Shown here piece by piece: positions 1 to 64,000 of a stretch of DNA of 64,000 nucleotides. Position numbers and translations under genes: made by a program. The notes under the pieces were generated by a model, which saw only the letters and a list, made by a program, of their open reading frames with translations, did not search any database and was not told the origin of the DNA. Source of the DNA: Candidatus Latescibacterota bacterium. GTDB taxonomy: Bacteria > Latescibacterota > UBA2968 > GCA-2709665. How positions within the stretch are numbered: position 1 is the first letter of the stretch; every line of letters starts with the position of its first letter. The stretch spans positions 128,001 through 192,000 of the forward strand of contig CAXXXF010000018.1 in the NCBI GenBank assembly GCA_963667175.2. Reading direction: 5' to 3'.

Positions 1-337
1 CCACGTGGACGACGTCCTCGTGGCGGGCTGGCAGCGTGCCGCGCCCGAATCCCATCACCTTACGGAAGTCCAGGCGCTGGGCGCGGGCGAATGGGCCTTT
101 CTGGGGCTCCCGGGAGAACCGTTTGTGTCTCTTGGGACGGATATCCGCGCCAGGTCCGGATCCGGCACGCTGACGATTGCCGCGCTGGCGAACGAGTTCG
201 GGGCGATCAGCTATATCGCCGACGGGAAGTCCTACGCCCAGGGAGGCTACGAAACCGCGTTCACGCCCGTGGGCCCCGGCGGCGGCGAAGCGCTGGTGGA
301 CGGCGCTGTCGCGCTGCTGGCCGCTGGTGAACAATGA
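1..337 (+). CDS. C-terminal part of a neutral/alkaline ceramidase-like hydrolase (5'-truncated by window edge)
   Basis: QALGAGEWAFLGLPGEPF...LANE...YIADGKSYAQGGYE aligns with the C-terminus of the paralog at 30113-31408 (QALRIGDLALVAVPGE...ELAND...YLPDEQACREGGYE). Confidence 0.7.
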   Translation, partial: HVDDVLVAGWQRAAPESHHLTEVQALGAGEWAFLGLPGEPFVSLGTDIRARSGSGTLTIAALANEFGAISYIADGKSYAQGGYETAFTPVGPGGGEALVDGAVALLAAGEQ

Positions 338-488
338 ATCAATCACCGCGAGGCGGTGCGACCGCGTACATCACGACCCGCGGCCGTGTTTCTCAGCCAT
401 ACGCCGCGCTCGGGGACCGCTCCGTACTGTCCCCTCCACCGCATCAGCCGTTGACTGCCCTTGAACGATAAAAATTCAGAAATAACCC

Positions 489-553
489 TTGACAATACCT
501 TAACAGCGATACTTAGTTAGGGATCATCAATTCGGAAGTCGTCCCAATGGGAC
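489..553 (+). promoter_or_regulatory. Putative promoter of the TonB-receptor operon with a downstream palindrome
   Basis: Perfect TTGACA at 489-494 in an AT-rich patch, -10 ambiguous; GTCCCA-A-TGGGAC inverted repeat at 541-553. Confidence 0.45.
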
Positions 554-688
554 AATGAACGCGATGGATCGTCGCACCTGAGGTACAGGAATGCGGTTGC
601 CGGACGATCAGGCGCAATTCCACACGATTCCCGTCCTGGCTCCGAATCGTCGTATCTGAACTGTTCATGCGCATGGAGGATACGGATT

Positions 689-3600
689 ATGTATAGACTG
701 ACGACCGATCTGACCGTTGCGTTCGTGCTTGTTGCGTTTCTGGCAATGGCCGGCGCGGCATTGGCCGGTACGACGGGTAAGATCGTCGGGCAGGTGACCG
801 ACGAGAGCGGCGAAGCGCTGCCGGGGGCCAGCGTGGTTCTCGAAGGAACGCGGCTTGGCGCTTCCACGGATGCCGAGGGGTTCTACGTGATCATCTCCGT
901 CGATCCTGACGTATACAAGATGACGGCATCCATGGTCGGCTACCATCCGGTGACCCAGGAACAGATCCAGGTGCGGTCCGACTTCACCACGACGGTGAAC
1001 TTCCAGCTTCGCGAGACGGAGCTGGAACTGGAGGAAATGGTCGTGGTTGCCGAGGCGCCTCCGGTGGAGCCCGATAAAACGGAGAGCCGGTACGTGGTGA
1101 CCGCCCAGGATATCGCGCGGACGCCGATCCTCAGAGACGCCTCGGAGTTCGTCGCCCTGGAAGCGGGCGTGGCGGTGGACGGCAGCGGGGTGATCCGCGG
1201 CGGGCAGGTGGAAGACAATCTGATCTACGTGGACGGCGTACGCCTGCAGAACCAGGACGGACGCGCGGGTCCCACTTCGCGGGGGAGCCAGTGGTGGGGC
1301 GCCAACGTGAAGGCGCTGCAGGAGGTTTCCGTGATTACGGGCGGGATGAACGCCGAATACGGGAACGCGCAGGCCGGGGTGATCCAGATGGTCACGCGGG
1401 ACGGCGGATCCAACTATCACGGCGAGGCCGAGTATCGGCTGACGCCCGGCGGCAAGAAGCACTGGGGCGCCAACGTCTACGATGCGCCCGAACACCGCGG
1501 GCACATGCGATGGAACGATCCCGCGTGGACGTCGGAGGTGGATCCGGAGACCGGCGCGCTGGTGCACCAGCGAACGAACTACACGGACCAGCGGGGTCAT
1601 TATTTCGACGCCTATCTCGGCGGACCGCTCCTGCCTGGAACGTCTTTCTTCGTGAGTTCGCGGAACCGGCGGGATGCCGCCAGGTTTCCGGGCGCGTGGT
1701 CCGTGCGGCCGTTCAATACCCGGAACACGGCGAAGATGACCGTCCGGGCGCACGACAACGTCAAGATGCAACTCGGCTGGCTCTACGACCGCTGGAAGTC
1801 CTTCAATAACGGAGCGCTGGGCGGCACAACCCCTTCCGTCAGCAATGTTCTTCGGGGGCCGGGGCGCGATATTTTCCTGCCCGAAGGGTCGCCCGCGGGG
1901 GAGACGATCAATACCGAAAGCGTCCTCTACGGCGTGATCACGCACACCATCAGCCCGAGGACCTTCTACGAATTGAGGCTCTCGCGGTACCGGAGCATCC
2001 AGGATACCAGCGGCGTTTCAAATACGACGGCGGACGTCGGGACCGACTCGGACGGCTGGTTCTACACGGGACGGGGAAGCGTGCGCGCGTATACGTTCGG
2101 GCAGCAGACCCGGAGCGCAATCAAGTTCGACCTGTCCAGCCAGCTTACGAAAACGCACTTTTCCAAAATCGGGATTGAATTCACGGGCTACAGCAATCAT
2201 TTCGTTCGCGAAGGCAACACGCCCGGGGACGCGCGGAAACAGATCCTGTATGTCGGCAATCCGGAGCCCGGACAGCCGATCACGCCGAAGCAGTTCGCGG
2301 CCTACGTACAGGACAAGATGGAATTCGAGGGCTTCATTGTGAACGCCGGCATTCGCTACGACCGTTTCTGGGGCGCCGACGTTCCGGTGATGGGCGCGTT
2401 GCGGGCGTTCCAGTACACAACGATGTCACGGTATCTCACGGCGCCCAGGTACCCGATGAAGCCCATTGTCAACTGGAGTCCGCGGCTGGGTATCTCCCAC
2501 CCGATCACGTACCGCTCGAGTCTCCACTTCTTCTACGGGCATTTCTATCAGTTGCCGAGTTTCTACCAGATGTTCCACGACCAGTGGTTCGGTTCGGGAG
2601 ACGGAATACCGGGCATCGGTTTCAGTGAATACACCAGCCACTACCGTCCGGCGCCCACGTCCGTCTCGAGGCCGATCTGGGACAATACGGCGCGAACGAT
2701 CAGCTTCGAACTGGGCGCGGACTGGAACTTCGTATCCGACTATACGCTCGCGCTGGCGACGTTCTACAAGAGTGCCTCCTTCCAGGAAACCGGAGGTTGG
2801 GACGTTTTCCTCTATCCTGAGTTGCGCGGCGCGGGAGTCCGCCTCCGTCAGCGTCTCTCCAGCACCCTGTCAAACATCCGCCTGGAAGACACACGTGGCC
2901 TGGAATTCAGCCTGAGGAAGGGCTTCAGCCACTACTTCTCGTTCCGCGCCGCCCTCAACGTGGCCTGGAGCGATTACAGTCTCGGCGGCGGCGGTACCGT
3001 CAGCAACGGCGCCACCGTGATCCCCGACTCGAACTATATCGCCAGCGGCAATTATTTCTTCGCCTGGGAGGTCGCGGGCGGGTCGGAACGTCCCGTAACC
3101 CTTAGCGATGAACAAATCCGGATCATCGGTCACGGCGCCAACGAAGCCATCAGAAACGCCCAGGCGGACCGTCGGGTCGCCGGGGGGTACGTCTACGACT
3201 TTTCAACCAACAGGGACGCCATCGTCCCCACCTGGGAGGAAGACTGGCTTTCGGACGAGGCCCGGGAGGGCGCCCGCGGCCTGTGGATCGTTCACGGACA
3301 CAGGGCGAATGAGGGTACGGACGTGGGTCGGAGAAGCCAGGGCAGCCTCCAGATGTTCCTGTCCACGCCGCAGGATTTCGGCGCCGGGCCGAAGATCGGC
3401 GGCAGCACGCTTCTGGGTGGCGTCAATGCCAACCTGATCTACCGGATCTATACCGGATCGCAGTTCACCTATCTGGTCCTCGACGGGACGCGCCAGATTG
3501 CGAGAGGTCCATTGCGTACCGTCATGGATCTGAACGTGCAGAAACGCTTCGAACTGGGCAGAGCCAGCGCCGACGTCTTCCTGGAGGTCTTCAATCTGTT

Positions 3601-3766
3601 CAACCAGCGGGACGCGCTGGCTTCAGGAACCGACTATATGTGGTGGGGGTTGCAGAGGCCCCGTCCGAACGACGCGAACTATCTCCAATTCGGCGACTTC
3701 CAGGACCGCAGCCGGTACGTGGGTGATCCCCGTATCACACACGTGGGCATTCGTATGCGGTTCTGA
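689..3766 (+). CDS. TonB-dependent receptor with N-terminal carboxypeptidase-regulatory-like domain
   Basis: Signal peptide; GTTGKIVGQVTDESGEALPGASVVLEG domain; plug motif ITGGMNAEYGNAQAGVIQMVT; YVQDKMEF/NAGIRYD barrel strands; terminal Phe; GGAGG RBS. Confidence 0.92.
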   Translation: MYRLTTDLTVAFVLVAFLAMAGAALAGTTGKIVGQVTDESGEALPGASVVLEGTRLGASTDAEGFYVIISVDPDVYKMTASMVGYHPVTQEQIQVRSDFTTTVNFQLRETELELEEMVVVAEAPPVEPDKTESRYVVTAQDIARTPILRDASEFVALEAGVAVDGSGVIRGGQVEDNLIYVDGVRLQNQDGRAGPTSRGSQWWGANVKALQEVSVITGGMNAEYGNAQAGVIQMVTRDGGSNYHGEAEYRLTPGGKKHWGANVYDAPEHRGHMRWNDPAWTSEVDPETGALVHQRTNYTDQRGHYFDAYLGGPLLPGTSFFVSSRNRRDAARFPGAWSVRPFNTRNTAKMTVRAHDNVKMQLGWLYDRWKSFNNGALGGTTPSVSNVLRGPGRDIFLPEGSPAGETINTESVLYGVITHTISPRTFYELRLSRYRSIQDTSGVSNTTADVGTDSDGWFYTGRGSVRAYTFGQQTRSAIKFDLSSQLTKTHFSKIGIEFTGYSNHFVREGNTPGDARKQILYVGNPEPGQPITPKQFAAYVQDKMEFEGFIVNAGIRYDRFWGADVPVMGALRAFQYTTMSRYLTAPRYPMKPIVNWSPRLGISHPITYRSSLHFFYGHFYQLPSFYQMFHDQWFGSGDGIPGIGFSEYTSHYRPAPTSVSRPIWDNTARTISFELGADWNFVSDYTLALATFYKSASFQETGGWDVFLYPELRGAGVRLRQRLSSTLSNIRLEDTRGLEFSLRKGFSHYFSFRAALNVAWSDYSLGGGGTVSNGATVIPDSNYIASGNYFFAWEVAGGSERPVTLSDEQIRIIGHGANEAIRNAQADRRVAGGYVYDFSTNRDAIVPTWEEDWLSDEAREGARGLWIVHGHRANEGTDVGRRSQGSLQMFLSTPQDFGAGPKIGGSTLLGGVNANLIYRIYTGSQFTYLVLDGTRQIARGPLRTVMDLNVQKRFELGRASADVFLEVFNLFNQRDALASGTDYMWWGLQRPRPNDANYLQFGDFQDRSRYVGDPRITHVGIRMRF

Positions 3767-3825
3767 CGCGGCCGGGCATGGCGTATACCGGAATCATGGA
3801 TGCCGACACGAAGGAGACCTTCGAC

Positions 3826-6132
3826 ATGAGCAAGATTTCCAGGATCGAGGCGATGGCAGTGCTCGTTGCGTTGCTTTTGTGCGTGCCTGACCCCGCGGCG
3901 GCGCAGGAGAATCACAGGTTCCAGACCCGCGCGAAGGTGTGGGATATGTTCTGGAACTACGGGACTCAGGGTGTTTCCGAAGACCCGGACGCCTGGTTGA
4001 GCTATTACCGCCAGATGGGCATGCAATATCCCGGCGTATGGACGCGCCAGTATTCCACGGAATTCCAGGACTACTGGGGAGAGCGGAGCTGGGGCTCCCT
4101 TCATCCTGCCTACGCGGCTCTGTTCGAGTCGACGGCCACGATGCCCGGTTTCAGCACGTTTATCGCAACCCGCGTGCCGGACGACCCGGAGGGCGAATAC
4201 TACGTGTCGATATCGAAGCCCCGCGCCATTACGGACGACGTCAGGATGATGTCCTACGATGCGTCCATGGGGCCGGAGGCGAATATCGGGTACCCGAACT
4301 ATTCTCCCGTAGGACCCGCGATGGCCAACTGGTGGCCGGGCGAGTCGCCTGTAGAAAGCCGGTACGTCACCGAGATTCACAACTACAGGTACGGCCACTA
4401 TATGGATCCCGATAAGGATAATTTCCCCGAGAGCCTTCTCATCATGCGCTGGACCACGAAGCGGGGGATCACGGTAACCAAGAAGGTCTATACCTGGAGT
4501 TATCCCGACTACGACGACTTCCAGATTATGGAGTACGAATTCGAGAATACCGGTGACTCGGACGGGGACGGCGCGGCGGACCTGAACGGGGGCGCCGGGC
4601 TGCGGCTGAACGACACCTTTTTCGCCTTCTCGGTCCGCTTCTTCATCTCGCAGGCCGGACACGGATGGATGAACTACGATGCATGGTATCGGCGAACCCG
4701 GCCCACGGACAACGACGACTGGTTCAAGTTCACCGAGGCGGCCAATTACGACGGGCCCGCCGCGGGATTGGGCATGAAAATGTGGTACGCCTATGACGGG
4801 GACAACCCGCTCATGCCGGGAGACGACATCGGCAAGCCGTACAACCCGTCCTCGGCGAACCCGGGATACGCGGGGCGGCCCTCGCAGGTGCGGGCGCCGG
4901 GAGAGTTGACGGCATTTCAGTATACAGGATTCGCGCCCATCGCGTACCTGCCGTCATCCTCGAACGATCCGGGCACGTTTTCCTACGATACGAAGGGAGA
5001 CGACAGCTACGTCGCCCCCAGGATCGAAGACCAGCCCCATACGGTAAGGTGGTGGGAATACCGGAACCGGGGCGATTTCGACGAGCCGGACCAGGACAAC
5101 CATTCTTTCCAGGAAATCTATGACCTGTTGATCGGCGCCGAGTCCGATATCAAGGACAATCCCCCCGTGGTCGGGGCCTGGCACGGGTCGATCGCGTACG
5201 GTCCTTACCACATGGCGCCGGGGGACAAGGCCAAATTCGTCTTCGTCCTGGCGGCGGCCGCGCCCGTGGAAGAGAATATCTGGGGCTGGGCCAAGCAGGG
5301 CAAGCAGGCTGAGATGCGTACGGACAAAGCGTTCAACAACCTGGTCAAGCACGTCAACAAGGCCAAAGAGGCGTTTCAGTGGCACTACGACCTTCCCGAC
5401 GCGCCGCCCGACGTGAAGGTGGACGTGGGCGTGACGACGGAAGGTTTCATATCTCTGGCCTGGGACGACGTGGCCGACGACGCGGCGAACCCCGACTACT
5501 CGGGCGCGGAGGCCAACGACGTGCTGGGCTACCGGGTCTACCGGTCTCTCTTCAAGCGCGACGACTGGGAACTGATGGTGGAGATCCCGGTGAAGTCGGA
5601 CATATTCTATAGTGGCGGCACGTACGAATTTGTCGACAAGAAATCGATCGCGGGATTCCTTTACGATTACAGTGTCCGCACCTACAGCGATGCGCACAAC
5701 GACTGGAACGGCACGGGCATCGCCATTCCGTCCCTGGAGAGCGGCAACAGCTCGCCGGAGCAGTGGGTGAACGGCGTCAAGGTCTCTACGCCCTATGTTC
5801 CGTCCACGGCGCAGTCCGATCAACTGGACAGAAAGGTGATCGTGACCCCGAATCCATACCGGGATGACGGCGCCCACGCGTATGAGAACAAGGGTCAGAT
5901 CCGCTTTCTGAACATACCGCGGAAGTGCCAGATCCGGATCTACACGGTCGCGGGGGACCTGATCGCGGAGGTCAATCACGACGACCAGGGGCGGGGCGAG
6001 ACCACGTGGAGCCAGACGACCATCGACAACGTGGGTTCGGCTTCGGCCGGCGTGTACTTTTACGTGGTTGAGTCGTTGGTGGACGGGACGTCCGGAAGAA
6101 CCCAACGTGGAATATTCGTGATCAGCAAATGA
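3826..6132 (+). CDS. Secreted protein with FN3-like domain and T9SS type-A-like C-terminal sorting domain
   Basis: AAGGAG RBS before ATG 3826; signal peptide; DSDGDG Ca-loop; FN3-like ISLAWDD...LGYRVYRS...YDYSVRTY; C-terminal VTPNPY...IRFLNIPRKCQIRIYTVAGDLI...GVYFYVVE...IFVISK. Confidence 0.8.
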   Translation: MSKISRIEAMAVLVALLLCVPDPAAAQENHRFQTRAKVWDMFWNYGTQGVSEDPDAWLSYYRQMGMQYPGVWTRQYSTEFQDYWGERSWGSLHPAYAALFESTATMPGFSTFIATRVPDDPEGEYYVSISKPRAITDDVRMMSYDASMGPEANIGYPNYSPVGPAMANWWPGESPVESRYVTEIHNYRYGHYMDPDKDNFPESLLIMRWTTKRGITVTKKVYTWSYPDYDDFQIMEYEFENTGDSDGDGAADLNGGAGLRLNDTFFAFSVRFFISQAGHGWMNYDAWYRRTRPTDNDDWFKFTEAANYDGPAAGLGMKMWYAYDGDNPLMPGDDIGKPYNPSSANPGYAGRPSQVRAPGELTAFQYTGFAPIAYLPSSSNDPGTFSYDTKGDDSYVAPRIEDQPHTVRWWEYRNRGDFDEPDQDNHSFQEIYDLLIGAESDIKDNPPVVGAWHGSIAYGPYHMAPGDKAKFVFVLAAAAPVEENIWGWAKQGKQAEMRTDKAFNNLVKHVNKAKEAFQWHYDLPDAPPDVKVDVGVTTEGFISLAWDDVADDAANPDYSGAEANDVLGYRVYRSLFKRDDWELMVEIPVKSDIFYSGGTYEFVDKKSIAGFLYDYSVRTYSDAHNDWNGTGIAIPSLESGNSSPEQWVNGVKVSTPYVPSTAQSDQLDRKVIVTPNPYRDDGAHAYENKGQIRFLNIPRKCQIRIYTVAGDLIAEVNHDDQGRGETTWSQTTIDNVGSASAGVYFYVVESLVDGTSGRTQRGIFVISK

Positions 6133-6214
6133 GACGGCCGAATTGCCGAGCCAGCGAAATCCCGGTTCGCCTTCTCGTGGAACCGCTCAATCGAAACGGA
6201 GAAGGAACAAACCT

Positions 6215-7168
6215 ATGAAACGGATCTTGTGGATTGGAATCGTGGCGAGCGCAGGATACGCGATGCTGTTTCCCGAGGTCGCCCGTTGCGACACGCAGAA
6301 GCGCCTCGGCCAGGCGGTGTTCTCCGTGCACAAGGTGGACCATGGGGCGCGTGTCGCGGGCATGGGCGGGGCGTTTACGGCGATCGCGGACGACATCAGT
6401 ACCATATTCGTGAACCCGGCCGGACTCACCTACGTCGAAGAGATGGAGTATACCCTTTCGTACACCCGCTGGCTCGTCGATACCCGATTCTATTCGGGCG
6501 CGCTCGCCTACAATACGGCCCGCGGCGTGGTCGGGTTGTCCGTCATGGCATTTTCGGTGCCGGACGTGGAAGAGACAACCATTTACCAGCCCATCGGGAC
6601 CGGAAGGATGCTGGAGATCGGCGATTTCAGCATTGGCGGTTCCTATGCGACGAAGTTGACAGACAAGCTCTCGTTCGGATTTCAGGTACGGTGGACCCAG
6701 GAAACCATCGACGTGGACAAGTTGACCGGCGTGGACTTCAATTTCGGCACGACGTTCAATACGGGTTTCAGAAGCCTCCGGCTGGGGATGGCGTTCAAGA
6801 ACCTGGGCAAAGACATCGAGTCCAGGGAACTCAACTACCAGATGCCGGTTGCGTTCGACTTCGGTTTCGCGGCGGAAGTCTTCGGTGAAAAGGGCCGCGA
6901 CCCCACGTACCTGACGGTGACCGGCGAGAGTCACTACGCAACGGACTACTCCGAGCCGCGATATCGCATTGGCGGCGAACTCTGGCTGCAGAACGCATTC
7001 GCGTTGCGCGGCGGCGTCAGGCCCGGGTACGATACGGAGGTGTACAGCCTGGGTCTGGGATTGAAGGTCAAGCCGGTCGAGGGCAAGGTGGTACGCGTGG
7101 ATTTCGCGTACAGCGACGGCAACGACTTCGAACCGCCGCTTCGCTTCAGCCTGAGCGGATCGTTCTGA
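6215..7168 (+). CDS. PorV/PorQ (UPF0164)-family outer-membrane beta-barrel protein
   Basis: GARVAGMGGAFTAIADDISTIFVNPAGL signature; amphipathic strands; terminal Phe; signal peptide from ATG 6215. Confidence 0.88.
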   Translation: MKRILWIGIVASAGYAMLFPEVARCDTQKRLGQAVFSVHKVDHGARVAGMGGAFTAIADDISTIFVNPAGLTYVEEMEYTLSYTRWLVDTRFYSGALAYNTARGVVGLSVMAFSVPDVEETTIYQPIGTGRMLEIGDFSIGGSYATKLTDKLSFGFQVRWTQETIDVDKLTGVDFNFGTTFNTGFRSLRLGMAFKNLGKDIESRELNYQMPVAFDFGFAAEVFGEKGRDPTYLTVTGESHYATDYSEPRYRIGGELWLQNAFALRGGVRPGYDTEVYSLGLGLKVKPVEGKVVRVDFAYSDGNDFEPPLRFSLSGSF

Positions 7169-7224
7169 CGGGCGCCGGTTCGGCGTATGCCTCGCAGGTT
7201 CCTAAAAACGGGAGGAAAATCGCT

Positions 7225-7314
7225 ATGATGAACGCTCGAACGCTGTTCACACCAGGATCCATTGTTCCTGCTGCCGGTCTGCTCGTCAGCGATATCGGGT
7301 TGATGCTGCTTTGA
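7225..7314 (+). pseudogene. Relic signal-peptide fragment of a fourth Cache-like paralog
   Basis: GGAGG RBS, then MMNARTLFTPGSIVPAAGLLV, matching MLKARTLLTPSGMIPVAGLLV (9871) and MMKVRMLFTKAYVHPVFGLLA (11752); stop after 29 codons. Confidence 0.75.
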
Positions 7315-7519
7315 GAGGTGGCGTCCGGGGCGTCGAATTTGAGAATGGAGACGCCAAAGCCGCCGCTTAGTCCTTCCGGATGCGCTCCCCGCCATCCACA
7401 ACGTCTGGCAATATCTCTATTTTCCCTTCTCCGGAACACTTCCTGCTTCCCAAAACATCGTTCCGTTTCATGCTCCATGAATTCGTCTGGCTAAGTCGTA
7501 CGAACGCCAACGTCGTCGT

Positions 7520-7625
7520 GTTTCATATTGAGATACGCATATCGCATAGTGTTTCATATTGAAATATTAATTGGCGTATCGGTTCAAATTGTGTTATAAT
7601 ATCATCACATATCGTTTCATATTGA
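7520..7625 (+). promoter_or_regulatory. Sigma70-type promoter embedded in a phased operator array
   Basis: TTGGCG(7571)-N18-TATAAT(7595) with extended TG; GTTTCATATTGA at 7520, 7551 and 7614, plus a 9/12 copy at 7581. Confidence 0.75.
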
Positions 7626-7720
7626 GACATTCAATACAGGGCCGCTTCTATCCCGCAACGCCCTCCGGGTGTCCCGGATCCGATCAGTCAATTAAGCCAT
7701 AGGCAAGGAGTACCCTCGGG

Positions 7721-9538
7721 ATGAAAATTCGAACGTTACTCGCCTCAGCATACGCGATTCCTGTTGTCGGCCTGCTCGTGCTGGCCGGTTTCTTCGCCAA
7801 CCCGCATCCCGCCCTGGCGCAGACAGATGAACCTTGTCCACTCCCTCCGGGTGTGACGCCTCCTGCGGAACCGCGGGTGACGGCGCAGCAGGTGGAAGAC
7901 GGCAGCGCCAGCCTGAAGGACTTCGCTCTGGCCGCAAGGGATCAATTCAAAGCGCCAAGCATACTCCCGTATCTTTTGTGTGACATCAGGCAGGAGGGGG
8001 GGGCTTACCGTTCCGGTTCCACCTACCTCGCGCAACTGACGATGGACGGCAGGGTGTACGTTCACGCCAAGAGCATGTCATTGTCGGGAAGGCTACTCAA
8101 CCCCGTGATTTATGCGGAGATCCTTTCTGCGCTGGGCGTCTCCCCAACCGTTCTGGCCGATCTGGCTTCTCCCGATCCTGCCGTCGCCGCCCGCACCTTC
8201 GGATCCCTCTATGCCGCATTGGCACAAGACCGGGATGCCCCATTCGATGCGTCCAGCCACATACCGGGCGCCTCTGGCTATGCCACCACCTTTCTCGACC
8301 TGACAGGCGCCCCACTTGTGATGCTCGCGGGATTCGATCTGGACGAATCTCACCTATCCGAAGAAGAAATCGATTACGGCAACCCGGCCGTTACTGCAAG
8401 GGACGTGGTGGACCGCAGCACGCTGAAAGCCTTCGTCTCGGAAGCGGGAAAGTACTTTGGCGAACGCCTGAGGGCCGGCGGTTCAGCCGCGACGCAAGCC
8501 AAGATCGCCCTGCGTGATCCGAACGGCCCCTGGCGACACGGTTCCGTGTACCTCTACATCCTGCTCAGCCACGCCAACATAGTCATGTTTCACGGCGCGT
8601 TTCCAGACAGATTCGAGCTTCAGCCTTTGGTAGGGATTGCCCGAGATGGCGTTACCGGAGAGCTCATTCTGCCACAGGTCCTCGAAGCGGCGAAGAGTAG
8701 CCCGGAAGGCGGCTTCGTGGAATATTTCTACGACGATCCCAACGACGACACAGACCGAGCCGATCTCCCCAAGGTGGGTTACGCCCGCGAGTTTATTGGT
8801 GAATACGGCTTGCCGGACGGAAGCGGAACCCGGGTCGCTTACATCATCGGGTCGGGCTTTTACGGTCGGGCGCCCGAGATTGTCTCGACGGGTCCGAGCA
8901 CGGTCGTGGAGGGCACAGTGGTTGGCGACGCCGTTGAGGGCTTGGACGTGGCGTTTTCCCGTGCCGTAGCCGGCCGCCGGTCCGACTACGCGTGGAGCGC
9001 CGTGACCGATGCTGCCGGCCTGTTTACCCTGACCATCTCCGGCTCGGATGGGCTGGGCGGCTACTATCGGGCCCGGGCCACCAACGCCGCCGGCGAAATC
9101 GTCGGCCAGTGGGCCAGCATCCCTCTGAACGAAGGCCGCCGGCAGGTCCTGGAACTGACGCTGGGCGGCGGCGCGCGGGTCGTCCGCGTCGCATCGTTGG
9201 AATCCGCCGAAGAGCCGGTGGCGGCATCCAAGCCCGCGTTCGCGTCAGAGGCAGTGCCGGAAGCCAGCGGTCTGTCGCCCAATTCGCCCAATCCGTTCAA
9301 CAGCGCCACGCTGATTACCTACCATCTGGCCAGCGCGGGTCCGGTGCGGCTGGTAATTTACAACGTGCTGGGTCAGCCCGTACGGACGCTGGTGGACGGG
9401 TCCCGTGTGGCGGGCAGCTACCAGGTGAAATGGGACGCGCGCGACGAGGGGGGCGTCTCTCTGTCGACGGGGGTCTATATTGCGAGGCTGAGCTATCCTG
9501 GCGGCGCCCAGACGCAGCGGCTGCTCTACCTCAAGTAG
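7721..9538 (+). CDS. Secreted tandem Cache-like domain protein with Ig-like and FlgD/T9SS-type C-terminal domain (paralog 1)
   Basis: Signal peptide; Cache-like motifs YLYIL...IVMFHG, GGFVEYFYDDP...KVGYAR...IIGSGFY; C-terminal PNPFNSATLITY...IYNVLGQPVRTLVD...WDARDE...GVY. Confidence 0.75.
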   Translation: MKIRTLLASAYAIPVVGLLVLAGFFANPHPALAQTDEPCPLPPGVTPPAEPRVTAQQVEDGSASLKDFALAARDQFKAPSILPYLLCDIRQEGGAYRSGSTYLAQLTMDGRVYVHAKSMSLSGRLLNPVIYAEILSALGVSPTVLADLASPDPAVAARTFGSLYAALAQDRDAPFDASSHIPGASGYATTFLDLTGAPLVMLAGFDLDESHLSEEEIDYGNPAVTARDVVDRSTLKAFVSEAGKYFGERLRAGGSAATQAKIALRDPNGPWRHGSVYLYILLSHANIVMFHGAFPDRFELQPLVGIARDGVTGELILPQVLEAAKSSPEGGFVEYFYDDPNDDTDRADLPKVGYAREFIGEYGLPDGSGTRVAYIIGSGFYGRAPEIVSTGPSTVVEGTVVGDAVEGLDVAFSRAVAGRRSDYAWSAVTDAAGLFTLTISGSDGLGGYYRARATNAAGEIVGQWASIPLNEGRRQVLELTLGGGARVVRVASLESAEEPVAASKPAFASEAVPEASGLSPNSPNPFNSATLITYHLASAGPVRLVIYNVLGQPVRTLVDGSRVAGSYQVKWDARDEGGVSLSTGVYIARLSYPGGAQTQRLLYLK

Positions 9539-9570
9539 CAGGAGTCGGTTGGCGCAGGACGCGTTCGTCC

Positions 9571-9640
9571 GAGAACCCGTCCGGAAACGCTTGATGAGTC
9601 TTGATTACGAGGCTATCAAGGGTTACCGGACGGGTTTTTC
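9571..9640 (+). terminator. Long hairpin / terminator-like element after paralog 1
   Basis: aacccgtccgg...ccggacgggtt arms followed by a T run; homologous to 13640-13711. Confidence 0.6.
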
Positions 9641-9870
9641 AATTGCATAAGTCGTTTCAACGGGTCCGTACGTAAGGTTCACTTATTCGACAGGTCGCAG
9701 ATTGATGGTAAAGTGATTATCGGTTCGTATTTTTGTTGCAGATCGGATGGAATTTACTTTATATTTAGCTTCTGAAGGTTCGGCCCTGAGTGGTGGACCA
9801 ATGGCTCGGGGAGAAGAGGGTCAGCTGTGGTCGCTTGCGCGACGTCGCCCATCAAGAAAGGATTGCCATC

Positions 9871-11679
9871 ATGTTGAAGGCTCGAACGTTGCTCACTCCG
9901 TCAGGAATGATTCCTGTAGCCGGTCTGCTCGTGCTGGCCGCCGTCTTTGCCAACCCGAATTCGGCTCTGGCACAGACGGATGAAGCCTGCCCGCTCCCGC
10001 CGGGCGTGACGCCTCTTGCGGAACCGCGGGTGACGGCGCAGCAGGTGGAAGACGGCAGCGCTACCTTGAGAGAATTCGGGTTGGAAGCGAGAAACCGGTT
10101 CAGCCGAGGGACGGGTTCTCGTGAACGGCAGTTATACGTGGGTTGTCTCATGAGGCAGGATGGGAGCCATTTGCACTCCGGTTCTACTTATCTTGTGCAG
10201 CTGACGCCTGATGGCAGGGTGTTTATTCACGCGAAGAATATGGCGCTGTCGGGCAGGTTGCTCGATCGCGTGATTTATGGCGCGATTCTTCGGGCACTGG
10301 AAATCAACGTGGCCGGTTTGCAGGATGATCCCGTTGCGATAACGGCCGCCTTCATTGAAGCTGCAGGCAGAGACGGCGGCGAGTTCAACATATCTGATAT
10401 CCCGGGGGCTTCAGGTTATGCAGCTGTTTATTTTTCGAAAAACTTCAGATTCCCTATCGTGATGCTTGCCGGATTCGACCTCAACGAATCCCACCTGGTC
10501 AAGGAAGAAATCGACTATGGTATCCCCGCCGTTACCGCGCGTGACGTGGTGGACCGGGAAACTCTAAAGGCCTTTGTTACGCAAGCAGGTGAGGCCCTTC
10601 TCAATCAGCAGAAGGGCGGTGATCTGGCCGCGACTTCGAAAGCCAGGGTGGCGTTTAGAGACCCGGACGGGCCCTGGAGACACGGTTCCGTCTATATTTA
10701 CATTCTGGATCTCACCACCAATATTGTCCTGTTTCACGGTGTATTTCCGGATTTATTCGAACTGCGGCCTCTGGTGGGGATCGCGCGAGACGGCATTACC
10801 GGAGAGCTTATATTGCCACAGGTGTTAGCAGCAGCAATGAGCGGACCGGAAGGCGGATTCGTGGAGTATTTCTATGACGATCCGACGGACGACACGGACA
10901 GCGCCGACGTACCCAAGGTGGGATACGCCCGTCAGTTTACCGGTGAACGGGTGAGAGAAGACGGTACTGCGCTCACCATCAATTTTGTCGTTGGGTCTGG
11001 TTTTTACAGGCGTGCGCCTGATATCGCCGCGACGGGTCCCCGTACAGTCGTTGGGGCCAAGGTCCTGGGCGACGCCGTGGAGGGGTTGGACGTCGAGTTT
11101 TCGCGGGCCATCGCCGGGCGCCCGTCCAGCTACGACTGGAGCGCCGTCACCAATGCCAATGGCGTTTTGGCCCTGACCATCTCCAGCACGGACGGGGTGA
11201 GCGGCTATTACCGCGCCCGCGCCCGTAACGCCGCCGGCGACGTCGTGGGCCAGTGGCACAGCATTCCCCTCAATCGCAATCAACGCCAGATACTGGAACT
11301 GACGCTGGACGGCGGGATGAGGGTCGTACGGGTCGAACCGCTGGCCGCGGGCAAGCTGGCGATCGCGGCCGAGCCGGTGGCGGCGCCCGAGACAGAGGGC
11401 GCATTCAGCGGTCTGGCGCCCAATTCGCCCAACCCGTTCAACAGCGCCACCGTGATCACGTACCACCTGGCCAGCCCCGGCCCTGTGCAATTGGCGATCT
11501 ACAACGTGCTGGGCCAGCCTGTACGGACCCTGGTGGATGCGTCCCAGGCCGCCGGCGCCTACCAGGTTCGGTGGGATGCGCGCGACGAGGGTGGCGCATC
11601 GCTTTCGACTGGCGTCTATATCGCACGGCTAAGCTATCCTGGCGGCGTGCAGACGCAACGACTGCTGTACCTCAAGTAG
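9871..11679 (+). CDS. Secreted tandem Cache-like domain protein with FlgD/T9SS-type CTD (paralog 2)
   Basis: Colinear with paralog 1 over its full length; start set at ATG 9871 (AAAGGA RBS, signal-peptide homology). Confidence 0.75.
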   Translation: MLKARTLLTPSGMIPVAGLLVLAAVFANPNSALAQTDEACPLPPGVTPLAEPRVTAQQVEDGSATLREFGLEARNRFSRGTGSRERQLYVGCLMRQDGSHLHSGSTYLVQLTPDGRVFIHAKNMALSGRLLDRVIYGAILRALEINVAGLQDDPVAITAAFIEAAGRDGGEFNISDIPGASGYAAVYFSKNFRFPIVMLAGFDLNESHLVKEEIDYGIPAVTARDVVDRETLKAFVTQAGEALLNQQKGGDLAATSKARVAFRDPDGPWRHGSVYIYILDLTTNIVLFHGVFPDLFELRPLVGIARDGITGELILPQVLAAAMSGPEGGFVEYFYDDPTDDTDSADVPKVGYARQFTGERVREDGTALTINFVVGSGFYRRAPDIAATGPRTVVGAKVLGDAVEGLDVEFSRAIAGRPSSYDWSAVTNANGVLALTISSTDGVSGYYRARARNAAGDVVGQWHSIPLNRNQRQILELTLDGGMRVVRVEPLAAGKLAIAAEPVAAPETEGAFSGLAPNSPNPFNSATVITYHLASPGPVQLAIYNVLGQPVRTLVDASQAAGAYQVRWDARDEGGASLSTGVYIARLSYPGGVQTQRLLYLK

Positions 11680-11751
11680 CGCCGATCGGAAAGCCGGTCA
11701 GCCAGCCGTGGGCGCGCTTGCGACCTTATCTCAAAGGGGGGGAGAATTGTC

Positions 11752-13608
11752 ATGATGAAGGTTCGAATGCTGTTCACGAAGGCATACGTACATCCCGTTT
11801 TCGGACTGCTCGCACTGGCCGCCGTCGTCTTCGTTTCACATCCCGCCCTGGCGGTCTGTCCGCTCCCTGAGGGCGTGACGCATCCCGATAACCCGACTGT
11901 GACGGCGCTGCAGGTGGAAGACGGAAGCGCTACCGTTGAGGAGTTCGCGCTGGCCGTGAGAGAGCGGTCCAGAGAATATGCCCGGGGATCGGCGACCGCC
12001 GAGCAAGGGGTATACATCGGATGCATCATCAGGGAGGACGACGGGATCTGGCGTTCCGGATCCACGTACATCGTGAGCCTGACGCTCGACGGCAGAGTGT
12101 ACATTCACGCGAAGAACATGGCATTGTCCGGCAGGCTGCTCAACCCGTTGATTTATGGATCAATCCTTTCCGCGCTGGGCGTACCCGTGACCACCCTGAC
12201 CGATATGGCGTCGCCCGACCCTGCCACCTCCGCTCAGGCTTTCGGCGCCGTAATTGCTAAGTTGTCGCAGGAACCGGACGGCGCATTCGACGCGACCACG
12301 CCGATTCCAGGTCTGTCACCGGGTATACCGGGCGCTACGGGCCATGCCGCCGTCTACGTCTCGCCGAATTTGGGGTCTCCGATTGTGCTGCTGATGGGAT
12401 TCGATCTCGACGAATCTCATGTGGTTGAAGAAGAGATCGATCACGGCGACCCTGCCATCACCGCCAGAGACGTGGTGGATCGGGAAAGCTTGAAGGCCTT
12501 CGTCACGCAAGCGGGGAATTTCGTGCTGGAATTCCTGAGTTCCGGCGACGTAGCCGCCAGCTCGAAATTCAGGATCGCCCTGCGGGACCCCGACGGGCCC
12601 TGGAGACACGGTTCCGTGTATCTCTACATCCTGGATATCGCGAGTGACGTCATCCTGTTTCACGCGGTGTTTCCGGACAAATACGAGTATCGGCCGATGA
12701 TACCGACCGTCCTCGACGCCGTGACCGGAGAGTTCATCCTGCCGCGGGTCATCGAGGCGGCGAAAGGCAGCCCCGAAGGCGGCTTTATAGAGTATCATTT
12801 CGACGATCCGACGGACGACACCGACCGCGCCGACGTCCCCAAGGTGGGCTACGCCCGCAAATTCGCCGCGGAAATCCGGAGGCCGGACGGAAGCACAGTC
12901 CCGGCTGACTTCATCATCGGTTCGGGCTTTTACGGTCGGGCAGCCGACATCGCGACCGGTCCCAGCACGGTCGTGGAGGCCACGGTGATGGGCGACGCGG
13001 TCGAGGGGTTGGACGTGGAATTTGCGCGGGCCGTCTCCGGCCGTCAGTCCGACTACGCGTGGCGTACCGTCACCGATGCTGCCGGCCTGTTTACCCTGAC
13101 CATTGCCAGCCAGGACGGGGTGAGGGGATATTATCGGGCTCGCGCCACCAGCGCCGACGGCGAGGTCGTGGGCCGGTGGAGCAGCATACCTCTCAATGAA
13201 GGCCGCCGCCAGGTTCTGGAATTGACGCTGGGCGGCGGCGCGCGGGTCGTCCTTGTCGCGTCGCTGGCTTCCTCCGCCGAAGAGCCGGTAGCGGCGTCCA
13301 AGCCCGCGTTCGCGTCAGAGGCAGTGCCGGAAGCCAGCGGTCTGTCGCCCAATTCGCCCAATCCGTTCAACAGCGCCACGCTGATCACCTACCACCTGGC
13401 CACTCCGGGTCCGGTGCGGCTGGTAATTTACAACGTGCTGGGTCAGCCCGTACGGACGCTGGTGGACGGATCCCGTGCGGCGGGCAGCTACCAGGTGAAG
13501 TGGGACGCGCGCGACGAGGGGGGCGTGTTGCTGTCCACAGGGGTCTACATCGCGCGCCTGAGCTATCCTGGCGGGTCGCAGACCCAGCGGCTGCTCTACC
13601 TCAAGTAG
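11752..13608 (+). CDS. Secreted tandem Cache-like domain protein with FlgD/T9SS-type CTD (paralog 3)
   Basis: Colinear with paralogs 1 and 2; 3' end nearly identical in DNA to paralog 1. Confidence 0.75.
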   Translation: MMKVRMLFTKAYVHPVFGLLALAAVVFVSHPALAVCPLPEGVTHPDNPTVTALQVEDGSATVEEFALAVRERSREYARGSATAEQGVYIGCIIREDDGIWRSGSTYIVSLTLDGRVYIHAKNMALSGRLLNPLIYGSILSALGVPVTTLTDMASPDPATSAQAFGAVIAKLSQEPDGAFDATTPIPGLSPGIPGATGHAAVYVSPNLGSPIVLLMGFDLDESHVVEEEIDHGDPAITARDVVDRESLKAFVTQAGNFVLEFLSSGDVAASSKFRIALRDPDGPWRHGSVYLYILDIASDVILFHAVFPDKYEYRPMIPTVLDAVTGEFILPRVIEAAKGSPEGGFIEYHFDDPTDDTDRADVPKVGYARKFAAEIRRPDGSTVPADFIIGSGFYGRAADIATGPSTVVEATVMGDAVEGLDVEFARAVSGRQSDYAWRTVTDAAGLFTLTIASQDGVRGYYRARATSADGEVVGRWSSIPLNEGRRQVLELTLGGGARVVLVASLASSAEEPVAASKPAFASEAVPEASGLSPNSPNPFNSATLITYHLATPGPVRLVIYNVLGQPVRTLVDGSRAAGSYQVKWDARDEGGVLLSTGVYIARLSYPGGSQTQRLLYLK

Positions 13609-13639
13609 CGAGAAACGGTTGCGCAGGACGCGTTCGCCT

Positions 13640-13711
13640 GAGAACCCGTCTGGAAATACCCGTTACGCCTTGACCACGAGGCTCGCGGGGTTTTCAGACG
13701 GGTTCTCTTTT
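13640..13711 (+). terminator. Long hairpin / terminator-like element after paralog 3
   Basis: gagaacccgtctg...cagacgggttctc arms followed by TTTT. Confidence 0.6.
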
Positions 13712-13890
13712 CGAATCAGGGAGTTCGGCAGCTTCTTCTTCCGCTAACTGACAGTTCATGGTACATTGCGAACCTCGTCCGCGTGGGATTGGGTTTGACT
13801 TTTCTCATTTCGGGTTGCCCTCTGACATTCAGACGCGCCGGCTTGCGGCGATGGCCGCGTCGCACAGCATCAGTTCCTCAGGAGACTCCA

Positions 13891-14957
13891 ATGGGTGATC
13901 CGGTGGTTCTGCTCCGTGATGGAGGGGTGAAATTTCATGTGTTTCGGGGAAGCCCCACAGAGATGGGCAGCGCTCACGGTTCTCTGGATCCGGCCTTCGT
14001 GCGCACGCGGCTCGTCGAATGGTTGACGTGGCCTCATGATTTCGATCATCCTTACTTTCGGAAGAACATGGCGTTCATGCGACGAGAGTTTCCGGACTTT
14101 ATGGAACGGATGCAGGCGTACGGCGCGGCGGCGGGCATCACTTCTGCGTGGTTCACACGTCTGTCAACAACGCCGGTCTGCTGACAGGATGGGCGTCGGG
14201 GGCGCCCAAGTTTCACTGGCCCGACAATCCGGAACACGTCAATCTCTTTCAGATCACGGGGCTCGTGCCCCAGCATTGCGGCGACTGCGAGGACGTCCGG
14301 CGCTTTCTCACCGAATACCGGATTTCCGGCCTTAACAGCCCATTGAAAAAGTCCATCCGGGCTGCGTCCGGCCCCTATGGCCGAAATACGGCGTTGCCTG
14401 CCTGCAGCAGGCAGGCGCTCCCTCCCCGAATCCAGGGATTCGCGTCGGTCGCGCGTCTTGTCTTCGGCCACAATGACTCGGCCTCGCCTGCAGAGCGACT
14501 TTTTCAACGGACCGTTAAGGGCCTGACAGGTACTGCCGTGGACGCCCGGGGGAATATCCTGGGGTTCGAACTCGAATCGGGAAATATCGCGTTTCGCGAG
14601 CCCGAAGACGACGTGGTGCTGGAGGTGAACCACTGGCAGCACCCGCATTTGCAGCGCCCCGCCCGGGAACGTCAACCGGAATTCTGGACGAGCCCGTATT
14701 TCTACAACTCTCAGAATCGCGTGCAGTACGTGGATTATCATCGGGAGACCTTCAAGCAGATGCGCACCATGGAAGACCTGATCGACTTTTCGTTCGACGT
14801 GCACGCTCCCGGGCGAATCCTGCAGATGCCCGGCGCCAGCATCGCGGACTGGATGACGTCGCATGCGATCTTCCTGACCGCCGCCGACCGGAGAATGCGC
14901 GTACACCCGTTCCCGCTCGCCAAAGACAGGTACACGGAAGTCGCCTATCGCGAGTGA
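13891..14957 (+). pseudogene. C45-family (acyl-CoA:6-APA acyltransferase-like Ntn hydrolase) gene with internal deletion, frameshift and MITE insertion
   Basis: N-part FRGSPTEMGSAHG...FPDFMERMQAYGAAAG in one frame; C-part SVNNAGLL...DARGNILGFEL...EVNHW in another; the segment expected to carry the nucleophile is missing at about 14145. Confidence 0.6.
14332..14518. mobile_element. MITE (179 bp) with terminal inverted repeats and TTAA target duplication, inserted in frame
   Basis: TTAA-cagcccattgaaaaagtc ... gactttttcaacggaccg-TTAA; TTAA at 14332 and 14515; removal restores ISG-LK-GLTG. Confidence 0.85.
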
Positions 14958-15055
14958 CCGGAAATCCGCTGCCATCGGGGCCTTCCCGCTCCTGAAATCC
15001 TGAATCCGGGGTCCGCCTTCAGGAAGGTGGAAGCCCAGAACCGGAGCCTTTCAAC

Positions 15056-15929
15056 ATGCGTGAGATCCGACGCCTCGCCCACCTGCATATTCCGGAAGAT
15101 TGGGAACCGGATGAAATCGTCCCTGAAGTCCGGAAATTGGGCTTCACGGACCTGTATTTCTTCGTGAACAAGGTGGAATCCGGCGTCGATATCGGGGGCC
15201 TTCGGCTGTCGACGGCGATGGAGGTGGGGAGGCTGGCCGAAAAAGAGGGGATGGGTGTGCTCGTGAATACGGGGTATATGAAATATCGCGAGCAGGTCGT
15301 GCTTGCCCATCCGGAGCGGCGGATGGTGCTCAGAGACGACGGCACGGGGGACCGGCGCCGGGAAACCCGCTCGGGTCGGTCGCGTCGAAGGGGAGGTGTG
15401 GGCGACCCTCGTGGATGCCGATGGCCGCGACACGGGCGCGCCCGGCCTGGTGTCGAGTCTCGTGGGTGATGGCAGATACGTCTATCTGGCGGGCGACCCC
15501 GTGGTCCATCACCGCGAACCCGGGTACGAGCCCCTGGTCATGCTTCCCAACCAGACTCGACGGTTGATCGGAAATGTGATCAGACTCCTGGCGAGCAGCC
15601 CGCCCTGGATCGAAGTGGAGGATTTTCCGCCGGTAACGGCGTACCAGCGCCTTCGGAACTGGGACCGGCGCGGGATCAATACGTTTCAGTTCCTCCCCCA
15701 GGCGGGTCCACGCTACGCGATCTCAATTCTCGCGTCCTACGTCGGCGCGGAGGCGACCGTTCCGATCCGGTTCCGAATTCCCGCCGGAAAACGGCTTTCG
15801 CGGATCTTCAACGGTCTGACGGACGAATCCTATATGGCGGAAGCGTCGGTCGATTCGGAATCGGTCCGATATCGTCTCAGGATCACCCACGCGGACGGCG
15901 TCATCCCCGTGGTGGTGGAATGGGTGTGA
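15056..15929 (+). pseudogene. Internally deleted, frameshifted gene, possibly glycoside hydrolase-like (TIM-barrel N-part joined to a trimerisation-domain-like C-part)
   Basis: MREIRRLAHL...VRKLGFTDLYFFV...VVLAHPE breaks at about 15370 into a different frame (EGEVWATL...GAPGLVSSLVGDGRYVYLAG). Confidence 0.45.
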
Positions 15930-15961
15930 CACGGTTTCGAAGTGAAGAGACTGGATGAGGG

Positions 15962-17926
15962 ATGAACTCCGACCCCGGCTTCCGTGCGCCCAATGAGGAC
16001 GTCAGGGACGGCCTGACGCCGCGAGCCTTGCTGATCGGCCTTGCCTTGTGCGTGTTTCTGGGGCTGGTTCTGCCCTACAACCGCATGGTGATCCAGGGCC
16101 GGTGGTTGAACGCCTACTTCATAGACCGCGGCGCGCTGGTGCTCCTGTTCCTTCTGGTTCTGTTCGCCAATCCGCTGATCGCGGCACTGCGGAAACGATC
16201 CGTCCTTCACCGTGGCGAACTGCTGGCCATTTACGCGATGTTTCTGTTTCTGCTGCCCGTCTCGCAAATGGTCAAGCATCTGATCTCGTACCTGACCGGT
16301 GTTACCTATTACGCCTCTCCCGAGCGTCGGGACCTGGAGGCGGTGCTGCCCAATATCGTCTCCTGGACCGCTCCTCGGGACGCCGAGGTCGTCCGGGGTC
16401 TCTACGAGGGGCTGCCCGACGGGGTCCCGCCGCCCTGGGGGGCATGGCTCGTCCCGCTCCTCAGTTGGGGCGCATTTCTGCTGGCGCTCCTCTGGGTGCT
16501 GATCTGCCTGGCGGTTATCATCCGGAAACAGTGGGAGGACCACGAACGGTTCGCATTTCCCATCATGCAGGTCCCCCTTGAGGTGTGCGAGACCCGAAGC
16601 GGCAGGGTGGGACGCCTCTTCAGGAACCGCTTGGCGTGGGCGGGCTTCGCGATTCCGTTCGTGATCGGTTCGATCAACGCGTTGCACCACTACGTCCATA
16701 CGGTCCCCCGGATCGGTCTGGTCCACGACGTCTGGATCTTCGACGGTACGACGCCCTTTCGCCTCAGGCTCCACTTCGCTATTCTGGGGTACTCGTACTT
16801 CGTGAATACGGACGTGAGCCTGAGCATCTGGGTGTTCAACGTCCTCTCCAAGATTGTCCGAGGCGTGCTGGCGGTCCTGGGCGCGGAACGCTACAATGTA
16901 TCGGGCGTCGTGGGCCGGTTCAGTTCCCAGGGACACGCGTCTCTGGCCCTGATGGGCATGGGATACATGATCGTCCTGGCCGCGTACAGCCTGTGGGTGG
17001 GGCGCGAACACCTGCGGCAGGTTGCCGCGAGAGCGATGGGAAGACCATCGGCGGCGAACGACTCAGGCGAAGTGATGTCCTACCGGGCGGCGCTGATCGG
17101 AATTGGAGGAGGAACGCTTTACCTGGGAGGCTGGCTGTATCAGGCCGGGATGTCACCGCCGGTGATCCTGGCGCTGTTCGCCTCATGCTTCGTGGTGTTT
17201 CTGGTGATGGCGCGGATCGTGAGCGAGACCGGATTTGTGACCGCTTACTCGCCCATCAACCCGGCAGAATTCGCCGTTTGCATGGTCGGATCATCCGCTT
17301 TCAGCCCGCCGGGTCTGGTCACGCTGGGGTTCGGCTACGCATGGACGATGACGCGTACGAGCACGCTGATGCCCCGCGCCGCGGGCGCACTCTGGCTGGC
17401 CCGAAGGATACCCCGCACGAAGGGCCTGGTCTGGGCAATGGGTCTTGCCCTGGCCGTGGGGCTGATCACCGCGAGTACGATGACGCTCAAGCTCGGCTAT
17501 GCCCACGGCGGACTCAACCTGGATCGTCACTTTCTGGACTATGCGCGCCTGCCGTTCGATGCGTTCGTGGGCCGACGCATGCTGGAACCGAGTCCGGTCT
17601 TCACCAGAGGGATTCTGTACCTCGGATTGGGGGCCGCCATTGCGGCGCTTCTTGCAGCGATGCGAGCCCGTTTCACGTGGTGGCCGCTGCATCCCGTCGC
17701 GCTTCCCGTCAGCACAATAGCGTATACGGATTACTTCTTTATCAACGTCTTTCTGGCCTGGGGGATCAAGAGCCTGGTGTTGAGGTTCGGAGGCGCCAGG
17801 CTCTACAGGTCGACCCGCCCGTTTTTCATGGGCATCATCCTGGGGGAGGCCGTCTGCACCGGACTCTGGATCGCTGTCGATGCCTTCACCGGAACGGTGT
17901 CGAATATGTTCTTTCCGTACGCGTAA
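15962..17926 (+). CDS. Multi-pass membrane protein, DUF6785/DUF6784-like putative transporter
   Basis: GLTPRALLIG start; PWGAWLVPLLSW; IIRKQWEDHERFAFPI; WWPLHPV...IKSLVLRFGGARLY...PFFMGIILG; many TM helices. Confidence 0.8.
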   Translation: MNSDPGFRAPNEDVRDGLTPRALLIGLALCVFLGLVLPYNRMVIQGRWLNAYFIDRGALVLLFLLVLFANPLIAALRKRSVLHRGELLAIYAMFLFLLPVSQMVKHLISYLTGVTYYASPERRDLEAVLPNIVSWTAPRDAEVVRGLYEGLPDGVPPPWGAWLVPLLSWGAFLLALLWVLICLAVIIRKQWEDHERFAFPIMQVPLEVCETRSGRVGRLFRNRLAWAGFAIPFVIGSINALHHYVHTVPRIGLVHDVWIFDGTTPFRLRLHFAILGYSYFVNTDVSLSIWVFNVLSKIVRGVLAVLGAERYNVSGVVGRFSSQGHASLALMGMGYMIVLAAYSLWVGREHLRQVAARAMGRPSAANDSGEVMSYRAALIGIGGGTLYLGGWLYQAGMSPPVILALFASCFVVFLVMARIVSETGFVTAYSPINPAEFAVCMVGSSAFSPPGLVTLGFGYAWTMTRTSTLMPRAAGALWLARRIPRTKGLVWAMGLALAVGLITASTMTLKLGYAHGGLNLDRHFLDYARLPFDAFVGRRMLEPSPVFTRGILYLGLGAAIAALLAAMRARFTWWPLHPVALPVSTIAYTDYFFINVFLAWGIKSLVLRFGGARLYRSTRPFFMGIILGEAVCTGLWIAVDAFTGTVSNMFFPYA

Positions 17927-17933
17927 AGCGACA

Positions 17934-18220
17934 CCGGTGAGACCTAAGACGGGAGTTGACGTCCCTGCCCGGTTGGTTCTGCCTTTACGCCTCCGGCAAG
18001 AAATGAAGCCTCACGGGGCAATAAAACCGGTGAGACGTGAGCCGTTAGACGGTAGAGGAAGACGTTACCACAATGTCTTCACATTAACCGTGCCTGTTTT
18101 TTTACTGTTATCGTAACGACAAAAAAAACTATCGGTCACTGGTATCATCTCACGTCTCCCGTCTAACGTCTACCCGCTCTTCAGGCGCTCATTTCGTCTA
18201 CCGTCTCCCCTCTCACCGCC
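17934..18220. repeat. Nested inverted-repeat element with heptamer-like arms; core homologous to 39149-39297
   Basis: ggtgagacgtgagccgttagacggtagagg ... tctcacgtctcccgtctaacgtctacc; outer arms at 17934 and about 18195-18220. Confidence 0.7.
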
Positions 18221-18270
18221 TTTAGCTGATCGCTGTCTTTTGGCGACCGGACCACGGAACGGAGGGAAAA

Positions 18271-19041
18271 ATGAACTCAGATGAAACCGCGGAACCGGGC
18301 AGCGGCGGGACACCCGCTGTCGAACTGAACCAGACGTGGGACATGGGCCGCCTGGTGGACCTGACCTGCGATTACTTCAATGGCATGCCCGTGGATATGA
18401 CAGGCACATTGCCGTCGTTCCGGATGCGTGAACTGGACGAGGAGATGGAGGCCCTCTGCAGGGGTCGCGAGTACCGCAGTTACACCCAGGAAGTCCGGAT
18501 GTGCGTGCAGGCCGGCAACTATCTGGAAACGGGAGCGCACCTCTATCCCGATATGGAGTCGGTGGCCGACGTCGGCCTGGAACGGCTGTTTGTATCCGCC
18601 GTCGTCATGCATATCCCCAGAGGAAGGGACGTAAAGGTAACCGGCGCCGACCTGGACGGCGCACTGGCGGCCCTCGGCGAGACGGTCCAACCGGGGGATG
18701 GGATCCTTGTCGGGACGGGTTACAACCGGTTTGGCAGCAACGACGTTCGCTGCGACCTGACGCCGCACTTCAGCTACGACGCGATCGACTGGGCGGTGAG
18801 TCGAAAGCCTTCGATCCTGGCTTCGGATATGGCCAGTTGGCACGACGGGGAGGAAGAACCCAGTTTCTGGCCAATGCTGATGAGGTCCGGCGTGCTGGTG
18901 ATCGGGTCGCTGTTGAACGTGGCGGAGATCACCGCTTCCCGCATCCGGCTGATTGCCCTTCCGATGAAAATCAGAGGCGCGTGCGCGGCGCCCTGCAGGC
19001 TGATCGCCGTCCTTCCATCGCACAGGGCAGAAACCGACTGA
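18271..19041 (+). CDS. Cyclase (kynurenine formamidase-like) family protein with degenerate metal motif
   Basis: RLVDLT start; GDGILVGTG; LIALPMKIRGACAAPCRLIA end; HxGTHxDxPxH replaced by QAGNYLETGAH. Confidence 0.75.
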   Translation: MNSDETAEPGSGGTPAVELNQTWDMGRLVDLTCDYFNGMPVDMTGTLPSFRMRELDEEMEALCRGREYRSYTQEVRMCVQAGNYLETGAHLYPDMESVADVGLERLFVSAVVMHIPRGRDVKVTGADLDGALAALGETVQPGDGILVGTGYNRFGSNDVRCDLTPHFSYDAIDWAVSRKPSILASDMASWHDGEEEPSFWPMLMRSGVLVIGSLLNVAEITASRIRLIALPMKIRGACAAPCRLIAVLPSHRAETD

Positions 19042-19094
19042 TTCACCGGAAAGCACGGAAACGCGAAGAAACGTCTTCAATCAAGGGGTATGTT

Positions 19095-20225
19095 ATGAAA
19101 ATTGCACGAATCACCGCCCATCGGCTCAGGGAATGTGAAATCAGTATGGAGAAGTGGACGCATTTCACGAAGTGGAAGGCGAGCGAGGACTGGATCGAGG
19201 ACGAAGACTTCGGCAAGAAGTGGATTTCGCCGACGTGTGTGTGCTACAACCCGACCGACGGCCTGGTCTACGTCGGGCTGACCGCGCTGGACAGGGATAT
19301 CTTCTATACATTCGACCCGCGTACCCACGCCTGGGAATCCCTCAACTATCCCGGCGAGCGGGACCGGTACGGCAGCAAGATCCACCAGGGCCTCGAGGTG
19401 GACGACCAGGGCCGCGTGTACGCGGGGGTCGCCACGCTGGGCGACGCCGATATCTGGCCGAAAGCCGCGGGCGGTCCGATTTTCAGGTATGATCCACGGA
19501 CCGGCGAGTACGAGTTTCTGTGCGTCCCGATCGAGCGCGACTACGTCCAGGGGTTCGTGATGGACCGTAGCCGAGGCATTATCTACGGCGATACGTTTCC
19601 AGGGAGAAAGATGTTTCGGTACGATATCGGAAGCGACAGTGCGCGCGTACTGACCATGCTGGGCGACGTATCCACCGAACATCTGGCGCTTGACGCGGAC
19701 GGCGGCGCCTGGCATACGTACGAACTGATGCAGTGGGCCGGGCGGTATCCGCTCCTGCGCTACGATCCCGACCGGGACGAGATCGATTTCACGAACGTGG
19801 ACCTGCCGGACGTATCGCCCGGAATCAAGGGGTCCAATCAGATGGATACGGCGTTGCTGACGGAGGACGGGACGCTGTACATCGGCACGTCCGCCGGGGC
19901 GCTGGCGCAACTGGACCACCGGGGCCCGGAAGTGAACGCGACGTATCTTGGAAAACCCTACGTCGCACCGCGCATGAAGGGACTGGTCGAGGGTCCGGAC
20001 GGGCTGATCTACGGCGTCAGCGGCGGAGACTACGACACGCACTTCTTCACGTACGACCGCGGGACAGGGTTGTTCGACAACCTGGGTCCCATTCAGGATT
20101 CGCAGGACGGAACGCGGTGCTGGCTGGCGCACCATATGTGCATGGTGGACGCGAAGACGTTCATCGTGGCGGAATCGGACAACCACTTCCGCGCGAGTTT
20201 CCTCTTCAAGGTGGAGCTGGATTAG
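19095..20225 (+). CDS. Beta-propeller protein of unknown function
   Basis: Repeated GLVYVG/GRVYAG/GTLYIG/GLIYGV and F[RT]YDP motifs; AAGGGG RBS and ATG 19095 (the 5' extension in the ORF track overlaps the cyclase gene). Confidence 0.7.
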   Translation: MKIARITAHRLRECEISMEKWTHFTKWKASEDWIEDEDFGKKWISPTCVCYNPTDGLVYVGLTALDRDIFYTFDPRTHAWESLNYPGERDRYGSKIHQGLEVDDQGRVYAGVATLGDADIWPKAAGGPIFRYDPRTGEYEFLCVPIERDYVQGFVMDRSRGIIYGDTFPGRKMFRYDIGSDSARVLTMLGDVSTEHLALDADGGAWHTYELMQWAGRYPLLRYDPDRDEIDFTNVDLPDVSPGIKGSNQMDTALLTEDGTLYIGTSAGALAQLDHRGPEVNATYLGKPYVAPRMKGLVEGPDGLIYGVSGGDYDTHFFTYDRGTGLFDNLGPIQDSQDGTRCWLAHHMCMVDAKTFIVAESDNHFRASFLFKVELD

Positions 20226-20245
20226 CTGCGGATCAAGGGAACCGT

Positions 20246-20806
20246 ATGGCCCTGATAGCGATCGGCGGATTCCCGGGCGCCGGAAAGACGACGATTTGCC
20301 GCAGACTCTCAGATGAGTTCAATCTGCCCCGCCTGAGTGCGGATACAATCGGCCGCGCAATAACAGAGTCCAAGGGCCTCCCGGACAGTGGCGCCGACGC
20401 ATTCCGGGTTGCATACGACGTCCTCTTCCGCCTGTGCGAGGAGTTTGTCCAGTCCTCGGCGCCAGTGATTCTCGATCTCACCCTCGGATGGGCCTTCCAC
20501 TGGCGGCGACTTGACGAGATTCTCTGCCGGCATCCCCGTACCTTGTTTCTTCCCGTCATCCTTCGGTGTCCACACGAACAGTGTATCGAACGAATCCGGA
20601 CGAGATACAAGGCGATGCCGGACGTCTACGCGGAACCCGATTACTATACCGGTGAGCAGAAGGTACGGGATATCTGGAATTATCTGGAGTCCATCGATCG
20701 ACCGGAGGTCCGTTTCGTGGATGCCGGCGGCGAGGAGGATCAGGTGTATGAGAAAGTCAAACAGTACGTTACGGTTCGGATGAAGAAGCCTGTCGGGAAG
20801 CCTTGA
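20246..20806 (+). CDS. P-loop small-molecule kinase (AAA_33-like)
   Basis: LIAIGGFPGAGKTT Walker A; VILD Walker B; ERIRTR lid. Confidence 0.75.
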   Translation: MALIAIGGFPGAGKTTICRRLSDEFNLPRLSADTIGRAITESKGLPDSGADAFRVAYDVLFRLCEEFVQSSAPVILDLTLGWAFHWRRLDEILCRHPRTLFLPVILRCPHEQCIERIRTRYKAMPDVYAEPDYYTGEQKVRDIWNYLESIDRPEVRFVDAGGEEDQVYEKVKQYVTVRMKKPVGKP

Positions 20807-20956
20807 ACGTCGTCCGATCGCTGCCGCCCATGTTCAGGTCCGTTGAGGCGCCGGGGGGCAAGCCTGGCGCCCGGAGATACACCCGGCGAGTTCCGGGCCC
20901 GCCGGCCATAGTCCATACACGGGCCGCCGGCCGTACTTTGGAAAATCCGCTGTCGT

Positions 20957-22033
20957 TCAGACGATTTTCGGCTCCTCGATCGCGAGTTCTCCCGTCGCGC
21001 CCGTTTCGTACTCCTCGAAAGGATCGAAGTCGTCGAGCGTGCGCGCTTCCACCTGTATCCCGGCCGTCAGGCCAATATTGAAAAGCGCGTCGCCCTCGTG
21101 TACCAGCGGCAGGTTCGTGCGTCCGATGACAACGCCGTCCGACGGTGCCCGTATTTCCATTTCGGACTCGCCGAGCGGGTCCGCGACGATCGCCAGAAGT
21201 TGTCCTTCCTTAAACTGCACACCGGCGGATCTGGTTATTCGGACCACACCGCTGACCGGGGCGCGTACCCACCTTGTGGAGCGGACGATCAACGGATCGT
21301 GTGCCGGCGCGGCGCTACGCAATGGCGGCAGCATTCCCAGTTCGCGCATCACCCGCATCACGCCCTTTACGCCCGCACGAATTCCGGCTTCGTCGAAACG
21401 CAACGCCTCGCCGGCTTCATACACGATTACCGGAACGCCCCGCTCATGCGCGGACTGCCGTAGGCTCCCGTCCCGAAACCCCGCGTTGATCACGAGCGGG
21501 ACGCCAAAAGCCTGCGCGATCCTGGCAGCCTCGGGGTCTTCGAGGTTCACGCGGACCTGCGGATAGTTGCTTCGATGCACCGCCCCGGTGTGAAGATCGA
21601 TTCCGTGCGTCGAGCCCTCGACGATTTCATTTAGGAACTGCCTGGCGAGACGGGCGGCGAGAGAGCCTCGTGTCAATCCGGGAAAGGATCGATTGAGGTC
21701 TCGCCGGTCGGGCAGATAACGGCTGAGATTGAGAAACCCCGGAACGTTGACGATCGGCACAACGACAAGCGCCCCGCGGAGTCGTCTCAGCGCGCTCAAT
21801 TTCACGATGCGGCGGATGACTTCCACGCCGTTGAGTTCGTCGCCGTGCAGCGCTGCCGCCACAAACAACCTCGGCCCGTCGCGCCGTCCGTTGATGACGT
21901 GGACCTGCATGGTCAGGGGAACGCGGGTTGAAAGGTCGGTAATCGGCAGGTCAATTCGGATCCGCGTGCCGGGATCGCACGTCTGCCCGCCAATGCGTAC
22001 GACCCGCGATAGACCAGCTGTTCGCGCGCTCAT
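20957..22033 (-). CDS. Succinylglutamate desuccinylase/aspartoacylase (M14) family protein
   Basis: ALHGDELNG, DLNRSFPG, IDLHTG and YEAGE motifs; C-terminal biotinyl-like domain. Confidence 0.9.
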   Translation of the reverse strand: MSARTAGLSRVVRIGGQTCDPGTRIRIDLPITDLSTRVPLTMQVHVINGRRDGPRLFVAAALHGDELNGVEVIRRIVKLSALRRLRGALVVVPIVNVPGFLNLSRYLPDRRDLNRSFPGLTRGSLAARLARQFLNEIVEGSTHGIDLHTGAVHRSNYPQVRVNLEDPEAARIAQAFGVPLVINAGFRDGSLRQSAHERGVPVIVYEAGEALRFDEAGIRAGVKGVMRVMRELGMLPPLRSAAPAHDPLIVRSTRWVRAPVSGVVRITRSAGVQFKEGQLLAIVADPLGESEMEIRAPSDGVVIGRTNLPLVHEGDALFNIGLTAGIQVEARTLDDFDPFEEYETGATGELAIEEPKIV

Positions 22034-22036
22034 CGA

Positions 22037-22942
22037 TCATCCCCTTCCCCGGGTCCTGGTCTTCTTCGGTTTGGCATGGGTCTCGATGAATGAGATAATC
22101 CGCCCCGCAATGTCCAGCCCGGTCGCTTTTTCGATGCCTTCGAGCCCCGGCGTCGAGTTGACCTCCATCAACACGGGTCCGTGATTCGAACGCAGGAGAT
22201 CGACGCCCGCGACGTTCAGGCCCATCACTTTGGCGGCGCGCACGGCAGTCGAGCGTTCCTCCGGCGTAATGCGGATTCGCTCGGAGGCGCCGCCTCTGTG
22301 CAGATTGGATCGGAACTCGCCGGGCGCGCCATGGCGCATCATCGCGCCGACGACTCGATTGCCTATCACAAATGCGCGAATGTCCGATCCGCCCGCCTCT
22401 TTGATGAACTCCTGTACAAGGATGTTTATCTTGGCGCCCCGGAAGGCCTCGAATACACTTTTCGCTGATGACATGGTATTGCTGAGGATCACACCGACTC
22501 CCTGAGTGCCCTCGAGCAACTTGATGACGACCGGCGGGCCGTTCACCAACTTGATCATCTCCTCAGCCTGTTTCGCGGAATTGGCGAATCCGGTAACGGG
22601 CAGGCCGATCCCCTCGCGTGAAAGGAGTTGCAGACATTGCAGTTTGTCCCTGGCGCGTCCGATGGCCACGGACTCGTTCAGCGGCCATACCCCCATCATT
22701 TCGAACTGGCGCAATACGGCGAGGCCGTAAAAGGTAATGGATGCCCCGATCCGGGGAATTACGGCATCGTAGCCGGCAAGCGATTCGCCGCGATACGATA
22801 CCTGGGGACCGTGCGCGGTGATGTTCATGTTGCACTGGGTCGTGTTGATGATGTCCAACGTATGGTCCCTGGCTTCGGCCGCTTCGACGAGACGTCTGTG
22901 ACTGTAAAGATTCGGGTTGCGCGCAAGCATGGAAAATTTCAT
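22037..22942 (-). CDS. rimK: Ribosomal protein S6 glutamate ligase / alpha-L-glutamate ligase RimK
   Basis: [40 protein letters not shown] and [15 protein letters not shown]-grasp motifs. Confidence 0.95.
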
Positions 22943-22954
22943 CCTGCCTACCTT

Positions 22955-23554
22955 TCACGTTGTTTTTCGTTTTCGCTTCTTCGCTGTCCGGCGTCTGCCG
23001 CTTCCTGGTCTTCCAGTCGTGTACGTGGCGTCCGGATCGATGATCAGGCGCCCGCGCATCGCTTCGCGTCCGATGAGCACTCGGTATCCCATCTCGTCGC
23101 GGTTGGCAAGTGTAAGTTCTATGGGCCATGATTCGCCGCCGACGGTCAGGTCCGTAGAAATGACGATGCGCCATTCGCGCGAGCCGCCCGAATTGGTCAC
23201 CCAACGGCGGTCTTCGATCCGTGCCGCACAGCGTACAACCATTTTGTTGCTGCGTTGCAAGGGATACACGCGAAACCTGACCCAGGGTTGTCCTTCTTCT
23301 TCGTAGGATTCGACGTCCCAGGCATGGAGGACCGAAGTCCTTGCGCCGGTATCGAGTTTCGCCTTTATGGAGACGATTCCAAGCGACGGAAGCGACGCCC
23401 ACTCGCACCAGCCGCAGATTCGATGGGGAGTGTTGGCCGAAGCGCCTGTATCGCTGAATTTTTCCATTAGAGTCGGGTTCCCCGGTTGGAAGTCACCGCC
23501 GTCATTCGGTTCCGCAGCGCCCTTGTCCGTACGGACTCGGTATCGGTGGTTCAT
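22955..23554 (-). CDS. Retropepsin-like putative ATP-dependent zinc protease (RimB-like); start uncertain
   Basis: GWCEW...KAKLDTGARTS...VTNSGG...ELTLANRDEMGYRVLIGR; directly upstream of rimK. Confidence 0.88.
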   Translation of the reverse strand: MNHRYRVRTDKGAAEPNDGGDFQPGNPTLMEKFSDTGASANTPHRICGWCEWASLPSLGIVSIKAKLDTGARTSVLHAWDVESYEEEGQPWVRFRVYPLQRSNKMVVRCAARIEDRRWVTNSGGSREWRIVISTDLTVGGESWPIELTLANRDEMGYRVLIGREAMRGRLIIDPDATYTTGRPGSGRRRTAKKRKRKTT

Positions 23555-23919
23555 CCGACGGATATTCTGCGCCGTTCAAGTTGGTTCTCGTTTTGCGGCG
23601 TTCTTGAGAATTCAATCGTCCCCGTTTTCATTGAGGCAGGGGTTGTTTTTCAGTGGGTTGCCTCCGTCAAGCGTTCGGCGAGGTTGAAGGCGAGGCAGCA
23701 CCGGGGGGTCTCCGCGTACCGGCGACGATCCATAGCCGTTCAGAACCACTTCCTGTTCCAGGAATAGCCCAATCCGATGTGCAGTTCGGACTTAAGCGCC
23801 AGTTTACTGACCTGGCTGTCTCGATGGAGAAAGAGGTTCGCGTTGAACGTGGCGGCCGGGTTGCCGGCCACGGACGTCTCTTCAACCGACTCGAAAGTGC
23901 GGGGTTCCGGCATCGGACG

Positions 23920-24040
23920 TCGGACGCCGGACGAACACGAACGCGTGCTGATTCTGAATACACTCGAACATACCGGCGGAAACCGGACCCATGCTGCGGA
24001 CATACCTGGCATCCTGAGGAAGCCGCCAGGGAAACCAGGC
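23920..24040 (+). pseudogene. Remnant Fis-type HTH of a sigma54-dependent regulator
   Basis: EHERVLILNTLEHTGGNRTHAADI matches the HTH_8 pattern; no upstream AAA domain. Confidence 0.55.
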
Positions 24041-24095
24041 CTCCGCGCATACGGGTCGCTGAAGGCTTCCGCTGCACGTCAAGACGGGAAGACGG

Positions 24096-24123
24096 GAGAT
24101 TCTTCGCTGCGCTCGGAATGACA
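24096..24123 (+). repeat. Single arm of a widespread palindromic intergenic repeat
   Basis: gagattcttcgctgcgctcggaatgaca resembles the GAGATTCTTCG...GAATGAC repeat arm, recognised from memory; partner arm absent. Confidence 0.45.
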
Positions 24124-24210
24124 TGCGTTGCAATGACCATTGGCAAGACAGAATCCCGCCGTTCACGAAGGGGCGACGGGAATTAATCAATCGGCGCCGG
24201 TAATTCAGTT

Positions 24211-24450
24211 TCACTTGATGATTTTGAGTCGCTTCAGGTCTTCGACCTTTTCAATAATCAAATCCGGCCCAACAGGCAGCGGCTCTCCGTGTTTCTCCAG
24301 CGAATCGAGATAGGCCCTGATTCCCTCTCTTGTTCGCCGCAGGGCTTCCTTTCTGGTTGGTGTCCGATCTTGCGAGACGGAATTCAAACCTTCTATTTCC
24401 TTGTGTAGAGAAGTGGCGTACGATTCGGGTCGGCGGACCGGGCCGGACAC
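24211..24450 (-). pseudogene. HicB-like antitoxin, probably degenerate at the 5' end; orphan
   Basis: IEGLNSVSQ..TRKEALRRTREGIRAYLDSLEKHGEPLP matches the HicB core; no hicA seen. Confidence 0.6.
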
Positions 24451-24641
24451 AAATATACCAGATGAAGGAGCGTGATGTCAATTCTCAGTTTCCCGCGATC
24501 CTTGAATCACACCTGGCCCCTTTACCCCACTGCCCCCGACGCGGGGGCGTTTCTGTTTGCCGGGAGAAAGATTAAGGGTTATTTTTATTATGACTTATTC
24601 AGCGCATCGTCGTCAATCGTCGCGATCGGAGAGCGTTTGAC

Positions 24642-25427
24642 GTGACGACCCTCGAGGCAATTCTTCTCGGACTGGTGCAGGGGCTGTCCGAATTCCTGCC
24701 GGTGAGCAGTTCCGGGCATCTCGTCCTGGGACGGGCCCTGCTGGGCATTCAGTCGGAGGACCTGGTATTCGAGGTGATCGTCCACTTCGGCACATTGCTC
24801 GCCGTGTTTACGGTTCTCGGCGGTCGGATCCGCGAGCTGGCATTTGGCTGTATACGACGGGAAGCGGCGTCCTGGCGAATGCTGCTGCTGTTGCTGGTCG
24901 GCACGGCACCTGCGGGCGCGGCGGGGTATTTCTTCGAGGATTACGTCGCATTTGCGTTTGGCAGTCCTGCTGCTGCGGCGGGATGCCTCGTCGCAACGGG
25001 AATCGTGTTGTGGAGTACCCGATTCGTTACGGGGAGTCGGGAGGAAATCGGTTTCGGCGACGCGTTGATGATCGGGTTTGCGCAGGCGCTGGCGATACTT
25101 CCCGGGATTTCGCGCTCCGGTCTGACGATCTGCGCGGGGTTGTGGCGCGGCGTTGACGGCAGGGAGGCGGCGTCTTTTTCGTTCCTGCTGTCTATTCCCG
25201 TAATTCTCGGCGCAACCGCGTTGAAAACGGGCGACCTGTTTGCCCATCCTCCGAACTGGAACGTGGGCGGGCCGCTGGTGGTGGGCCTGGCTGTGGCCTT
25301 CGCTTCCGGCGTGGTTGCGATCCGGTGGTTGTTTGCCGTGTTGAGGGGCGGCCGCCTGGACCGGTTTTCATACTATTGCTGGGCGATCGGATTTGCTGCG
25401 CTGGCGATCTTCCGGCTGCATTCGTGA
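24642..25427 (+). CDS. uppP: Undecaprenyl-diphosphate phosphatase
   Basis: LGLVQGLSEFLPVSSSGHL, HFGTLLAV, PGISRSG, FSFLLSIP. Confidence 0.95.
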   Translation: MTTLEAILLGLVQGLSEFLPVSSSGHLVLGRALLGIQSEDLVFEVIVHFGTLLAVFTVLGGRIRELAFGCIRREAASWRMLLLLLVGTAPAGAAGYFFEDYVAFAFGSPAAAAGCLVATGIVLWSTRFVTGSREEIGFGDALMIGFAQALAILPGISRSGLTICAGLWRGVDGREAASFSFLLSIPVILGATALKTGDLFAHPPNWNVGGPLVVGLAVAFASGVVAIRWLFAVLRGGRLDRFSYYCWAIGFAALAIFRLHS

Positions 25428-25438
25428 AGGGACTCCCT

Positions 25439-25834
25439 ATGCGCATTGCGATATGTATAACCACCGTGGCCGTATTGCTGGGGTGTGGAAGGAATTCAAA
25501 AGCTCTGGACGCCGAAGAGCTGTCGAATATGCTCTCCATAACGAACCTGTCCGCTCGGCCGGTGCTCAATCAGGACGATCCGCCCCTGATTGTCGCGGTG
25601 CGTATCGCGGCGGACGTGGTCCACGTTGGAGACGTTCCGGTCGACGCGCCCTTTATCCTGACCTGGCGTCTGGTGGACGATCAGAATGACACTGTGGGGC
25701 AGACCTCGAAACGACTGGAAGGAAATATGGCGCCCGGCGCCGTCCGACCCGTCACGCTGACGATTGAATTCGAGGCCAGGGAGACCGTCGCCGGGCTCCG
25801 GAACGTGGCGACGTTCGATCCGGTTTCGTCGTAA
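25439..25834 (+). CDS. Small lipoprotein, Ig-like
   Basis: MRIAICITTVAVLLGC lipobox; beta-rich mature part. Confidence 0.6.
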   Translation: MRIAICITTVAVLLGCGRNSKALDAEELSNMLSITNLSARPVLNQDDPPLIVAVRIAADVVHVGDVPVDAPFILTWRLVDDQNDTVGQTSKRLEGNMAPGAVRPVTLTIEFEARETVAGLRNVATFDPVSS

Positions 25835-25949
25835 CCCAGAATTGGCTTGATTGCCTTCGTGGAATGTGGTATTTTCCGGTCCGAATCCTCGTTCAGGGAC
25901 TTCGAATCCGGCATCGCTGCCGGGCTTTTTTTCGCCCGGAAGGGAACAG

Positions 25950-26666
25950 ATGGAACTCTATATTATCCGGCATGGGCAGTCGGCAAACAACGCGATGGCC
26001 GAAGGAGGTCAGCGGGTGTGCGATCCGCCGCTGACCGATATCGGCGAGGCCCAGGCCGACCGGCTGGCACGCTACCTGGCTGCGTCCGGAGACGGCGTCG
26101 AAGAGGTCCACGCCGCCGTGGCGCAGCAGAATTGCGCGGGTTTCGAGTTCGACCGGATTTTCTCGAGCCCGATGTTGCGCGCGATACAGACAGCGGCGCC
26201 GGTCGGGCGTGCGCTGGGAGTTCGGCCCGAAATCTGGATCGACATTCACGAAGAAGGCGGGATCTGGCTGGACGAAGGCGATGGACGAGGCGAGGTGGGG
26301 TATCCGGGTCTCACCCGCAGTGAAGTTGCCGCGCGGTTTCCGGAATTTGCAGTGCCCGAAGCGATCACGGAAGAAGGCTGGTGGAACCGTCCGCCGGAGA
26401 TCAGGGCGGAGTGGCGTGCGCGGGCGAGGAGGGTGGCCTCGGAACTGCACGGACGTTTCGCTGGCGCCGGAAGCCGGATCGCGCTGGTGTGCCACGGCGG
26501 ATTCGCCAACGACCTGCTCCATGCCGTGTTCGCCGGTATGCCGGACAGTGTTTATTTCGCAAGCCCGAATACGTCCATCAGCCGGCTGGATTTCAATGGC
26601 AAAGGCTGGGTGCAGGTCCGATACCTGGGCCGGGTGGCTCATCTCACGCCGGAACTGACGACCTGA
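25950..26666 (+). CDS. Histidine phosphatase family protein
   Basis: LYIIRHGQS, SSPMLRAIQTA, VCHGG, NTSISRL. Confidence 0.92.
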   Translation: MELYIIRHGQSANNAMAEGGQRVCDPPLTDIGEAQADRLARYLAASGDGVEEVHAAVAQQNCAGFEFDRIFSSPMLRAIQTAAPVGRALGVRPEIWIDIHEEGGIWLDEGDGRGEVGYPGLTRSEVAARFPEFAVPEAITEEGWWNRPPEIRAEWRARARRVASELHGRFAGAGSRIALVCHGGFANDLLHAVFAGMPDSVYFASPNTSISRLDFNGKGWVQVRYLGRVAHLTPELTT

Positions 26667-26730
26667 AGCAGCGGATCCGAACGTCGCATTGCAAGCTATC
26701 CAACTCCCTTTTCCATCGAGGTGTCTCGAT

Positions 26731-27738
26731 ATGGCAAGACCCGAAGTGATTCTATCCGGTTTTGCGGATGAAGGTCCCGTGAGCAAGCGGGCCGAAGAGC
26801 AGCTGACGATGATGTCCGCCCTCGGGCTCTCCTTTTACACGATCCGATTTATCGATCTTGGCAACGGTGTGAAGAACGTCATGGAGCTGTCAGACGAGGA
26901 AGTACATCGGCTCCAGGATCTCCACAACGCGTATGGCATAGGGGTCTCGAGCGTCGGCTCTCCGCTGGGCAAGGTCAAGCTGGTGGACGAGGAAGACGGT
27001 ACACAGAACCGGTACGTCCCGTTCCAAACCTATTTGCAGAATGACGTGCAACGGGCGATCGATCTGGCCCACGCCTTCGATACCAGACTGCTCCGGGGGT
27101 TCAGCTATTACCATCCCCACGGGGAGGATCCCTGGCCGTACCTGGATCGGGCGGCGGACCAGCTGGGTCAGATTGTTGAAAGATGCGCGTCTGCAGGCGT
27201 GGTCTACGGCATGGAGGTGGAGGCGGACCTGATCGGCGGTGACGGGGACACGCTGATCGCACTGTTCGAGAAAGTCAACAGTCCCTACGTGTGCATCATT
27301 CCGGACGTGGGCAACATGGAATCCAGCGGTCACAGCCCGGACAGCGCGTACGAGCACTACGTCAAGATGAAGCCGGGTGTGGGCTGGATCCATATCAAGG
27401 GGTTCAACAACCCCTCGAACCAGGCCATGCTTGATGCCGCCGGGGAGCGGGGACTGACCCGGTTCATCCCCGTGGACCGGGGCGATTCCGGACACGAGCA
27501 GGTATTGCGCGACTTCCGGGCGCTGGCGCCGGAAATCCAGGAGCGCCTGTCGCCTCTGGGCGTACCGGGGGTTTTCGTGGATCTGGAGCCGCACGTCAAG
27601 GGCGGCGGCCAATTTGGCGGCGTCAGCGGGGTGGACGGGTTCGGCGTGGCCTTCCGCAGCCTCTGCCGCCTCCTGGATTACCTGGAGTACGACTATCGTC
27701 TGACGGGCTACGAGGATATCTCCAATCCCGCGTCGTAG
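26731..27738 (+). CDS. Sugar phosphate isomerase/epimerase (xylose-isomerase-like TIM barrel)
   Basis: SGFADE, SSVGSPLGKV, YGMEVE, DVGN, WIHIKG and DLEPH motifs. Confidence 0.88.
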   Translation: MARPEVILSGFADEGPVSKRAEEQLTMMSALGLSFYTIRFIDLGNGVKNVMELSDEEVHRLQDLHNAYGIGVSSVGSPLGKVKLVDEEDGTQNRYVPFQTYLQNDVQRAIDLAHAFDTRLLRGFSYYHPHGEDPWPYLDRAADQLGQIVERCASAGVVYGMEVEADLIGGDGDTLIALFEKVNSPYVCIIPDVGNMESSGHSPDSAYEHYVKMKPGVGWIHIKGFNNPSNQAMLDAAGERGLTRFIPVDRGDSGHEQVLRDFRALAPEIQERLSPLGVPGVFVDLEPHVKGGGQFGGVSGVDGFGVAFRSLCRLLDYLEYDYRLTGYEDISNPAS

Positions 27739-27761
27739 ACATCAACGCGGCCGAATACCAC

Positions 27762-27794
27762 CAGGGGTGCAGTTGACGCGCCCCTGTTCTTTTT
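27762..27794 (+). terminator. Rho-independent terminator
   Basis: caggggtgc-loop-gcgcccctg followed by ttcttttt. Confidence 0.6.
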
Positions 27795-27815
27795 GATTTC
27801 CAGGCCGAGGTCTCA

Positions 27816-30101
27816 GTGGCTGTTTCCGCCCATCCACCGGAATCCAACAGGGTTACCTTCGCCCGGAGTCTGGGCTGTTTCGACGCATCGATGATCGGAA
27901 TCGGCGCGATGATCGGCGCGGGGATCTTCGTGCTGACCGGAATCGCCGCGGGCGAGGCGGGTCCGGCGTCGATCCTGGCGTTTGCGCTCAACGGCCTGGT
28001 GACGTTGATGACGGCGTTCTGCTATGCCGAACTCGCCTCGGCGATTCCCGAGGCCGGCGGCGGATATTCCTTCGTCAAGAAAGCGTTTCCCGGACCGGTG
28101 GGATTCCTGTCCGGATGGATGCTCTGGTTCGCCTATACGGTGGCGTGCAGTCTCTACGCGTTGGGATTCGCCGGCTACTTCTGGGAGTTTTTTCACAAGT
28201 ACATGCCGGATGTCAGCCACGCCATTCAGGCGACCGCGGGCGTACAGCCTTCCGTTGCGCTTGTGACGGTAATCGTCAGCAGCGTCTTCGTCTGGTTGAA
28301 CGTCCGCGGCACGGAGGTAACGGGCAAGGCGGAGAATGTGATTACCATCTCCAAGATTCTCGTGCTTCTGGTATTTGTCTGGTACGGACTGGCGCACATT
28401 TTCGCGGCCCCCGAACAGGCTGCGAAGAGTTTCTCCCCCTTCTTCCCGAAGGGATTGGGGGGCGTACTCGTGGCCATGGGACTGACGTTTATCGCCTTTG
28501 AAGGCTACGATCTGATCGCGACGGTTGCCGAAGAGATCAAACAACCCGAAACCAATATTCCAAAGGCCACGTTCATTTCCCTGGGCGTGACCGTGGTTGT
28601 CTATCTGCTGATCGTTTTTGTCTCACTCGGCGCGGTTCAACCGGAGGCGACGACGTCGTGGGAGTTTCTGGGCCAGTACAAGGAAACGGCGATCGTGAAA
28701 GCGGCGGACAGTTTCATGCCTGCGTTCGGCGTGGCAACCATCGTATTCGGCGGGCTTCTGTCCACCATGTCCGCACTGAACGCGACCGTGCTGGCCTCCA
28801 GCCGCGTGGCGTTCTCCATGGGCAGGGACCGCTGGCTGCCGCCGGGCATGGCCAGTATTCATGCGGACAGGCGGACGCCGCACATTGCGATTCTGGTTAC
28901 GGGCGCGATTCTGACGGGCATCGCGCTGCTTCTGCCCATCCACGTTGTGGGGTCTGCGGCCAGCCTCATGTTTCTGCTCACGTTTACGCTCGTAAATCTG
29001 TCGCTGCTCGTGCTTCGACGCCGGGCGCCGGAAATCACGCGAAGGTACAAAGTACCCCTCTTTCCCTGGCTGCCTCTGGTTGGGGCGGCTTCGAATATGC
29101 TTCTGGCGATTTACCAGTTTCGTTTCGATCCCATGGCCTGGTACGTTGCGCTGGGATGGATTGTGGTGGGGTTCTTCGCGTATACCGTCCACTTCCGGAA
29201 GGAGTCGGGTGAGGCCGAGCCTCACGTGCTGGATGCGCTGCCCCTGGAGACCGCCCGCGCGCCTTACAGGGTTTTGGTACCCGTGGCCAATCCGAATACC
29301 ATCGAGTCGCTGCTGGATATTTCCATTCCCATTGCAAAAGCGAAGAACGGCGATCTGATCGTCAGCACGACCGTGGAGGTGCCGATCCAGCTGCCCATCC
29401 AGGAAGGCATGAAATACATCAACCACCGGATGCCACTGTTGCGCGCGGCTCAGGCCTATACGCAGAAGCAGGACCTGCGCATCGTGTCGGACATAAGGGT
29501 GGCGCACCGGGTGGACGAAGGGATTCTCTCGGCCGTATCGGATGAGCACGCCGATCTGATGGTGGTCGGATGGAAAGGGTTTACCACCACGCGCGAGCGG
29601 ATATTCGGCGAGGTGCTCGACAGGGTGGTGAACCGGGCCACGGCCGACGTGGTGGTTGTCAAGCTGCAGGATCAGGCCAGGTTCGATCGCATTCTGCTGC
29701 CCACGGCGGGCGGGCCCCACACACGGTTCGCCGTTGAGCTGCTCGAACCGATCGTCGCGGCCTACGGTTCTCGTGTCACGGCCTGTTACGTCATCCCCGA
29801 AGGCGCGGACGCGGAGCGGGAAGAGGAGGCCATGGGATGGATGCGGCAGACTCTGAGGGACGCGAATCTGGGTGAGGTGGAGTGCCGCGCGATCCGGTCG
29901 CGGTCCGTACCGGCGGGCATCGTGAGGGCGGGAGCGGATTTCGATCTGGTCGTGATGGGCGCGGCCAATACGGGTTTATTCCAGCAACTCCTGTTCGGTG
30001 AAGTGCCGGACCGGGTGGGACGTTACGCCAAGACTTCCGTCATGCTGGTCAGAAAGCGCGAAGGACGCGGGAAGGCCTGGCTGAGGCGACTGATGAGTTG
30101 A
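27816..30101 (+). CDS. APC-family amino acid permease with two C-terminal universal-stress (USP) domains
   Basis: GIGAMIGAGIF, YAELASAIPEAGGGY, FIAFEGY; C-terminal RVLVPVANP and RILLPTAGGP...DLVVMGA. Confidence 0.92.
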   Translation: MAVSAHPPESNRVTFARSLGCFDASMIGIGAMIGAGIFVLTGIAAGEAGPASILAFALNGLVTLMTAFCYAELASAIPEAGGGYSFVKKAFPGPVGFLSGWMLWFAYTVACSLYALGFAGYFWEFFHKYMPDVSHAIQATAGVQPSVALVTVIVSSVFVWLNVRGTEVTGKAENVITISKILVLLVFVWYGLAHIFAAPEQAAKSFSPFFPKGLGGVLVAMGLTFIAFEGYDLIATVAEEIKQPETNIPKATFISLGVTVVVYLLIVFVSLGAVQPEATTSWEFLGQYKETAIVKAADSFMPAFGVATIVFGGLLSTMSALNATVLASSRVAFSMGRDRWLPPGMASIHADRRTPHIAILVTGAILTGIALLLPIHVVGSAASLMFLLTFTLVNLSLLVLRRRAPEITRRYKVPLFPWLPLVGAASNMLLAIYQFRFDPMAWYVALGWIVVGFFAYTVHFRKESGEAEPHVLDALPLETARAPYRVLVPVANPNTIESLLDISIPIAKAKNGDLIVSTTVEVPIQLPIQEGMKYINHRMPLLRAAQAYTQKQDLRIVSDIRVAHRVDEGILSAVSDEHADLMVVGWKGFTTTRERIFGEVLDRVVNRATADVVVVKLQDQARFDRILLPTAGGPHTRFAVELLEPIVAAYGSRVTACYVIPEGADAEREEEAMGWMRQTLRDANLGEVECRAIRSRSVPAGIVRAGADFDLVVMGAANTGLFQQLLFGEVPDRVGRYAKTSVMLVRKREGRGKAWLRRLMS

Positions 30102-30112
30102 GGGGAGTTACC

Positions 30113-31408
30113 ATGTTGAACGGAGGCGCAGTCACCCTGGACATTACGCCGCCGCTGGGGACGCTGATTCCGGGCCTGTTCCACGAACGCAGGGCGGAGG
30201 CGGTTCACGATCCGCTGCACGTGCGCAGTTTCGTGCTGGAGGAGAACGGCGCCGGAATTGCCATTGTCGTCTGCGATCTGGTCGGCGTCGCCCGGGCATA
30301 CCTGGACCGGGCGAAGGCGCGGATCGCCGAAACCGCCGGGCTGACGCCCGAGCGGGTGCTGATCTGCTGTACCCATACCCACTCCGGCGCCCAGACGGGC
30401 GATGACGCGTATACGGAATTCCTGCTGGAGCGGATCGCCGATTCCGTACGCCTGGCGTGGCGCGCGCGCGACGCGGTGTCGGTGGGCTGGGGACGCGCGG
30501 AAGAGGGCCGGCCGGTATTCAACCGGCGTTTTCATATGGCCGACGGCACGGTGCGGACCAACCCCGGCCTCCACAATCCGGACGTGCTGAAGCCCGCCGG
30601 GCCGGTGGATCCCGAGGTGGGTGTACTCTGTATTCAGAAACCGGATGGAAAGCCCGTGGGACTGATGTGCAACTATGCGCTGCACTACGTGGGCGGTGGA
30701 GACCACGAGCGGGAGATTTCCGCGGACTATTTCGGGTATTTTTCGAGTCTCATCCAGCGAATGCGAGGACAACGGTTTACCGCGGCGTTATCCAACGGCG
30801 CTTCCGGCGACATCAACAACCACGACGTTATCGGAGGAAGCCGGTGCGCGAACGACCGGCACCAGCATTCGGAGCGCGTCGCCGCACTGGTGGCTGCCCA
30901 CGCCTTCTGGGCGTGGAATGAAATGGACTTCGCCGGCGACGTGACGCTGGGCGCCGAAATGGTCGAGGTGGTCCTGCAGCGGAAAGCCGGACCTTCACCG
31001 GCGGATATCGCCCGTGCCCGTGCAATCGACGAAGAGGGCAGGGGCACCATGGCGGAGCGGGCATACGCCCGGCGGATACTGCGCCGGATGGCGGACGTGC
31101 CCGAGAAGACGCGAACCTGGGTGCAGGCCTTGCGGATCGGAGACCTCGCCCTTGTGGCCGTGCCGGGTGAATTGCTGGTAAGGCTCGGGCTGGAAGTCAA
31201 GAAACGGTCCCCTTTCGAGCAGACGATGGTGCTGGAGCTGGCCAACGACAGCGTGGGATATCTGCCCGACGAGCAGGCCTGTCGGGAAGGCGGGTACGAA
31301 CCCGAAGCGGCCCTGTTTGCGCCGGGTTCGGGCGAACAGATCGTGGATGCGGCCGTCGATCTGCTGGACCGGCTGCATCGCGCACCTACACCGTGCGGGA
31401 ACCGGTAA
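30113..31408 (+). CDS. Neutral/alkaline ceramidase-like hydrolase
   Basis: DITPPLG, VHDPLHVR, CTHTHSG, NYALH, ISADYFG, GASGDIN, GGYE. Confidence 0.8.
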   Translation: MLNGGAVTLDITPPLGTLIPGLFHERRAEAVHDPLHVRSFVLEENGAGIAIVVCDLVGVARAYLDRAKARIAETAGLTPERVLICCTHTHSGAQTGDDAYTEFLLERIADSVRLAWRARDAVSVGWGRAEEGRPVFNRRFHMADGTVRTNPGLHNPDVLKPAGPVDPEVGVLCIQKPDGKPVGLMCNYALHYVGGGDHEREISADYFGYFSSLIQRMRGQRFTAALSNGASGDINNHDVIGGSRCANDRHQHSERVAALVAAHAFWAWNEMDFAGDVTLGAEMVEVVLQRKAGPSPADIARARAIDEEGRGTMAERAYARRILRRMADVPEKTRTWVQALRIGDLALVAVPGELLVRLGLEVKKRSPFEQTMVLELANDSVGYLPDEQACREGGYEPEAALFAPGSGEQIVDAAVDLLDRLHRAPTPCGNR

Positions 31409-31450
31409 CAGGAAACGGTGCCGCCCGGACAAGGAACATAAGGAGGAGAT

Positions 31451-32494
31451 ATGTCGGACAAGGTACGCATCGGCGTGATCGGCGCCGGAGGTATTTTCCG
31501 GAGCCGTCACTTCCCGGGGCTGGCGAAGATCGGAAACGCGGAAGTGGTTGCCATCTGCAACCGGAGCGAGGAGAGCGCGGGGGCGATCGCGCAAGAGTTC
31601 GGCCTTTCGCCGAGGCTGATGACCGATCCGTATGCGTTGATCGCAAGCGAGGACGTGGACGCCGTGATGATCGGCACCTGGCCGTACAGGCACTGCGAAT
31701 TCGTGCTGGCGTCCCTGGACGCCGGAAAGCACGTCTTCGTGCAGGCGCGGATGGCGATGAACCTGCGGGAGGCGAAGGCCATGTACGCCAGGGCGCGGGA
31801 ATCCGGCCTTGTCACGCAGATCTGTCCGTCACCCATGGCGATGAAGGGTGACTGGTTCATTCAGCGGCTGATCCGCGAGGGATACCTGGGCGACGTCTAC
31901 CATGTCTATACCCGATCGTTCAGCGGCGACAATTGCGATCCCGATCAACCTCTGCACTGGCGGCAGATCGACCGGTATTCCGGATTGAACGCGCTGAACA
32001 TGGGCATCCTGGTGGAAATCGTGCAGCGCTGGGCAGGCCAGATGAAGAGTATCTCGGCACAGGCCGAAACGTTTATTCGATCCCGCCCGCTGGCCGACGG
32101 CCGGGGGACGGGGCCGGTGGAGCGCCCGGATACCGTGCATATCATGGGGCAGATGGAAAACGGCGCGCAGGCCGCGTTTCTGTTTTCCTCCGTGGCGCGG
32201 TTCGGCGTGGATCCGCAGGTGGAACTGTACGGCAGCGACGGGACCCTGATCTACAAACTTGACAACGACACCATTCTGGGCGGGCGGGCCAGAGACAGCG
32301 GTCTTTCGGAGATTCCCATACCGGATGACGAAGTCCGCGAGTGGACCGTGGAGCAGGATTTCGTGAGCGCAATTCAGGGCGGGCCTCCCGGGGATACCAC
32401 CTTCGAGGCGGGCGTAAACTATATGGCGTTTACCGAAGCGGTGTTCAGATCCGTGGAACGGGGAGGCGTGGCGCATCTGCCCCTGGTGGATTGA
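31451..32494 (+). CDS. Gfo/Idh/MocA family oxidoreductase
   Basis: VRIGVIGAGGI Rossmann fold; DVDAVMIGT; AGKHVFVQARMA. Confidence 0.9.
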   Translation: MSDKVRIGVIGAGGIFRSRHFPGLAKIGNAEVVAICNRSEESAGAIAQEFGLSPRLMTDPYALIASEDVDAVMIGTWPYRHCEFVLASLDAGKHVFVQARMAMNLREAKAMYARARESGLVTQICPSPMAMKGDWFIQRLIREGYLGDVYHVYTRSFSGDNCDPDQPLHWRQIDRYSGLNALNMGILVEIVQRWAGQMKSISAQAETFIRSRPLADGRGTGPVERPDTVHIMGQMENGAQAAFLFSSVARFGVDPQVELYGSDGTLIYKLDNDTILGGRARDSGLSEIPIPDDEVREWTVEQDFVSAIQGGPPGDTTFEAGVNYMAFTEAVFRSVERGGVAHLPLVD

Positions 32495-32622
32495 GCGCAC
32501 TTTCCGAAAGGGCCGGTCTCACGGCAGTGGAATGTCGAATCGCGGTGGCGAAATCGATGGAAACCGGCCGGCCCGCGAGGGTGGTGACGGAATTCTGAGA
32601 GGATCGCGGAGGGGTCTGCGGA

Positions 32623-33471
32623 ATGGGTGACGTACGGCTGGTGGCTTTCGACCTGGACGGTACGCTGCTCGACGACCGGGGGCGGATGTCAGATGCGTCG
32701 GTCGAGGCGCTGCGGCGGCTGGCACGGGCCGGCATCGCGCTGGCGTCGATCAGCGGCCGGAACGTGGGAAAGAGCCTGGCGCCGTTTTCGCACGACCTGA
32801 GAGCGGCGCTGCACGTGGGCAGCTACAATGGCGCGATGGTGATGGGAACGGGCGCGGACGGCGAGCGGCCGCTGTTGCACGAACAGCGACTGCCTCGTGA
32901 CGGCCTTCCCGATCTGCTGGAATTTTTCGGCGACAACCGGGTGAACTTCATCTATTGCCGGTGCGAGGCGGATGGCGGCGGTCTCAACGAGGCCTATCTG
33001 ACGGACGAGGAAACCGGGTGCATCCGCAATCTGGTGCGGATGACCGGAGTAAATATCGTGCTTGAAGCGGATCTGCTGGCCAGGGCGCGCGACTTCGTTC
33101 CGCCGCCAAAGATGATCTTGCTGCCGGGTCCCGCCCGAAGGGAAGCTCTGTTCGACCGGATGCGGGCGGCGTTCGGACGCCGGTTCTACCTCGCCCGCAC
33201 GGGTGACGACCGGATTGAAGTCATGCACACAGAGGTGAACAAGGCGGTGGCTTTGCGGAAGCTCTGCGAGGCCTGCGATGTCTCACCCTCGCAGGCCATG
33301 GCGATTGGCGACGGGGACAATGATCTGCCGATGCTGAGGGAGGCGGGCATTGGCGTGCTGATGGGAAACGCGGACGGACTGACCCGGAAATCGGCGGATG
33401 CCGCGGGCGTGCGGATGGCCGAGTCGCTTGCGGAAAACGGGTTTTCAAAAGCCGTTGCGAGGTACGTGTAG
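32623..33471 (+). CDS. Cof-type HAD hydrolase
   Basis: FDLDGTLL, SGR, NKAVAL, GDGDNDLPML. Confidence 0.92.
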   Translation: MGDVRLVAFDLDGTLLDDRGRMSDASVEALRRLARAGIALASISGRNVGKSLAPFSHDLRAALHVGSYNGAMVMGTGADGERPLLHEQRLPRDGLPDLLEFFGDNRVNFIYCRCEADGGGLNEAYLTDEETGCIRNLVRMTGVNIVLEADLLARARDFVPPPKMILLPGPARREALFDRMRAAFGRRFYLARTGDDRIEVMHTEVNKAVALRKLCEACDVSPSQAMAIGDGDNDLPMLREAGIGVLMGNADGLTRKSADAAGVRMAESLAENGFSKAVARYV

Positions 33472-33490
33472 GGGACCACACAACTGCGTT

Positions 33491-34258
33491 CTATTCAAGG
33501 CGGCTTCCCGATTCCTCCGCGATCTGCGCGTGAAGGTCCGCGCTGCTGGACAGTATGTGTTCCTCCATGGCCTGCTGCGCGGCGTCGGCGTCCCCTTTCC
33601 GGAGGGCGCGCAGGACTCTCCCGTGCTCGTCCAGGGACATCCGGGCCCGCTCCTCCACCGTGTGGGTTGCGGGATCTGCAAGGCTGGCCTTGATCCACTG
33701 CTGAAGGTAGTTGCGTATCATGACGAGGAGGTTGCGGAGGATCGAATTCTGGGTAGCCCGGGCAATGGCCAGGTGGAACTGAACGTCGAATTCCAGGAAT
33801 TCACCGGGTTGATCGAGTGATGCTTCGATTCCCCGGATTGTCCGGTCGAGTTCCCAGAGATCGGCCTCCGTGGCGCGCGACGCGGCGAGGAAGGCGTTCC
33901 GCGTCTCCAGCATCAGCCGGGTTTCGACGAGATCCTTGACTTCCTTCGGATCCAGCAGCAGTCCCCAACTCAGGGATTTCTCCAGGTAACGGCCGGTGTC
34001 GTCGCTAACGAACGTGCCTTCTCCGACACGGCTTTCCAGGATGCCCATCACGGAGAGCGAGCGGAGCGCTTCTCTGAGAGAGGTGCGACCGACCTCGAAC
34101 TGTTTGCACAGGCTTCGTTCGGGCGGCAGCCGATCGCCCGGTTTCAGCACGTCCCGGGAGATGAGGTCGATGATCTGGGAGACGATTTCGTCGCTCAGGG
34201 ACGTCCGTTTGACGGGTGTCATCTGCTCGATGGCCGGGGGAGGGCGTTGCAGGTTCAC
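33491..34258 (-). CDS. GntR/FadR family transcriptional regulator
   Basis: GDRLPPER...VGRTSLREAL...GEGTFV wHTH; FCD domain (DVQFHLAIARATQN, EH). Confidence 0.93.
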   Translation of the reverse strand: MNLQRPPPAIEQMTPVKRTSLSDEIVSQIIDLISRDVLKPGDRLPPERSLCKQFEVGRTSLREALRSLSVMGILESRVGEGTFVSDDTGRYLEKSLSWGLLLDPKEVKDLVETRLMLETRNAFLAASRATEADLWELDRTIRGIEASLDQPGEFLEFDVQFHLAIARATQNSILRNLLVMIRNYLQQWIKASLADPATHTVEERARMSLDEHGRVLRALRKGDADAAQQAMEEHILSSSADLHAQIAEESGSRLE

Positions 34259-34270
34259 GCGAGATTTCCC

Positions 34271-34322
34271 TTTACAAAGACACGTTCTTGGGTTAATCTT
34301 ATATACAAAATTGGTCTGACCA
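34271..34322 (+). promoter_or_regulatory. Promoter of the methyltransferase operon with FadR-type operator
   Basis: TTTACA(34271)-N17-TAATCT(34294); TGGTCTGACCA palindrome at 34312-34322. Confidence 0.75.
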
Positions 34323-34391
34323 TCATCACATCAGTAAAAGAACAGACCGGGTACCACGCTGTCAAGAGAAAACTTGCCGGAGGATGGCGCG

Positions 34392-35021
34392 ATGGGCCGA
34401 ACCGTCGATATCGGAACGCGCATCGAACTGGTGCCGATGGATCCGCACTTCCACGAAATCACAATTGGTCTTTACCTGCAGGAGCACAACGGCGCTCCCG
34501 TGTATCGCGTACACACGTACAGCGGAAGATCGGGCGTCGACCAGCGAATCGCGTTCGTCTCCAACGCGATGGCGGTGTTGGGCGGAATGCGGCAGACAAC
34601 TGACGGCCTTCTGCGATTTCCGTGCGGCGATGCGCACCTGCTGGCCTGTCGGCGTGTCTTTCTGGAAGCATGCAAGCTGACCTCCGGCGGCGAGCTCAAA
34701 GCCCGGCCTTTGACAATCCTCGACAGGAAGTCGGGATTGAACATAACGGTGTCGCCCGCGGGTGACGGCGTGTACCGGATTGGCGCCGAAGGTGAGGGCA
34801 AGGACGGCGCGCGAAGGGTTGCGGCGATTGCGGGCGGGCTGGTGAAGCTCGGAGAAATGCAGTCTCGAGGCCCGGACACGGTCGCTTTCGCGTGCGGGCA
34901 GGCGCATGACGCCGTGGTGGGGCTTCTTCTGGTTCGCGCACCGAACGTCCGGGCAGCGGTTCGTGAACGGGAAATGGCAGGCACTCGGGGCGTTCTGGCG
35001 GCGCCCAGCGAGCAGCGTTAG
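34392..35021 (+). CDS. Hypothetical protein with internal duplication and two FxCGxAH motifs
   Basis: GGAGG RBS; first gene of the operon; FPCGDAH and FACGQAH in repeated halves. Confidence 0.7.
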   Translation: MGRTVDIGTRIELVPMDPHFHEITIGLYLQEHNGAPVYRVHTYSGRSGVDQRIAFVSNAMAVLGGMRQTTDGLLRFPCGDAHLLACRRVFLEACKLTSGGELKARPLTILDRKSGLNITVSPAGDGVYRIGAEGEGKDGARRVAAIAGGLVKLGEMQSRGPDTVAFACGQAHDAVVGLLLVRAPNVRAAVREREMAGTRGVLAAPSEQR

Positions 35022-35056
35022 TCGATAAACAAGATTCCAGACAGGAGATTCGGAAT

Positions 35057-36094
35057 ATGGCGACTCAGACAGTGGGTCCGATGACCGGTCGGGAGCGGGT
35101 TCTGGCGGCGCTGAACCGGGAGCCGGTGGACCGGACGCCGGTATGCAATCCCACGTCCGTGGCGACGGTGGAGCTGATGGATCTCGTGGACGCGCCGTTT
35201 CCTCACGCGAACAGGAACGCGGAACTGATGGCCCGGCTGGCCGCGACCGGGCACACCGAGTTGGGGTTCGATACGATCATGCCCGTGTTCACGATCATCC
35301 AGGAGTCGTCTGCACTGGGTTGCAAGATCCAGTGGGAACAGAAAGACAACTGGCCCACGGTGAGGATGCGCGAGCCCATCTGGGAAGACGTGGACGACGT
35401 CCACGTTCCGCCCGACTTTCTCACGCACCAGGATACGAAGTGCGTGCTGGATGCGATCCGGATTCTGAAGAAGGAATACGGGGACGACGTGGCGATTATC
35501 GGAAAGACGATGGGCCCATGGTCGCTGGGATATCACTGCTTCGGGGTGGAGCCCTTTCTGCTCATGTCTCTGGACGACCCGGGCAAGACGAAGGCGTGCC
35601 TGGACAGAATGAAGGAAGCGACGGTGGACTTCGGGGTGGCGCAGATCGAGGCCGGCGCGGATGCGCTCACGCTTCCGGATCATGCGACGGGCGACCTGGT
35701 GAGCGGGGAGTACTACAAGCGGTATCTTCGCGACCTTCACATTGAATTCGTGGAGCGGATCCCCATTCCGCTGATTCTGCACATCTGCGGACGTACCGTG
35801 GATCGGATGGAATATATCGCACAGACGGGGATGTCCGCGTTCCATTTCGACTCCAAGAACGAGCCGGAAGAATCCATGGCGGTCGTAAAGGAGCGGATCT
35901 CGCTGGTGGGCAACGTCAACAATCCTGAAACGCTGTTTTCCAAAGGGCCAGAGGCGGTCCGTCAGGAGGTCGTCAGCAACCTGGACGCCGGCGTGCATCT
36001 CGTCGGTCCCGAGTGCGCGATCCCTCTGCAGACGTCAATAGAGAACCTGAAGGAGATCCCCGGGGCCGTCCGCGACTGGCACCGGGAGCAGTAA
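35057..36094 (+). CDS. MtaA/CmuA-family (URO-D fold) Zn-dependent corrinoid methyltransferase
   Basis: MTGRERVLAAL, ESSALGC, QIEAGAD, LHICG and GPECAI zinc ligands. Confidence 0.9.
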   Translation: MATQTVGPMTGRERVLAALNREPVDRTPVCNPTSVATVELMDLVDAPFPHANRNAELMARLAATGHTELGFDTIMPVFTIIQESSALGCKIQWEQKDNWPTVRMREPIWEDVDDVHVPPDFLTHQDTKCVLDAIRILKKEYGDDVAIIGKTMGPWSLGYHCFGVEPFLLMSLDDPGKTKACLDRMKEATVDFGVAQIEAGADALTLPDHATGDLVSGEYYKRYLRDLHIEFVERIPIPLILHICGRTVDRMEYIAQTGMSAFHFDSKNEPEESMAVVKERISLVGNVNNPETLFSKGPEAVRQEVVSNLDAGVHLVGPECAIPLQTSIENLKEIPGAVRDWHREQ

Positions 36095-36240
36095 AACCAA
36101 AAAGCACGAGAAAATCGCGAGAAAACGAGAGAGGCACGAGAAAACGAGGAAAACCGAAAAGCGCGACAAATGCTCGAGAAGACGAGGTACGGCTGAAATG
36201 CATAACCTGAAATTCACGGGGATGGACAGGATAGAGGGGA
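36094..36240 (+). repeat. Purine-rich degenerate short-unit repeat tract
   Basis: gcacgagaaaa/cgcgagaaaa/cgaggaaaa units. Confidence 0.5.
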
Positions 36241-36246
36241 AGGAGC

Positions 36247-37020
36247 GTGATGGCGGAACTCACTGATATCGGTAATGAATTCATCCGTGACGAAATCGAG
36301 GAGTTTCTGGAGCGCGAGGACGAGCGGGAGCGAGCGATCGCCACGTTTGCCGGTGTCACCCCCGAAATGCAGGCGATTGCCGCGGCTCTGATCGACGGCG
36401 ACCATCACGAGGTGGACGCGCTCACCAAGAACGCACTGGATGCGGGTACCGGGGCGCTGGAGGTGATGGACGACGGGCTCATCTCGGGAATGGGCATCGT
36501 TGGGATCAAATTCCGAGAGAACTTCATCTTCGTCCCGGAAGTGCTGGCCTGCGCCCGGGCGATGAAGGCCGGGATGGCCTATATTGAGCCGATTCTGTCC
36601 GCATCGGGGGTCGAGCCGATCGGCACGGTCATTATGGGTACGGTAAAGGGCGACCTGCACGATATCGGAAAGAACCTCTGCATCATGATGCTTCGCGGCG
36701 CAGGGTTTGTGGTCCACGATCTGGGGGTGGACACGTCGGAAGACGAATTCCTGGATGCCGTGGAGGAGCACGGCGCGCCGCTGCTGGGGATGTCGGCGCT
36801 GTTGACGACGACCATGCCCAATATGGAAAAAACGATCGAGGCGTTCATCGACTCGGATATGCGCGAAGACGTCAAGATCATGGTGGGGGGCGCGCCCGTC
36901 ACGCAGGAATTCGCCGACGATATGGGCGCCGACGGGTACGGTAAAGACGCCATGGCGTGCGTGTCCCTGGCCAAGGACCTGCTCGACGAGACGAAGGCCG
37001 AGACCAACCTGAACGCGTGA
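36247..37020 (+). CDS. Corrinoid (B12-binding) protein with cap domain and acidic N-terminal extension
   Basis: GTVKGDLHDIGKNL (DxHxxG), SALLTTTM, VGGAP; FVPEVL cap. Confidence 0.95.
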   Translation: MMAELTDIGNEFIRDEIEEFLEREDERERAIATFAGVTPEMQAIAAALIDGDHHEVDALTKNALDAGTGALEVMDDGLISGMGIVGIKFRENFIFVPEVLACARAMKAGMAYIEPILSASGVEPIGTVIMGTVKGDLHDIGKNLCIMMLRGAGFVVHDLGVDTSEDEFLDAVEEHGAPLLGMSALLTTTMPNMEKTIEAFIDSDMREDVKIMVGGAPVTQEFADDMGADGYGKDAMACVSLAKDLLDETKAETNLNA

Positions 37021-37304
37021 GCCCGACCGTGCAGAAAATCGACAAAGAGGAATATCAGAAGCGGCTGGACAGAATCACCGAACTGTTCGCCGGCATGATC
37101 GCCCATGCCGATGAACTTTCAACCGTGCGGTGCCCGTACAAGAACCGTTTCGATGAGTGTACGGCGAAGTTCGGCTGCAGAAACCAGCGAAGGCCCCGCC
37201 CGGGCGGGACGCTGCTGACGTGCGGCGGGGACGACAAGCTCGACTATCGCGGCGCATGGGAGACGGAAGCGAAACCGTGTGCGTACGTCGGGAGCGAGGA
37301 ATAG
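37017..37304 (+). CDS. Small Cys-rich protein
   Basis: GTGA overlap with the corrinoid gene; RCPYKNRFDECTAKFGCRNQ...TCGGDDKLDYR. Confidence 0.7.
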   Translation: MSPTVQKIDKEEYQKRLDRITELFAGMIAHADELSTVRCPYKNRFDECTAKFGCRNQRRPRPGGTLLTCGGDDKLDYRGAWETEAKPCAYVGSEE

Positions 37305-37465
37305 TGCTCTGTCCCGGAAATATCTCACCATTCTTCCGACGATTCATCCCGTCTCGCGGCGTTGCCCTCGCTCGCAGACCTTAGCAGGTCGCCTGCGCTC
37401 GGGCGCCTTGCGATACGGGCGCCTCGTCAGCCGAATTCAGGCAACCTATTTCCTGGACAGAACAC
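37304..37465. mobile_element. MITE-like element with 19-bp terminal inverted repeats
   Basis: gtgctctgtcccggaaata (37304-37322) versus tatttcctggacagaacac (37447-37465), 17/19 match; internal hairpins. Confidence 0.75.
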
Positions 37466-37486
37466 GATAGAGTACTGGAACGCCGC

Positions 37487-39112
37487 ATGGGTACGATATC
37501 TCACGACGGGAAACGGAAGGAGCTTGCAGCCGGCAGGACGATCTTCGACTATGCGGATGAACTGGCGGTCCAGGTGCCCACGTCGTGCGGACGCACCGGG
37601 CACTGTCACGAGTGCGTGGTTGAAATCAGGCGCGGAATGGACGCGTTGCGGCCACGGAACGAGGTGGAGTCGTTCCTGCGAGAGCATTACCGTCTCGCGT
37701 GCCAGGCGGTGGTCGAAGACGACCGGGCCGATATCGAATTCTCGCCATTGAGACGTAAGCCCAAGATTCTATCCGCCACATTGGAAAAGTCGGTCGATCC
37801 GGACCCCCTGGTCACGCGCCGGGGGGACATAGTATATTATGACGGCGTCGCCGTCGACACGTATCGGGGCCGCCTTTACGGCATCGCGGTCGATCTGGGC
37901 ACGACAACGGTGGTGATGGATCTCGTGGACCTGGAAACGGGTGAGAGCGTCCACGTGAGTTCGTTTGAGAACCCGCAGCGTTTCGGCGGCAGCGACGTGA
38001 TGCACCGCATCTCCTACGACGGGCAGTTTCAGGGCGAACTGCGGAAGGCGGTCGTCAATGCGATCAATCACGAAATTTTCGAATTGGGAAAACGTCTGGG
38101 GTTTGCCCGCCAGGAGATCTACGAGGTGGTTGTGGCGGGAAACTCCACGATGCGGGACCTCTTCTTCAGGCTGGACGTGCAGAGCATCGGCCAGAGACCG
38201 TACAAATCCCAGGTGGAACGCGCCTGTCTCGACGGCGAGCGCGAGACGACCTCCCTGCTGGAGAGTTCCCGGCGCCTCGGCGTACGCGTCAATCCCAGGG
38301 CGAAGGTCTACGGAATGCCGCTGATCGCGAGCCACGTGGGGGCGGATACCGCGGCCGACCTCGTGGCAATGGACCTGGCGTCTCAGGATGGTGTGATGAT
38401 GCTGGTGGACGTGGGGACCAATACCGAGGTGGTCGTGGGAAGTCCCGGCCGGCTGCTCACCGCCTCTTGTCCGGCCGGGCCCGCGTTCGAGGGCGGACTG
38501 ATCCGGTACGGGATGCCCGGTCATGAAGGCGCCATCGAGTCGATCCGACTGACCGACGACGGCTTCGAATACCAGACAATCGGACGCCGCGAACCGGAGG
38601 GAATATGCGGGTCCGGGCTGATCGATCTGCTCGCGGAACTCCGGCGGCACGGCCGCATGGCGCCCAAGGGCATGTTTGCCGGCAGGTCGTACGAGGTGCC
38701 GGTCGTTCCCGAATACGGAATCTCATTGTCCCGTGAAGACGCCAGCAACCTGGCCCAGGCCAAAGCGGCGAATTACTGCGGCCAGTTCATCCTGATGCGG
38801 CACCTTGGGATCGGACCGGAAGATATCGACACGCTCTACCTGGCCGGCGGATTCGCGAATTACGTGAACGTACGGAATGCCATCGAGATCGGGTTTCTGG
38901 CGCCGATCCACGAAGACCGGGTCGTTAAGATCGGGAACGCCGCGGTCCAGGGAGCGCGCGAGGTGCTGCTTTCGCGCGAAAAACGGGCGTCCGTGGAAGC
39001 GCTGGTGAAGCAGATCGAACACATCGAGCTCGAGACGACGCCGGACTTCTTCGAAGTATTCGTGGAGGGCTGTCAGTTCAAGCCCATGCCTTTCGCACTA
39101 CTTGACCCGTGA
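37487..39112 (+). CDS. ASKHA-type ATP-dependent corrinoid reductive activator (RACo/RamA-like) with [2Fe-2S] domain
   Basis: SCGRTGHCHEC...RLACQ ferredoxin; DLGTTTV, GSDVMHRI, DVGTNTE, AGPAFEG, GICGSG, LAGGFA, IGNAA. Confidence 0.93.
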   Translation: MGTISHDGKRKELAAGRTIFDYADELAVQVPTSCGRTGHCHECVVEIRRGMDALRPRNEVESFLREHYRLACQAVVEDDRADIEFSPLRRKPKILSATLEKSVDPDPLVTRRGDIVYYDGVAVDTYRGRLYGIAVDLGTTTVVMDLVDLETGESVHVSSFENPQRFGGSDVMHRISYDGQFQGELRKAVVNAINHEIFELGKRLGFARQEIYEVVVAGNSTMRDLFFRLDVQSIGQRPYKSQVERACLDGERETTSLLESSRRLGVRVNPRAKVYGMPLIASHVGADTAADLVAMDLASQDGVMMLVDVGTNTEVVVGSPGRLLTASCPAGPAFEGGLIRYGMPGHEGAIESIRLTDDGFEYQTIGRREPEGICGSGLIDLLAELRRHGRMAPKGMFAGRSYEVPVVPEYGISLSREDASNLAQAKAANYCGQFILMRHLGIGPEDIDTLYLAGGFANYVNVRNAIEIGFLAPIHEDRVVKIGNAAVQGAREVLLSREKRASVEALVKQIEHIELETTPDFFEVFVEGCQFKPMPFALLDP

Positions 39113-39148
39113 GTCAGAATCACCACCATCCCTTAACGTCCCGTAGAG

Positions 39149-39297
39149 GCGGTAAGACGTGAGCCGGGAGACGGTAGAGGATGACTGTTACCACAGCGTT
39201 TCCACGTAAACCGTTCCTGTTTCTTTACCGCTATCATAACGACAAGAAAAACCAGATGGCACTCATGTCTTCTCGCCTCTACCATCTTACTCACCGC
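39149..39297. repeat. Second copy of the dispersed element at 18027-18177
   Basis: Colinear gagacggtagagga...ttaccaca...cctgttt...taacgacaa...; terminal inverted arms gcggtaag/tcaccgc. Confidence 0.75.
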
Positions 39298-39379
39298 TTT
39301 TACGGGGGTAGAGGTCTGCTCCAATTCCGACCCTTCCTCATCGCGGCGCACAAGTCAAAGGATCGGATTTTGATTTAGG

Positions 39380-39442
39380 CTGACTGCTGATCACTGACTG
39401 CTGTTATCTGTTGTCTCCCTTTGCGTCTTCGTGTCTTTGTGT
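39380..39442 (+). repeat. Heptamer and octamer tandem repeats
   Basis: ctgactg ctgatca ctgactg ctgttat ctgttgt, then ctttgcgt cttcgtgt ctttgtgt. Confidence 0.6.
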
Positions 39443-39468
39443 GAGTTGATCTTTCTTGGATTAAACTG

Positions 39469-41070
39469 ATGGCGGTAACTTCCGAAAAGTCCAATCCGTC
39501 GCGCGGTGATGGGGCGAACCGTTCCCTGCGGCATCTGCTCGAGGAAACGGACGAGTTCGTCGTGTGCGTGGAACTGGTCAATTCCCGCGGGGTGATCACC
39601 GAGCGCCGCGGACGGCACGTACTGGATCTCGCGCGGGCGCTTGCCGACCATCCGGGCGTGCACGCGCTGAGCATCACCGACAATCCGGGCGGAAACGCCA
39701 CGAACAGTCCGGACACGATGGGGATCGACCTGCTGAGCCGGGGACAGGAGGTGATCATCCACGTTTCGTGCAAGGACTGGAACCGGAATGCGCTGCTGAG
39801 CAGGGGCTGGGAACTGGCGAGCGAAGGATTCGAAAACGTGCTGGCGTTGTCGGGCGACTATCCCGCGGGCGGATACCGCGGGCAGGCGGACGGCGTGTTC
39901 GATACCGATTCGGTGGGTCTGCTGAAGATGTTCTCGGAGATGAATTCGGGGTTGCGCCTCGAGGGCGGCAGGAGCGATCAGGTCTTGAAGCCCACACAAT
40001 TCTTCCCGGGCGCGGTGGTCAACAACCACAAGAAGCATGAACGCGAGGTGATGCCGCAGTATTTCAAGCTGGCCAGGAAGGTGGAAAGCGGCGCTGGTTT
40101 CATCATCAACCAGATCGGTTACGACGCCCGCAAACAGGACGAGTTGCTGAAGTACATGGCCCTTCACGGTCTCCGAACGCCCGTGCTGGCCAACGTCTAC
40201 GTGCTCAGCCCCGCGGCAGCCAGGTTTTTTCACGCGGACAACATTCCAGGGGTGATCGTAACCGACGAGTTGCTTGCGCTGTCGCAGAGGCATGCCCGTT
40301 CGCGCGACAGGGGCAAGGCGTTCTTCCTGGAATTCGCCGCCAGGCAGTGCGCCATAGCCAGAGGACTGGGACATCGCGGCGTCTACCTGGGCGGACACCT
40401 GAAGTTTGAGGACTACGTGCGAATCCTGGAGATTCTTGGCGAATACGGAGACAAGGACTGGAAGGACTTTGTGGATGGGTTTCTCTTCCAGCAGCCCGGG
40501 GAGTTCTTCTTCTTCGAACCCGATACGGAAACGGGGCTCAGTTCGAACGAGGTCAACCGCAAATACCGACATTCGAAGCATCCCGACGTCTTGCGGGCCG
40601 CCCGGAGCCGGACGTCCGCGGGGTACCGGTTCAACCGCTTCGTGCACGAACAGGTTTTCGAAAAGGGCAAGCCGGCTTTTCGTCTCGGCAAGAAGATCTT
40701 CGAGGCCGTGGACGGCGCCGGAAGCGGCGTCCGGAGGGCCGCGCATGGCGCGGAACAGGCGGTGAAGATCCTGGGCTTCGACTGCCGGGACTGCGGCGAC
40801 TGTTCGCTGCCGGATATCGCGTTCCTCTGTCCCGAGTCGCAGTGCGTCAAGAACCAGCGAAACGGACCCTGCGGCGGGACGCGCCGAGGTCGGTGTGAAG
40901 TGGGAGAAAAAGAATGCATCTGGTCGCTGGCCTACGAACGGCTGAAGGCATACGGAGAGGAAGAAAAGATGCTGGAAAGGCCTGTGGTGTTCAAGGACGG
41001 CGCATTGAAAGGCACGAGCGCCTGGGCCAATGCATTCCTCGAGCGGGACCACCGCGCACGGACGAGATGA
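39469..41070 (+). CDS. metF: Methylenetetrahydrofolate reductase (MetF) fused to a C-terminal MetV-like Cys-rich domain
   Basis: SITDNPGG, IHVSCKDWNR, ALSGD, KVESGAGFIINQ; CRDCGDC...CPESQCVKNQRNGPCGG...CEV...CIW. Confidence 0.88.
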   Translation: MAVTSEKSNPSRGDGANRSLRHLLEETDEFVVCVELVNSRGVITERRGRHVLDLARALADHPGVHALSITDNPGGNATNSPDTMGIDLLSRGQEVIIHVSCKDWNRNALLSRGWELASEGFENVLALSGDYPAGGYRGQADGVFDTDSVGLLKMFSEMNSGLRLEGGRSDQVLKPTQFFPGAVVNNHKKHEREVMPQYFKLARKVESGAGFIINQIGYDARKQDELLKYMALHGLRTPVLANVYVLSPAAARFFHADNIPGVIVTDELLALSQRHARSRDRGKAFFLEFAARQCAIARGLGHRGVYLGGHLKFEDYVRILEILGEYGDKDWKDFVDGFLFQQPGEFFFFEPDTETGLSSNEVNRKYRHSKHPDVLRAARSRTSAGYRFNRFVHEQVFEKGKPAFRLGKKIFEAVDGAGSGVRRAAHGAEQAVKILGFDCRDCGDCSLPDIAFLCPESQCVKNQRNGPCGGTRRGRCEVGEKECIWSLAYERLKAYGEEEKMLERPVVFKDGALKGTSAWANAFLERDHRARTR

Positions 41071-41080
41071 GGGGAACGCC

Positions 41081-42127
41081 ATGAAATTGAATGGCAGGGC
41101 CGGCGAATTTGTCGTCATCGGCGAAAACATCCATACCACACGCGTTGTCCTGAGGAAAGGTCGGCTCGTCGTGAAGAAAACCGGGGGAGGGGAGGCGGTC
41201 CGTTTCTTCGATACCCGGAAGCGACGTCGCTTTCTTGCCATTCCGGACGATATCCGGCAGACGCAGGACTACGAGGAGGGTCGGGTCAAATACGTCAAGA
41301 TTGCGGTTCAGGCGGCGATGTCCGGCCAGACGCCCCAGGCCGAAGACGGGCTGGCGTATCTGCACCGGATGGTTCAGCGACAGGTGGACGCGGGAGCGGA
41401 CTATCTGGATCTGAACGTGGACGAAGTCTCGTTACGCCTTGAGGAGCAGAAGAAAGCCATGCGGTGGCTGGTGGGCGTCGTGCAGAAGATAAGTCGGATT
41501 CCGATATCTGTGGACTCCTCCAACGTGGAAACGATCGGGGACGGCCTCACGGCCTGCGACGGCCGGGCCGGTCGGCCGCTGCTGAATTCGGCCTCGCTGG
41601 AGCGCCTCGAGGCGCTGGACCTGGCCGTGAGGTTCAACGCCCGGGTTGTCGTGACTGCCGCTGGCGAAAGCGGGATGCCGCAGGACGCCGCGGAACGCGT
41701 CGCGAATGCGTCCCGCATGGTCGAGGCGGCGCTGTCCAGGGGAATCGCGATCGAGGATATTTTCGTGGATGCCCTGGTCTTTCCGATTTCCGTGGACGTG
41801 GGATTCGGCAACCACTGCTTCGAGGCCATCCGGACGCTACGGGCGAATTTCGGCCCCGCGATTCACGTGACGGGCGGATTCAGCAACGTTTCTTTCGGGC
41901 TGCCGTGCCGGCGTCTCATCAACGACGTGTTTACGATTCAGGCCGTCGAGGCCGGGGCGGACAGCGGGATCGTCGACCCGGCCACCAGCAGCCCGCAGCG
42001 CGTTTTCTCCATGGACCGGGAGACGGAACCCTACCGGCTTGCGGAAGATATGCTTCTGGGTCGGGATCCCATGTGCAAAAACTACCTGCGCGCGTATCGA
42101 AAGGGTACGCTGGACGCTTACCGTTAA
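41081..42127 (+). CDS. Pterin-binding methyltetrahydrofolate:corrinoid methyltransferase (AcsE/MetH pterin domain-like)
   Basis: VIGENIH, GADYLDLNVD, SVDSS, LLNSAS, FVDALVFP, GFSNVSFGLP. Confidence 0.9.
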   Translation: MKLNGRAGEFVVIGENIHTTRVVLRKGRLVVKKTGGGEAVRFFDTRKRRRFLAIPDDIRQTQDYEEGRVKYVKIAVQAAMSGQTPQAEDGLAYLHRMVQRQVDAGADYLDLNVDEVSLRLEEQKKAMRWLVGVVQKISRIPISVDSSNVETIGDGLTACDGRAGRPLLNSASLERLEALDLAVRFNARVVVTAAGESGMPQDAAERVANASRMVEAALSRGIAIEDIFVDALVFPISVDVGFGNHCFEAIRTLRANFGPAIHVTGGFSNVSFGLPCRRLINDVFTIQAVEAGADSGIVDPATSSPQRVFSMDRETEPYRLAEDMLLGRDPMCKNYLRAYRKGTLDAYR

Positions 42128-42152
42128 CGAATCGGGGAGGATCCAGGAGGAG

Positions 42153-43214
42153 ATGAAGACATTTTTCGAGAGGCTGGAAGATCCCATCCCGATGGTTTAC
42201 GACGGAGGATTCGGTTCGGAGCTGTTCAAAGGGCATATCGAACTGACGAACAGCGCGCTCGCAAATGAACTGCATCCGGATGCGGTGGTCGAAATCCACT
42301 CCGCCTATATCGCGGCGGGAACCGACGTCATCGGGACCAATACTTTCGTGGCGTCGCCACTGCACCTGGAAATGGCGGGCAAGGCGGAGAACCAGGCCGG
42401 GAAAATTGCGCGGCTGGCCGTGGAACACGCGAGAACAGCAGTCGAAAAAAGCGGCGGGAAGGTCTATATTGCAGGCTCCGTCGGTCCGTCGCCGGGCGCT
42501 ATCGAGTCGGACGCGGGCGATACCGTGTTCGGCATTGCGGACAAGAAGGCGAGGGCGGCGCACGAGCGGGTCATCTATACGCTCGCCGAGGCCGGCGTGG
42601 AGCTGATCTGTATCGAGACCATGTTTTCCGCGAAAGAGGCAGCCATTGCGGCGGACGTTGCCAGGAAGACCGGGTTGCCCGTCGCAATCAATCTGACCTG
42701 CAAATACACGAAAGACCGGAAGACGGGCGAGATGGTCTACCGGACGGACTGGGGGCATTCAGCGGAGGACCTGCTGGATTTTCTGAGTTCCGGAGAGTTT
42801 TCAGGCGGAGACAATCTGCTGGAACACGTGCAAATCATCGGGATGAACTGCGGCGCCGAGACGCGGCGGCTTGAACATACCGGGATGCCTTACGCAATCA
42901 ACGGGATGCGGCAGTTCACGGATGCAATGTCTGCGAGGGGCATCAACGGGATCCGGTTGATGGCCTATCCCAATGCGGGGCTTCCGCAGCTGGAAAGAAA
43001 GACGGGACGGACGACGTATTCGCAGACCGAGGAGGATATGGCGCATTGTGTCCCCGATCTGATCGACGCGGGCGCTTTCATCGTCGGCGGGTGTTGCGGG
43101 ACGGGGCCGTCGCATATCCGCGCTTTTCGCGGAATCTTGAACGGCGGAGCGGCCAATGACGGACACGCCGGGAATGCGGCCGGCGCCCGCGAACAGACAA
43201 GAGCGCCGGACTGA
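42153..43214 (+). CDS. Homocysteine S-methyltransferase family protein (stand-alone MetH Hcy domain)
   Basis: YDGGFGSEL, TNTF, AGSVGP, IETM, GMNCG, YPNAGLP, GGCCGT. Confidence 0.92.
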   Translation: MKTFFERLEDPIPMVYDGGFGSELFKGHIELTNSALANELHPDAVVEIHSAYIAAGTDVIGTNTFVASPLHLEMAGKAENQAGKIARLAVEHARTAVEKSGGKVYIAGSVGPSPGAIESDAGDTVFGIADKKARAAHERVIYTLAEAGVELICIETMFSAKEAAIAADVARKTGLPVAINLTCKYTKDRKTGEMVYRTDWGHSAEDLLDFLSSGEFSGGDNLLEHVQIIGMNCGAETRRLEHTGMPYAINGMRQFTDAMSARGINGIRLMAYPNAGLPQLERKTGRTTYSQTEEDMAHCVPDLIDAGAFIVGGCCGTGPSHIRAFRGILNGGAANDGHAGNAAGAREQTRAPD

Positions 43215-43235
43215 CGGAGCGCGAAAGGGCGACAG

Positions 43236-43502
43236 GTGGCCGAGTACCAGGTCCTCTACTGGAAGGATATTCCCGCGCAGGTGCGGGTTTTCGACGGGAA
43301 GCGGCGGGTTTCGCGGCAGATGCCCCCGGAATTTCAGGAGGCGATAGACAGGCGGGCGATGCAGGAGGGGCTGGCGGGAACGGACGCGTACCTGGCGCAT
43401 TGGCAATGGAGCGAGCGTCGGGAACGTCCCGGCGACCCGCAGGTGGTTCTGCGGGCGGTGATGGAGGAACTTGAACTGACGTACGACGAGCAGGAAGGGT
43501 AA
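43236..43502 (+). CDS. Small 'virulence factor' (PF13769-like) protein
   Basis: YWKDIPAQV...FQEAIDRRAM..GLAGTDAYLAHW signature. Confidence 0.8.
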   Translation: MAEYQVLYWKDIPAQVRVFDGKRRVSRQMPPEFQEAIDRRAMQEGLAGTDAYLAHWQWSERRERPGDPQVVLRAVMEELELTYDEQEG

Positions 43503-43539
43503 TTCGCAACGCGCCCGAGAGGTTTCTGGAGGAACGAAG

Positions 43540-43567
43540 AGAGCCGGAGTTTCCGGCTCTGTTTTTT
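43540..43567 (+). terminator. Rho-independent terminator ending the methyltransferase operon
   Basis: agagccgga-gtt-tccggctct-gtttttt. Confidence 0.8.
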
Positions 43568-43588
43568 GTGGGGCAAACGTCGTACTCG

Positions 43589-45172
43589 CTACAACACCCC
43601 TGCCCCCTGAACGGGGGACGCGACCGTGAGTCTTTCCCGGACCCCGCGTGGCTCATAGTACCTGTCGCGCATGGCTTCGATGATATCCTGCACGCCGTCA
43701 GATTCGACCAGGACCATCATGCTTCCGCCCAGGCCGGCGCCGGATATCTGCGCGCCCGCCGCGCCTGCATCCAGGGCAACGTCTACCATCTCATCGATCT
43801 CCGGAATGCTGCAATTGTAGTCGCCCGGTTGAAGGTGAAGGTCTTTTGACGGGTCGAATCGCGGCGCGTCCAGGTCGATGCGGTCGCCGTCGTGCGAAAC
43901 GTTCATCAACTCTCCGTAGAGGTCCACCCGGTTCCGGTTCAGGACGTCCTTGAGATCTCTGCTTCGCGCGGATTCGGCGATTCCGTAGGCAATGACCATC
44001 CGGACGTGGTAGCCGCCGTCCGGTTCATCGTGGGTGGCGAACTGCTGTTCGAGAAACGTCCCTTCGCCCGGTAGCTGGATCAGAAGCCCCCGCCGGTCGA
44101 TCCGTTCCGGCAGGGAATGTATCAGCGCGTAGATCTCAGGTTGGGAGAGGCATTCAACGACGTCGGCGAGGTGAAACTTTTTCTCAACATCCAGGTCCAT
44201 CCTGTCTTCGACAACCCCCCGGATCGCTTTCGGGTGGCGCGCTTCCAGGTAGTTGCGGAGAAAGACCTCTCCGATCTCGTACGTCGCCGTCTTTTCATTG
44301 AATTTCTGTCCGGCCCCGCCGGTCTTGTTGGCCTGGATGCCCGAGTCGAAGATGATGATCTGATAGCCGTCGGGGAACGGCAGATACGCGTCGATCATCA
44401 ACTCCGGGAGGGTCTTCATGTGGGTGATTTTTCCCAACCGGCCGCATTTGATCGCGGCGTGGTCGCCGAAACCGCCGCGTGTCCCCACGTACCATTCCGC
44501 GGCGCCGGCGCACCTCACGAACTGCCCGTCGTCCAGGTCGATCCCGTTGACGCGCGTCATGATCTCCGTCGTCGCGACGACAACCGCGGACGAAGAACTC
44601 AGGCCGCCCATATCGGGAAGGCTGCTGCTCATGACCCCGTCGAATCCGCGCAGTTCCCTGCCAGGATCGCGGGTGTGCAGGTAGGCCGGCGGCGCCTGCA
44701 GTTTCGTGATCCAGTCCTCGTTGACACCGGCGGCCTTGCGTTCGTCTGTTTTTTCCTGCGTCCACGCCAGCCACTCGGCGTCGGAACCGATCGGCGTGTC
44801 CGGGCGGATTTCCGTCAGATGGAAACCGCGGGTTCCATATTCCGGATTCAGATCGTGGACCTCGACCCGGTCGTCGTCTCTTCGGGAAAAACAGATGAGA
44901 ATCTCTTTGTCCAGGGAGATGGGGTTGATGAAGGCGCCCCGGTGGTCGGCGTGCATGCCCACGGTGTTCAATCTGCCCGGCGCCCTGACAAAGCTGACGT
45001 CCCTGTCGCCGAATGTCTTTCTGAATCGGACCGCGATCTCCGACAGGGCGCGCAGGCGTTCTTCAATCAGGCCCTCATTGTCGCCGTAGACGGACTGAAG
45101 GCGGGAGATCAGATCGTCGTCCCTGTCGCGAATCGTCCGGATCCACTCGTGGGCGTTCTTCTGGCCAATCAT
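43589..45172 (-). CDS. Galactokinase-like GHMP anomeric kinase
   Basis: APGRLNTVGMHADH, PDMGGLSSSSA, GAQISGAGLGG. Confidence 0.85.
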   Translation of the reverse strand: MIGQKNAHEWIRTIRDRDDDLISRLQSVYGDNEGLIEERLRALSEIAVRFRKTFGDRDVSFVRAPGRLNTVGMHADHRGAFINPISLDKEILICFSRRDDDRVEVHDLNPEYGTRGFHLTEIRPDTPIGSDAEWLAWTQEKTDERKAAGVNEDWITKLQAPPAYLHTRDPGRELRGFDGVMSSSLPDMGGLSSSSAVVVATTEIMTRVNGIDLDDGQFVRCAGAAEWYVGTRGGFGDHAAIKCGRLGKITHMKTLPELMIDAYLPFPDGYQIIIFDSGIQANKTGGAGQKFNEKTATYEIGEVFLRNYLEARHPKAIRGVVEDRMDLDVEKKFHLADVVECLSQPEIYALIHSLPERIDRRGLLIQLPGEGTFLEQQFATHDEPDGGYHVRMVIAYGIAESARSRDLKDVLNRNRVDLYGELMNVSHDGDRIDLDAPRFDPSKDLHLQPGDYNCSIPEIDEMVDVALDAGAAGAQISGAGLGGSMMVLVESDGVQDIIEAMRDRYYEPRGVRERLTVASPVQGAGVL

Positions 45173-45335
45173 CCGGTTCTCCTCCGGGAATCGGACGCCG
45201 GGAAACCGACGTGATGAGCCGGTTTCAGTATTCGAACGACGCGCCGTTGACGTTGAGCGACGAAAAGAGAAAACGACAACGCTTCCGCTGAATTCGAGAG
45301 GCGTTGTCGTTCTGATAAGCGGACGGGACGGAGAC

Positions 45336-46310
45336 TTACAGCTTGTCCGGATCGAAGATGCCTTTCTGCGTGTCCACGACCCGCTCGGACCTGGTCTTGA
45401 ACATCGTGCCGGCCGGATAATAGCCGGCCTTGACGTAGGCGAGGCCGTATGAGATGCACATGGGCCCCAGCAATGTGCCGGGATCGGTAAGAGACTCGCA
45501 GGCCAGCTGTGTCCTGTCGCCGAGAACGACGCCCATTTTGGAACCGCCCAGGTCGTACCACGTGTCGTTGATTTCGACCTTCAGATTGACGCGTTTGTCG
45601 CGCTCACGGACGCCCTGGATGATGCCCAGGTTGGCGGCCGTGGCCTGGTTCCCGAAGTGGGTGGCATACCCGCAGAGGCTGTCCCCGAGATACGATGGAT
45701 GGGGGAAGTTGGCCTCGTCGAGCATGAGGACGTTCTTGATCTCCCCCCGGATGGCGTTGTCGCCCTGTTTCTTGTGGCCGCCCAGGATGATATTGCCCCG
45801 GAGATAGGCGCCCTGGCGGATTTCGTTATTCGGTCCGATGATGGTGGGGCCCTTGACGCCGGCCGTGGGCTCCACAACGGCGCCTTCGCCTACGTAGACG
45901 TCGCCGCCGTCCAGGTAGAGGACGGCGCCGACCACCTTTGCGTCTCTTGCGACGTAGAGCGTGTGGCCCTCGCCGTCGAGCGACCCGTGTACGAAGAGCG
46001 GTTCGCAAACGGCGCCGGGCTCGACCAGCACGGTGTAGTTCCCGATTCCGGACAGGCCCGTCCGTTCCTCCACGCCTTCTGCAGAACCGATCTTCTCCGC
46101 CAGCCATTCCGTGGCGTATCTTTCGATTCCGTCTTTGCCGATAAGGTCGACGACGGACCTGGCGCCGTCGACCAGCGCCCGGTGCTCAAACGGGTATCTG
46201 TCGAGGTCGAAGAAGTTGGACGGTCTCAACTCACCGGGGACCTCGTCCGCCGCCAGTTCGGTTACAATGACCGGATCGTCCTTCGCGCCGGTTCCGTTAA
46301 TGGCCATCAC
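45336..46310 (-). CDS. Stand-alone left-handed beta-helix (GlmU C-terminal-like) acyltransferase
   Basis: IRQGAYLRGN, EIKN, PHPSYLGDS, TAANL, KMGVVLGD; no nucleotidyltransferase domain. Confidence 0.8.
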   Translation of the reverse strand: MMAINGTGAKDDPVIVTELAADEVPGELRPSNFFDLDRYPFEHRALVDGARSVVDLIGKDGIERYATEWLAEKIGSAEGVEERTGLSGIGNYTVLVEPGAVCEPLFVHGSLDGEGHTLYVARDAKVVGAVLYLDGGDVYVGEGAVVEPTAGVKGPTIIGPNNEIRQGAYLRGNIILGGHKKQGDNAIRGEIKNVLMLDEANFPHPSYLGDSLCGYATHFGNQATAANLGIIQGVRERDKRVNLKVEINDTWYDLGGSKMGVVLGDRTQLACESLTDPGTLLGPMCISYGLAYVKAGYYPAGTMFKTRSERVVDTQKGIFDPDKL

Positions 46311-47258
46311 CTATTCCTTTCTGCTTTCCGCGATTTTCTCGAGCGTCTGGTCGTGCAGGGCCTGCGTCCGGCTGACCAGAACGTCGAAGACGGTCTCGTA
46401 ATCTTCCGTGGGCTTCGGCGCCGCGTTTCCGTCGAAGTCGGTGACGATCAGTCCGGCTTCTTCCGCGATCGCAATCCCGGAAAAGACGTCGACGTAAGGC
46501 TGTTGCCTGGCAAAATAGACGTCGATCTGCCCAGCCGCCGCCTCCGCAAAGGCGTACGGGCCGCCGTTGGGGTGCAGCATTTTGAAGGCATCGATAACCG
46601 GCCGGTATTCGTCGATCAGCGGCATGAGGAATTTGCCCGGCTTCAGGAGGTACGATTCGACACAGGCGTCACCCACGTCGTCAGCGGGCTCCCCGTGCCG
46701 TTCCCTGCGGTAGCTTTCATTAAGACGCTCCACGCCGGTCAGCGCGTTTCCGTCCAGTTTGGCCATAAAGGCGCCGTTGCCGTTGGCAAACGCCAGGTCT
46801 CTGTTGAAGACGTCGCCGGTGACGGAGACGAGGTGATCGAAACTTGCATTGAAGAGTGCCAGAGAACTGTATTGCATGAACGGCAGCCCTCGCTTGTACA
46901 ACCAGCTGCCGTCGAACGGATCGGAGACGCCATAGATTTTGTCGCCTTCCTTGCCGCCGGTCAGATCCACCATACCTGCTTCTTCGGAGAGCAGCACGAC
47001 AGGATGGGCGCTTTCTTTAAGCCGTCCGATATATGCCCCTTCCGCGGCTTCGTCCACACCGAAGATCTCGGCGTCCCAATCCTTGTAGTCGCCTTCCCGG
47101 GTCCGGATGACCATGGCGCCGCTGGCCTCGCCCTGCAGATCCTGCAGGATGTCCAGGGTTTCCGCCACGATGGCCAGGCCGAGCGCCGAGAGGTCGTCAA
47201 CATTATCTGTTCTACTGAAGTTGCCGATTCTGCTTTCGAATACCTGATCTTCACCCAT
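46311..47258 (-). CDS. Inositol monophosphatase / FBPase-like phosphatase
   Basis: LSEE, SDPFDGS, DVFSGIAIAEEAGLIVTDFDG. Confidence 0.85.
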   Translation of the reverse strand: MGEDQVFESRIGNFSRTDNVDDLSALGLAIVAETLDILQDLQGEASGAMVIRTREGDYKDWDAEIFGVDEAAEGAYIGRLKESAHPVVLLSEEAGMVDLTGGKEGDKIYGVSDPFDGSWLYKRGLPFMQYSSLALFNASFDHLVSVTGDVFNRDLAFANGNGAFMAKLDGNALTGVERLNESYRRERHGEPADDVGDACVESYLLKPGKFLMPLIDEYRPVIDAFKMLHPNGGPYAFAEAAAGQIDVYFARQQPYVDVFSGIAIAEEAGLIVTDFDGNAAPKPTEDYETVFDVLVSRTQALHDQTLEKIAESRKE

Positions 47259-47344
47259 TCGAAATTCCTTCCGCCTGAAGTGATGTAACTTTCTGTTTTT
47301 AAGGGGCTAATGTACGACAACAGTGGAAAGTTCAACAAATATTG

Positions 47345-47373
47345 ATTATACCATATTCCCTTCATGATGTCAA
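47345..47373 (-). promoter_or_regulatory. Perfect consensus sigma70 promoter for the IMPase-LbH-kinase genes
   Basis: Minus strand TTGACA-N17-TATAAT with extended TG. Confidence 0.85.
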
Positions 47374-47384
47374 GACAAAACATA

Positions 47385-47413
47385 TTGCGGAATCTCCGGC
47401 CGGATGGTATCCT
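47385..47413 (+). promoter_or_regulatory. Divergent promoter for nagA
   Basis: TTGCGG-N17-TATCCT with extended TG. Confidence 0.55.
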
Positions 47414-47595
47414 AAAAGCGGGGAAACGGGAGAGGATGTGATTGCCCGGTGCGGCTTCATTTCGTGCCGGAGGCTTTAAGGAAGAGCATATCGGGCAAGG
47501 ACATTATCTACCGTCTCACGCCTGCCGTCTCCCCCCGATAGGCGACCCAGCCGCTTAACAGCCGGCGCAAGGATTATCCATGCAAAGGAGAAACA

Positions 47596-48759
47596 ATGGT
47601 TCTTCGCGGGAAGATCGTGGGAACGGAACATCCGGCCTCGCTAACCATTGAAGGCGGTCGAATCGAGAGCATCGATTCAGTCGGCGCGGGGGAGTCCGGA
47701 GGCGACGACGTCTGGATTTCGCCGGGAATTTTCGACGTGCAGGTCAACGGCGCCGGTGGGATCAACTTCAGTTCGGGCGACCTGACGGTGGAAAGGGTGC
47801 TGGAGGCCTGTAAGTGGCCGTACCGGGCAGGCACCGCGTTATTCTGTCCGACGGTAACGACCTCCCCCGTTGAGCAGGCGATTGCGGCGCTGAGGACGCT
47901 GGCACGGACGTGCGAGCAGTCGGATACCGCGAGTGCGTCGTTCGTGGGGTTCCACGTGGAGGGGCCGTACATCGCCTCCGAAGACGGTCCGCGGGGTGCG
48001 CATCCCCTGGAGCATACGCGCGATCCGGACTGGGACGAGTTCCGCCGTTACCAGGACGCCGCGGGGGGCCGGATCCGAATTCTGACTCTGGCGCCCGAGC
48101 GTGAGGGATCCCTGGACTTTATCGAGAAAGCCGCGGACGCCGGCGTCATTGTCGCCCTGGGACATACCGGCGCGAGCAGGGCTCGGATCCGCGAGGCGAT
48201 TGCGGCGGGAGCATGCATGTCCACGCACCTGGGCAACGGAGCGCACGCGGAGATTCCCCGCCACGACAACTATATCTGGGAGCAGCTTGCTGCAGACGAA
48301 CTCTGGGCGGGGATCATCCCGGACGGGCGCCATCTGCCGCCGCCGGTGCTGAAGAGCTTCTACAGGACCAAGCAGAAAGAGCGCATCTGCCTGGTGAGCG
48401 ACGTGTCGTCCATCGCCGGGCTGCCGCCGGGCGTCTACGGGCGGAGTTACGGGACGGACGAGGTGGAAATTCACGAGAACGGGAAGATTTCCCTGGCGGG
48501 TACGCCGTACCTGGCGGGTGCGTCCCTGTTTCTGGATCACGGGATTCCCAATACGATCGCTCATACCGACGCGACGCTGGCCGATGCGGTGGAGATGGCA
48601 ACCATCAACCCGGCGCGGCTGCTGGGCGTGGACGACCGGCTGGGACGCGTAAGGCCCGGAATGGAGGCCAGCCTCACGCTGTTCCGCCGAACAGAGGGAC
48701 AGCGCGCGCTCTCCATCGTCGCGACCATCGTCCGGGGCGAGGTCGTCTTCAAAGCGTAG
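47596..48759 (+). CDS. nagA: N-acetylglucosamine-6-phosphate deacetylase family amidohydrolase
   Basis: PGIFDVQVNG, HVEGPYI, RGAH, TLAPE, LGHT, THLGNG, DGRH, VSD, LAGA, ATINPA. Confidence 0.85.
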   Translation: MVLRGKIVGTEHPASLTIEGGRIESIDSVGAGESGGDDVWISPGIFDVQVNGAGGINFSSGDLTVERVLEACKWPYRAGTALFCPTVTTSPVEQAIAALRTLARTCEQSDTASASFVGFHVEGPYIASEDGPRGAHPLEHTRDPDWDEFRRYQDAAGGRIRILTLAPEREGSLDFIEKAADAGVIVALGHTGASRARIREAIAAGACMSTHLGNGAHAEIPRHDNYIWEQLAADELWAGIIPDGRHLPPPVLKSFYRTKQKERICLVSDVSSIAGLPPGVYGRSYGTDEVEIHENGKISLAGTPYLAGASLFLDHGIPNTIAHTDATLADAVEMATINPARLLGVDDRLGRVRPGMEASLTLFRRTEGQRALSIVATIVRGEVVFKA

Positions 48760-48805
48760 TCGTCCGGCGCTGTGTGTTTTTGTTGTAGATCAAGAGGTCC
48801 GGGCT

Positions 48806-50968
48806 ATGGAACGGCTCCAGGGCATTGTGGATCGGATCACGTTTCAGAATGAAGAGAGCGGCTACACGGTGGCCAGGTTCCAACCCGACGGTGCGCGGGA
48901 GCCCGTGACCGTGGTGGGCAATACACTTTCGCTGACCGCGGGAGAGTGTGTGGCCCTGAAAGGTGAGTGGACGACCCACGCCCGGTTCGGCCGTCAGTTC
49001 AAGATCGAATCCTACGAAAAGGTACGGCCGTCCACGATCGAGGGGTTGCGAAAGTACCTGGGCTCGGGCCTGATCAAGGGAATCGGGCCGGTGATGGCCG
49101 GACGAGTCGTGGATCATTTCGGCGGGAAGACGCTGGAGGTGATCGAGAAGGCCTCGAAACGGCTCGTCGAGGTGGAGGGTCTGGGCAGAAAACGTGCCAA
49201 GTTGATAAAGGACGCCTGGCAGGAACAGCGCGAAATCCACAATGTGATGTTGTTTCTTCAGTCGCACGACGTCGGCGCCGGTCATGCCGTAAAAATCTGG
49301 AAACGATACGGCCAGGACGCAATCTCACTGATACAGGAGAATCCGTACCGGTTGTCTTCCGACGTCTGGGGGATCGGGTTCACGAGTGCCGACCGGATCG
49401 CACAGAAGCTGGGCGTTGAACTCCACTCCGAGCAGCGAATCATGGCAGGCATCCGATACGTGCTGAACAGAGCCTCGGAGACGGACGGCCACGTCTACCT
49501 GCCGAATGAGGAACTGTCGACAGTCTGTGCGGAGACACTGGACGTATCGCCGGACCTGATCGCCCCGTGCATCGACGTGCTCAAGCAGAACGAGGAGGTG
49601 GTTGTCGAAGAGAAACGGATCTACAATCCACCGCTCTACTTTGCCGAAAAGGGTGTCGCGACGCGCGTGCGACAGTTTTCCAGCATCGGAAGGATTGAGA
49701 CAGGCGACATCCACCGGGAGATCGCGGCGATCGAGAAGCGGGACGGCGTCCGGTTCGCGGCACGCCAGAAGGTCGCCCTGCAGAAGGCCCTTTCCCACAG
49801 TCTGCTGGTGCTTACGGGCGGACCGGGCACCGGCAAGACCACCACCATCAGGGGACTCATCGCCCTGTTCGAAGCCAGAGACAAGAAAGTGGCGCTCTCG
49901 GCGCCGACGGGCAGGGCGGCAAAACGGATGTCCGAAGCGACGGGACGGGACGCGAGAACCATCCACAGGCTGCTGAAGTTCAGCCCGGGCGAGAACAAAT
50001 TCGAGATGAAGTTCGAGAATCAGCTGACGGTGGACGCCGTGATCGTCGACGAGGTCTCGATGATGGACGTGAGATTGATGAACAGCCTGCTGCAGGCGGT
50101 ACCGTTGAGTGCTTCAGTGGTTCTCGTCGGCGACGTGGACCAGTTGCCTTCGGTGGGGCCGGGGAATATCCTGAAGGATATCATCGGCTCCGGAAAGGCG
50201 GAAACGGTGGCGCTGAACGAGATTTTCCGGCAAGCGCGTGAGAGCCGCATCGTGATGAATGCGCACAGCATCCTTGCCGGTGAACTGCCCGAGGTCGACA
50301 ACCGGAAGGACTCGGATTTCTTCTTTACGGAGGTGGACGTCCCCGAAGAGGTGGTCGAGTCGGTCTGCGGGCTCTGTCAGAACAGGCTGCCGCGCGCGTA
50401 CGGGGTGGACGCGATTGACGACATTCAGGTCCTGGCGCCGATGTACCGGGGTGAAACGGGCGCGATCAATCTGAACCAGGTACTCCAGGAACGGCTCAAT
50501 CCTGGCGGTCAGGAACTCCTTCGCGGCGGCGTCCGGTTCCGGGTGGGAGACAAGGTGATGCAGGTGCGGAACAACTACGACAAGGATGTGTTCAACGGGG
50601 ATATCGGGCGTGTTTCGGTGATCGACACCACGAACCATGCCCTGGCGGTGAGGTATCCGGAGCGGACCGTGGGCTACGAGTTTACCGAACTGGATGAGAT
50701 CGTGCTGGCCTACGCCACCAGCGTGCACAAGAGCCAGGGGTCCGAGTATCCTGTCGTCGTGTTGCCGTTGACCACCCAGCACTATATGATGCTTCAGCGG
50801 AACCTTCTGTACACGGCCGTCACCAGAGCACGGGAACTGGTTGTCATCGTCGGCACGCGGAAAGCCCTGGCCATCGCCATCAAGAACAACCAGGTGGCCG
50901 ACCGGTACACGTCGCTGCCCCAACGCATCCGGGCGTGTCAGGGCGACGAATCAACGTCCGGAAAATAA
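48806..50968 (+). CDS. recD2: ATP-dependent RecD-like helicase
   Basis: IKGIGP HhH, ENPYRL, TGGPGTGKTT, APTGRAAKR, VDEVSM, GDVDQLPSVG, LAYATSVHKSQGSEY. Confidence 0.95.
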   Translation: MERLQGIVDRITFQNEESGYTVARFQPDGAREPVTVVGNTLSLTAGECVALKGEWTTHARFGRQFKIESYEKVRPSTIEGLRKYLGSGLIKGIGPVMAGRVVDHFGGKTLEVIEKASKRLVEVEGLGRKRAKLIKDAWQEQREIHNVMLFLQSHDVGAGHAVKIWKRYGQDAISLIQENPYRLSSDVWGIGFTSADRIAQKLGVELHSEQRIMAGIRYVLNRASETDGHVYLPNEELSTVCAETLDVSPDLIAPCIDVLKQNEEVVVEEKRIYNPPLYFAEKGVATRVRQFSSIGRIETGDIHREIAAIEKRDGVRFAARQKVALQKALSHSLLVLTGGPGTGKTTTIRGLIALFEARDKKVALSAPTGRAAKRMSEATGRDARTIHRLLKFSPGENKFEMKFENQLTVDAVIVDEVSMMDVRLMNSLLQAVPLSASVVLVGDVDQLPSVGPGNILKDIIGSGKAETVALNEIFRQARESRIVMNAHSILAGELPEVDNRKDSDFFFTEVDVPEEVVESVCGLCQNRLPRAYGVDAIDDIQVLAPMYRGETGAINLNQVLQERLNPGGQELLRGGVRFRVGDKVMQVRNNYDKDVFNGDIGRVSVIDTTNHALAVRYPERTVGYEFTELDEIVLAYATSVHKSQGSEYPVVVLPLTTQHYMMLQRNLLYTAVTRARELVVIVGTRKALAIAIKNNQVADRYTSLPQRIRACQGDESTSGK

Positions 50969-51079
50969 CGACGGCTTGATGCGCGTCAAGTCCAATGACT
51001 TCCCACTCCAGGTTTTCGCGCCGCCGTAATGGGGAGGGGTCTACGGCTTAACCATTTTCCTCCTCCCGACCGGTACCGG

Positions 51080-52828
51080 TCAGATATCGACCCGGACCTC
51101 GCCATTGAACGCACCGACCGATTCCCACCGCTGGACCACGCCGTTTCCGTCGTTTTCGAACACGGCGAGTTCCAGGTCCACGCTGGCTTTTCCGTCCAGG
51201 CTGAGGGTAACCGCCCTGCCGTCTGGCGTGGTCGCGGCCGCGATCCAGGACTCGTCCCGGGCGCGGGTGTACTCCGCGGCCTGGTCGTGGCCCACCCCCC
51301 GGACGTCGAATCTTTCCGTACGCTGGGACACCAGCGACAGCCACCGGTCGATCTCTTCCAGCGACAGCACGCCGAACTTCTGCTCGTGAGTCGTGATCTC
51401 CGAGAAAAACCCGCTGTCCAGCGCCAGGCGGACCGAGCCGGCCGCCCGGTCGGCCGCCCTGTCCACGTCGTTGGTCGAATTGTCGCCGGCCCAGGTCGTA
51501 CAGCCCGTCAACACGTCGGGCTCCACGAGGTGGCGGGGCAGCATGGCGCCGATGTTGTACATCTCCGGATCTTCGGGGATATAGTCGTAGAACAGGCTGT
51601 TGAGGCCGTAGGGCCACCAGTTGGGGAACAGCCGCTCCCACTTCACCTGTCCCAGGTGATACGTGGAATAGACGAACGTCCTCCCCCGCGCCTTCAGCCA
51701 GGGCAGGACGCGCACGCCCACTTCGCCCCAGTGAAACGCGGCCCGGCGCGGTGGCCTCAGTCCGCGTTCGTCGTACCACCGGTCCACGCGCTCGAAGATC
51801 GCCTTCAACTCCCCGTCGCTGTACTCTCCGATCCCGAAATCGAAGGGAATCAGCTTGTAATAGTCGAAGGCATGCGCGTCCCAGTCCACCTGCCCCGCCC
51901 GGTAACGTTCACGCATATACGGTGCCAGTTCATTCGGTACGAGGTCCAGAAAGCAGGAAATCATCGGCCGGTAGCCGTGCCGGTTCATCACATCGGTATA
52001 GTGGAAGTCGTGGCGGCCCCTGCCGTCGTCCACCCGGATGGTCACGTAGGGCGGCATCAACTGCGCGACAAACGGCTTGCGCGCCGCCCAGACGATCGCG
52101 CGCCAGAAGAAGGCGTCGAGCCCCATCGCGTGGCCCTGAAACTCCCCGTGCCAGATGCGTGGAGAACAGGCGAACTGCACCGCGCGTCCGCTGCCGCATT
52201 CCCCGGCCAGCACGGCCGGAAACTGGTCCGGCTCGTAGGCCGTGCCCGGCACGTTGTGGCGGGAGAGAATGAGCTGATCCTTGCCCATGGCAACCTGCGC
52301 CAGTTCCACGACGTGCCGCCCCACCCTCTTGATCTGTGCTACGGTAACGGGCCGCTTCAGCCGGACCATACTGCCCGCCTGCTGCGTCCAGTTGATGAAA
52401 TGGTCGTTGTCCCCGATGCGGAGCAGGTCGGAGGCCATCGGGATCCGGTCGACCTCCAGCCCGAAGAGTCGCAGCAGGGGCGGCTTGTAGAGCCTCAGCT
52501 CGCCGTCGAAATTAACCAGGCCCAGACCGGCTTCCTCGACGCCCGAGGCGAGCAGTTCCGTATCTGCCAGCGAGAGGGCATCGCCCATGCGGGCCTGGGC
52601 GATAATCGCAGCGGCGCAGTTCTCCAGCAGGTCCGGAGTCAGCGGCCCCGCCGCCAGGTCGTGAATCCTGAACGGAAATCCGAAGTGCTGAAGCGCCACC
52701 AGCACGGTCTGGTCCACGATGCTCGTATCCGTATAACTGCCCCGGCTGTCCACCAGAGCGAGCAGTGCCCTGTTCCCGCCGCTCTCGCGCCGGGGGCGCT
52801 GCGCCATCTGTCGCGGTGAGAATCCCAT
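51080..52828 (-). CDS. Hypothetical protein, possibly GATase-like N-domain plus deacetylase-like barrel
   Basis: 582-aa ORF with natural composition and AAGGGA RBS; VTIRVDDG and AHAF/THEQ motifs only weakly suggestive. Confidence 0.6.
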   Translation of the reverse strand: MGFSPRQMAQRPRRESGGNRALLALVDSRGSYTDTSIVDQTVLVALQHFGFPFRIHDLAAGPLTPDLLENCAAAIIAQARMGDALSLADTELLASGVEEAGLGLVNFDGELRLYKPPLLRLFGLEVDRIPMASDLLRIGDNDHFINWTQQAGSMVRLKRPVTVAQIKRVGRHVVELAQVAMGKDQLILSRHNVPGTAYEPDQFPAVLAGECGSGRAVQFACSPRIWHGEFQGHAMGLDAFFWRAIVWAARKPFVAQLMPPYVTIRVDDGRGRHDFHYTDVMNRHGYRPMISCFLDLVPNELAPYMRERYRAGQVDWDAHAFDYYKLIPFDFGIGEYSDGELKAIFERVDRWYDERGLRPPRRAAFHWGEVGVRVLPWLKARGRTFVYSTYHLGQVKWERLFPNWWPYGLNSLFYDYIPEDPEMYNIGAMLPRHLVEPDVLTGCTTWAGDNSTNDVDRAADRAAGSVRLALDSGFFSEITTHEQKFGVLSLEEIDRWLSLVSQRTERFDVRGVGHDQAAEYTRARDESWIAAATTPDGRAVTLSLDGKASVDLELAVFENDGNGVVQRWESVGAFNGEVRVDI

Positions 52829-53146
52829 CGGTTGTCCCTTACCTGAGAGTCAGGAACCACGCGCGGTGGTCGCGTTTCGCGGATGATTCATTGACGCAGA
52901 TTGGCGGATTGCCATAGACGTCCAATGTGGGTGTCGCGCTTCCGGAATCTTTCCAGGTGAGATTTTCTTGGCGAAAGCGTGCGTCGGGGAACCTGACTGT
53001 CTGCGGGTCCCGCGCATCGGTGCAATAGCCAACACAGTCAGAGGGTTGACAGTGTTGTGGTGGCGTCCGGCGAAGTCACGACACCTGTACCGAATTGAAA
53101 GCCGCAGACGTTTGTACTTGAAAAAATGTGCTTGGAGCTACCGCTG

Positions 53147-53347
53147 TCAGATCGACTCGAACTGCAGCGAAGAAAGATCCGGAGCGGATGAGCGTTTCGA
53201 CAGTTGGAGCATCTCCACGCCTACCACTTCGTTGGACGCGTTGTAGTCGAGTACAACTCCCGGGGAAACCTCCTCGGACTCGATTATTGGAGAATCGTCG
53301 AGGCGCAGGTACAGGGCGTCGGCATCCTTGTCTACGTTCAGTTTCAT
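53147..53347 (-). CDS. DUF2283-family antitoxin-like protein
   Basis: MKLNVDKDADALYLRL...ESEEVSPGVVLDYNASNEVVGVEML. Confidence 0.88.
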   Translation of the reverse strand: MKLNVDKDADALYLRLDDSPIIESEEVSPGVVLDYNASNEVVGVEMLQLSKRSSAPDLSSLQFESI

Positions 53348-53354
53348 ATTCTTC

Positions 53355-53644
53355 CACACCTGTCCAAAATCGGTTTCAGTCTTGGACAGCATCTGGTTCA
53401 CTTCCGCGAAGCAATCCCTCGACCAAGATTGCCTGAGATTCACAAAGTGCTTATTTCACGGGCTTATTGAGACGGAAACAGCACAATTATGGCCGCTGGA
53501 AACGTCACCTTGTTCTTGGACAGCATTGCGCAGACGATGGCAAACCTGGTTTTCATTATCCGGGTCAAACCCGTCCAAAATCGCCTATTGTAGCCATTTT
53601 TGGAACCTTATCTCTGGGAATCCGACGGTTCTTGGACAGCAGTG
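53355..53644. mobile_element. 290-bp MITE with 9-bp target-site duplication at the toxin/antitoxin junction
   Basis: ATATTCTTC at 53346-53354 and 53645-53653; ends CACACCTGTCCAA and TTGGACAGCAGTG (11/13 inverted); internal ttggacagca repeats. Confidence 0.85.
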
Positions 53645-53894
53645 ATATTCTTCCTCTCATGCTGCGGTCAAAGAATACGCTCACCACTCGCCATGGAACA
53701 GCGCGGGTGTTTGCGGCCACCCGCAGCACACGGTCAGATTGTTCGGGTATGGGGCGAAAGAACCGTTCCACCTCAGGGTCGTCAGGATCGTGCGAGCGCA
53801 AAGAAGGATCTGCCACAGCCAGTTCGACCCATTCGCGAGGGATCATCCGTTCGGCCATTACGTGCCGGGGGTGCCGCGTGTATTCGAGGGTCAT
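53565..53894 (-). CDS. DUF4258-family toxin-like protein with MITE-derived C-terminal extension
   Basis: YTRH...MAERMIPREWV...RVLRV...VVSVFFDRSMRGRI followed by 26 residues encoded by the insertion. Confidence 0.8.
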   Translation of the reverse strand: MTLEYTRHPRHVMAERMIPREWVELAVADPSLRSHDPDDPEVERFFRPIPEQSDRVLRVAANTRAVPWRVVSVFFDRSMRGRISLLSKNRRIPRDKVPKMATIGDFGRV

Positions 53895-54020
53895 GGGTTA
53901 TTCGGCATCCGCAATGGAATTGCCAAACAGTGGTCTCGAGAAGTTGATCCTCTTCACGATCGACAGTGTTATTCAGTTAAGAAAATGCCCCTTATCGATG
54001 ACTTTGGCAAGGGGAAAAGT

Positions 54021-54094
54021 GTGGAGCAGGAAGGATGGCGTGCGACGCGGGCCTGCCTGCTGGCAAGGCGGGCAGACAGGAATGTCCGCTCCAC
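54021..54094. repeat. REP-like hairpin
   Basis: gtggagc...gcctgcctgc-tg-gcaaggcgggc-agacaggaatgtccgctccac. Confidence 0.55.
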
Positions 54095-54096
54095 GT

Positions 54097-54726
54097 TCAC
54101 TCCAGAGCTCGATTGATCTCGGTTTCCGCGATACGCCCCGGCCGGAGGATCTCGGGATTGCCGCGTGAGACGTCGACCAGGGTGGAGGGGCGGAGGTCGG
54201 TGGAAGGGCCGCCGTCCAGGATGAGGTCGACGCCGCGGCCGAGGACGTCGGCGGCTTCGCGGGCGCTCCGGACGGGAGGTCTGCCGGAGCGGTTGGCGCT
54301 GGTGCTGGTGATCGGGCCGCCCGCATGGTGAAGCAAAGCGCCGGCAAGCGGCGCGTCCGACATGCGAAGCGCCAGCGTGGGCGTGGATCCGAGCAGGTGC
54401 TTCGGAAGGTCGGGCGACGCGGGAAACACGAGGGTGAGCGGCCCGGGCCAGAAGGCGTCGATCAGGACTTCCGCCGCCCGTGGAACGTGAGCAACAAGCG
54501 CGTCCAGGTCCTTCCTGTCCCGGACGAGCAGGATCAGCCCCTTCTCCGCCTCCCTGCCCTTGAGGTCGAAGATACGCTCGAACGCGGACCGGTCAAACGG
54601 GTCTGCGCCGAGGCCGTAGACGGTCTCCGTCGGATAGACGACAACGCCGCCCTTCCGGATCCGATCGGCTGTCTGAATGATGCCCGGCTTATCGGCCGTC
54701 AGGATGGGCGCCCGATCCATTTTCAA
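54097..54726 (-). CDS. tsaC: L-threonylcarbamoyladenylate synthase (TsaC/Sua5/YrdC)
   Basis: PTETVYGL, KGR, FWPGPLT, STSANRSG, PSTLVD. Confidence 0.93.
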   Translation of the reverse strand: MKMDRAPILTADKPGIIQTADRIRKGGVVVYPTETVYGLGADPFDRSAFERIFDLKGREAEKGLILLVRDRKDLDALVAHVPRAAEVLIDAFWPGPLTLVFPASPDLPKHLLGSTPTLALRMSDAPLAGALLHHAGGPITSTSANRSGRPPVRSAREAADVLGRGVDLILDGGPSTDLRPSTLVDVSRGNPEILRPGRIAETEINRALE

Positions 54727-57700
54727 AACCGGCTTTCCGGACGGAAACGGGTCGACGGCGGGGTTTGTTCAAAGGCGGTGACGAAGGAGATGAAGTCCCC
54801 GAATCCGACCGTTCCGTTGCCGTCGAGATCAAAACGCGCATCGGCGGATCCGTAGGCCTGCGCGAAGAGGATGAAGTCGGCGAAGTCCACCGCGCCGTCG
54901 TCGTTGAAGTCGGCCGCGCCGTCCGGAGAGGGCGGCGGTGGTGGTGGCGGCGGGACGGGCGGGGGCTCGCGCTGGTAGTCAGAAGGGTAGGTTACGGTGA
55001 GTTGCAGGATGCTATTGTTGTTCGTGTCGGCAATGTAGACCCCGCCGTCGGGACCGGTGGCAATGCCCGACGGTGAATTCATCGACGTTTCGGTACCGGC
55101 GCCTTCGTCCTGGTTGAATCCCGGGAACCCCGTGCCCGCCACGGTTTGTATGATGCCCAGGTTCAGGTCGAGCACCCGTATGCGGTGGTTGCCGGTGTCC
55201 GCGATATAGAGGTATCCGTTGTTGTCCACGGCCACGTCTACGGGGCCGTTAAGGATTGCCGTGGACCCCGGCCCCCCGTCGCCCGAAAACCCGGCCTCTC
55301 CGGTTCCGGCCACCGTGGAGATGACGCCCTCGGCGTCCACCATCCGGATCCGATGGTTTCCGGTATCTGCGATGTACAGGCGGCCCCGGCTGTCGACGGC
55401 AACACCCTCGGGTCCGTTCAGCGCGGCCATTGTGGCCTGGCCTCCGTCACCGGCGTAACCCTCCTGAAAGCTGCCGGCAACGGTGGTGATGATGCCGCCG
55501 GCGTCCACCTTTCGGACCCTGTGATTGAAGCGCTCCGCGATCCAGACGTTACCCGACGGGTCTGACGCCACGCCCACGGGGCCGGACAGATTCGCATCCA
55601 CCGCCGCGCGTCCGTCGCCGCCGTAACCGGGGATGTCCCTGCCTGCGAAGGCGACGATATTCTCGCTCGAAAGGTCAATCCGGCGCACGATATGACCGCT
55701 CACTTCTCCGACGATCAGATCCCGTCCGGGCGTGAGCGCGAGGCCCCGGGGATCACCGAGACTGGCCTCGATGGCCGGCCCTCCGGCGCCGATGGAAATC
55801 CCGATTCCGTCTCCGGCAATGGTGTGAATCGTTCCGTCCGGGCCGACCCTCCGTACCCGGTTATTTCCCGAGTCGGCAATGTAAAGGGCGCCCGCTGCCG
55901 TGGCCGCGACGCCTCGCGGGCCGTTCAGAAACGCCAGGACGGCGGGACCGCCGTCACCCCCGAAACTGCTCTGGCTTCCGCCTGTACCGGCAAGCGTACG
56001 TATTGGCGTATGGTCCGGTCCAATGGGCGGCAGCAGTGTGATTCGGATCTCTCCTGGCGGTAGGCCCCCAAACCGCGCGGATGCGAAGACGTCGCCCGGC
56101 GTCGCCCCGGCCTGAAAGAGGACGGACGCGAGTCCGTCGCGCACCAGTGCCGTATCGCCGGGCACGAAGGCGCCGTCGCCGGACGAGACGTTGAAGACAA
56201 GGTGGCGGTTGTTGACGAGCGCGACTTCGTTCCTGGCGTCCAGGATGCGGGCGCGGATTCGGGTCTGCGCCTCGCCGTTGGCGGCCAGCGCCGGCGCAGC
56301 GGCATCCAGCGCAACGCGCACCGGAGGCGGCGGCGCCGTCTCGGTCAGCTCCAGGACGGTATTTGCGGGGATGTTCCTGAGCCGCTGTGCGATTCCCGAC
56401 GGCCATCTGATGGTCAGCGTATCGACACGGTCGGCGTCGCCCAATCCGAAGGCTGCGGTCAGGGCGTCCTGCGACAGGTACGACCCGCCGCCCGAAATTT
56501 CGCGGATCGCCGGTGTGCCGTCGAAGACGATTTCCACCCGTGTGCCGATGGCGTCCGGACTGCTCCGCGTGGCGCGCGGACGAACGGCCAGCCAGTTTCC
56601 ATTGAATTCCTGGTTCCGGTAGAGACGGTCGGCGCCGTCCTGCACGGCCACGAAAATATCCGGCCCGCCGTCGCCGTCGAAGTCCGCCAGGGCCACACCC
56701 CGGCTGTTGGCGCCCACGGCAACGCGGAAGGAGTCGGCCACGTCGTTGAAGGTCCCGCCATCGTTCAGGTAAAGGTTGTTTTTCTCGCCGGCGTTGGAGA
56801 CGTAAAGATCCTGGTCGCCGTCGTTATCGAAATCGCCCCATACGGCGCCCCTGCTGTCCACGGTGTCCGGGCCCGCCACGTTGAAGCGGCTGCTGGCTTC
56901 CTCAAACCGACCGTCGGTATTGACGTAGAGGCGGTTTCCTTCACCGAAGTAGGTCACGAAGAGGTCCATGTCCCCGTCGTTGTCGAAATCGCCCCAACTT
57001 GCGCCGAAACTGGGGCCTCCCAGACCCAGTTCCTCCAGGCCCGCATCCGACGCCGCATCCACAAAGGTACCGCCGTCGTTCCGGAAGAGTCGATTCGGCC
57101 CGCTGTTGGCGAGAAAGAGGTCCGCGTCTCCATCGTCGTCGTAATCCGCCCACGCGGGCTGCAGGCTGCTGTTGGCGTCATCCAGACCGGTCTCTGCCGC
57201 GGCTTCCACGAAGCGGTCTCCCTCGTTGCGATAGAAGCGGTTTTCGCCGAAATTGGCCACGTACAGGTCGGGGTCGCCGTCTCCCTCTACGTCGGCCCAC
57301 GCCGCGCCGTACCCGTCTCCACCGTCATCCACGCCAACCTGTGCGGCGATTTCGGTGAAGCCGCCGCCGTCGTTGCGGTACAGCCGGTTGGGTTGGCCGA
57401 AGTTGGTCACGTAAAGGTCCAGGTCGCCATCGCGGTCGAAATCCGCCCAGGCTGCCGCGCTGCCGTCGCCGTCATCCGCCACGCCCGCCCTCCGGGCAAG
57501 CTCCGCAAAGCCGCCGCCGTCGTTCCGGTAGAGAAGATTGGGCTGCAGGCTGCGCGCCACGTAGAGGTCGGGATCGCCGTCGCCGTCGTAATCCGCCCAC
57601 GCGGCGCCGAAGCTGGCGCCCTGGTCCGACACGCCGCGGTCGCCCGCCACGTCGATGAATCCGCCGGGCCTGGATTCCCTTCCGAAGCCCTCGAGGGGGA

Positions 57701-59441
57701 CCGCCAGCACCGGTTCATTCGGATCGTTGCTGTACAGCGTGAGTTCCGCCCGATGCATTCCCGTCTGTGCCGGGCGGAATACGACGTCGACGCTCTGTCG
57801 TTGGCTCGACGGGATACGCAGTGTGTCGTCCATGCTGACGGAGAATTGTACCGAGTCCGTCAGTTCGGCGCCGAAGACGGTCAGTACTCCGGCGCCCAGG
57901 TTTGAGACGCGGAGGACCGATGGCTGCTCGCGGCCGACGAACGTCCGGTCGAACACGATGCGTTCGGGAAAGACGCCGATATCCGGCGCCGCGCCGGTAC
58001 CCGAAAGAGGGAGGGTGAGGGTGGGGCGCCATGGGTCGTCGGTATCCATGGTCAGTGTTCCCTGCACGGGGCCTTCGTCCGTCGGACTGAATCCTAACCG
58101 GATTTCGACTTCCCCGGCCGGATCGACTTCGATCGGAAATGCGTCCAGGACGATGAATTCTTCCCGATTGGTGTTCGCGCCGGCCAGCGTGAGGGTGCGT
58201 CTGCCCGCGTTTCCGATGGGTAACGAGCGCGTCTCAAGATCTTTCACGACGACAGCGCCGAAATCGACACGGGTGGCGGTCAGACGGAGAACGGGCGACT
58301 GAAAGGCGGGGTCGAAGAGTTTGCGGACGCGGCCATTGCCCGTGTCCACGATGAGGAGGTCGCCGTCACGGTCGAGGACCACGCGGGAGGGCTCCCGGAG
58401 TTCGGCGAGCGCGGCGGGCCCGCCGTCGCCGGCGGCCCCGAAATTGCCCGTACCCGCAAGGGTGAAGATAATCCCGGCGCCGGGATCCACGGCGCGTACG
58501 CGGTTGTTGCCGGTATCCGATATATAGAGGGTCCCGTCGGCGCCGACGGCCACACCGCCGGGCAGATCGAGACGGGCGTCGGGCGCCGGTCCGCCGTCGC
58601 CCGAGAAAGCGCCTCCGCCGCCGAAGACGGGCCCGCGGCCGGCTACGGTGGTGATGATGCCCGTTTCCGCGTCCACGCGGCGAATCCGATAATTGTTGAA
58701 ATCGGCGATGAAGACGTTTCCGGAGGCGTCCACCGCAATGTCTTCTACGGTCAGGCCGGCCTCGACCGCCAGCCCGTCGTCGCCGCCGAACGAGAAATCG
58801 CCGTCGCCTGCAAGGGTGGTGATCGCGCCGCTTTCCAGATCGATTCTGCGGACCCGGTTGTTCCCGCGGGCCTGTCCGTCCAATCCGTCCGCGATATAGA
58901 GTCCGCCGCGGGGGCCCGCAGCCAGTGCGACAATTTCCCCGAATACGGCGGCGGCTGCCGGCCCGTCGTCCCCGTCAAAACCGAACGTTCCGTTGCCGGC
59001 GATCGTGGTGATGTTCCCCGTGACGGCGTCGATACGCCGGATGCGCCGGTTGCCGGTATCGCCGATGTAAATGTTGCCGGCGTCGTCAACCGCAACACCC
59101 TGGGGCCTTTCCAGTCGGGCCTGGACGGCGGGTCCGCCGTCTCCCGTAAACCCGGCTGCCCCGGCGCCGGCGACGGTCGTGATGCGTCCCGTGACCGCAT
59201 CCACCCTGCGGATGCGGTGGGCGCCCGTGTCCGCAATGTAGACGTGGCCGTCGGCGTCGGCGGCGACGCCCAGGGGGAGGCTCAGGGCAAGATCGGTCGC
59301 GGGGATATCCTCGCCTTCCCGGTTCCCTCCGCCTGCAATGGTGATCAGGGCGCCCCGTTCCTGAGCGAACGATACGTCCGCCAATGCGAGCAGTGCGCAG
59401 AATAGAAACAGAGTTCCGTGTGTTTTCCGAATGAAGCGCAT
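54723..59441 (-). CDS. Giant secreted multidomain protein: NHL repeats, two Ig-like (ASH-type) domains, FG-GAP/VCBS repeats with ASPIC/UnbV, invasin-like Ig, NHL repeats, dockerin/EF-hand
   Basis: GFxGDGGPA and YIADTGNxRIR repeats; WADYDGDGDPDLYV repeats; GGSYLSQD...FGLG...IRWPSG; poly-Pro linker; DFNDDGAVDFADF/DLDGNGTVGFGDF. Confidence 0.88.
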   Translation of the reverse strand: MRFIRKTHGTLFLFCALLALADVSFAQERGALITIAGGGNREGEDIPATDLALSLPLGVAADADGHVYIADTGAHRIRRVDAVTGRITTVAGAGAAGFTGDGGPAVQARLERPQGVAVDDAGNIYIGDTGNRRIRRIDAVTGNITTIAGNGTFGFDGDDGPAAAAVFGEIVALAAGPRGGLYIADGLDGQARGNNRVRRIDLESGAITTLAGDGDFSFGGDDGLAVEAGLTVEDIAVDASGNVFIADFNNYRIRRVDAETGIITTVAGRGPVFGGGGAFSGDGGPAPDARLDLPGGVAVGADGTLYISDTGNNRVRAVDPGAGIIFTLAGTGNFGAAGDGGPAALAELREPSRVVLDRDGDLLIVDTGNGRVRKLFDPAFQSPVLRLTATRVDFGAVVVKDLETRSLPIGNAGRRTLTLAGANTNREEFIVLDAFPIEVDPAGEVEIRLGFSPTDEGPVQGTLTMDTDDPWRPTLTLPLSGTGAAPDIGVFPERIVFDRTFVGREQPSVLRVSNLGAGVLTVFGAELTDSVQFSVSMDDTLRIPSSQRQSVDVVFRPAQTGMHRAELTLYSNDPNEPVLAVPLEGFGRESRPGGFIDVAGDRGVSDQGASFGAAWADYDGDGDPDLYVARSLQPNLLYRNDGGGFAELARRAGVADDGDGSAAAWADFDRDGDLDLYVTNFGQPNRLYRNDGGGFTEIAAQVGVDDGGDGYGAAWADVEGDGDPDLYVANFGENRFYRNEGDRFVEAAAETGLDDANSSLQPAWADYDDDGDADLFLANSGPNRLFRNDGGTFVDAASDAGLEELGLGGPSFGASWGDFDNDGDMDLFVTYFGEGNRLYVNTDGRFEEASSRFNVAGPDTVDSRGAVWGDFDNDGDQDLYVSNAGEKNNLYLNDGGTFNDVADSFRVAVGANSRGVALADFDGDGGPDIFVAVQDGADRLYRNQEFNGNWLAVRPRATRSSPDAIGTRVEIVFDGTPAIREISGGGSYLSQDALTAAFGLGDADRVDTLTIRWPSGIAQRLRNIPANTVLELTETAPPPPVRVALDAAAPALAANGEAQTRIRARILDARNEVALVNNRHLVFNVSSGDGAFVPGDTALVRDGLASVLFQAGATPGDVFASARFGGLPPGEIRITLLPPIGPDHTPIRTLAGTGGSQSSFGGDGGPAVLAFLNGPRGVAATAAGALYIADSGNNRVRRVGPDGTIHTIAGDGIGISIGAGGPAIEASLGDPRGLALTPGRDLIVGEVSGHIVRRIDLSSENIVAFAGRDIPGYGGDGRAAVDANLSGPVGVASDPSGNVWIAERFNHRVRKVDAGGIITTVAGSFQEGYAGDGGQATMAALNGPEGVAVDSRGRLYIADTGNHRIRMVDAEGVISTVAGTGEAGFSGDGGPGSTAILNGPVDVAVDNNGYLYIADTGNHRIRVLDLNLGIIQTVAGTGFPGFNQDEGAGTETSMNSPSGIATGPDGGVYIADTNNNSILQLTVTYPSDYQREPPPVPPPPPPPPSPDGAADFNDDGAVDFADFILFAQAYGSADARFDLDGNGTVGFGDFISFVTAFEQTPPSTRFRPESRF

Positions 59442-59492
59442 AGATTGGATTCGGGCGAAAACGTGTTTGGCGTTGCCCGGCTGGCGACGGGA

Positions 59493-60494
59493 TCAACGTC
59501 CTTCGAAGAGGTCCCGACCCCTGACCAGGGCTTCGATCTTGCGATCGGCAACGCTGCGTTGGAGCATCCAGAAACCGCAGTCGGGATGGACGCAGGCGAT
59601 GCGATCAGACCCGAGATGGCGTGCCGCGGCTTCGATGTCGGACGCAATTTCGTCCGGCGTCTCCACAATGTTGTTCTTTATGTCGATCACACCGATCCCG
59701 ATCCGTACCGATTCGGGAACGTCCTTCAGGCATTCGGCGTGTTCGATGCCCCAGCGTTTGAATTCGAGCACAAGATGGTCCGCCCTCAGTGCGGCGAGGT
59801 ATGGAATCAGGTCCTGCCATGTCCCGCGCTGAACGGTCTGGCCGCCGTAATTCCCGAAGCAGACGTGTACGGCTTTTTCATGCGGAACGGCATCGAGCAC
59901 GGTGTTTGCCGCCCTGGCGGCCCAAACGGCTTCTTCGGGGTGACCGGGGATATTGGCTTCGTCGATCTGTATCACCTCCGCGTCGACGTCGGCAACCTGT
60001 CTGGCGAGGACTTCACCCAGGGCCAGCGCCGCGGCCGCCGGGTCCCCGTAGTAGCGATCCATGAGGACTTTGCTGAGCATGTGGGGCCCGGTGAGGGTGA
60101 ACTTGATCGCCGACCGGGTCAGGGGCCGGACCATCCGGAAGTCCCCGGGCAGATTGAGTGTGCCTTCGTCGAGTTCGCGTTCGATCATGCCCGCGGGATC
60201 CGCGCGATAGGAAAGGCCGGCCTCCGTGCGAAATGCATTCAGGTCCTCTCGCCCGAATCGGGTCGTAATACCGCCCAATCTCTGCGCGAAGTAGTCAATC
60301 ATGCCGTTGGTTTCGGGATGATTGACGTCGAAACGGCAGAGTTCGCCGTCCGCGACAACGTCGATTCCCGCGTCTTCCTGGGTCTTCAATACGACACGAA
60401 CGGCATCGATCAGCGCCTGCCGGGACGGAGAGGCCCGCAGCCAGTCCGGTACGGGATAACTTCCAACGACGGTGGTGAGAATGCGGTGGGACAT
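59493..60494 (-). CDS. Cobalamin-independent methionine synthase II family ('core', half-length MetE-like)
   Basis: TTVVGSYP, DGE, TGPHML, IQIDE, HVCFGN and PDCGF zinc ligands; GAGG-free start chosen at ATG 60494 (MSHRILTTVVGS). Confidence 0.88.
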   Translation of the reverse strand: MSHRILTTVVGSYPVPDWLRASPSRQALIDAVRVVLKTQEDAGIDVVADGELCRFDVNHPETNGMIDYFAQRLGGITTRFGREDLNAFRTEAGLSYRADPAGMIERELDEGTLNLPGDFRMVRPLTRSAIKFTLTGPHMLSKVLMDRYYGDPAAAALALGEVLARQVADVDAEVIQIDEANIPGHPEEAVWAARAANTVLDAVPHEKAVHVCFGNYGGQTVQRGTWQDLIPYLAALRADHLVLEFKRWGIEHAECLKDVPESVRIGIGVIDIKNNIVETPDEIASDIEAAARHLGSDRIACVHPDCGFWMLQRSVADRKIEALVRGRDLFEGR

Positions 60495-60526
60495 GGTTGA
60501 GGAATTCGCGGGGAATCCGGCACAGA

Positions 60527-61741
60527 TCACTTGCGTAAGGATTGATCGTCGCCGGGTTGTCGGGGTCTAAATTCCTGGCGGATCGCCTCCAGTCTGTTGC
60601 GGTTCGCCGGATCGGGACTCCGGACGGCTTCGAGCAGGAACACGACCAGAATGCTCAGAAGCATGCTCAGACCGGCCGCAGTAACGACCATCAGCGCGCG
60701 CCGGGGTCGGCTCCGGTAATCGGGCGGCACAGCCGGGTCGAGAACCACGACCAGGGAGGTTTCCTTCTTCTCTTCGAAACTGCTTTTTTCGTACTCCTGC
60801 AGCAGGAATTGATAGACAAGGTTCCGAATCTCCATTTCGCGCATGTGTCGCAGGGCCTGCAGCCCCAGGTCGGGGATCTGATCCATCGGTAGCATGATGC
60901 CCGGCAAATCGCGACCTGCGCCGCCGCTGCTGTCCGGCCGCGATCCCGAGAGAATGCCGTGCAGCGCTTCTTTCGCGCCTTCGATCTCGATATCGAGTTG
61001 CCTGACTCTGCTGTTGTCGGGATTCATCTGGAGAGCGGCAATTTCGCGTCGGATCTTCATTTCGCCCAGCGTTGAGGCGATGAGGGAGAAGTAGGCGTCG
61101 ATCTGCGCCTTGGTCTGGCTCTCTACGTCTACGGCCGAATGTTCCTTCTGAAACGCATTGTAGGCCTGTTCTGCCTCGATCATGCTCCTTTCGGCCTGGG
61201 CGAGGCGTTTTTCCAGGTAACTGCGGAGGTCGCGCGCCTGTTGTTCGCGGCGGTGCCGCAGCGCAAGATCGAGTTCCTCGACGAAGGCATTGGCGATTTC
61301 GGCGGCCCGTTCTGGAGTTTCAGCCTCGTAGGACACGGTCAGGAACTGTTCCCGCGAGAGTTCCACGTCCAGCCGGTCATCGACCATCTGGAGGAGTTCC
61401 TCGCGGGTTTCGGCCTCGTACGCTTCATGAAGATTGAAACGGCGGATGATCGCCTGGGCCACCCGCTGGCTCTTGAGGATAGGTACGAATTCCGTGGCCG
61501 AAACCACGCTTTCCCCCATGCCCAGCATACCCACCGGCAGTTTTTCGAGAATGGCGGAAATTCCCAGCGTTCCCTGGCTCTCGCTGGGCGGAAAAAGCAC
61601 GGCGCTCGCCCGGTAGACCGGAGTCATGATCAGACTGACGCCGGCCGTCGCGACGGATACGGTGAGGCAGGTGACGAATATCGTTCGACGCCAGCGTACA
61701 AGGACGGCCAAGTGGTCGAGGAAGTTCTTTTCGGGTTCCAT
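60527..61741 (-). CDS. Wzz/GumC-type polysaccharide chain-length determinant (no kinase domain)
   Basis: N-terminal TM, PVYRASA, coiled coil, VLDPAVPP..RSRPRR, C-terminal TM. Confidence 0.88.
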   Translation of the reverse strand: MEPEKNFLDHLAVLVRWRRTIFVTCLTVSVATAGVSLIMTPVYRASAVLFPPSESQGTLGISAILEKLPVGMLGMGESVVSATEFVPILKSQRVAQAIIRRFNLHEAYEAETREELLQMVDDRLDVELSREQFLTVSYEAETPERAAEIANAFVEELDLALRHRREQQARDLRSYLEKRLAQAERSMIEAEQAYNAFQKEHSAVDVESQTKAQIDAYFSLIASTLGEMKIRREIAALQMNPDNSRVRQLDIEIEGAKEALHGILSGSRPDSSGGAGRDLPGIMLPMDQIPDLGLQALRHMREMEIRNLVYQFLLQEYEKSSFEEKKETSLVVVLDPAVPPDYRSRPRRALMVVTAAGLSMLLSILVVFLLEAVRSPDPANRNRLEAIRQEFRPRQPGDDQSLRK

Positions 61742-63420
61742 TAACGACTGATGCTCCGTACTGCGATGACCAGCGCGGCCACCTGCGAGAGTACGACCAG
61801 CGTTTCCCGGAAGAGGCGCCAGCCGTGCACGGGTTTCCTGCCCATGACAAAAATCGTGTCTCCTGGATTGACCTGTTGAATCCTTGAGGCCTTTGTCCAG
61901 TTTCCCGTGCTGCCCTGTATCACGTATATTTCGCCCTTCTCTGCCTGTTCATTCAACCCGCCGGCCCTGCTGATGTAGTCCTGGACGTCGAGATGCGGTT
62001 CGTAGGGAATCGCGCCGGGGGTGATGACGTATCCGTTGACCGCAACCGAGGGAACCAGCCTCGGTATCCGGACGATATCTCCGTCTCTGAGCATGATGTT
62101 CTGAGAATCGTCCTCTCTCTCGAAAAGAGCGGCAAAGTCTACCGGCAGGCGCCCCGACATCTGCTGTTTCTGCATGGCCATATAGGTCCGCTGGGCGTCG
62201 GTCAGGCTGATGGGGCCAACGCTCTGCAATTGCTTCGGAGCGGCGACGCCCGTCGGAAACTCGACGCGGCGGACCACGATGGATTGGGCGAGGGAGGCTT
62301 TGGACGTGAATCCGCCGGCCTTCCGGATCAGTTCTTTCAACGTCATCCCCGAACCGATGAAATAGGATCCGGGGAAATAGACTTCGCCTTCCACGGTGAC
62401 CCGGCGCTCCGTTACGGCCACGTGGAGTTTGTCTCCGGCGCGCAGGGGCAGGTTGGCATCCACGTCGCCGGCCAGCGCGTGCGAGAGGCGGACGGCGTTC
62501 CGTTCTTCGCGCCCTTCCGCGAAGAACGTGCGGAGCAGTTCGGCGCTGGCGGTGGCGTCGTCGCCGTTCAACCCCCCCGCGAGCGCAATCAGATCGGAAA
62601 CGCGATCCCCGGGGATGAATTCGTAGCTGCCGGGATTATAGACCGCGCCAGAGACACGCACCGAGTCCACCAGCGCGGGCACAAAGATCTGGTCTCCATC
62701 CAGCAGGAAGGGGTTGTGGGCGATATCGCCCGAAAGCCGCCACAACGCAAGGTCCGCTCTGCGTTCCGTATCCATCGGCCTGCCGAGTTCGGAAAGCCGC
62801 TGAATCTGAATATTCCGGCGCGAAGCCCTGCCGTCGGGAGGCTTGAGCAGCCCGCCCGCCTGGCTGATGAGTTCGGAAACCTGTTCGGTGCCTTCCACCA
62901 TGTAAGTGCCCGGATGCGCCACCTGGCCGACGACGTTGACCGGAAAACTGCGCAGCCGCGCAAGAGAGATCCGGATATCGAGCTGGTTCAGGCGCTCGCT
63001 GATCGCGCCCTGAATCTTCCGCCGGCACGCGCCGAGGTCGAGTCCGGCCAGCTGGATGGCGCCCACGTACGGGATCACCAGTTTGCCTTCCGCGCCGACA
63101 AGCACCGGGAGCGTGACGGGCTCCTCGCCGGCCTCGATATGGATGCTGAAGGTATCGCCGGGACCGACGATGTAGCGCTCGGAGCGAATGATCGCGTCGT
63201 AAGCGATCTTCCCGATCCATTTCACGTCCAGACCCTGCGTCTCGTCCGACTGAAGCGATGCGCCGATCGATTTTCGGTCGGACCTTCGCCGGCCCACGTC
63301 CCGTCCCGGACGGGTTTGCGCGAAGAGGATGACGGGTTCGGAGATCAGCCCGACGACGAGCGCGACCGCAACCAGCCGAAAGGCGAGAGACGGATTGCGA
63401 TAAGAGAAAAACCCTGTCAT
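61741..63420 (-). CDS. SLBB-domain polysaccharide export protein (Wza/KpsD-like)
   Basis: YIVGPGD, G.LVIPYVG and repeated V.G.V..PG.Y...LI..AGG SLBB units. Confidence 0.88.
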   Translation of the reverse strand: MTGFFSYRNPSLAFRLVAVALVVGLISEPVILFAQTRPGRDVGRRRSDRKSIGASLQSDETQGLDVKWIGKIAYDAIIRSERYIVGPGDTFSIHIEAGEEPVTLPVLVGAEGKLVIPYVGAIQLAGLDLGACRRKIQGAISERLNQLDIRISLARLRSFPVNVVGQVAHPGTYMVEGTEQVSELISQAGGLLKPPDGRASRRNIQIQRLSELGRPMDTERRADLALWRLSGDIAHNPFLLDGDQIFVPALVDSVRVSGAVYNPGSYEFIPGDRVSDLIALAGGLNGDDATASAELLRTFFAEGREERNAVRLSHALAGDVDANLPLRAGDKLHVAVTERRVTVEGEVYFPGSYFIGSGMTLKELIRKAGGFTSKASLAQSIVVRRVEFPTGVAAPKQLQSVGPISLTDAQRTYMAMQKQQMSGRLPVDFAALFEREDDSQNIMLRDGDIVRIPRLVPSVAVNGYVITPGAIPYEPHLDVQDYISRAGGLNEQAEKGEIYVIQGSTGNWTKASRIQQVNPGDTIFVMGRKPVHGWRLFRETLVVLSQVAALVIAVRSISR

Positions 63421-64000
63421 TCCGTGGTTGCCCCGTCTTTATCGACCCGCAGGACGGCAGTGTCGACCTGCATGTTCCGTCGCGCCCATGCGTTTTTCAT
63501 GGCCGTCGCAATATTCGGTGCGTCGTCGGTCGCAAAAGCAAGCAACGTCGGACCGGCGCCGCTGAGGCAGGCGCCCATGGCTCCCGCGTCTTCGGCTGCC
63601 TTGAGCACTTCTTCGATTCCCGGCACGAGGGAAGCCCGGTATGGCTGATGGAGGCGGTCGCGCATCGCGGATCTCAGAGCGCGAAGCTCTCCGCTCATCA
63701 GCGCTGCCGTCACGAGACACGCGCGGCCCACGTTGAAGACCGCGTCCCGGTGCGGCACCTGTTCCGGCAGGGCCGCGCGCGCGGCTTCCGTTTCGAGTTC
63801 GAAGCGGGGAACCGCGACCACCGCGCGAAGTTCCCGCGGCGGCAGGGCCCGGATCGTATCGACCCGACCGTTTTCACGGGAACAGACGACCAGACCGCCC
63901 AGGAGGCACGGCGCGACGTTATCGGGATGGCCTTCCAGTTCGGTGGCGAGGTCGAGAAGGGCGGGTTTGGAAAAGGGCTCTCCCATCAGCAGATTGGCCG
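63417..64000 (-). CDS. thrB: Homoserine kinase (5'-truncated by window edge)
   Basis: EGHPDNVAP, RAALP, DAVFN, DRLHQPYR, LSGAGPT. Confidence 0.92.
   Translation of the reverse strand, partial: ANLLMGEPFSKPALLDLATELEGHPDNVAPCLLGGLVVCSRENGRVDTIRALPPRELRAVVAVPRFELETEAARAALPEQVPHRDAVFNVGRACLVTAALMSGELRALRSAMRDRLHQPYRASLVPGIEEVLKAAEDAGAMGACLSGAGPTLLAFATDDAPNIATAMKNAWARRNMQVDTAVLRVDKDGATTE

Follow-up and report, generated by a model that had tools for sequence, protein, structure and literature searches.

Cache domains are the largest class of prokaryotic extracellular sensors and have been studied as the inputs of signal transducers (MCPs, histidine kinases, cyclases), in which transmembrane helices bracket the Cache part and a cytoplasmic output is attached. 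Those of sCache_2 type (PF17200 / PF08269) have a PAS-like alpha/beta fold that follows long N-terminal helices and include the chemoreceptor ligand-binding domains of a V. parahaemolyticus MCP (4EXO and 2QHK, with pyruvate), PscD-SD (5G4Y) and Adeh_3718 (4K08). Extracellular Cache binding parts with no output of their own are also known from the alpha2delta calcium-channel subunits and CACHD1, where they are dCache_1-type and lie within VWA-containing eukaryotic proteins. Known T9SS cargo consists mostly of enzymes, adhesins and motility proteins; we found no publication naming a T9SS cargo with a Cache domain and no published description of the putatively surface-exported Cache family treated here. 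The one paper on sponge Latescibacterota that we checked mentions neither 'Cache' nor 'T9SS', and NCBI names relatives of the proteins simply 'T9SS type A sorting domain-containing protein'.

The window, i.e. the whole 64,000-nucleotide stretch of Latescibacterota DNA that was analysed, holds three tandem paralogs (A, B and C) in ORFs on one strand, 63-70% identical in pairs (Table 1), which bears out the array proposed in a first-pass annotation. The ORF of paralog B (9790-11679) is open back to a GTG at 9790, and by alignment with its paralogs its start is probably the ATG at 9871 instead. Paralogs B and C have orthologs at the related locus L001 (88 and 89% identical, the latter with an in-frame stop near codon 487). 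Paralog A has no close ortholog among the fetched relatives (best 67-68%), and its 3' end is 93-97% identical to paralog C at the nucleotide level.

Table 1. Features of the array, of paralog C (the protein chosen for modelling) and of the upstream genes, in window coordinates
Feature	Coordinates	Strand	Description
TonB-dependent-receptor-like protein	689..3766	+	CarboxypepD_reg + Plug; synteny confined to close relatives
784-aa protein	3778..6132	+	FCB-group hypothetical family; weak CTD-like / PorZ C-terminal match
PorV/PorQ-family outer-membrane protein	6143..7168	+	NF033709 154 bits (cut-off 90); directly upstream of the array
Paralog A	7721..9538	+	605 aa; signal peptide, tandem sCache_2-like head, Ig-like domain, T9SS type A CTD
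Paralog B	9871..11679	+	602 aa from the probable ATG start; architecture as A
Paralog C	11752..13608	+	618 aa; architecture as A
C, signal peptide	11752..11853	+	residues 1-34; hydrophobic stretch; helix 4-27 at low pLDDT
C, unit 1	11854..12447	+	residues 35-232; derived sCache_2-like module
C, unit 2	12448..12945	+	residues 233-398; sCache_2 fold, complete predicted short-chain-carboxylate pocket
C, Ig-like / transthyretin-like beta-sandwich	12946..13266	+	residues 399-505
C, linker	13267..13341	+	residues 506-530; Ala/Pro/Glu-rich; pLDDT <50 at 508-527
C, T9SS type A C-terminal sorting domain (CTD)	13342..13608	+	residues 531-618 plus stop; TIGR04183 35.4 bits

A Kyte-Doolittle scan (19-residue windows) finds one sustained hydrophobic stretch in each paralog, at the N-terminus (several windows at or above 1.6), in keeping with the signal peptide given to each at first reading; in A the predicted cut is ALA33/Q34. 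Paralog C has two further isolated windows (starts 289 and 488, at 1.6-1.74), both within predicted strands, and the scan reveals no transmembrane helix beyond the signal peptide in any paralog. Pfam and NCBIfam searches likewise return no output domain for any of them, so the earlier statement that both kinds of part are missing holds, and the proteins differ in both respects from Cache signal transducers. At the other end TIGR04183 (32.6, 36.9 and 35.4 bits, cut-off 23) and FlgD_ig (32.7-35.9 bits, cut-off 27) exceed their cut-offs in all three, as expected from the FlgD/T9SS-type CTD originally called. The Ig-like domain called ahead of it appears in the AF2 model of paralog C as an all-beta domain (residues 405-504), with beta-sandwiches as the Foldseek matches of the whole model, and it recurs in nine other ORFs of the genome. 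With an N-terminal signal and a CTD above cut-off, the paralogs are, as far as sequence can tell, exported T9SS type A cargo. They share with such cargo of the FCB group the signal peptide, the TIGR04183 CTD, an Ig-like domain before it and a genome carrying SprA and PorV-family genes. SprA scores 488 bits, above its cut-off (626 when neighbouring same-frame matches are added), and seven PorV-family matches were found; a PorU-like match reaches 213 bits, below the cut-off of 420, and the models of the motor components GldL and GldM match nothing in this genome, the control genomes being equally silent. Only 14 ORFs of the genome bear a CTD, the three paralogs included. The original description as released or surface-displayed ligand binders fits T9SS cargo devoid of transmembrane and output parts, location and binding both being predicted.

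The head of paralog C, comprising units 1 and 2, was modelled at pLDDT 91.3 and pTM 0.89. All four of its Foldseek matches at E <= 0.001 are sCache_2 chemoreceptor domains (4exo, 2qhk, 5g4y and 4k08; target TM 0.57-0.64), and the VIA structure search aligns unit 2 with 4k08 (Z 13.0, 3.2 A, 134 aligned) and 4exo (Z 12.8). Profile-profile comparison of the two units (hhalign; probability 94.5%, E 7.6e-8, 72 columns) spans the N-terminal helix pair plus the first two strands and substantiates the internal repeat noticed earlier; in its C-terminal half unit 1 departs from unit 2. The earlier assignment of the units to the Cache type also stands, through Foldseek and VIA for unit 2 and through the hhalign match to unit 2 for unit 1. 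As an sCache_2-like module unit 1 is supported only indirectly, by comparison with unit 2, whose strand and helix order it has in the model, with the nearest named Atlas clusters (sCache_2 at 0.94) and with P0274, a collinear T9SS paralog in the same genome both of whose units pass Pfam. PF08269 scores 13.6-21.6 bits on the three paralogs against a Pfam cut-off of 26.5, and PF17200 is absent from their Pfam results; relatives that do exceed the Pfam Cache cut-off are P0005 (41.7 bits), P0082 (106), P0155 (302) and P0274 (107). On these profile scores the paralogs are divergent Cache relatives, not Pfam-defined members.

The label 'double-Cache' given at first reading is not supported. A dCache domain sets two modules, one membrane-distal and one membrane-proximal, on a single long stalk helix. 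In the head model the N-terminal helix pair is present twice, once per unit; superposition of dCache structures on the whole head is poor (TM 0.15-0.26, rmsd 13-22 A), and the VIA search aligns them with unit 2 alone. The model thus points to a tandem of sCache_2-like modules and not to a canonical dCache. Structures of alpha2delta/CACHD1 type occur in the same search (8s7c, Z 8.6; 8x90, Z 7.6), a remote likeness, and their export route differs. With the chemoreceptor domains the paralogs share the fold, six carboxylate-contacting positions (in unit 2) and an extracytoplasmic location, but they lack flanking transmembrane helices and a cytoplasmic signalling module, have two tandem modules of which unit 1 is remodelled, and carry T9SS export signals. 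Their beta4-beta5 hairpin is about 11 residues longer than in chemoreceptor sCache_2 domains and is hypervariable.

In the short-chain-carboxylate subgroup of sCache_2, the contacts described in PMC12415202 are a Tyr, an aromatic, a His or Leu, two further aromatics and a Lys, and those listed there for pyruvate in 4EXO are Y96, F98, H109, F148, W150 and K161. A HMMER alignment carries these six residues to Y290, Y292, H304, Y348, F350 and K364 of paralog C. The three paralogs have identical or aromatic-for-aromatic residues at these positions, which are kept by at least 80-95% of 117 family members and, among 61 distant relatives that include autotransporter-fused and Acidobacteriota forms, by 54-59; between orthologs, dN of the unit-2 core is 0-0.017. 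On this alignment unit 2 has the complete predicted pocket of the pyruvate-, acetate- and propionate-binding chemoreceptor domains, with H304 as the putative marker His of pyruvate-type, as opposed to lactate-type, sites. Variable segments (68-95, 203-213, 256-275 and 373-388) are helix-junction loops and beta-hairpin tips. The 'diversified pockets' suggested for the array find no support in this near-invariance across paralogs, phyla and architectures: the variable residues avoid the pocket, an outcome named beforehand as counting against the idea, and all paralogs are predicted to take the same ligand class and to differ in surface loops. The canonical sCache_2 pocket, a small, enclosed cavity, suits free C2-C3 acids better than a polymer-attached ligand, which favours a small-molecule role; for an adhesin role the pocket would have to be opened up.

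Unit 1 has an extra helical insert and lacks the pocket Lys and aromatic pair, with V108 and G194 there instead, and keeps R94, Y106, R115 and H119 (paralog C numbering). It also has two Cys (36 and 91), the only cysteines of the protein; each paralog has exactly two, and an alignment of 61 relatives shows them kept in 58 and 60, in line with the conservation seen at first reading.

The family is found in 48 of 168 genomes and 7 of 49 genera of the phylum, with 1-7 matches per genome, some of them carrying stops or splits (occasional pseudogenes). The head is also mounted on other carriers: it is fused to an autotransporter beta-domain in P0132, P0146 and P0155, the last with seven sCache_2 stretches, and to LRRs at L009, in an Opitutales MAG (72% identical). 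P0275, from the genome of the window, is a tandem-sCache_2 protein with a weak dockerin-like tail, possibly a dockerin fusion, and adjoins an LRR-dockerin gene and a cohesin-CTD gene. Between conserved flanks the array varies from 2 to 6 copies. The dN of array genes is about three times that of flanking genes, with ortholog dN/dS below 1 everywhere, which gives no sign of an arms race; 3' ends of the array genes have recombined, and transposases adjoin distant copies. From its sequence distribution the family is accessory, patchy, multi-copy and common to several phyla.

Of the upstream neighbours, the PorV/PorQ-family protein may handle T9SS cargo and be linked to the array; the match of the 784-aa protein covers residues 677-777 (E 6e-5). 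The TonB-dependent-receptor-like (TBDT) gene, 4 kb upstream on the same strand, raises the possibility of nutrient capture, in which free short-chain acids or another small nutrient would be trapped at the cell surface and passed to an outer-membrane transporter such as this one. The predicted pocket, of the kind by which sensors recognize free pyruvate, acetate and propionate, speaks for such a role, as does one Acidobacteriota homolog lying between an ABC importer and a sodium:solute symporter. Predicted surface binders adjoining a CarboxypepD_reg-Plug TonB receptor also recall the SusD/SusE-like binders of SusC-type receptors, to which the paralogs have no sequence or fold relation. Yet the TBDT-784aa-PorV/PorQ block is kept only at L001, L005 and L006, where flanks are 90-97% identical, and therefore says little on function; at ten other loci, either more distant or second ones, the neighbouring genes are unrelated (among them glutamine synthetase, sigma-70, transposases and a restriction-modification methylase) and no transporter is shared. 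This leaves the earlier suggestion that the proteins feed the upstream TonB receptor unsupported. Moreover, C2-C3 acids cross porins, which makes a surface binder and a TonB-gated channel needless for them, and seven-fold autotransporter repeats and LRR fusions are unlike scavengers. We consider nutrient capture unlikely.

Signalling in trans, with the ligand-loaded protein docking on a membrane sensor and the output part encoded elsewhere, has precedents in periplasmic binding proteins on chemoreceptors and LuxP on LuxQ, and Cache domains are overwhelmingly sensory. Genes for a sigma-54 response regulator and a PTS-EIIA(Ntr)-like protein do lie near the second array locus in L007, L008 and L010, but no conserved sensor gene adjoins the arrays, and every kind of attached part (T9SS CTD, autotransporter barrel, LRR tail) suggests a place outside the outer membrane, remote from inner-membrane sensors; we find this route very improbable. 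Hardly better is the prospect that the proteins are released to sequester a metabolite or signal of a host or competitor, or act as variable surface decoys against phages or phagocytosis by the host, with the Cache fold mainly a scaffold. Multi-copy arrays, copy-number flux, pseudogenes, hypervariable hairpin tips and cross-phylum transfer are indeed traits of surface-variation families. Against this, the pocket residues hardly vary between phyla, and purifying selection in the protein is strongest on them, which argues that the protein exists for its ligand site and that the fold is more than a scaffold; no dN/dS above 1 was found.

The reading that we prefer, at a probability of roughly 45%, is that each gene encodes a non-signalling, surface-displayed binder of a carboxylate ligand, used for attachment or recognition in a sponge habitat. 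Since no transmembrane or output part is present, binding itself would be the function; the occurrence of the head on autotransporters and LRR proteins, and its patchy, multi-copy, cross-phylum distribution, argue for attachment or recognition. We infer that the target is a host- or matrix-derived ligand, not a nutrient handed over to a transporter. After Sec export one disulfide (C36-C91) would form, and the T9SS would carry the protein across the outer membrane and leave it on the cell surface, where a PorU-like sortase may anchor it, release being the alternative. There module 2 would bind a carboxylate-bearing ligand, and module 1, with its own invariant Arg/Tyr/His set, may offer a second, different site or have a structural role.

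The habitat argument is based on record and run labels. Three runs contain at least half of the window's sampled words; two of them, from one study, are labelled sponge metagenome, and the third may be the source. Cache Pfams have been reported as enriched in sponge-associated Thaumarchaeota, a statement about Pfam counts and not about this architecture (PMC7848895). Sponge symbionts have eukaryotic-like and surface proteins (LRR, ankyrin, TPR) that resemble the family in being habitat-linked, patchy, multi-copy and proposed to act in host recognition; the Cache head itself is joined to LRRs in the Opitutales MAG and adjoins LRR-dockerin genes in the window's genome.

A bolder form of the preferred reading, which we regard as a long shot, is that the predicted pyruvate-type pocket reads a carboxylated sugar of sponge proteoglycan instead of a free acid, as a cross-phylum, lectin-like 'host badge reader'. 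Candidate sugars would be uronic acids or the pyruvate-ketal galactose epitope, of which each glycan of the Microciona aggregation factor is reported to carry about 100 copies (PMC7828597). Gene transfer would have spread the head among bacteria of several phyla, which would display it by whichever device they own (T9SS, autotransporter, LRR protein or cohesin-dockerin), perhaps for attachment within the sponge matrix or for being recognized as resident rather than food. If true, a bacterial Cache domain would for the first time be seen in a non-signalling, lectin-like role, and the head would be a symbiosis factor common to several phyla.

What the locus presents is a conserved, predicted ligand-competent Cache module without a transducer, predicted to be exported beyond the outer membrane and, in different phyla and in sponge-labelled runs and records, mounted on at least three unrelated display devices. 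If binding is confirmed, the Cache superfamily would gain a new functional class, a surface binder or lectin-like protein, and sponge-symbiosis research a candidate factor present in several phyla, for which both a ligand class and the residues to knock out (K364 and H304) are predicted.

Three ORFs on one strand (paralogs A, B and C; table) fill exactly the span that the first-pass annotation had assigned to a three-gene array. For B, alignment with A and C makes ATG 9871 the most likely start, which would give a protein of 602 aa. The products are 63–70% identical to one another. Each begins with a hydrophobic signal sequence, followed by a head of two units (residues 35–232 and 233–398 of C, whose numbering is used throughout), an Ig-like domain, a linker and a C-terminal sorting domain (CTD). 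FlgD_ig exceeds the Pfam cut-off in all three, and the NCBIfam T9SS type A sorting domain scores 32.6–36.9 bits against a cut-off of 23; a Pfam dCache_2 match at residues ~271–383 is sub-threshold (13.6–21.6 bits vs 26.5). Exactly two cysteines occur per protein, kept in 58/61 and 60/61 of the aligned relatives. Past residue 40 no sustained hydrophobic stretch was found (isolated single windows reach the threshold in C only), and Pfam and NCBIfam gave no signalling output domain in A, B or C, as the first reading had it. A single-sequence search of the PDB gave weak CTD-like matches only, and scans of promoters (4 vs 2.3 ± 1.6) and terminators (4 vs 6.6 ± 2.5) gave no more than expected by chance.

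Coordinates and neighbours of the array, its relatives and nearby features (L loci contain relatives; L020 and L021 are from the genome that contains the window)
Feature	Locus	Coordinates	Strand	Description
784-aa gene and PorV/PorQ-family gene	window	3778-7168		adjacent genes
PorV/PorQ-family gene	window	6143-7168		directly upstream of the array
Paralog A	window	7721-9538	same as B, C	ORF, 605 aa
Paralog B	window	9790-11679	same as A, C	ORF
Paralog C	window	11752-13608	same as A, B	ORF, 618 aa
Overlapping ORF	window	14052-14975	-	long ORF
Overlapping ORF	window	14148-14957	+	long ORF
Inverted-repeat element	window	14331-14519		~189 bp
DUF6785 + DUF6784 gene	window	15962-17926		654 aa
C ortholog	L001	10001-11848		closest relative
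868-aa protein	L007	6183-8789		beside Cache array
LRR-fused heads	L009	6519-12976		two tandem ~990-aa genes
P0274	L020 (G000:C15)	1416-3005 (548915-550504)		529 aa
P0275, LRR-dockerin gene, cohesin gene	L021 (G000:C15)	1107-6766		adjacent genes
Neighbours	L008			glutamine synthetase, sigma-70, PTS-EIIA
Neighbours	L012			transposases, both sides
Neighbours	L013			ABC importer, sodium:solute symporter
Neighbours	L015			restriction-modification methylase, Band-7 genes

An AlphaFold2 model of C was built from 60 aligned sequences (mean pLDDT 82.8). Foldseek with the whole model was swamped by beta-sandwich matches, so the head was modelled alone (residues 31–400; pLDDT 91.3, pTM 0.89). Both units show one order of elements, i.e. 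two helices, two strands, helices and three strands, and residues 405–504 are modelled as an all-beta sandwich. The only four PDB matches of the head at E ≤ 0.001 in Foldseek are the chemoreceptor sCache_2 domains 4exo, 2qhk, 5g4y and 4k08 (target TM 0.57–0.64); a Foldseek-independent structure search returned 4k08 at Z 13.0 (rmsd 3.2 Å, 134 aligned) and 4exo at Z 12.8, and every one of its rows is taken by unit 2. As modelled, unit 2 has the sCache_2 fold. Unit 1 is indirectly assigned to Cache, by four lines: its profile–profile match to unit 2 (probability 94.5%, E 7.6e-8, 72 columns), the topology that the two have in common, the nearest named ESM-Atlas clusters, which are sCache_2/dCache_2 (0.94), and P0274, a collinear paralog from the same genome (31% identity, E 6e-58) with both units above the Pfam sCache_2 cut-off. 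Structures of dCache superpose on the whole head at a TM of just 0.15–0.26, which points to two sCache_2-like modules in tandem rather than a canonical double Cache; of the original term "double-Cache" the Cache-type units stand.

Judged by alignment, unit 2 has an intact, strongly conserved pocket of the carboxylate type. The family profile aligns weakly yet consistently with the chemoreceptor domains 2QHK/4EXO and 4K08 (E 0.009–0.05). The pyruvate contacts reported for 4EXO are Y96, F98, H109, F148, W150 and K161, and His at the H109 position is described as marking a pyruvate-type site, Leu a lactate-type one (PMC12415202). With a numbering offset of 37, all six contact letters fall on aligned chain positions, and their counterparts in C are, in order, Y290, Y292, H304, Y348, F350 and K364. 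Among 117 full-length family members five of the six positions are at least 95% conserved and F350 at least 80%, the remainder being mostly Tyr. The 61-sequence alignment takes in distant relatives, and most of its pocket misses are fragments; there, Y290 is kept in 59/61, Y292 in 55/61, H304 in 56/61, Y348 in 54/61, an aromatic residue (F/Y/W) at F350 in 55/61, and K364 in 54/61. The pocket reads YYHYFK in the autotransporter-fused and Acidobacteriota forms of the family. All paralogs are predicted to bind one ligand class. In unit 1, R94, Y106, R115, H119, F179 and H223 are kept in 57–60 of the 61 sequences; Val and Gly stand at the positions of Y292 and K364, so the canonical site is absent from this unit. 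Variation is found mostly in four segments: 68–95 and 256–275, at the helix 1/helix 2 junctions of units 1 and 2, and 203–213 and 373–388, at the tips of their beta4–beta5 hairpins, the one in unit 2 being ~11 residues longer than in 4EXO. The diversified pockets proposed at first are therefore unsupported.

By their sequences, A, B and C bear a T9SS tag and their genome encodes the translocon. SprA is above cut-off in this genome (95% complete), which also has seven PorV-family matches; a PorU-like ORF is below cut-off (213 vs 420 bits). Models for GldL and GldM found no match there and were equally silent in control genomes, and hence are uninformative. The type A CTD occurs in only 14 ORFs of the genome, three of them A, B and C. 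The protein encoded directly upstream of the array belongs to the PorV/PorQ family (154 bits vs 90). The 784-aa protein encoded before it has a weak CTD-like/PorZ match at its C-terminus and no sequence match in the PDB, and the Atlas gave nothing but FCB-group clusters without a name; this FCB-group hypothetical protein and its neighbour may be a PorZ/PorQ-like pair.

Comparison with L001, the closest relative, gave dN 0.010–0.027 and dS 0.21–0.28 for flanking genes, and dN 0.058–0.060, dS 0.30–0.37 and dN/dS 0.16–0.20 for B and C, an amino-acid rate ~3x that of the flanks. The unit 2 core is under the strongest constraint in the protein (dN 0–0.017). No segment has dN/dS above 1 in two ortholog pairs (paralog dS is saturated), so positive selection is unsupported. 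In L001 the gene orthologous to C is interrupted in frame by a stop near codon 487, so that the last part of the Ig-like domain would be lost together with the CTD; in L005 one copy is split near residue 225. Nucleotide identity between A and C is 59–78% over the head and 93–97% over the linker and CTD, a pattern that reads as the mark of recombination or gene conversion at the 3' end. No close ortholog of A is present in the fetched loci (best 67–68%). In four metagenome runs the array is fragmented into short contigs, some linking paralogs at homologous places (e.g. 8792 to 12909, in 4 runs) with sides of just 21–44 letters. Such links may come from chimeric assembly or from genuinely shorter arrays.

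Beyond the window, 1301 proteins among 8000 candidates scored match the family at E ≤ 0.001, and clustering at 50% gave 211 representatives with E ≤ 1e-30; the family is thus large, and its few named members are called "T9SS type A sorting domain-containing protein" by their sources. Records titled as Latescibacterota or Gemmatimonadota MAGs contain the genes in arrays, each with 2 to 6 copies. Within the phylum the head is found in 48/168 genomes and 7/49 genera, with 13/21, 13/31 and 21/76 genomes in three families and none in eleven others; genomes have 1–7 matches, several copies being split or bearing stops, and 3 out of 14 further genomes in the same genus have no such head. Its occurrence is patchy, multi-copy and cross-phylum.

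The head is also found on several surface-display devices. P0132, P0146 and P0155 join it to an autotransporter beta-domain, P0155 having seven sCache_2 stretches in 2142 aa. On a 2.0-Mb contig of an Opitutales MAG (L009), heads that match C over ~400 residues, at 72% and 57% identity, are fused to leucine-rich repeats, with an IS110 transposase downstream; cross-phylum transfer is likely here. The Acidobacteriota form has a different tail of ~470 aa. In the genome of the window, P0274 runs from a signal peptide through two sCache_2 units and an Ig-like domain to a T9SS CTD, and from its domain matches represents a more canonical sister family. In P0275 a signal peptide and a pair of sCache_2 units are followed by an end that weakly resembles a dockerin (E 0.08). 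Its neighbours are a gene for an LRR protein with a dockerin (E 3e-4) and one for a cohesin with a FlgD_ig/CTD end (27.7 vs 24.1 bits); this trio may be a cohesin-dockerin device displaying Cache and LRR modules at the surface. The protein encoded beside the Cache array of L007 combines a CarboxypepD_reg-like domain with two solute-binding domains of the Peripla_BP_6 type, and its N-terminal beta-sandwich shares 40–42% identity with the Ig-like domain found in the Cache proteins.

The first-pass annotation had suggested, as one option, scavengers feeding the upstream TonB receptor, i.e. nutrient hand-over to a transporter. The block of TonB receptor, 784-aa protein, PorV/PorQ, array, DUF6785 and cyclase does recur in L001, L005 and L006, with 2, 4 (one split) and 3 array copies. 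The flanks of these blocks are 90–97% identical to the window, and synteny among such close relatives has little functional weight. L001, L002, L005 and L006 keep the DUF6785 + DUF6784 gene on the downstream side of the array, at 89–96% identity. Ten further loci have unrelated neighbours (table; L007 and L010 match the ORF layout of L008, L010 by layout alone). The strongest points against scavenging are the absence of a conserved transporter partner across the loci compared and the adhesin-like architectures, and the TonB link is unsupported. Attachment or recognition is what we infer instead; what weighs most against attachment is the canonical sCache_2 pocket, which is small and enclosed.

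Three runs contain at least half of the words sampled from the window; two of them are sponge metagenomes by label and come from one study, and the third may be the source. No RNA run with window sequence was among the runs listed. Just past the array lies an element with inverted repeats of 23 nt at its ends, present once in the window. It reaches 320–480x summed word depth in three metagenome runs against ~5–10x around it (42x in a fourth), is skipped by some contigs, by one exactly, and resembles a MITE-like repeat of high copy number. Two long ORFs overlap there on opposite strands, and the + frame, with a weak C45-family match, is better conserved in relatives.

The searched text of a study of sponge Latescibacterota (PMC12993501) has 0 occurrences of "Cache" or "T9SS", and the literature searched gave no account of a bacterial Cache protein that is exported by T9SS or is non-signalling in some other way. 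Cache Pfams have been reported as enriched in sponge-associated Thaumarchaeota, with host recognition suggested (PMC7848895). We suggest that A, B and C sit at the cell surface and bind a carboxylate-bearing ligand there, and that their role would be in attachment or recognition, not in nutrient hand-over.
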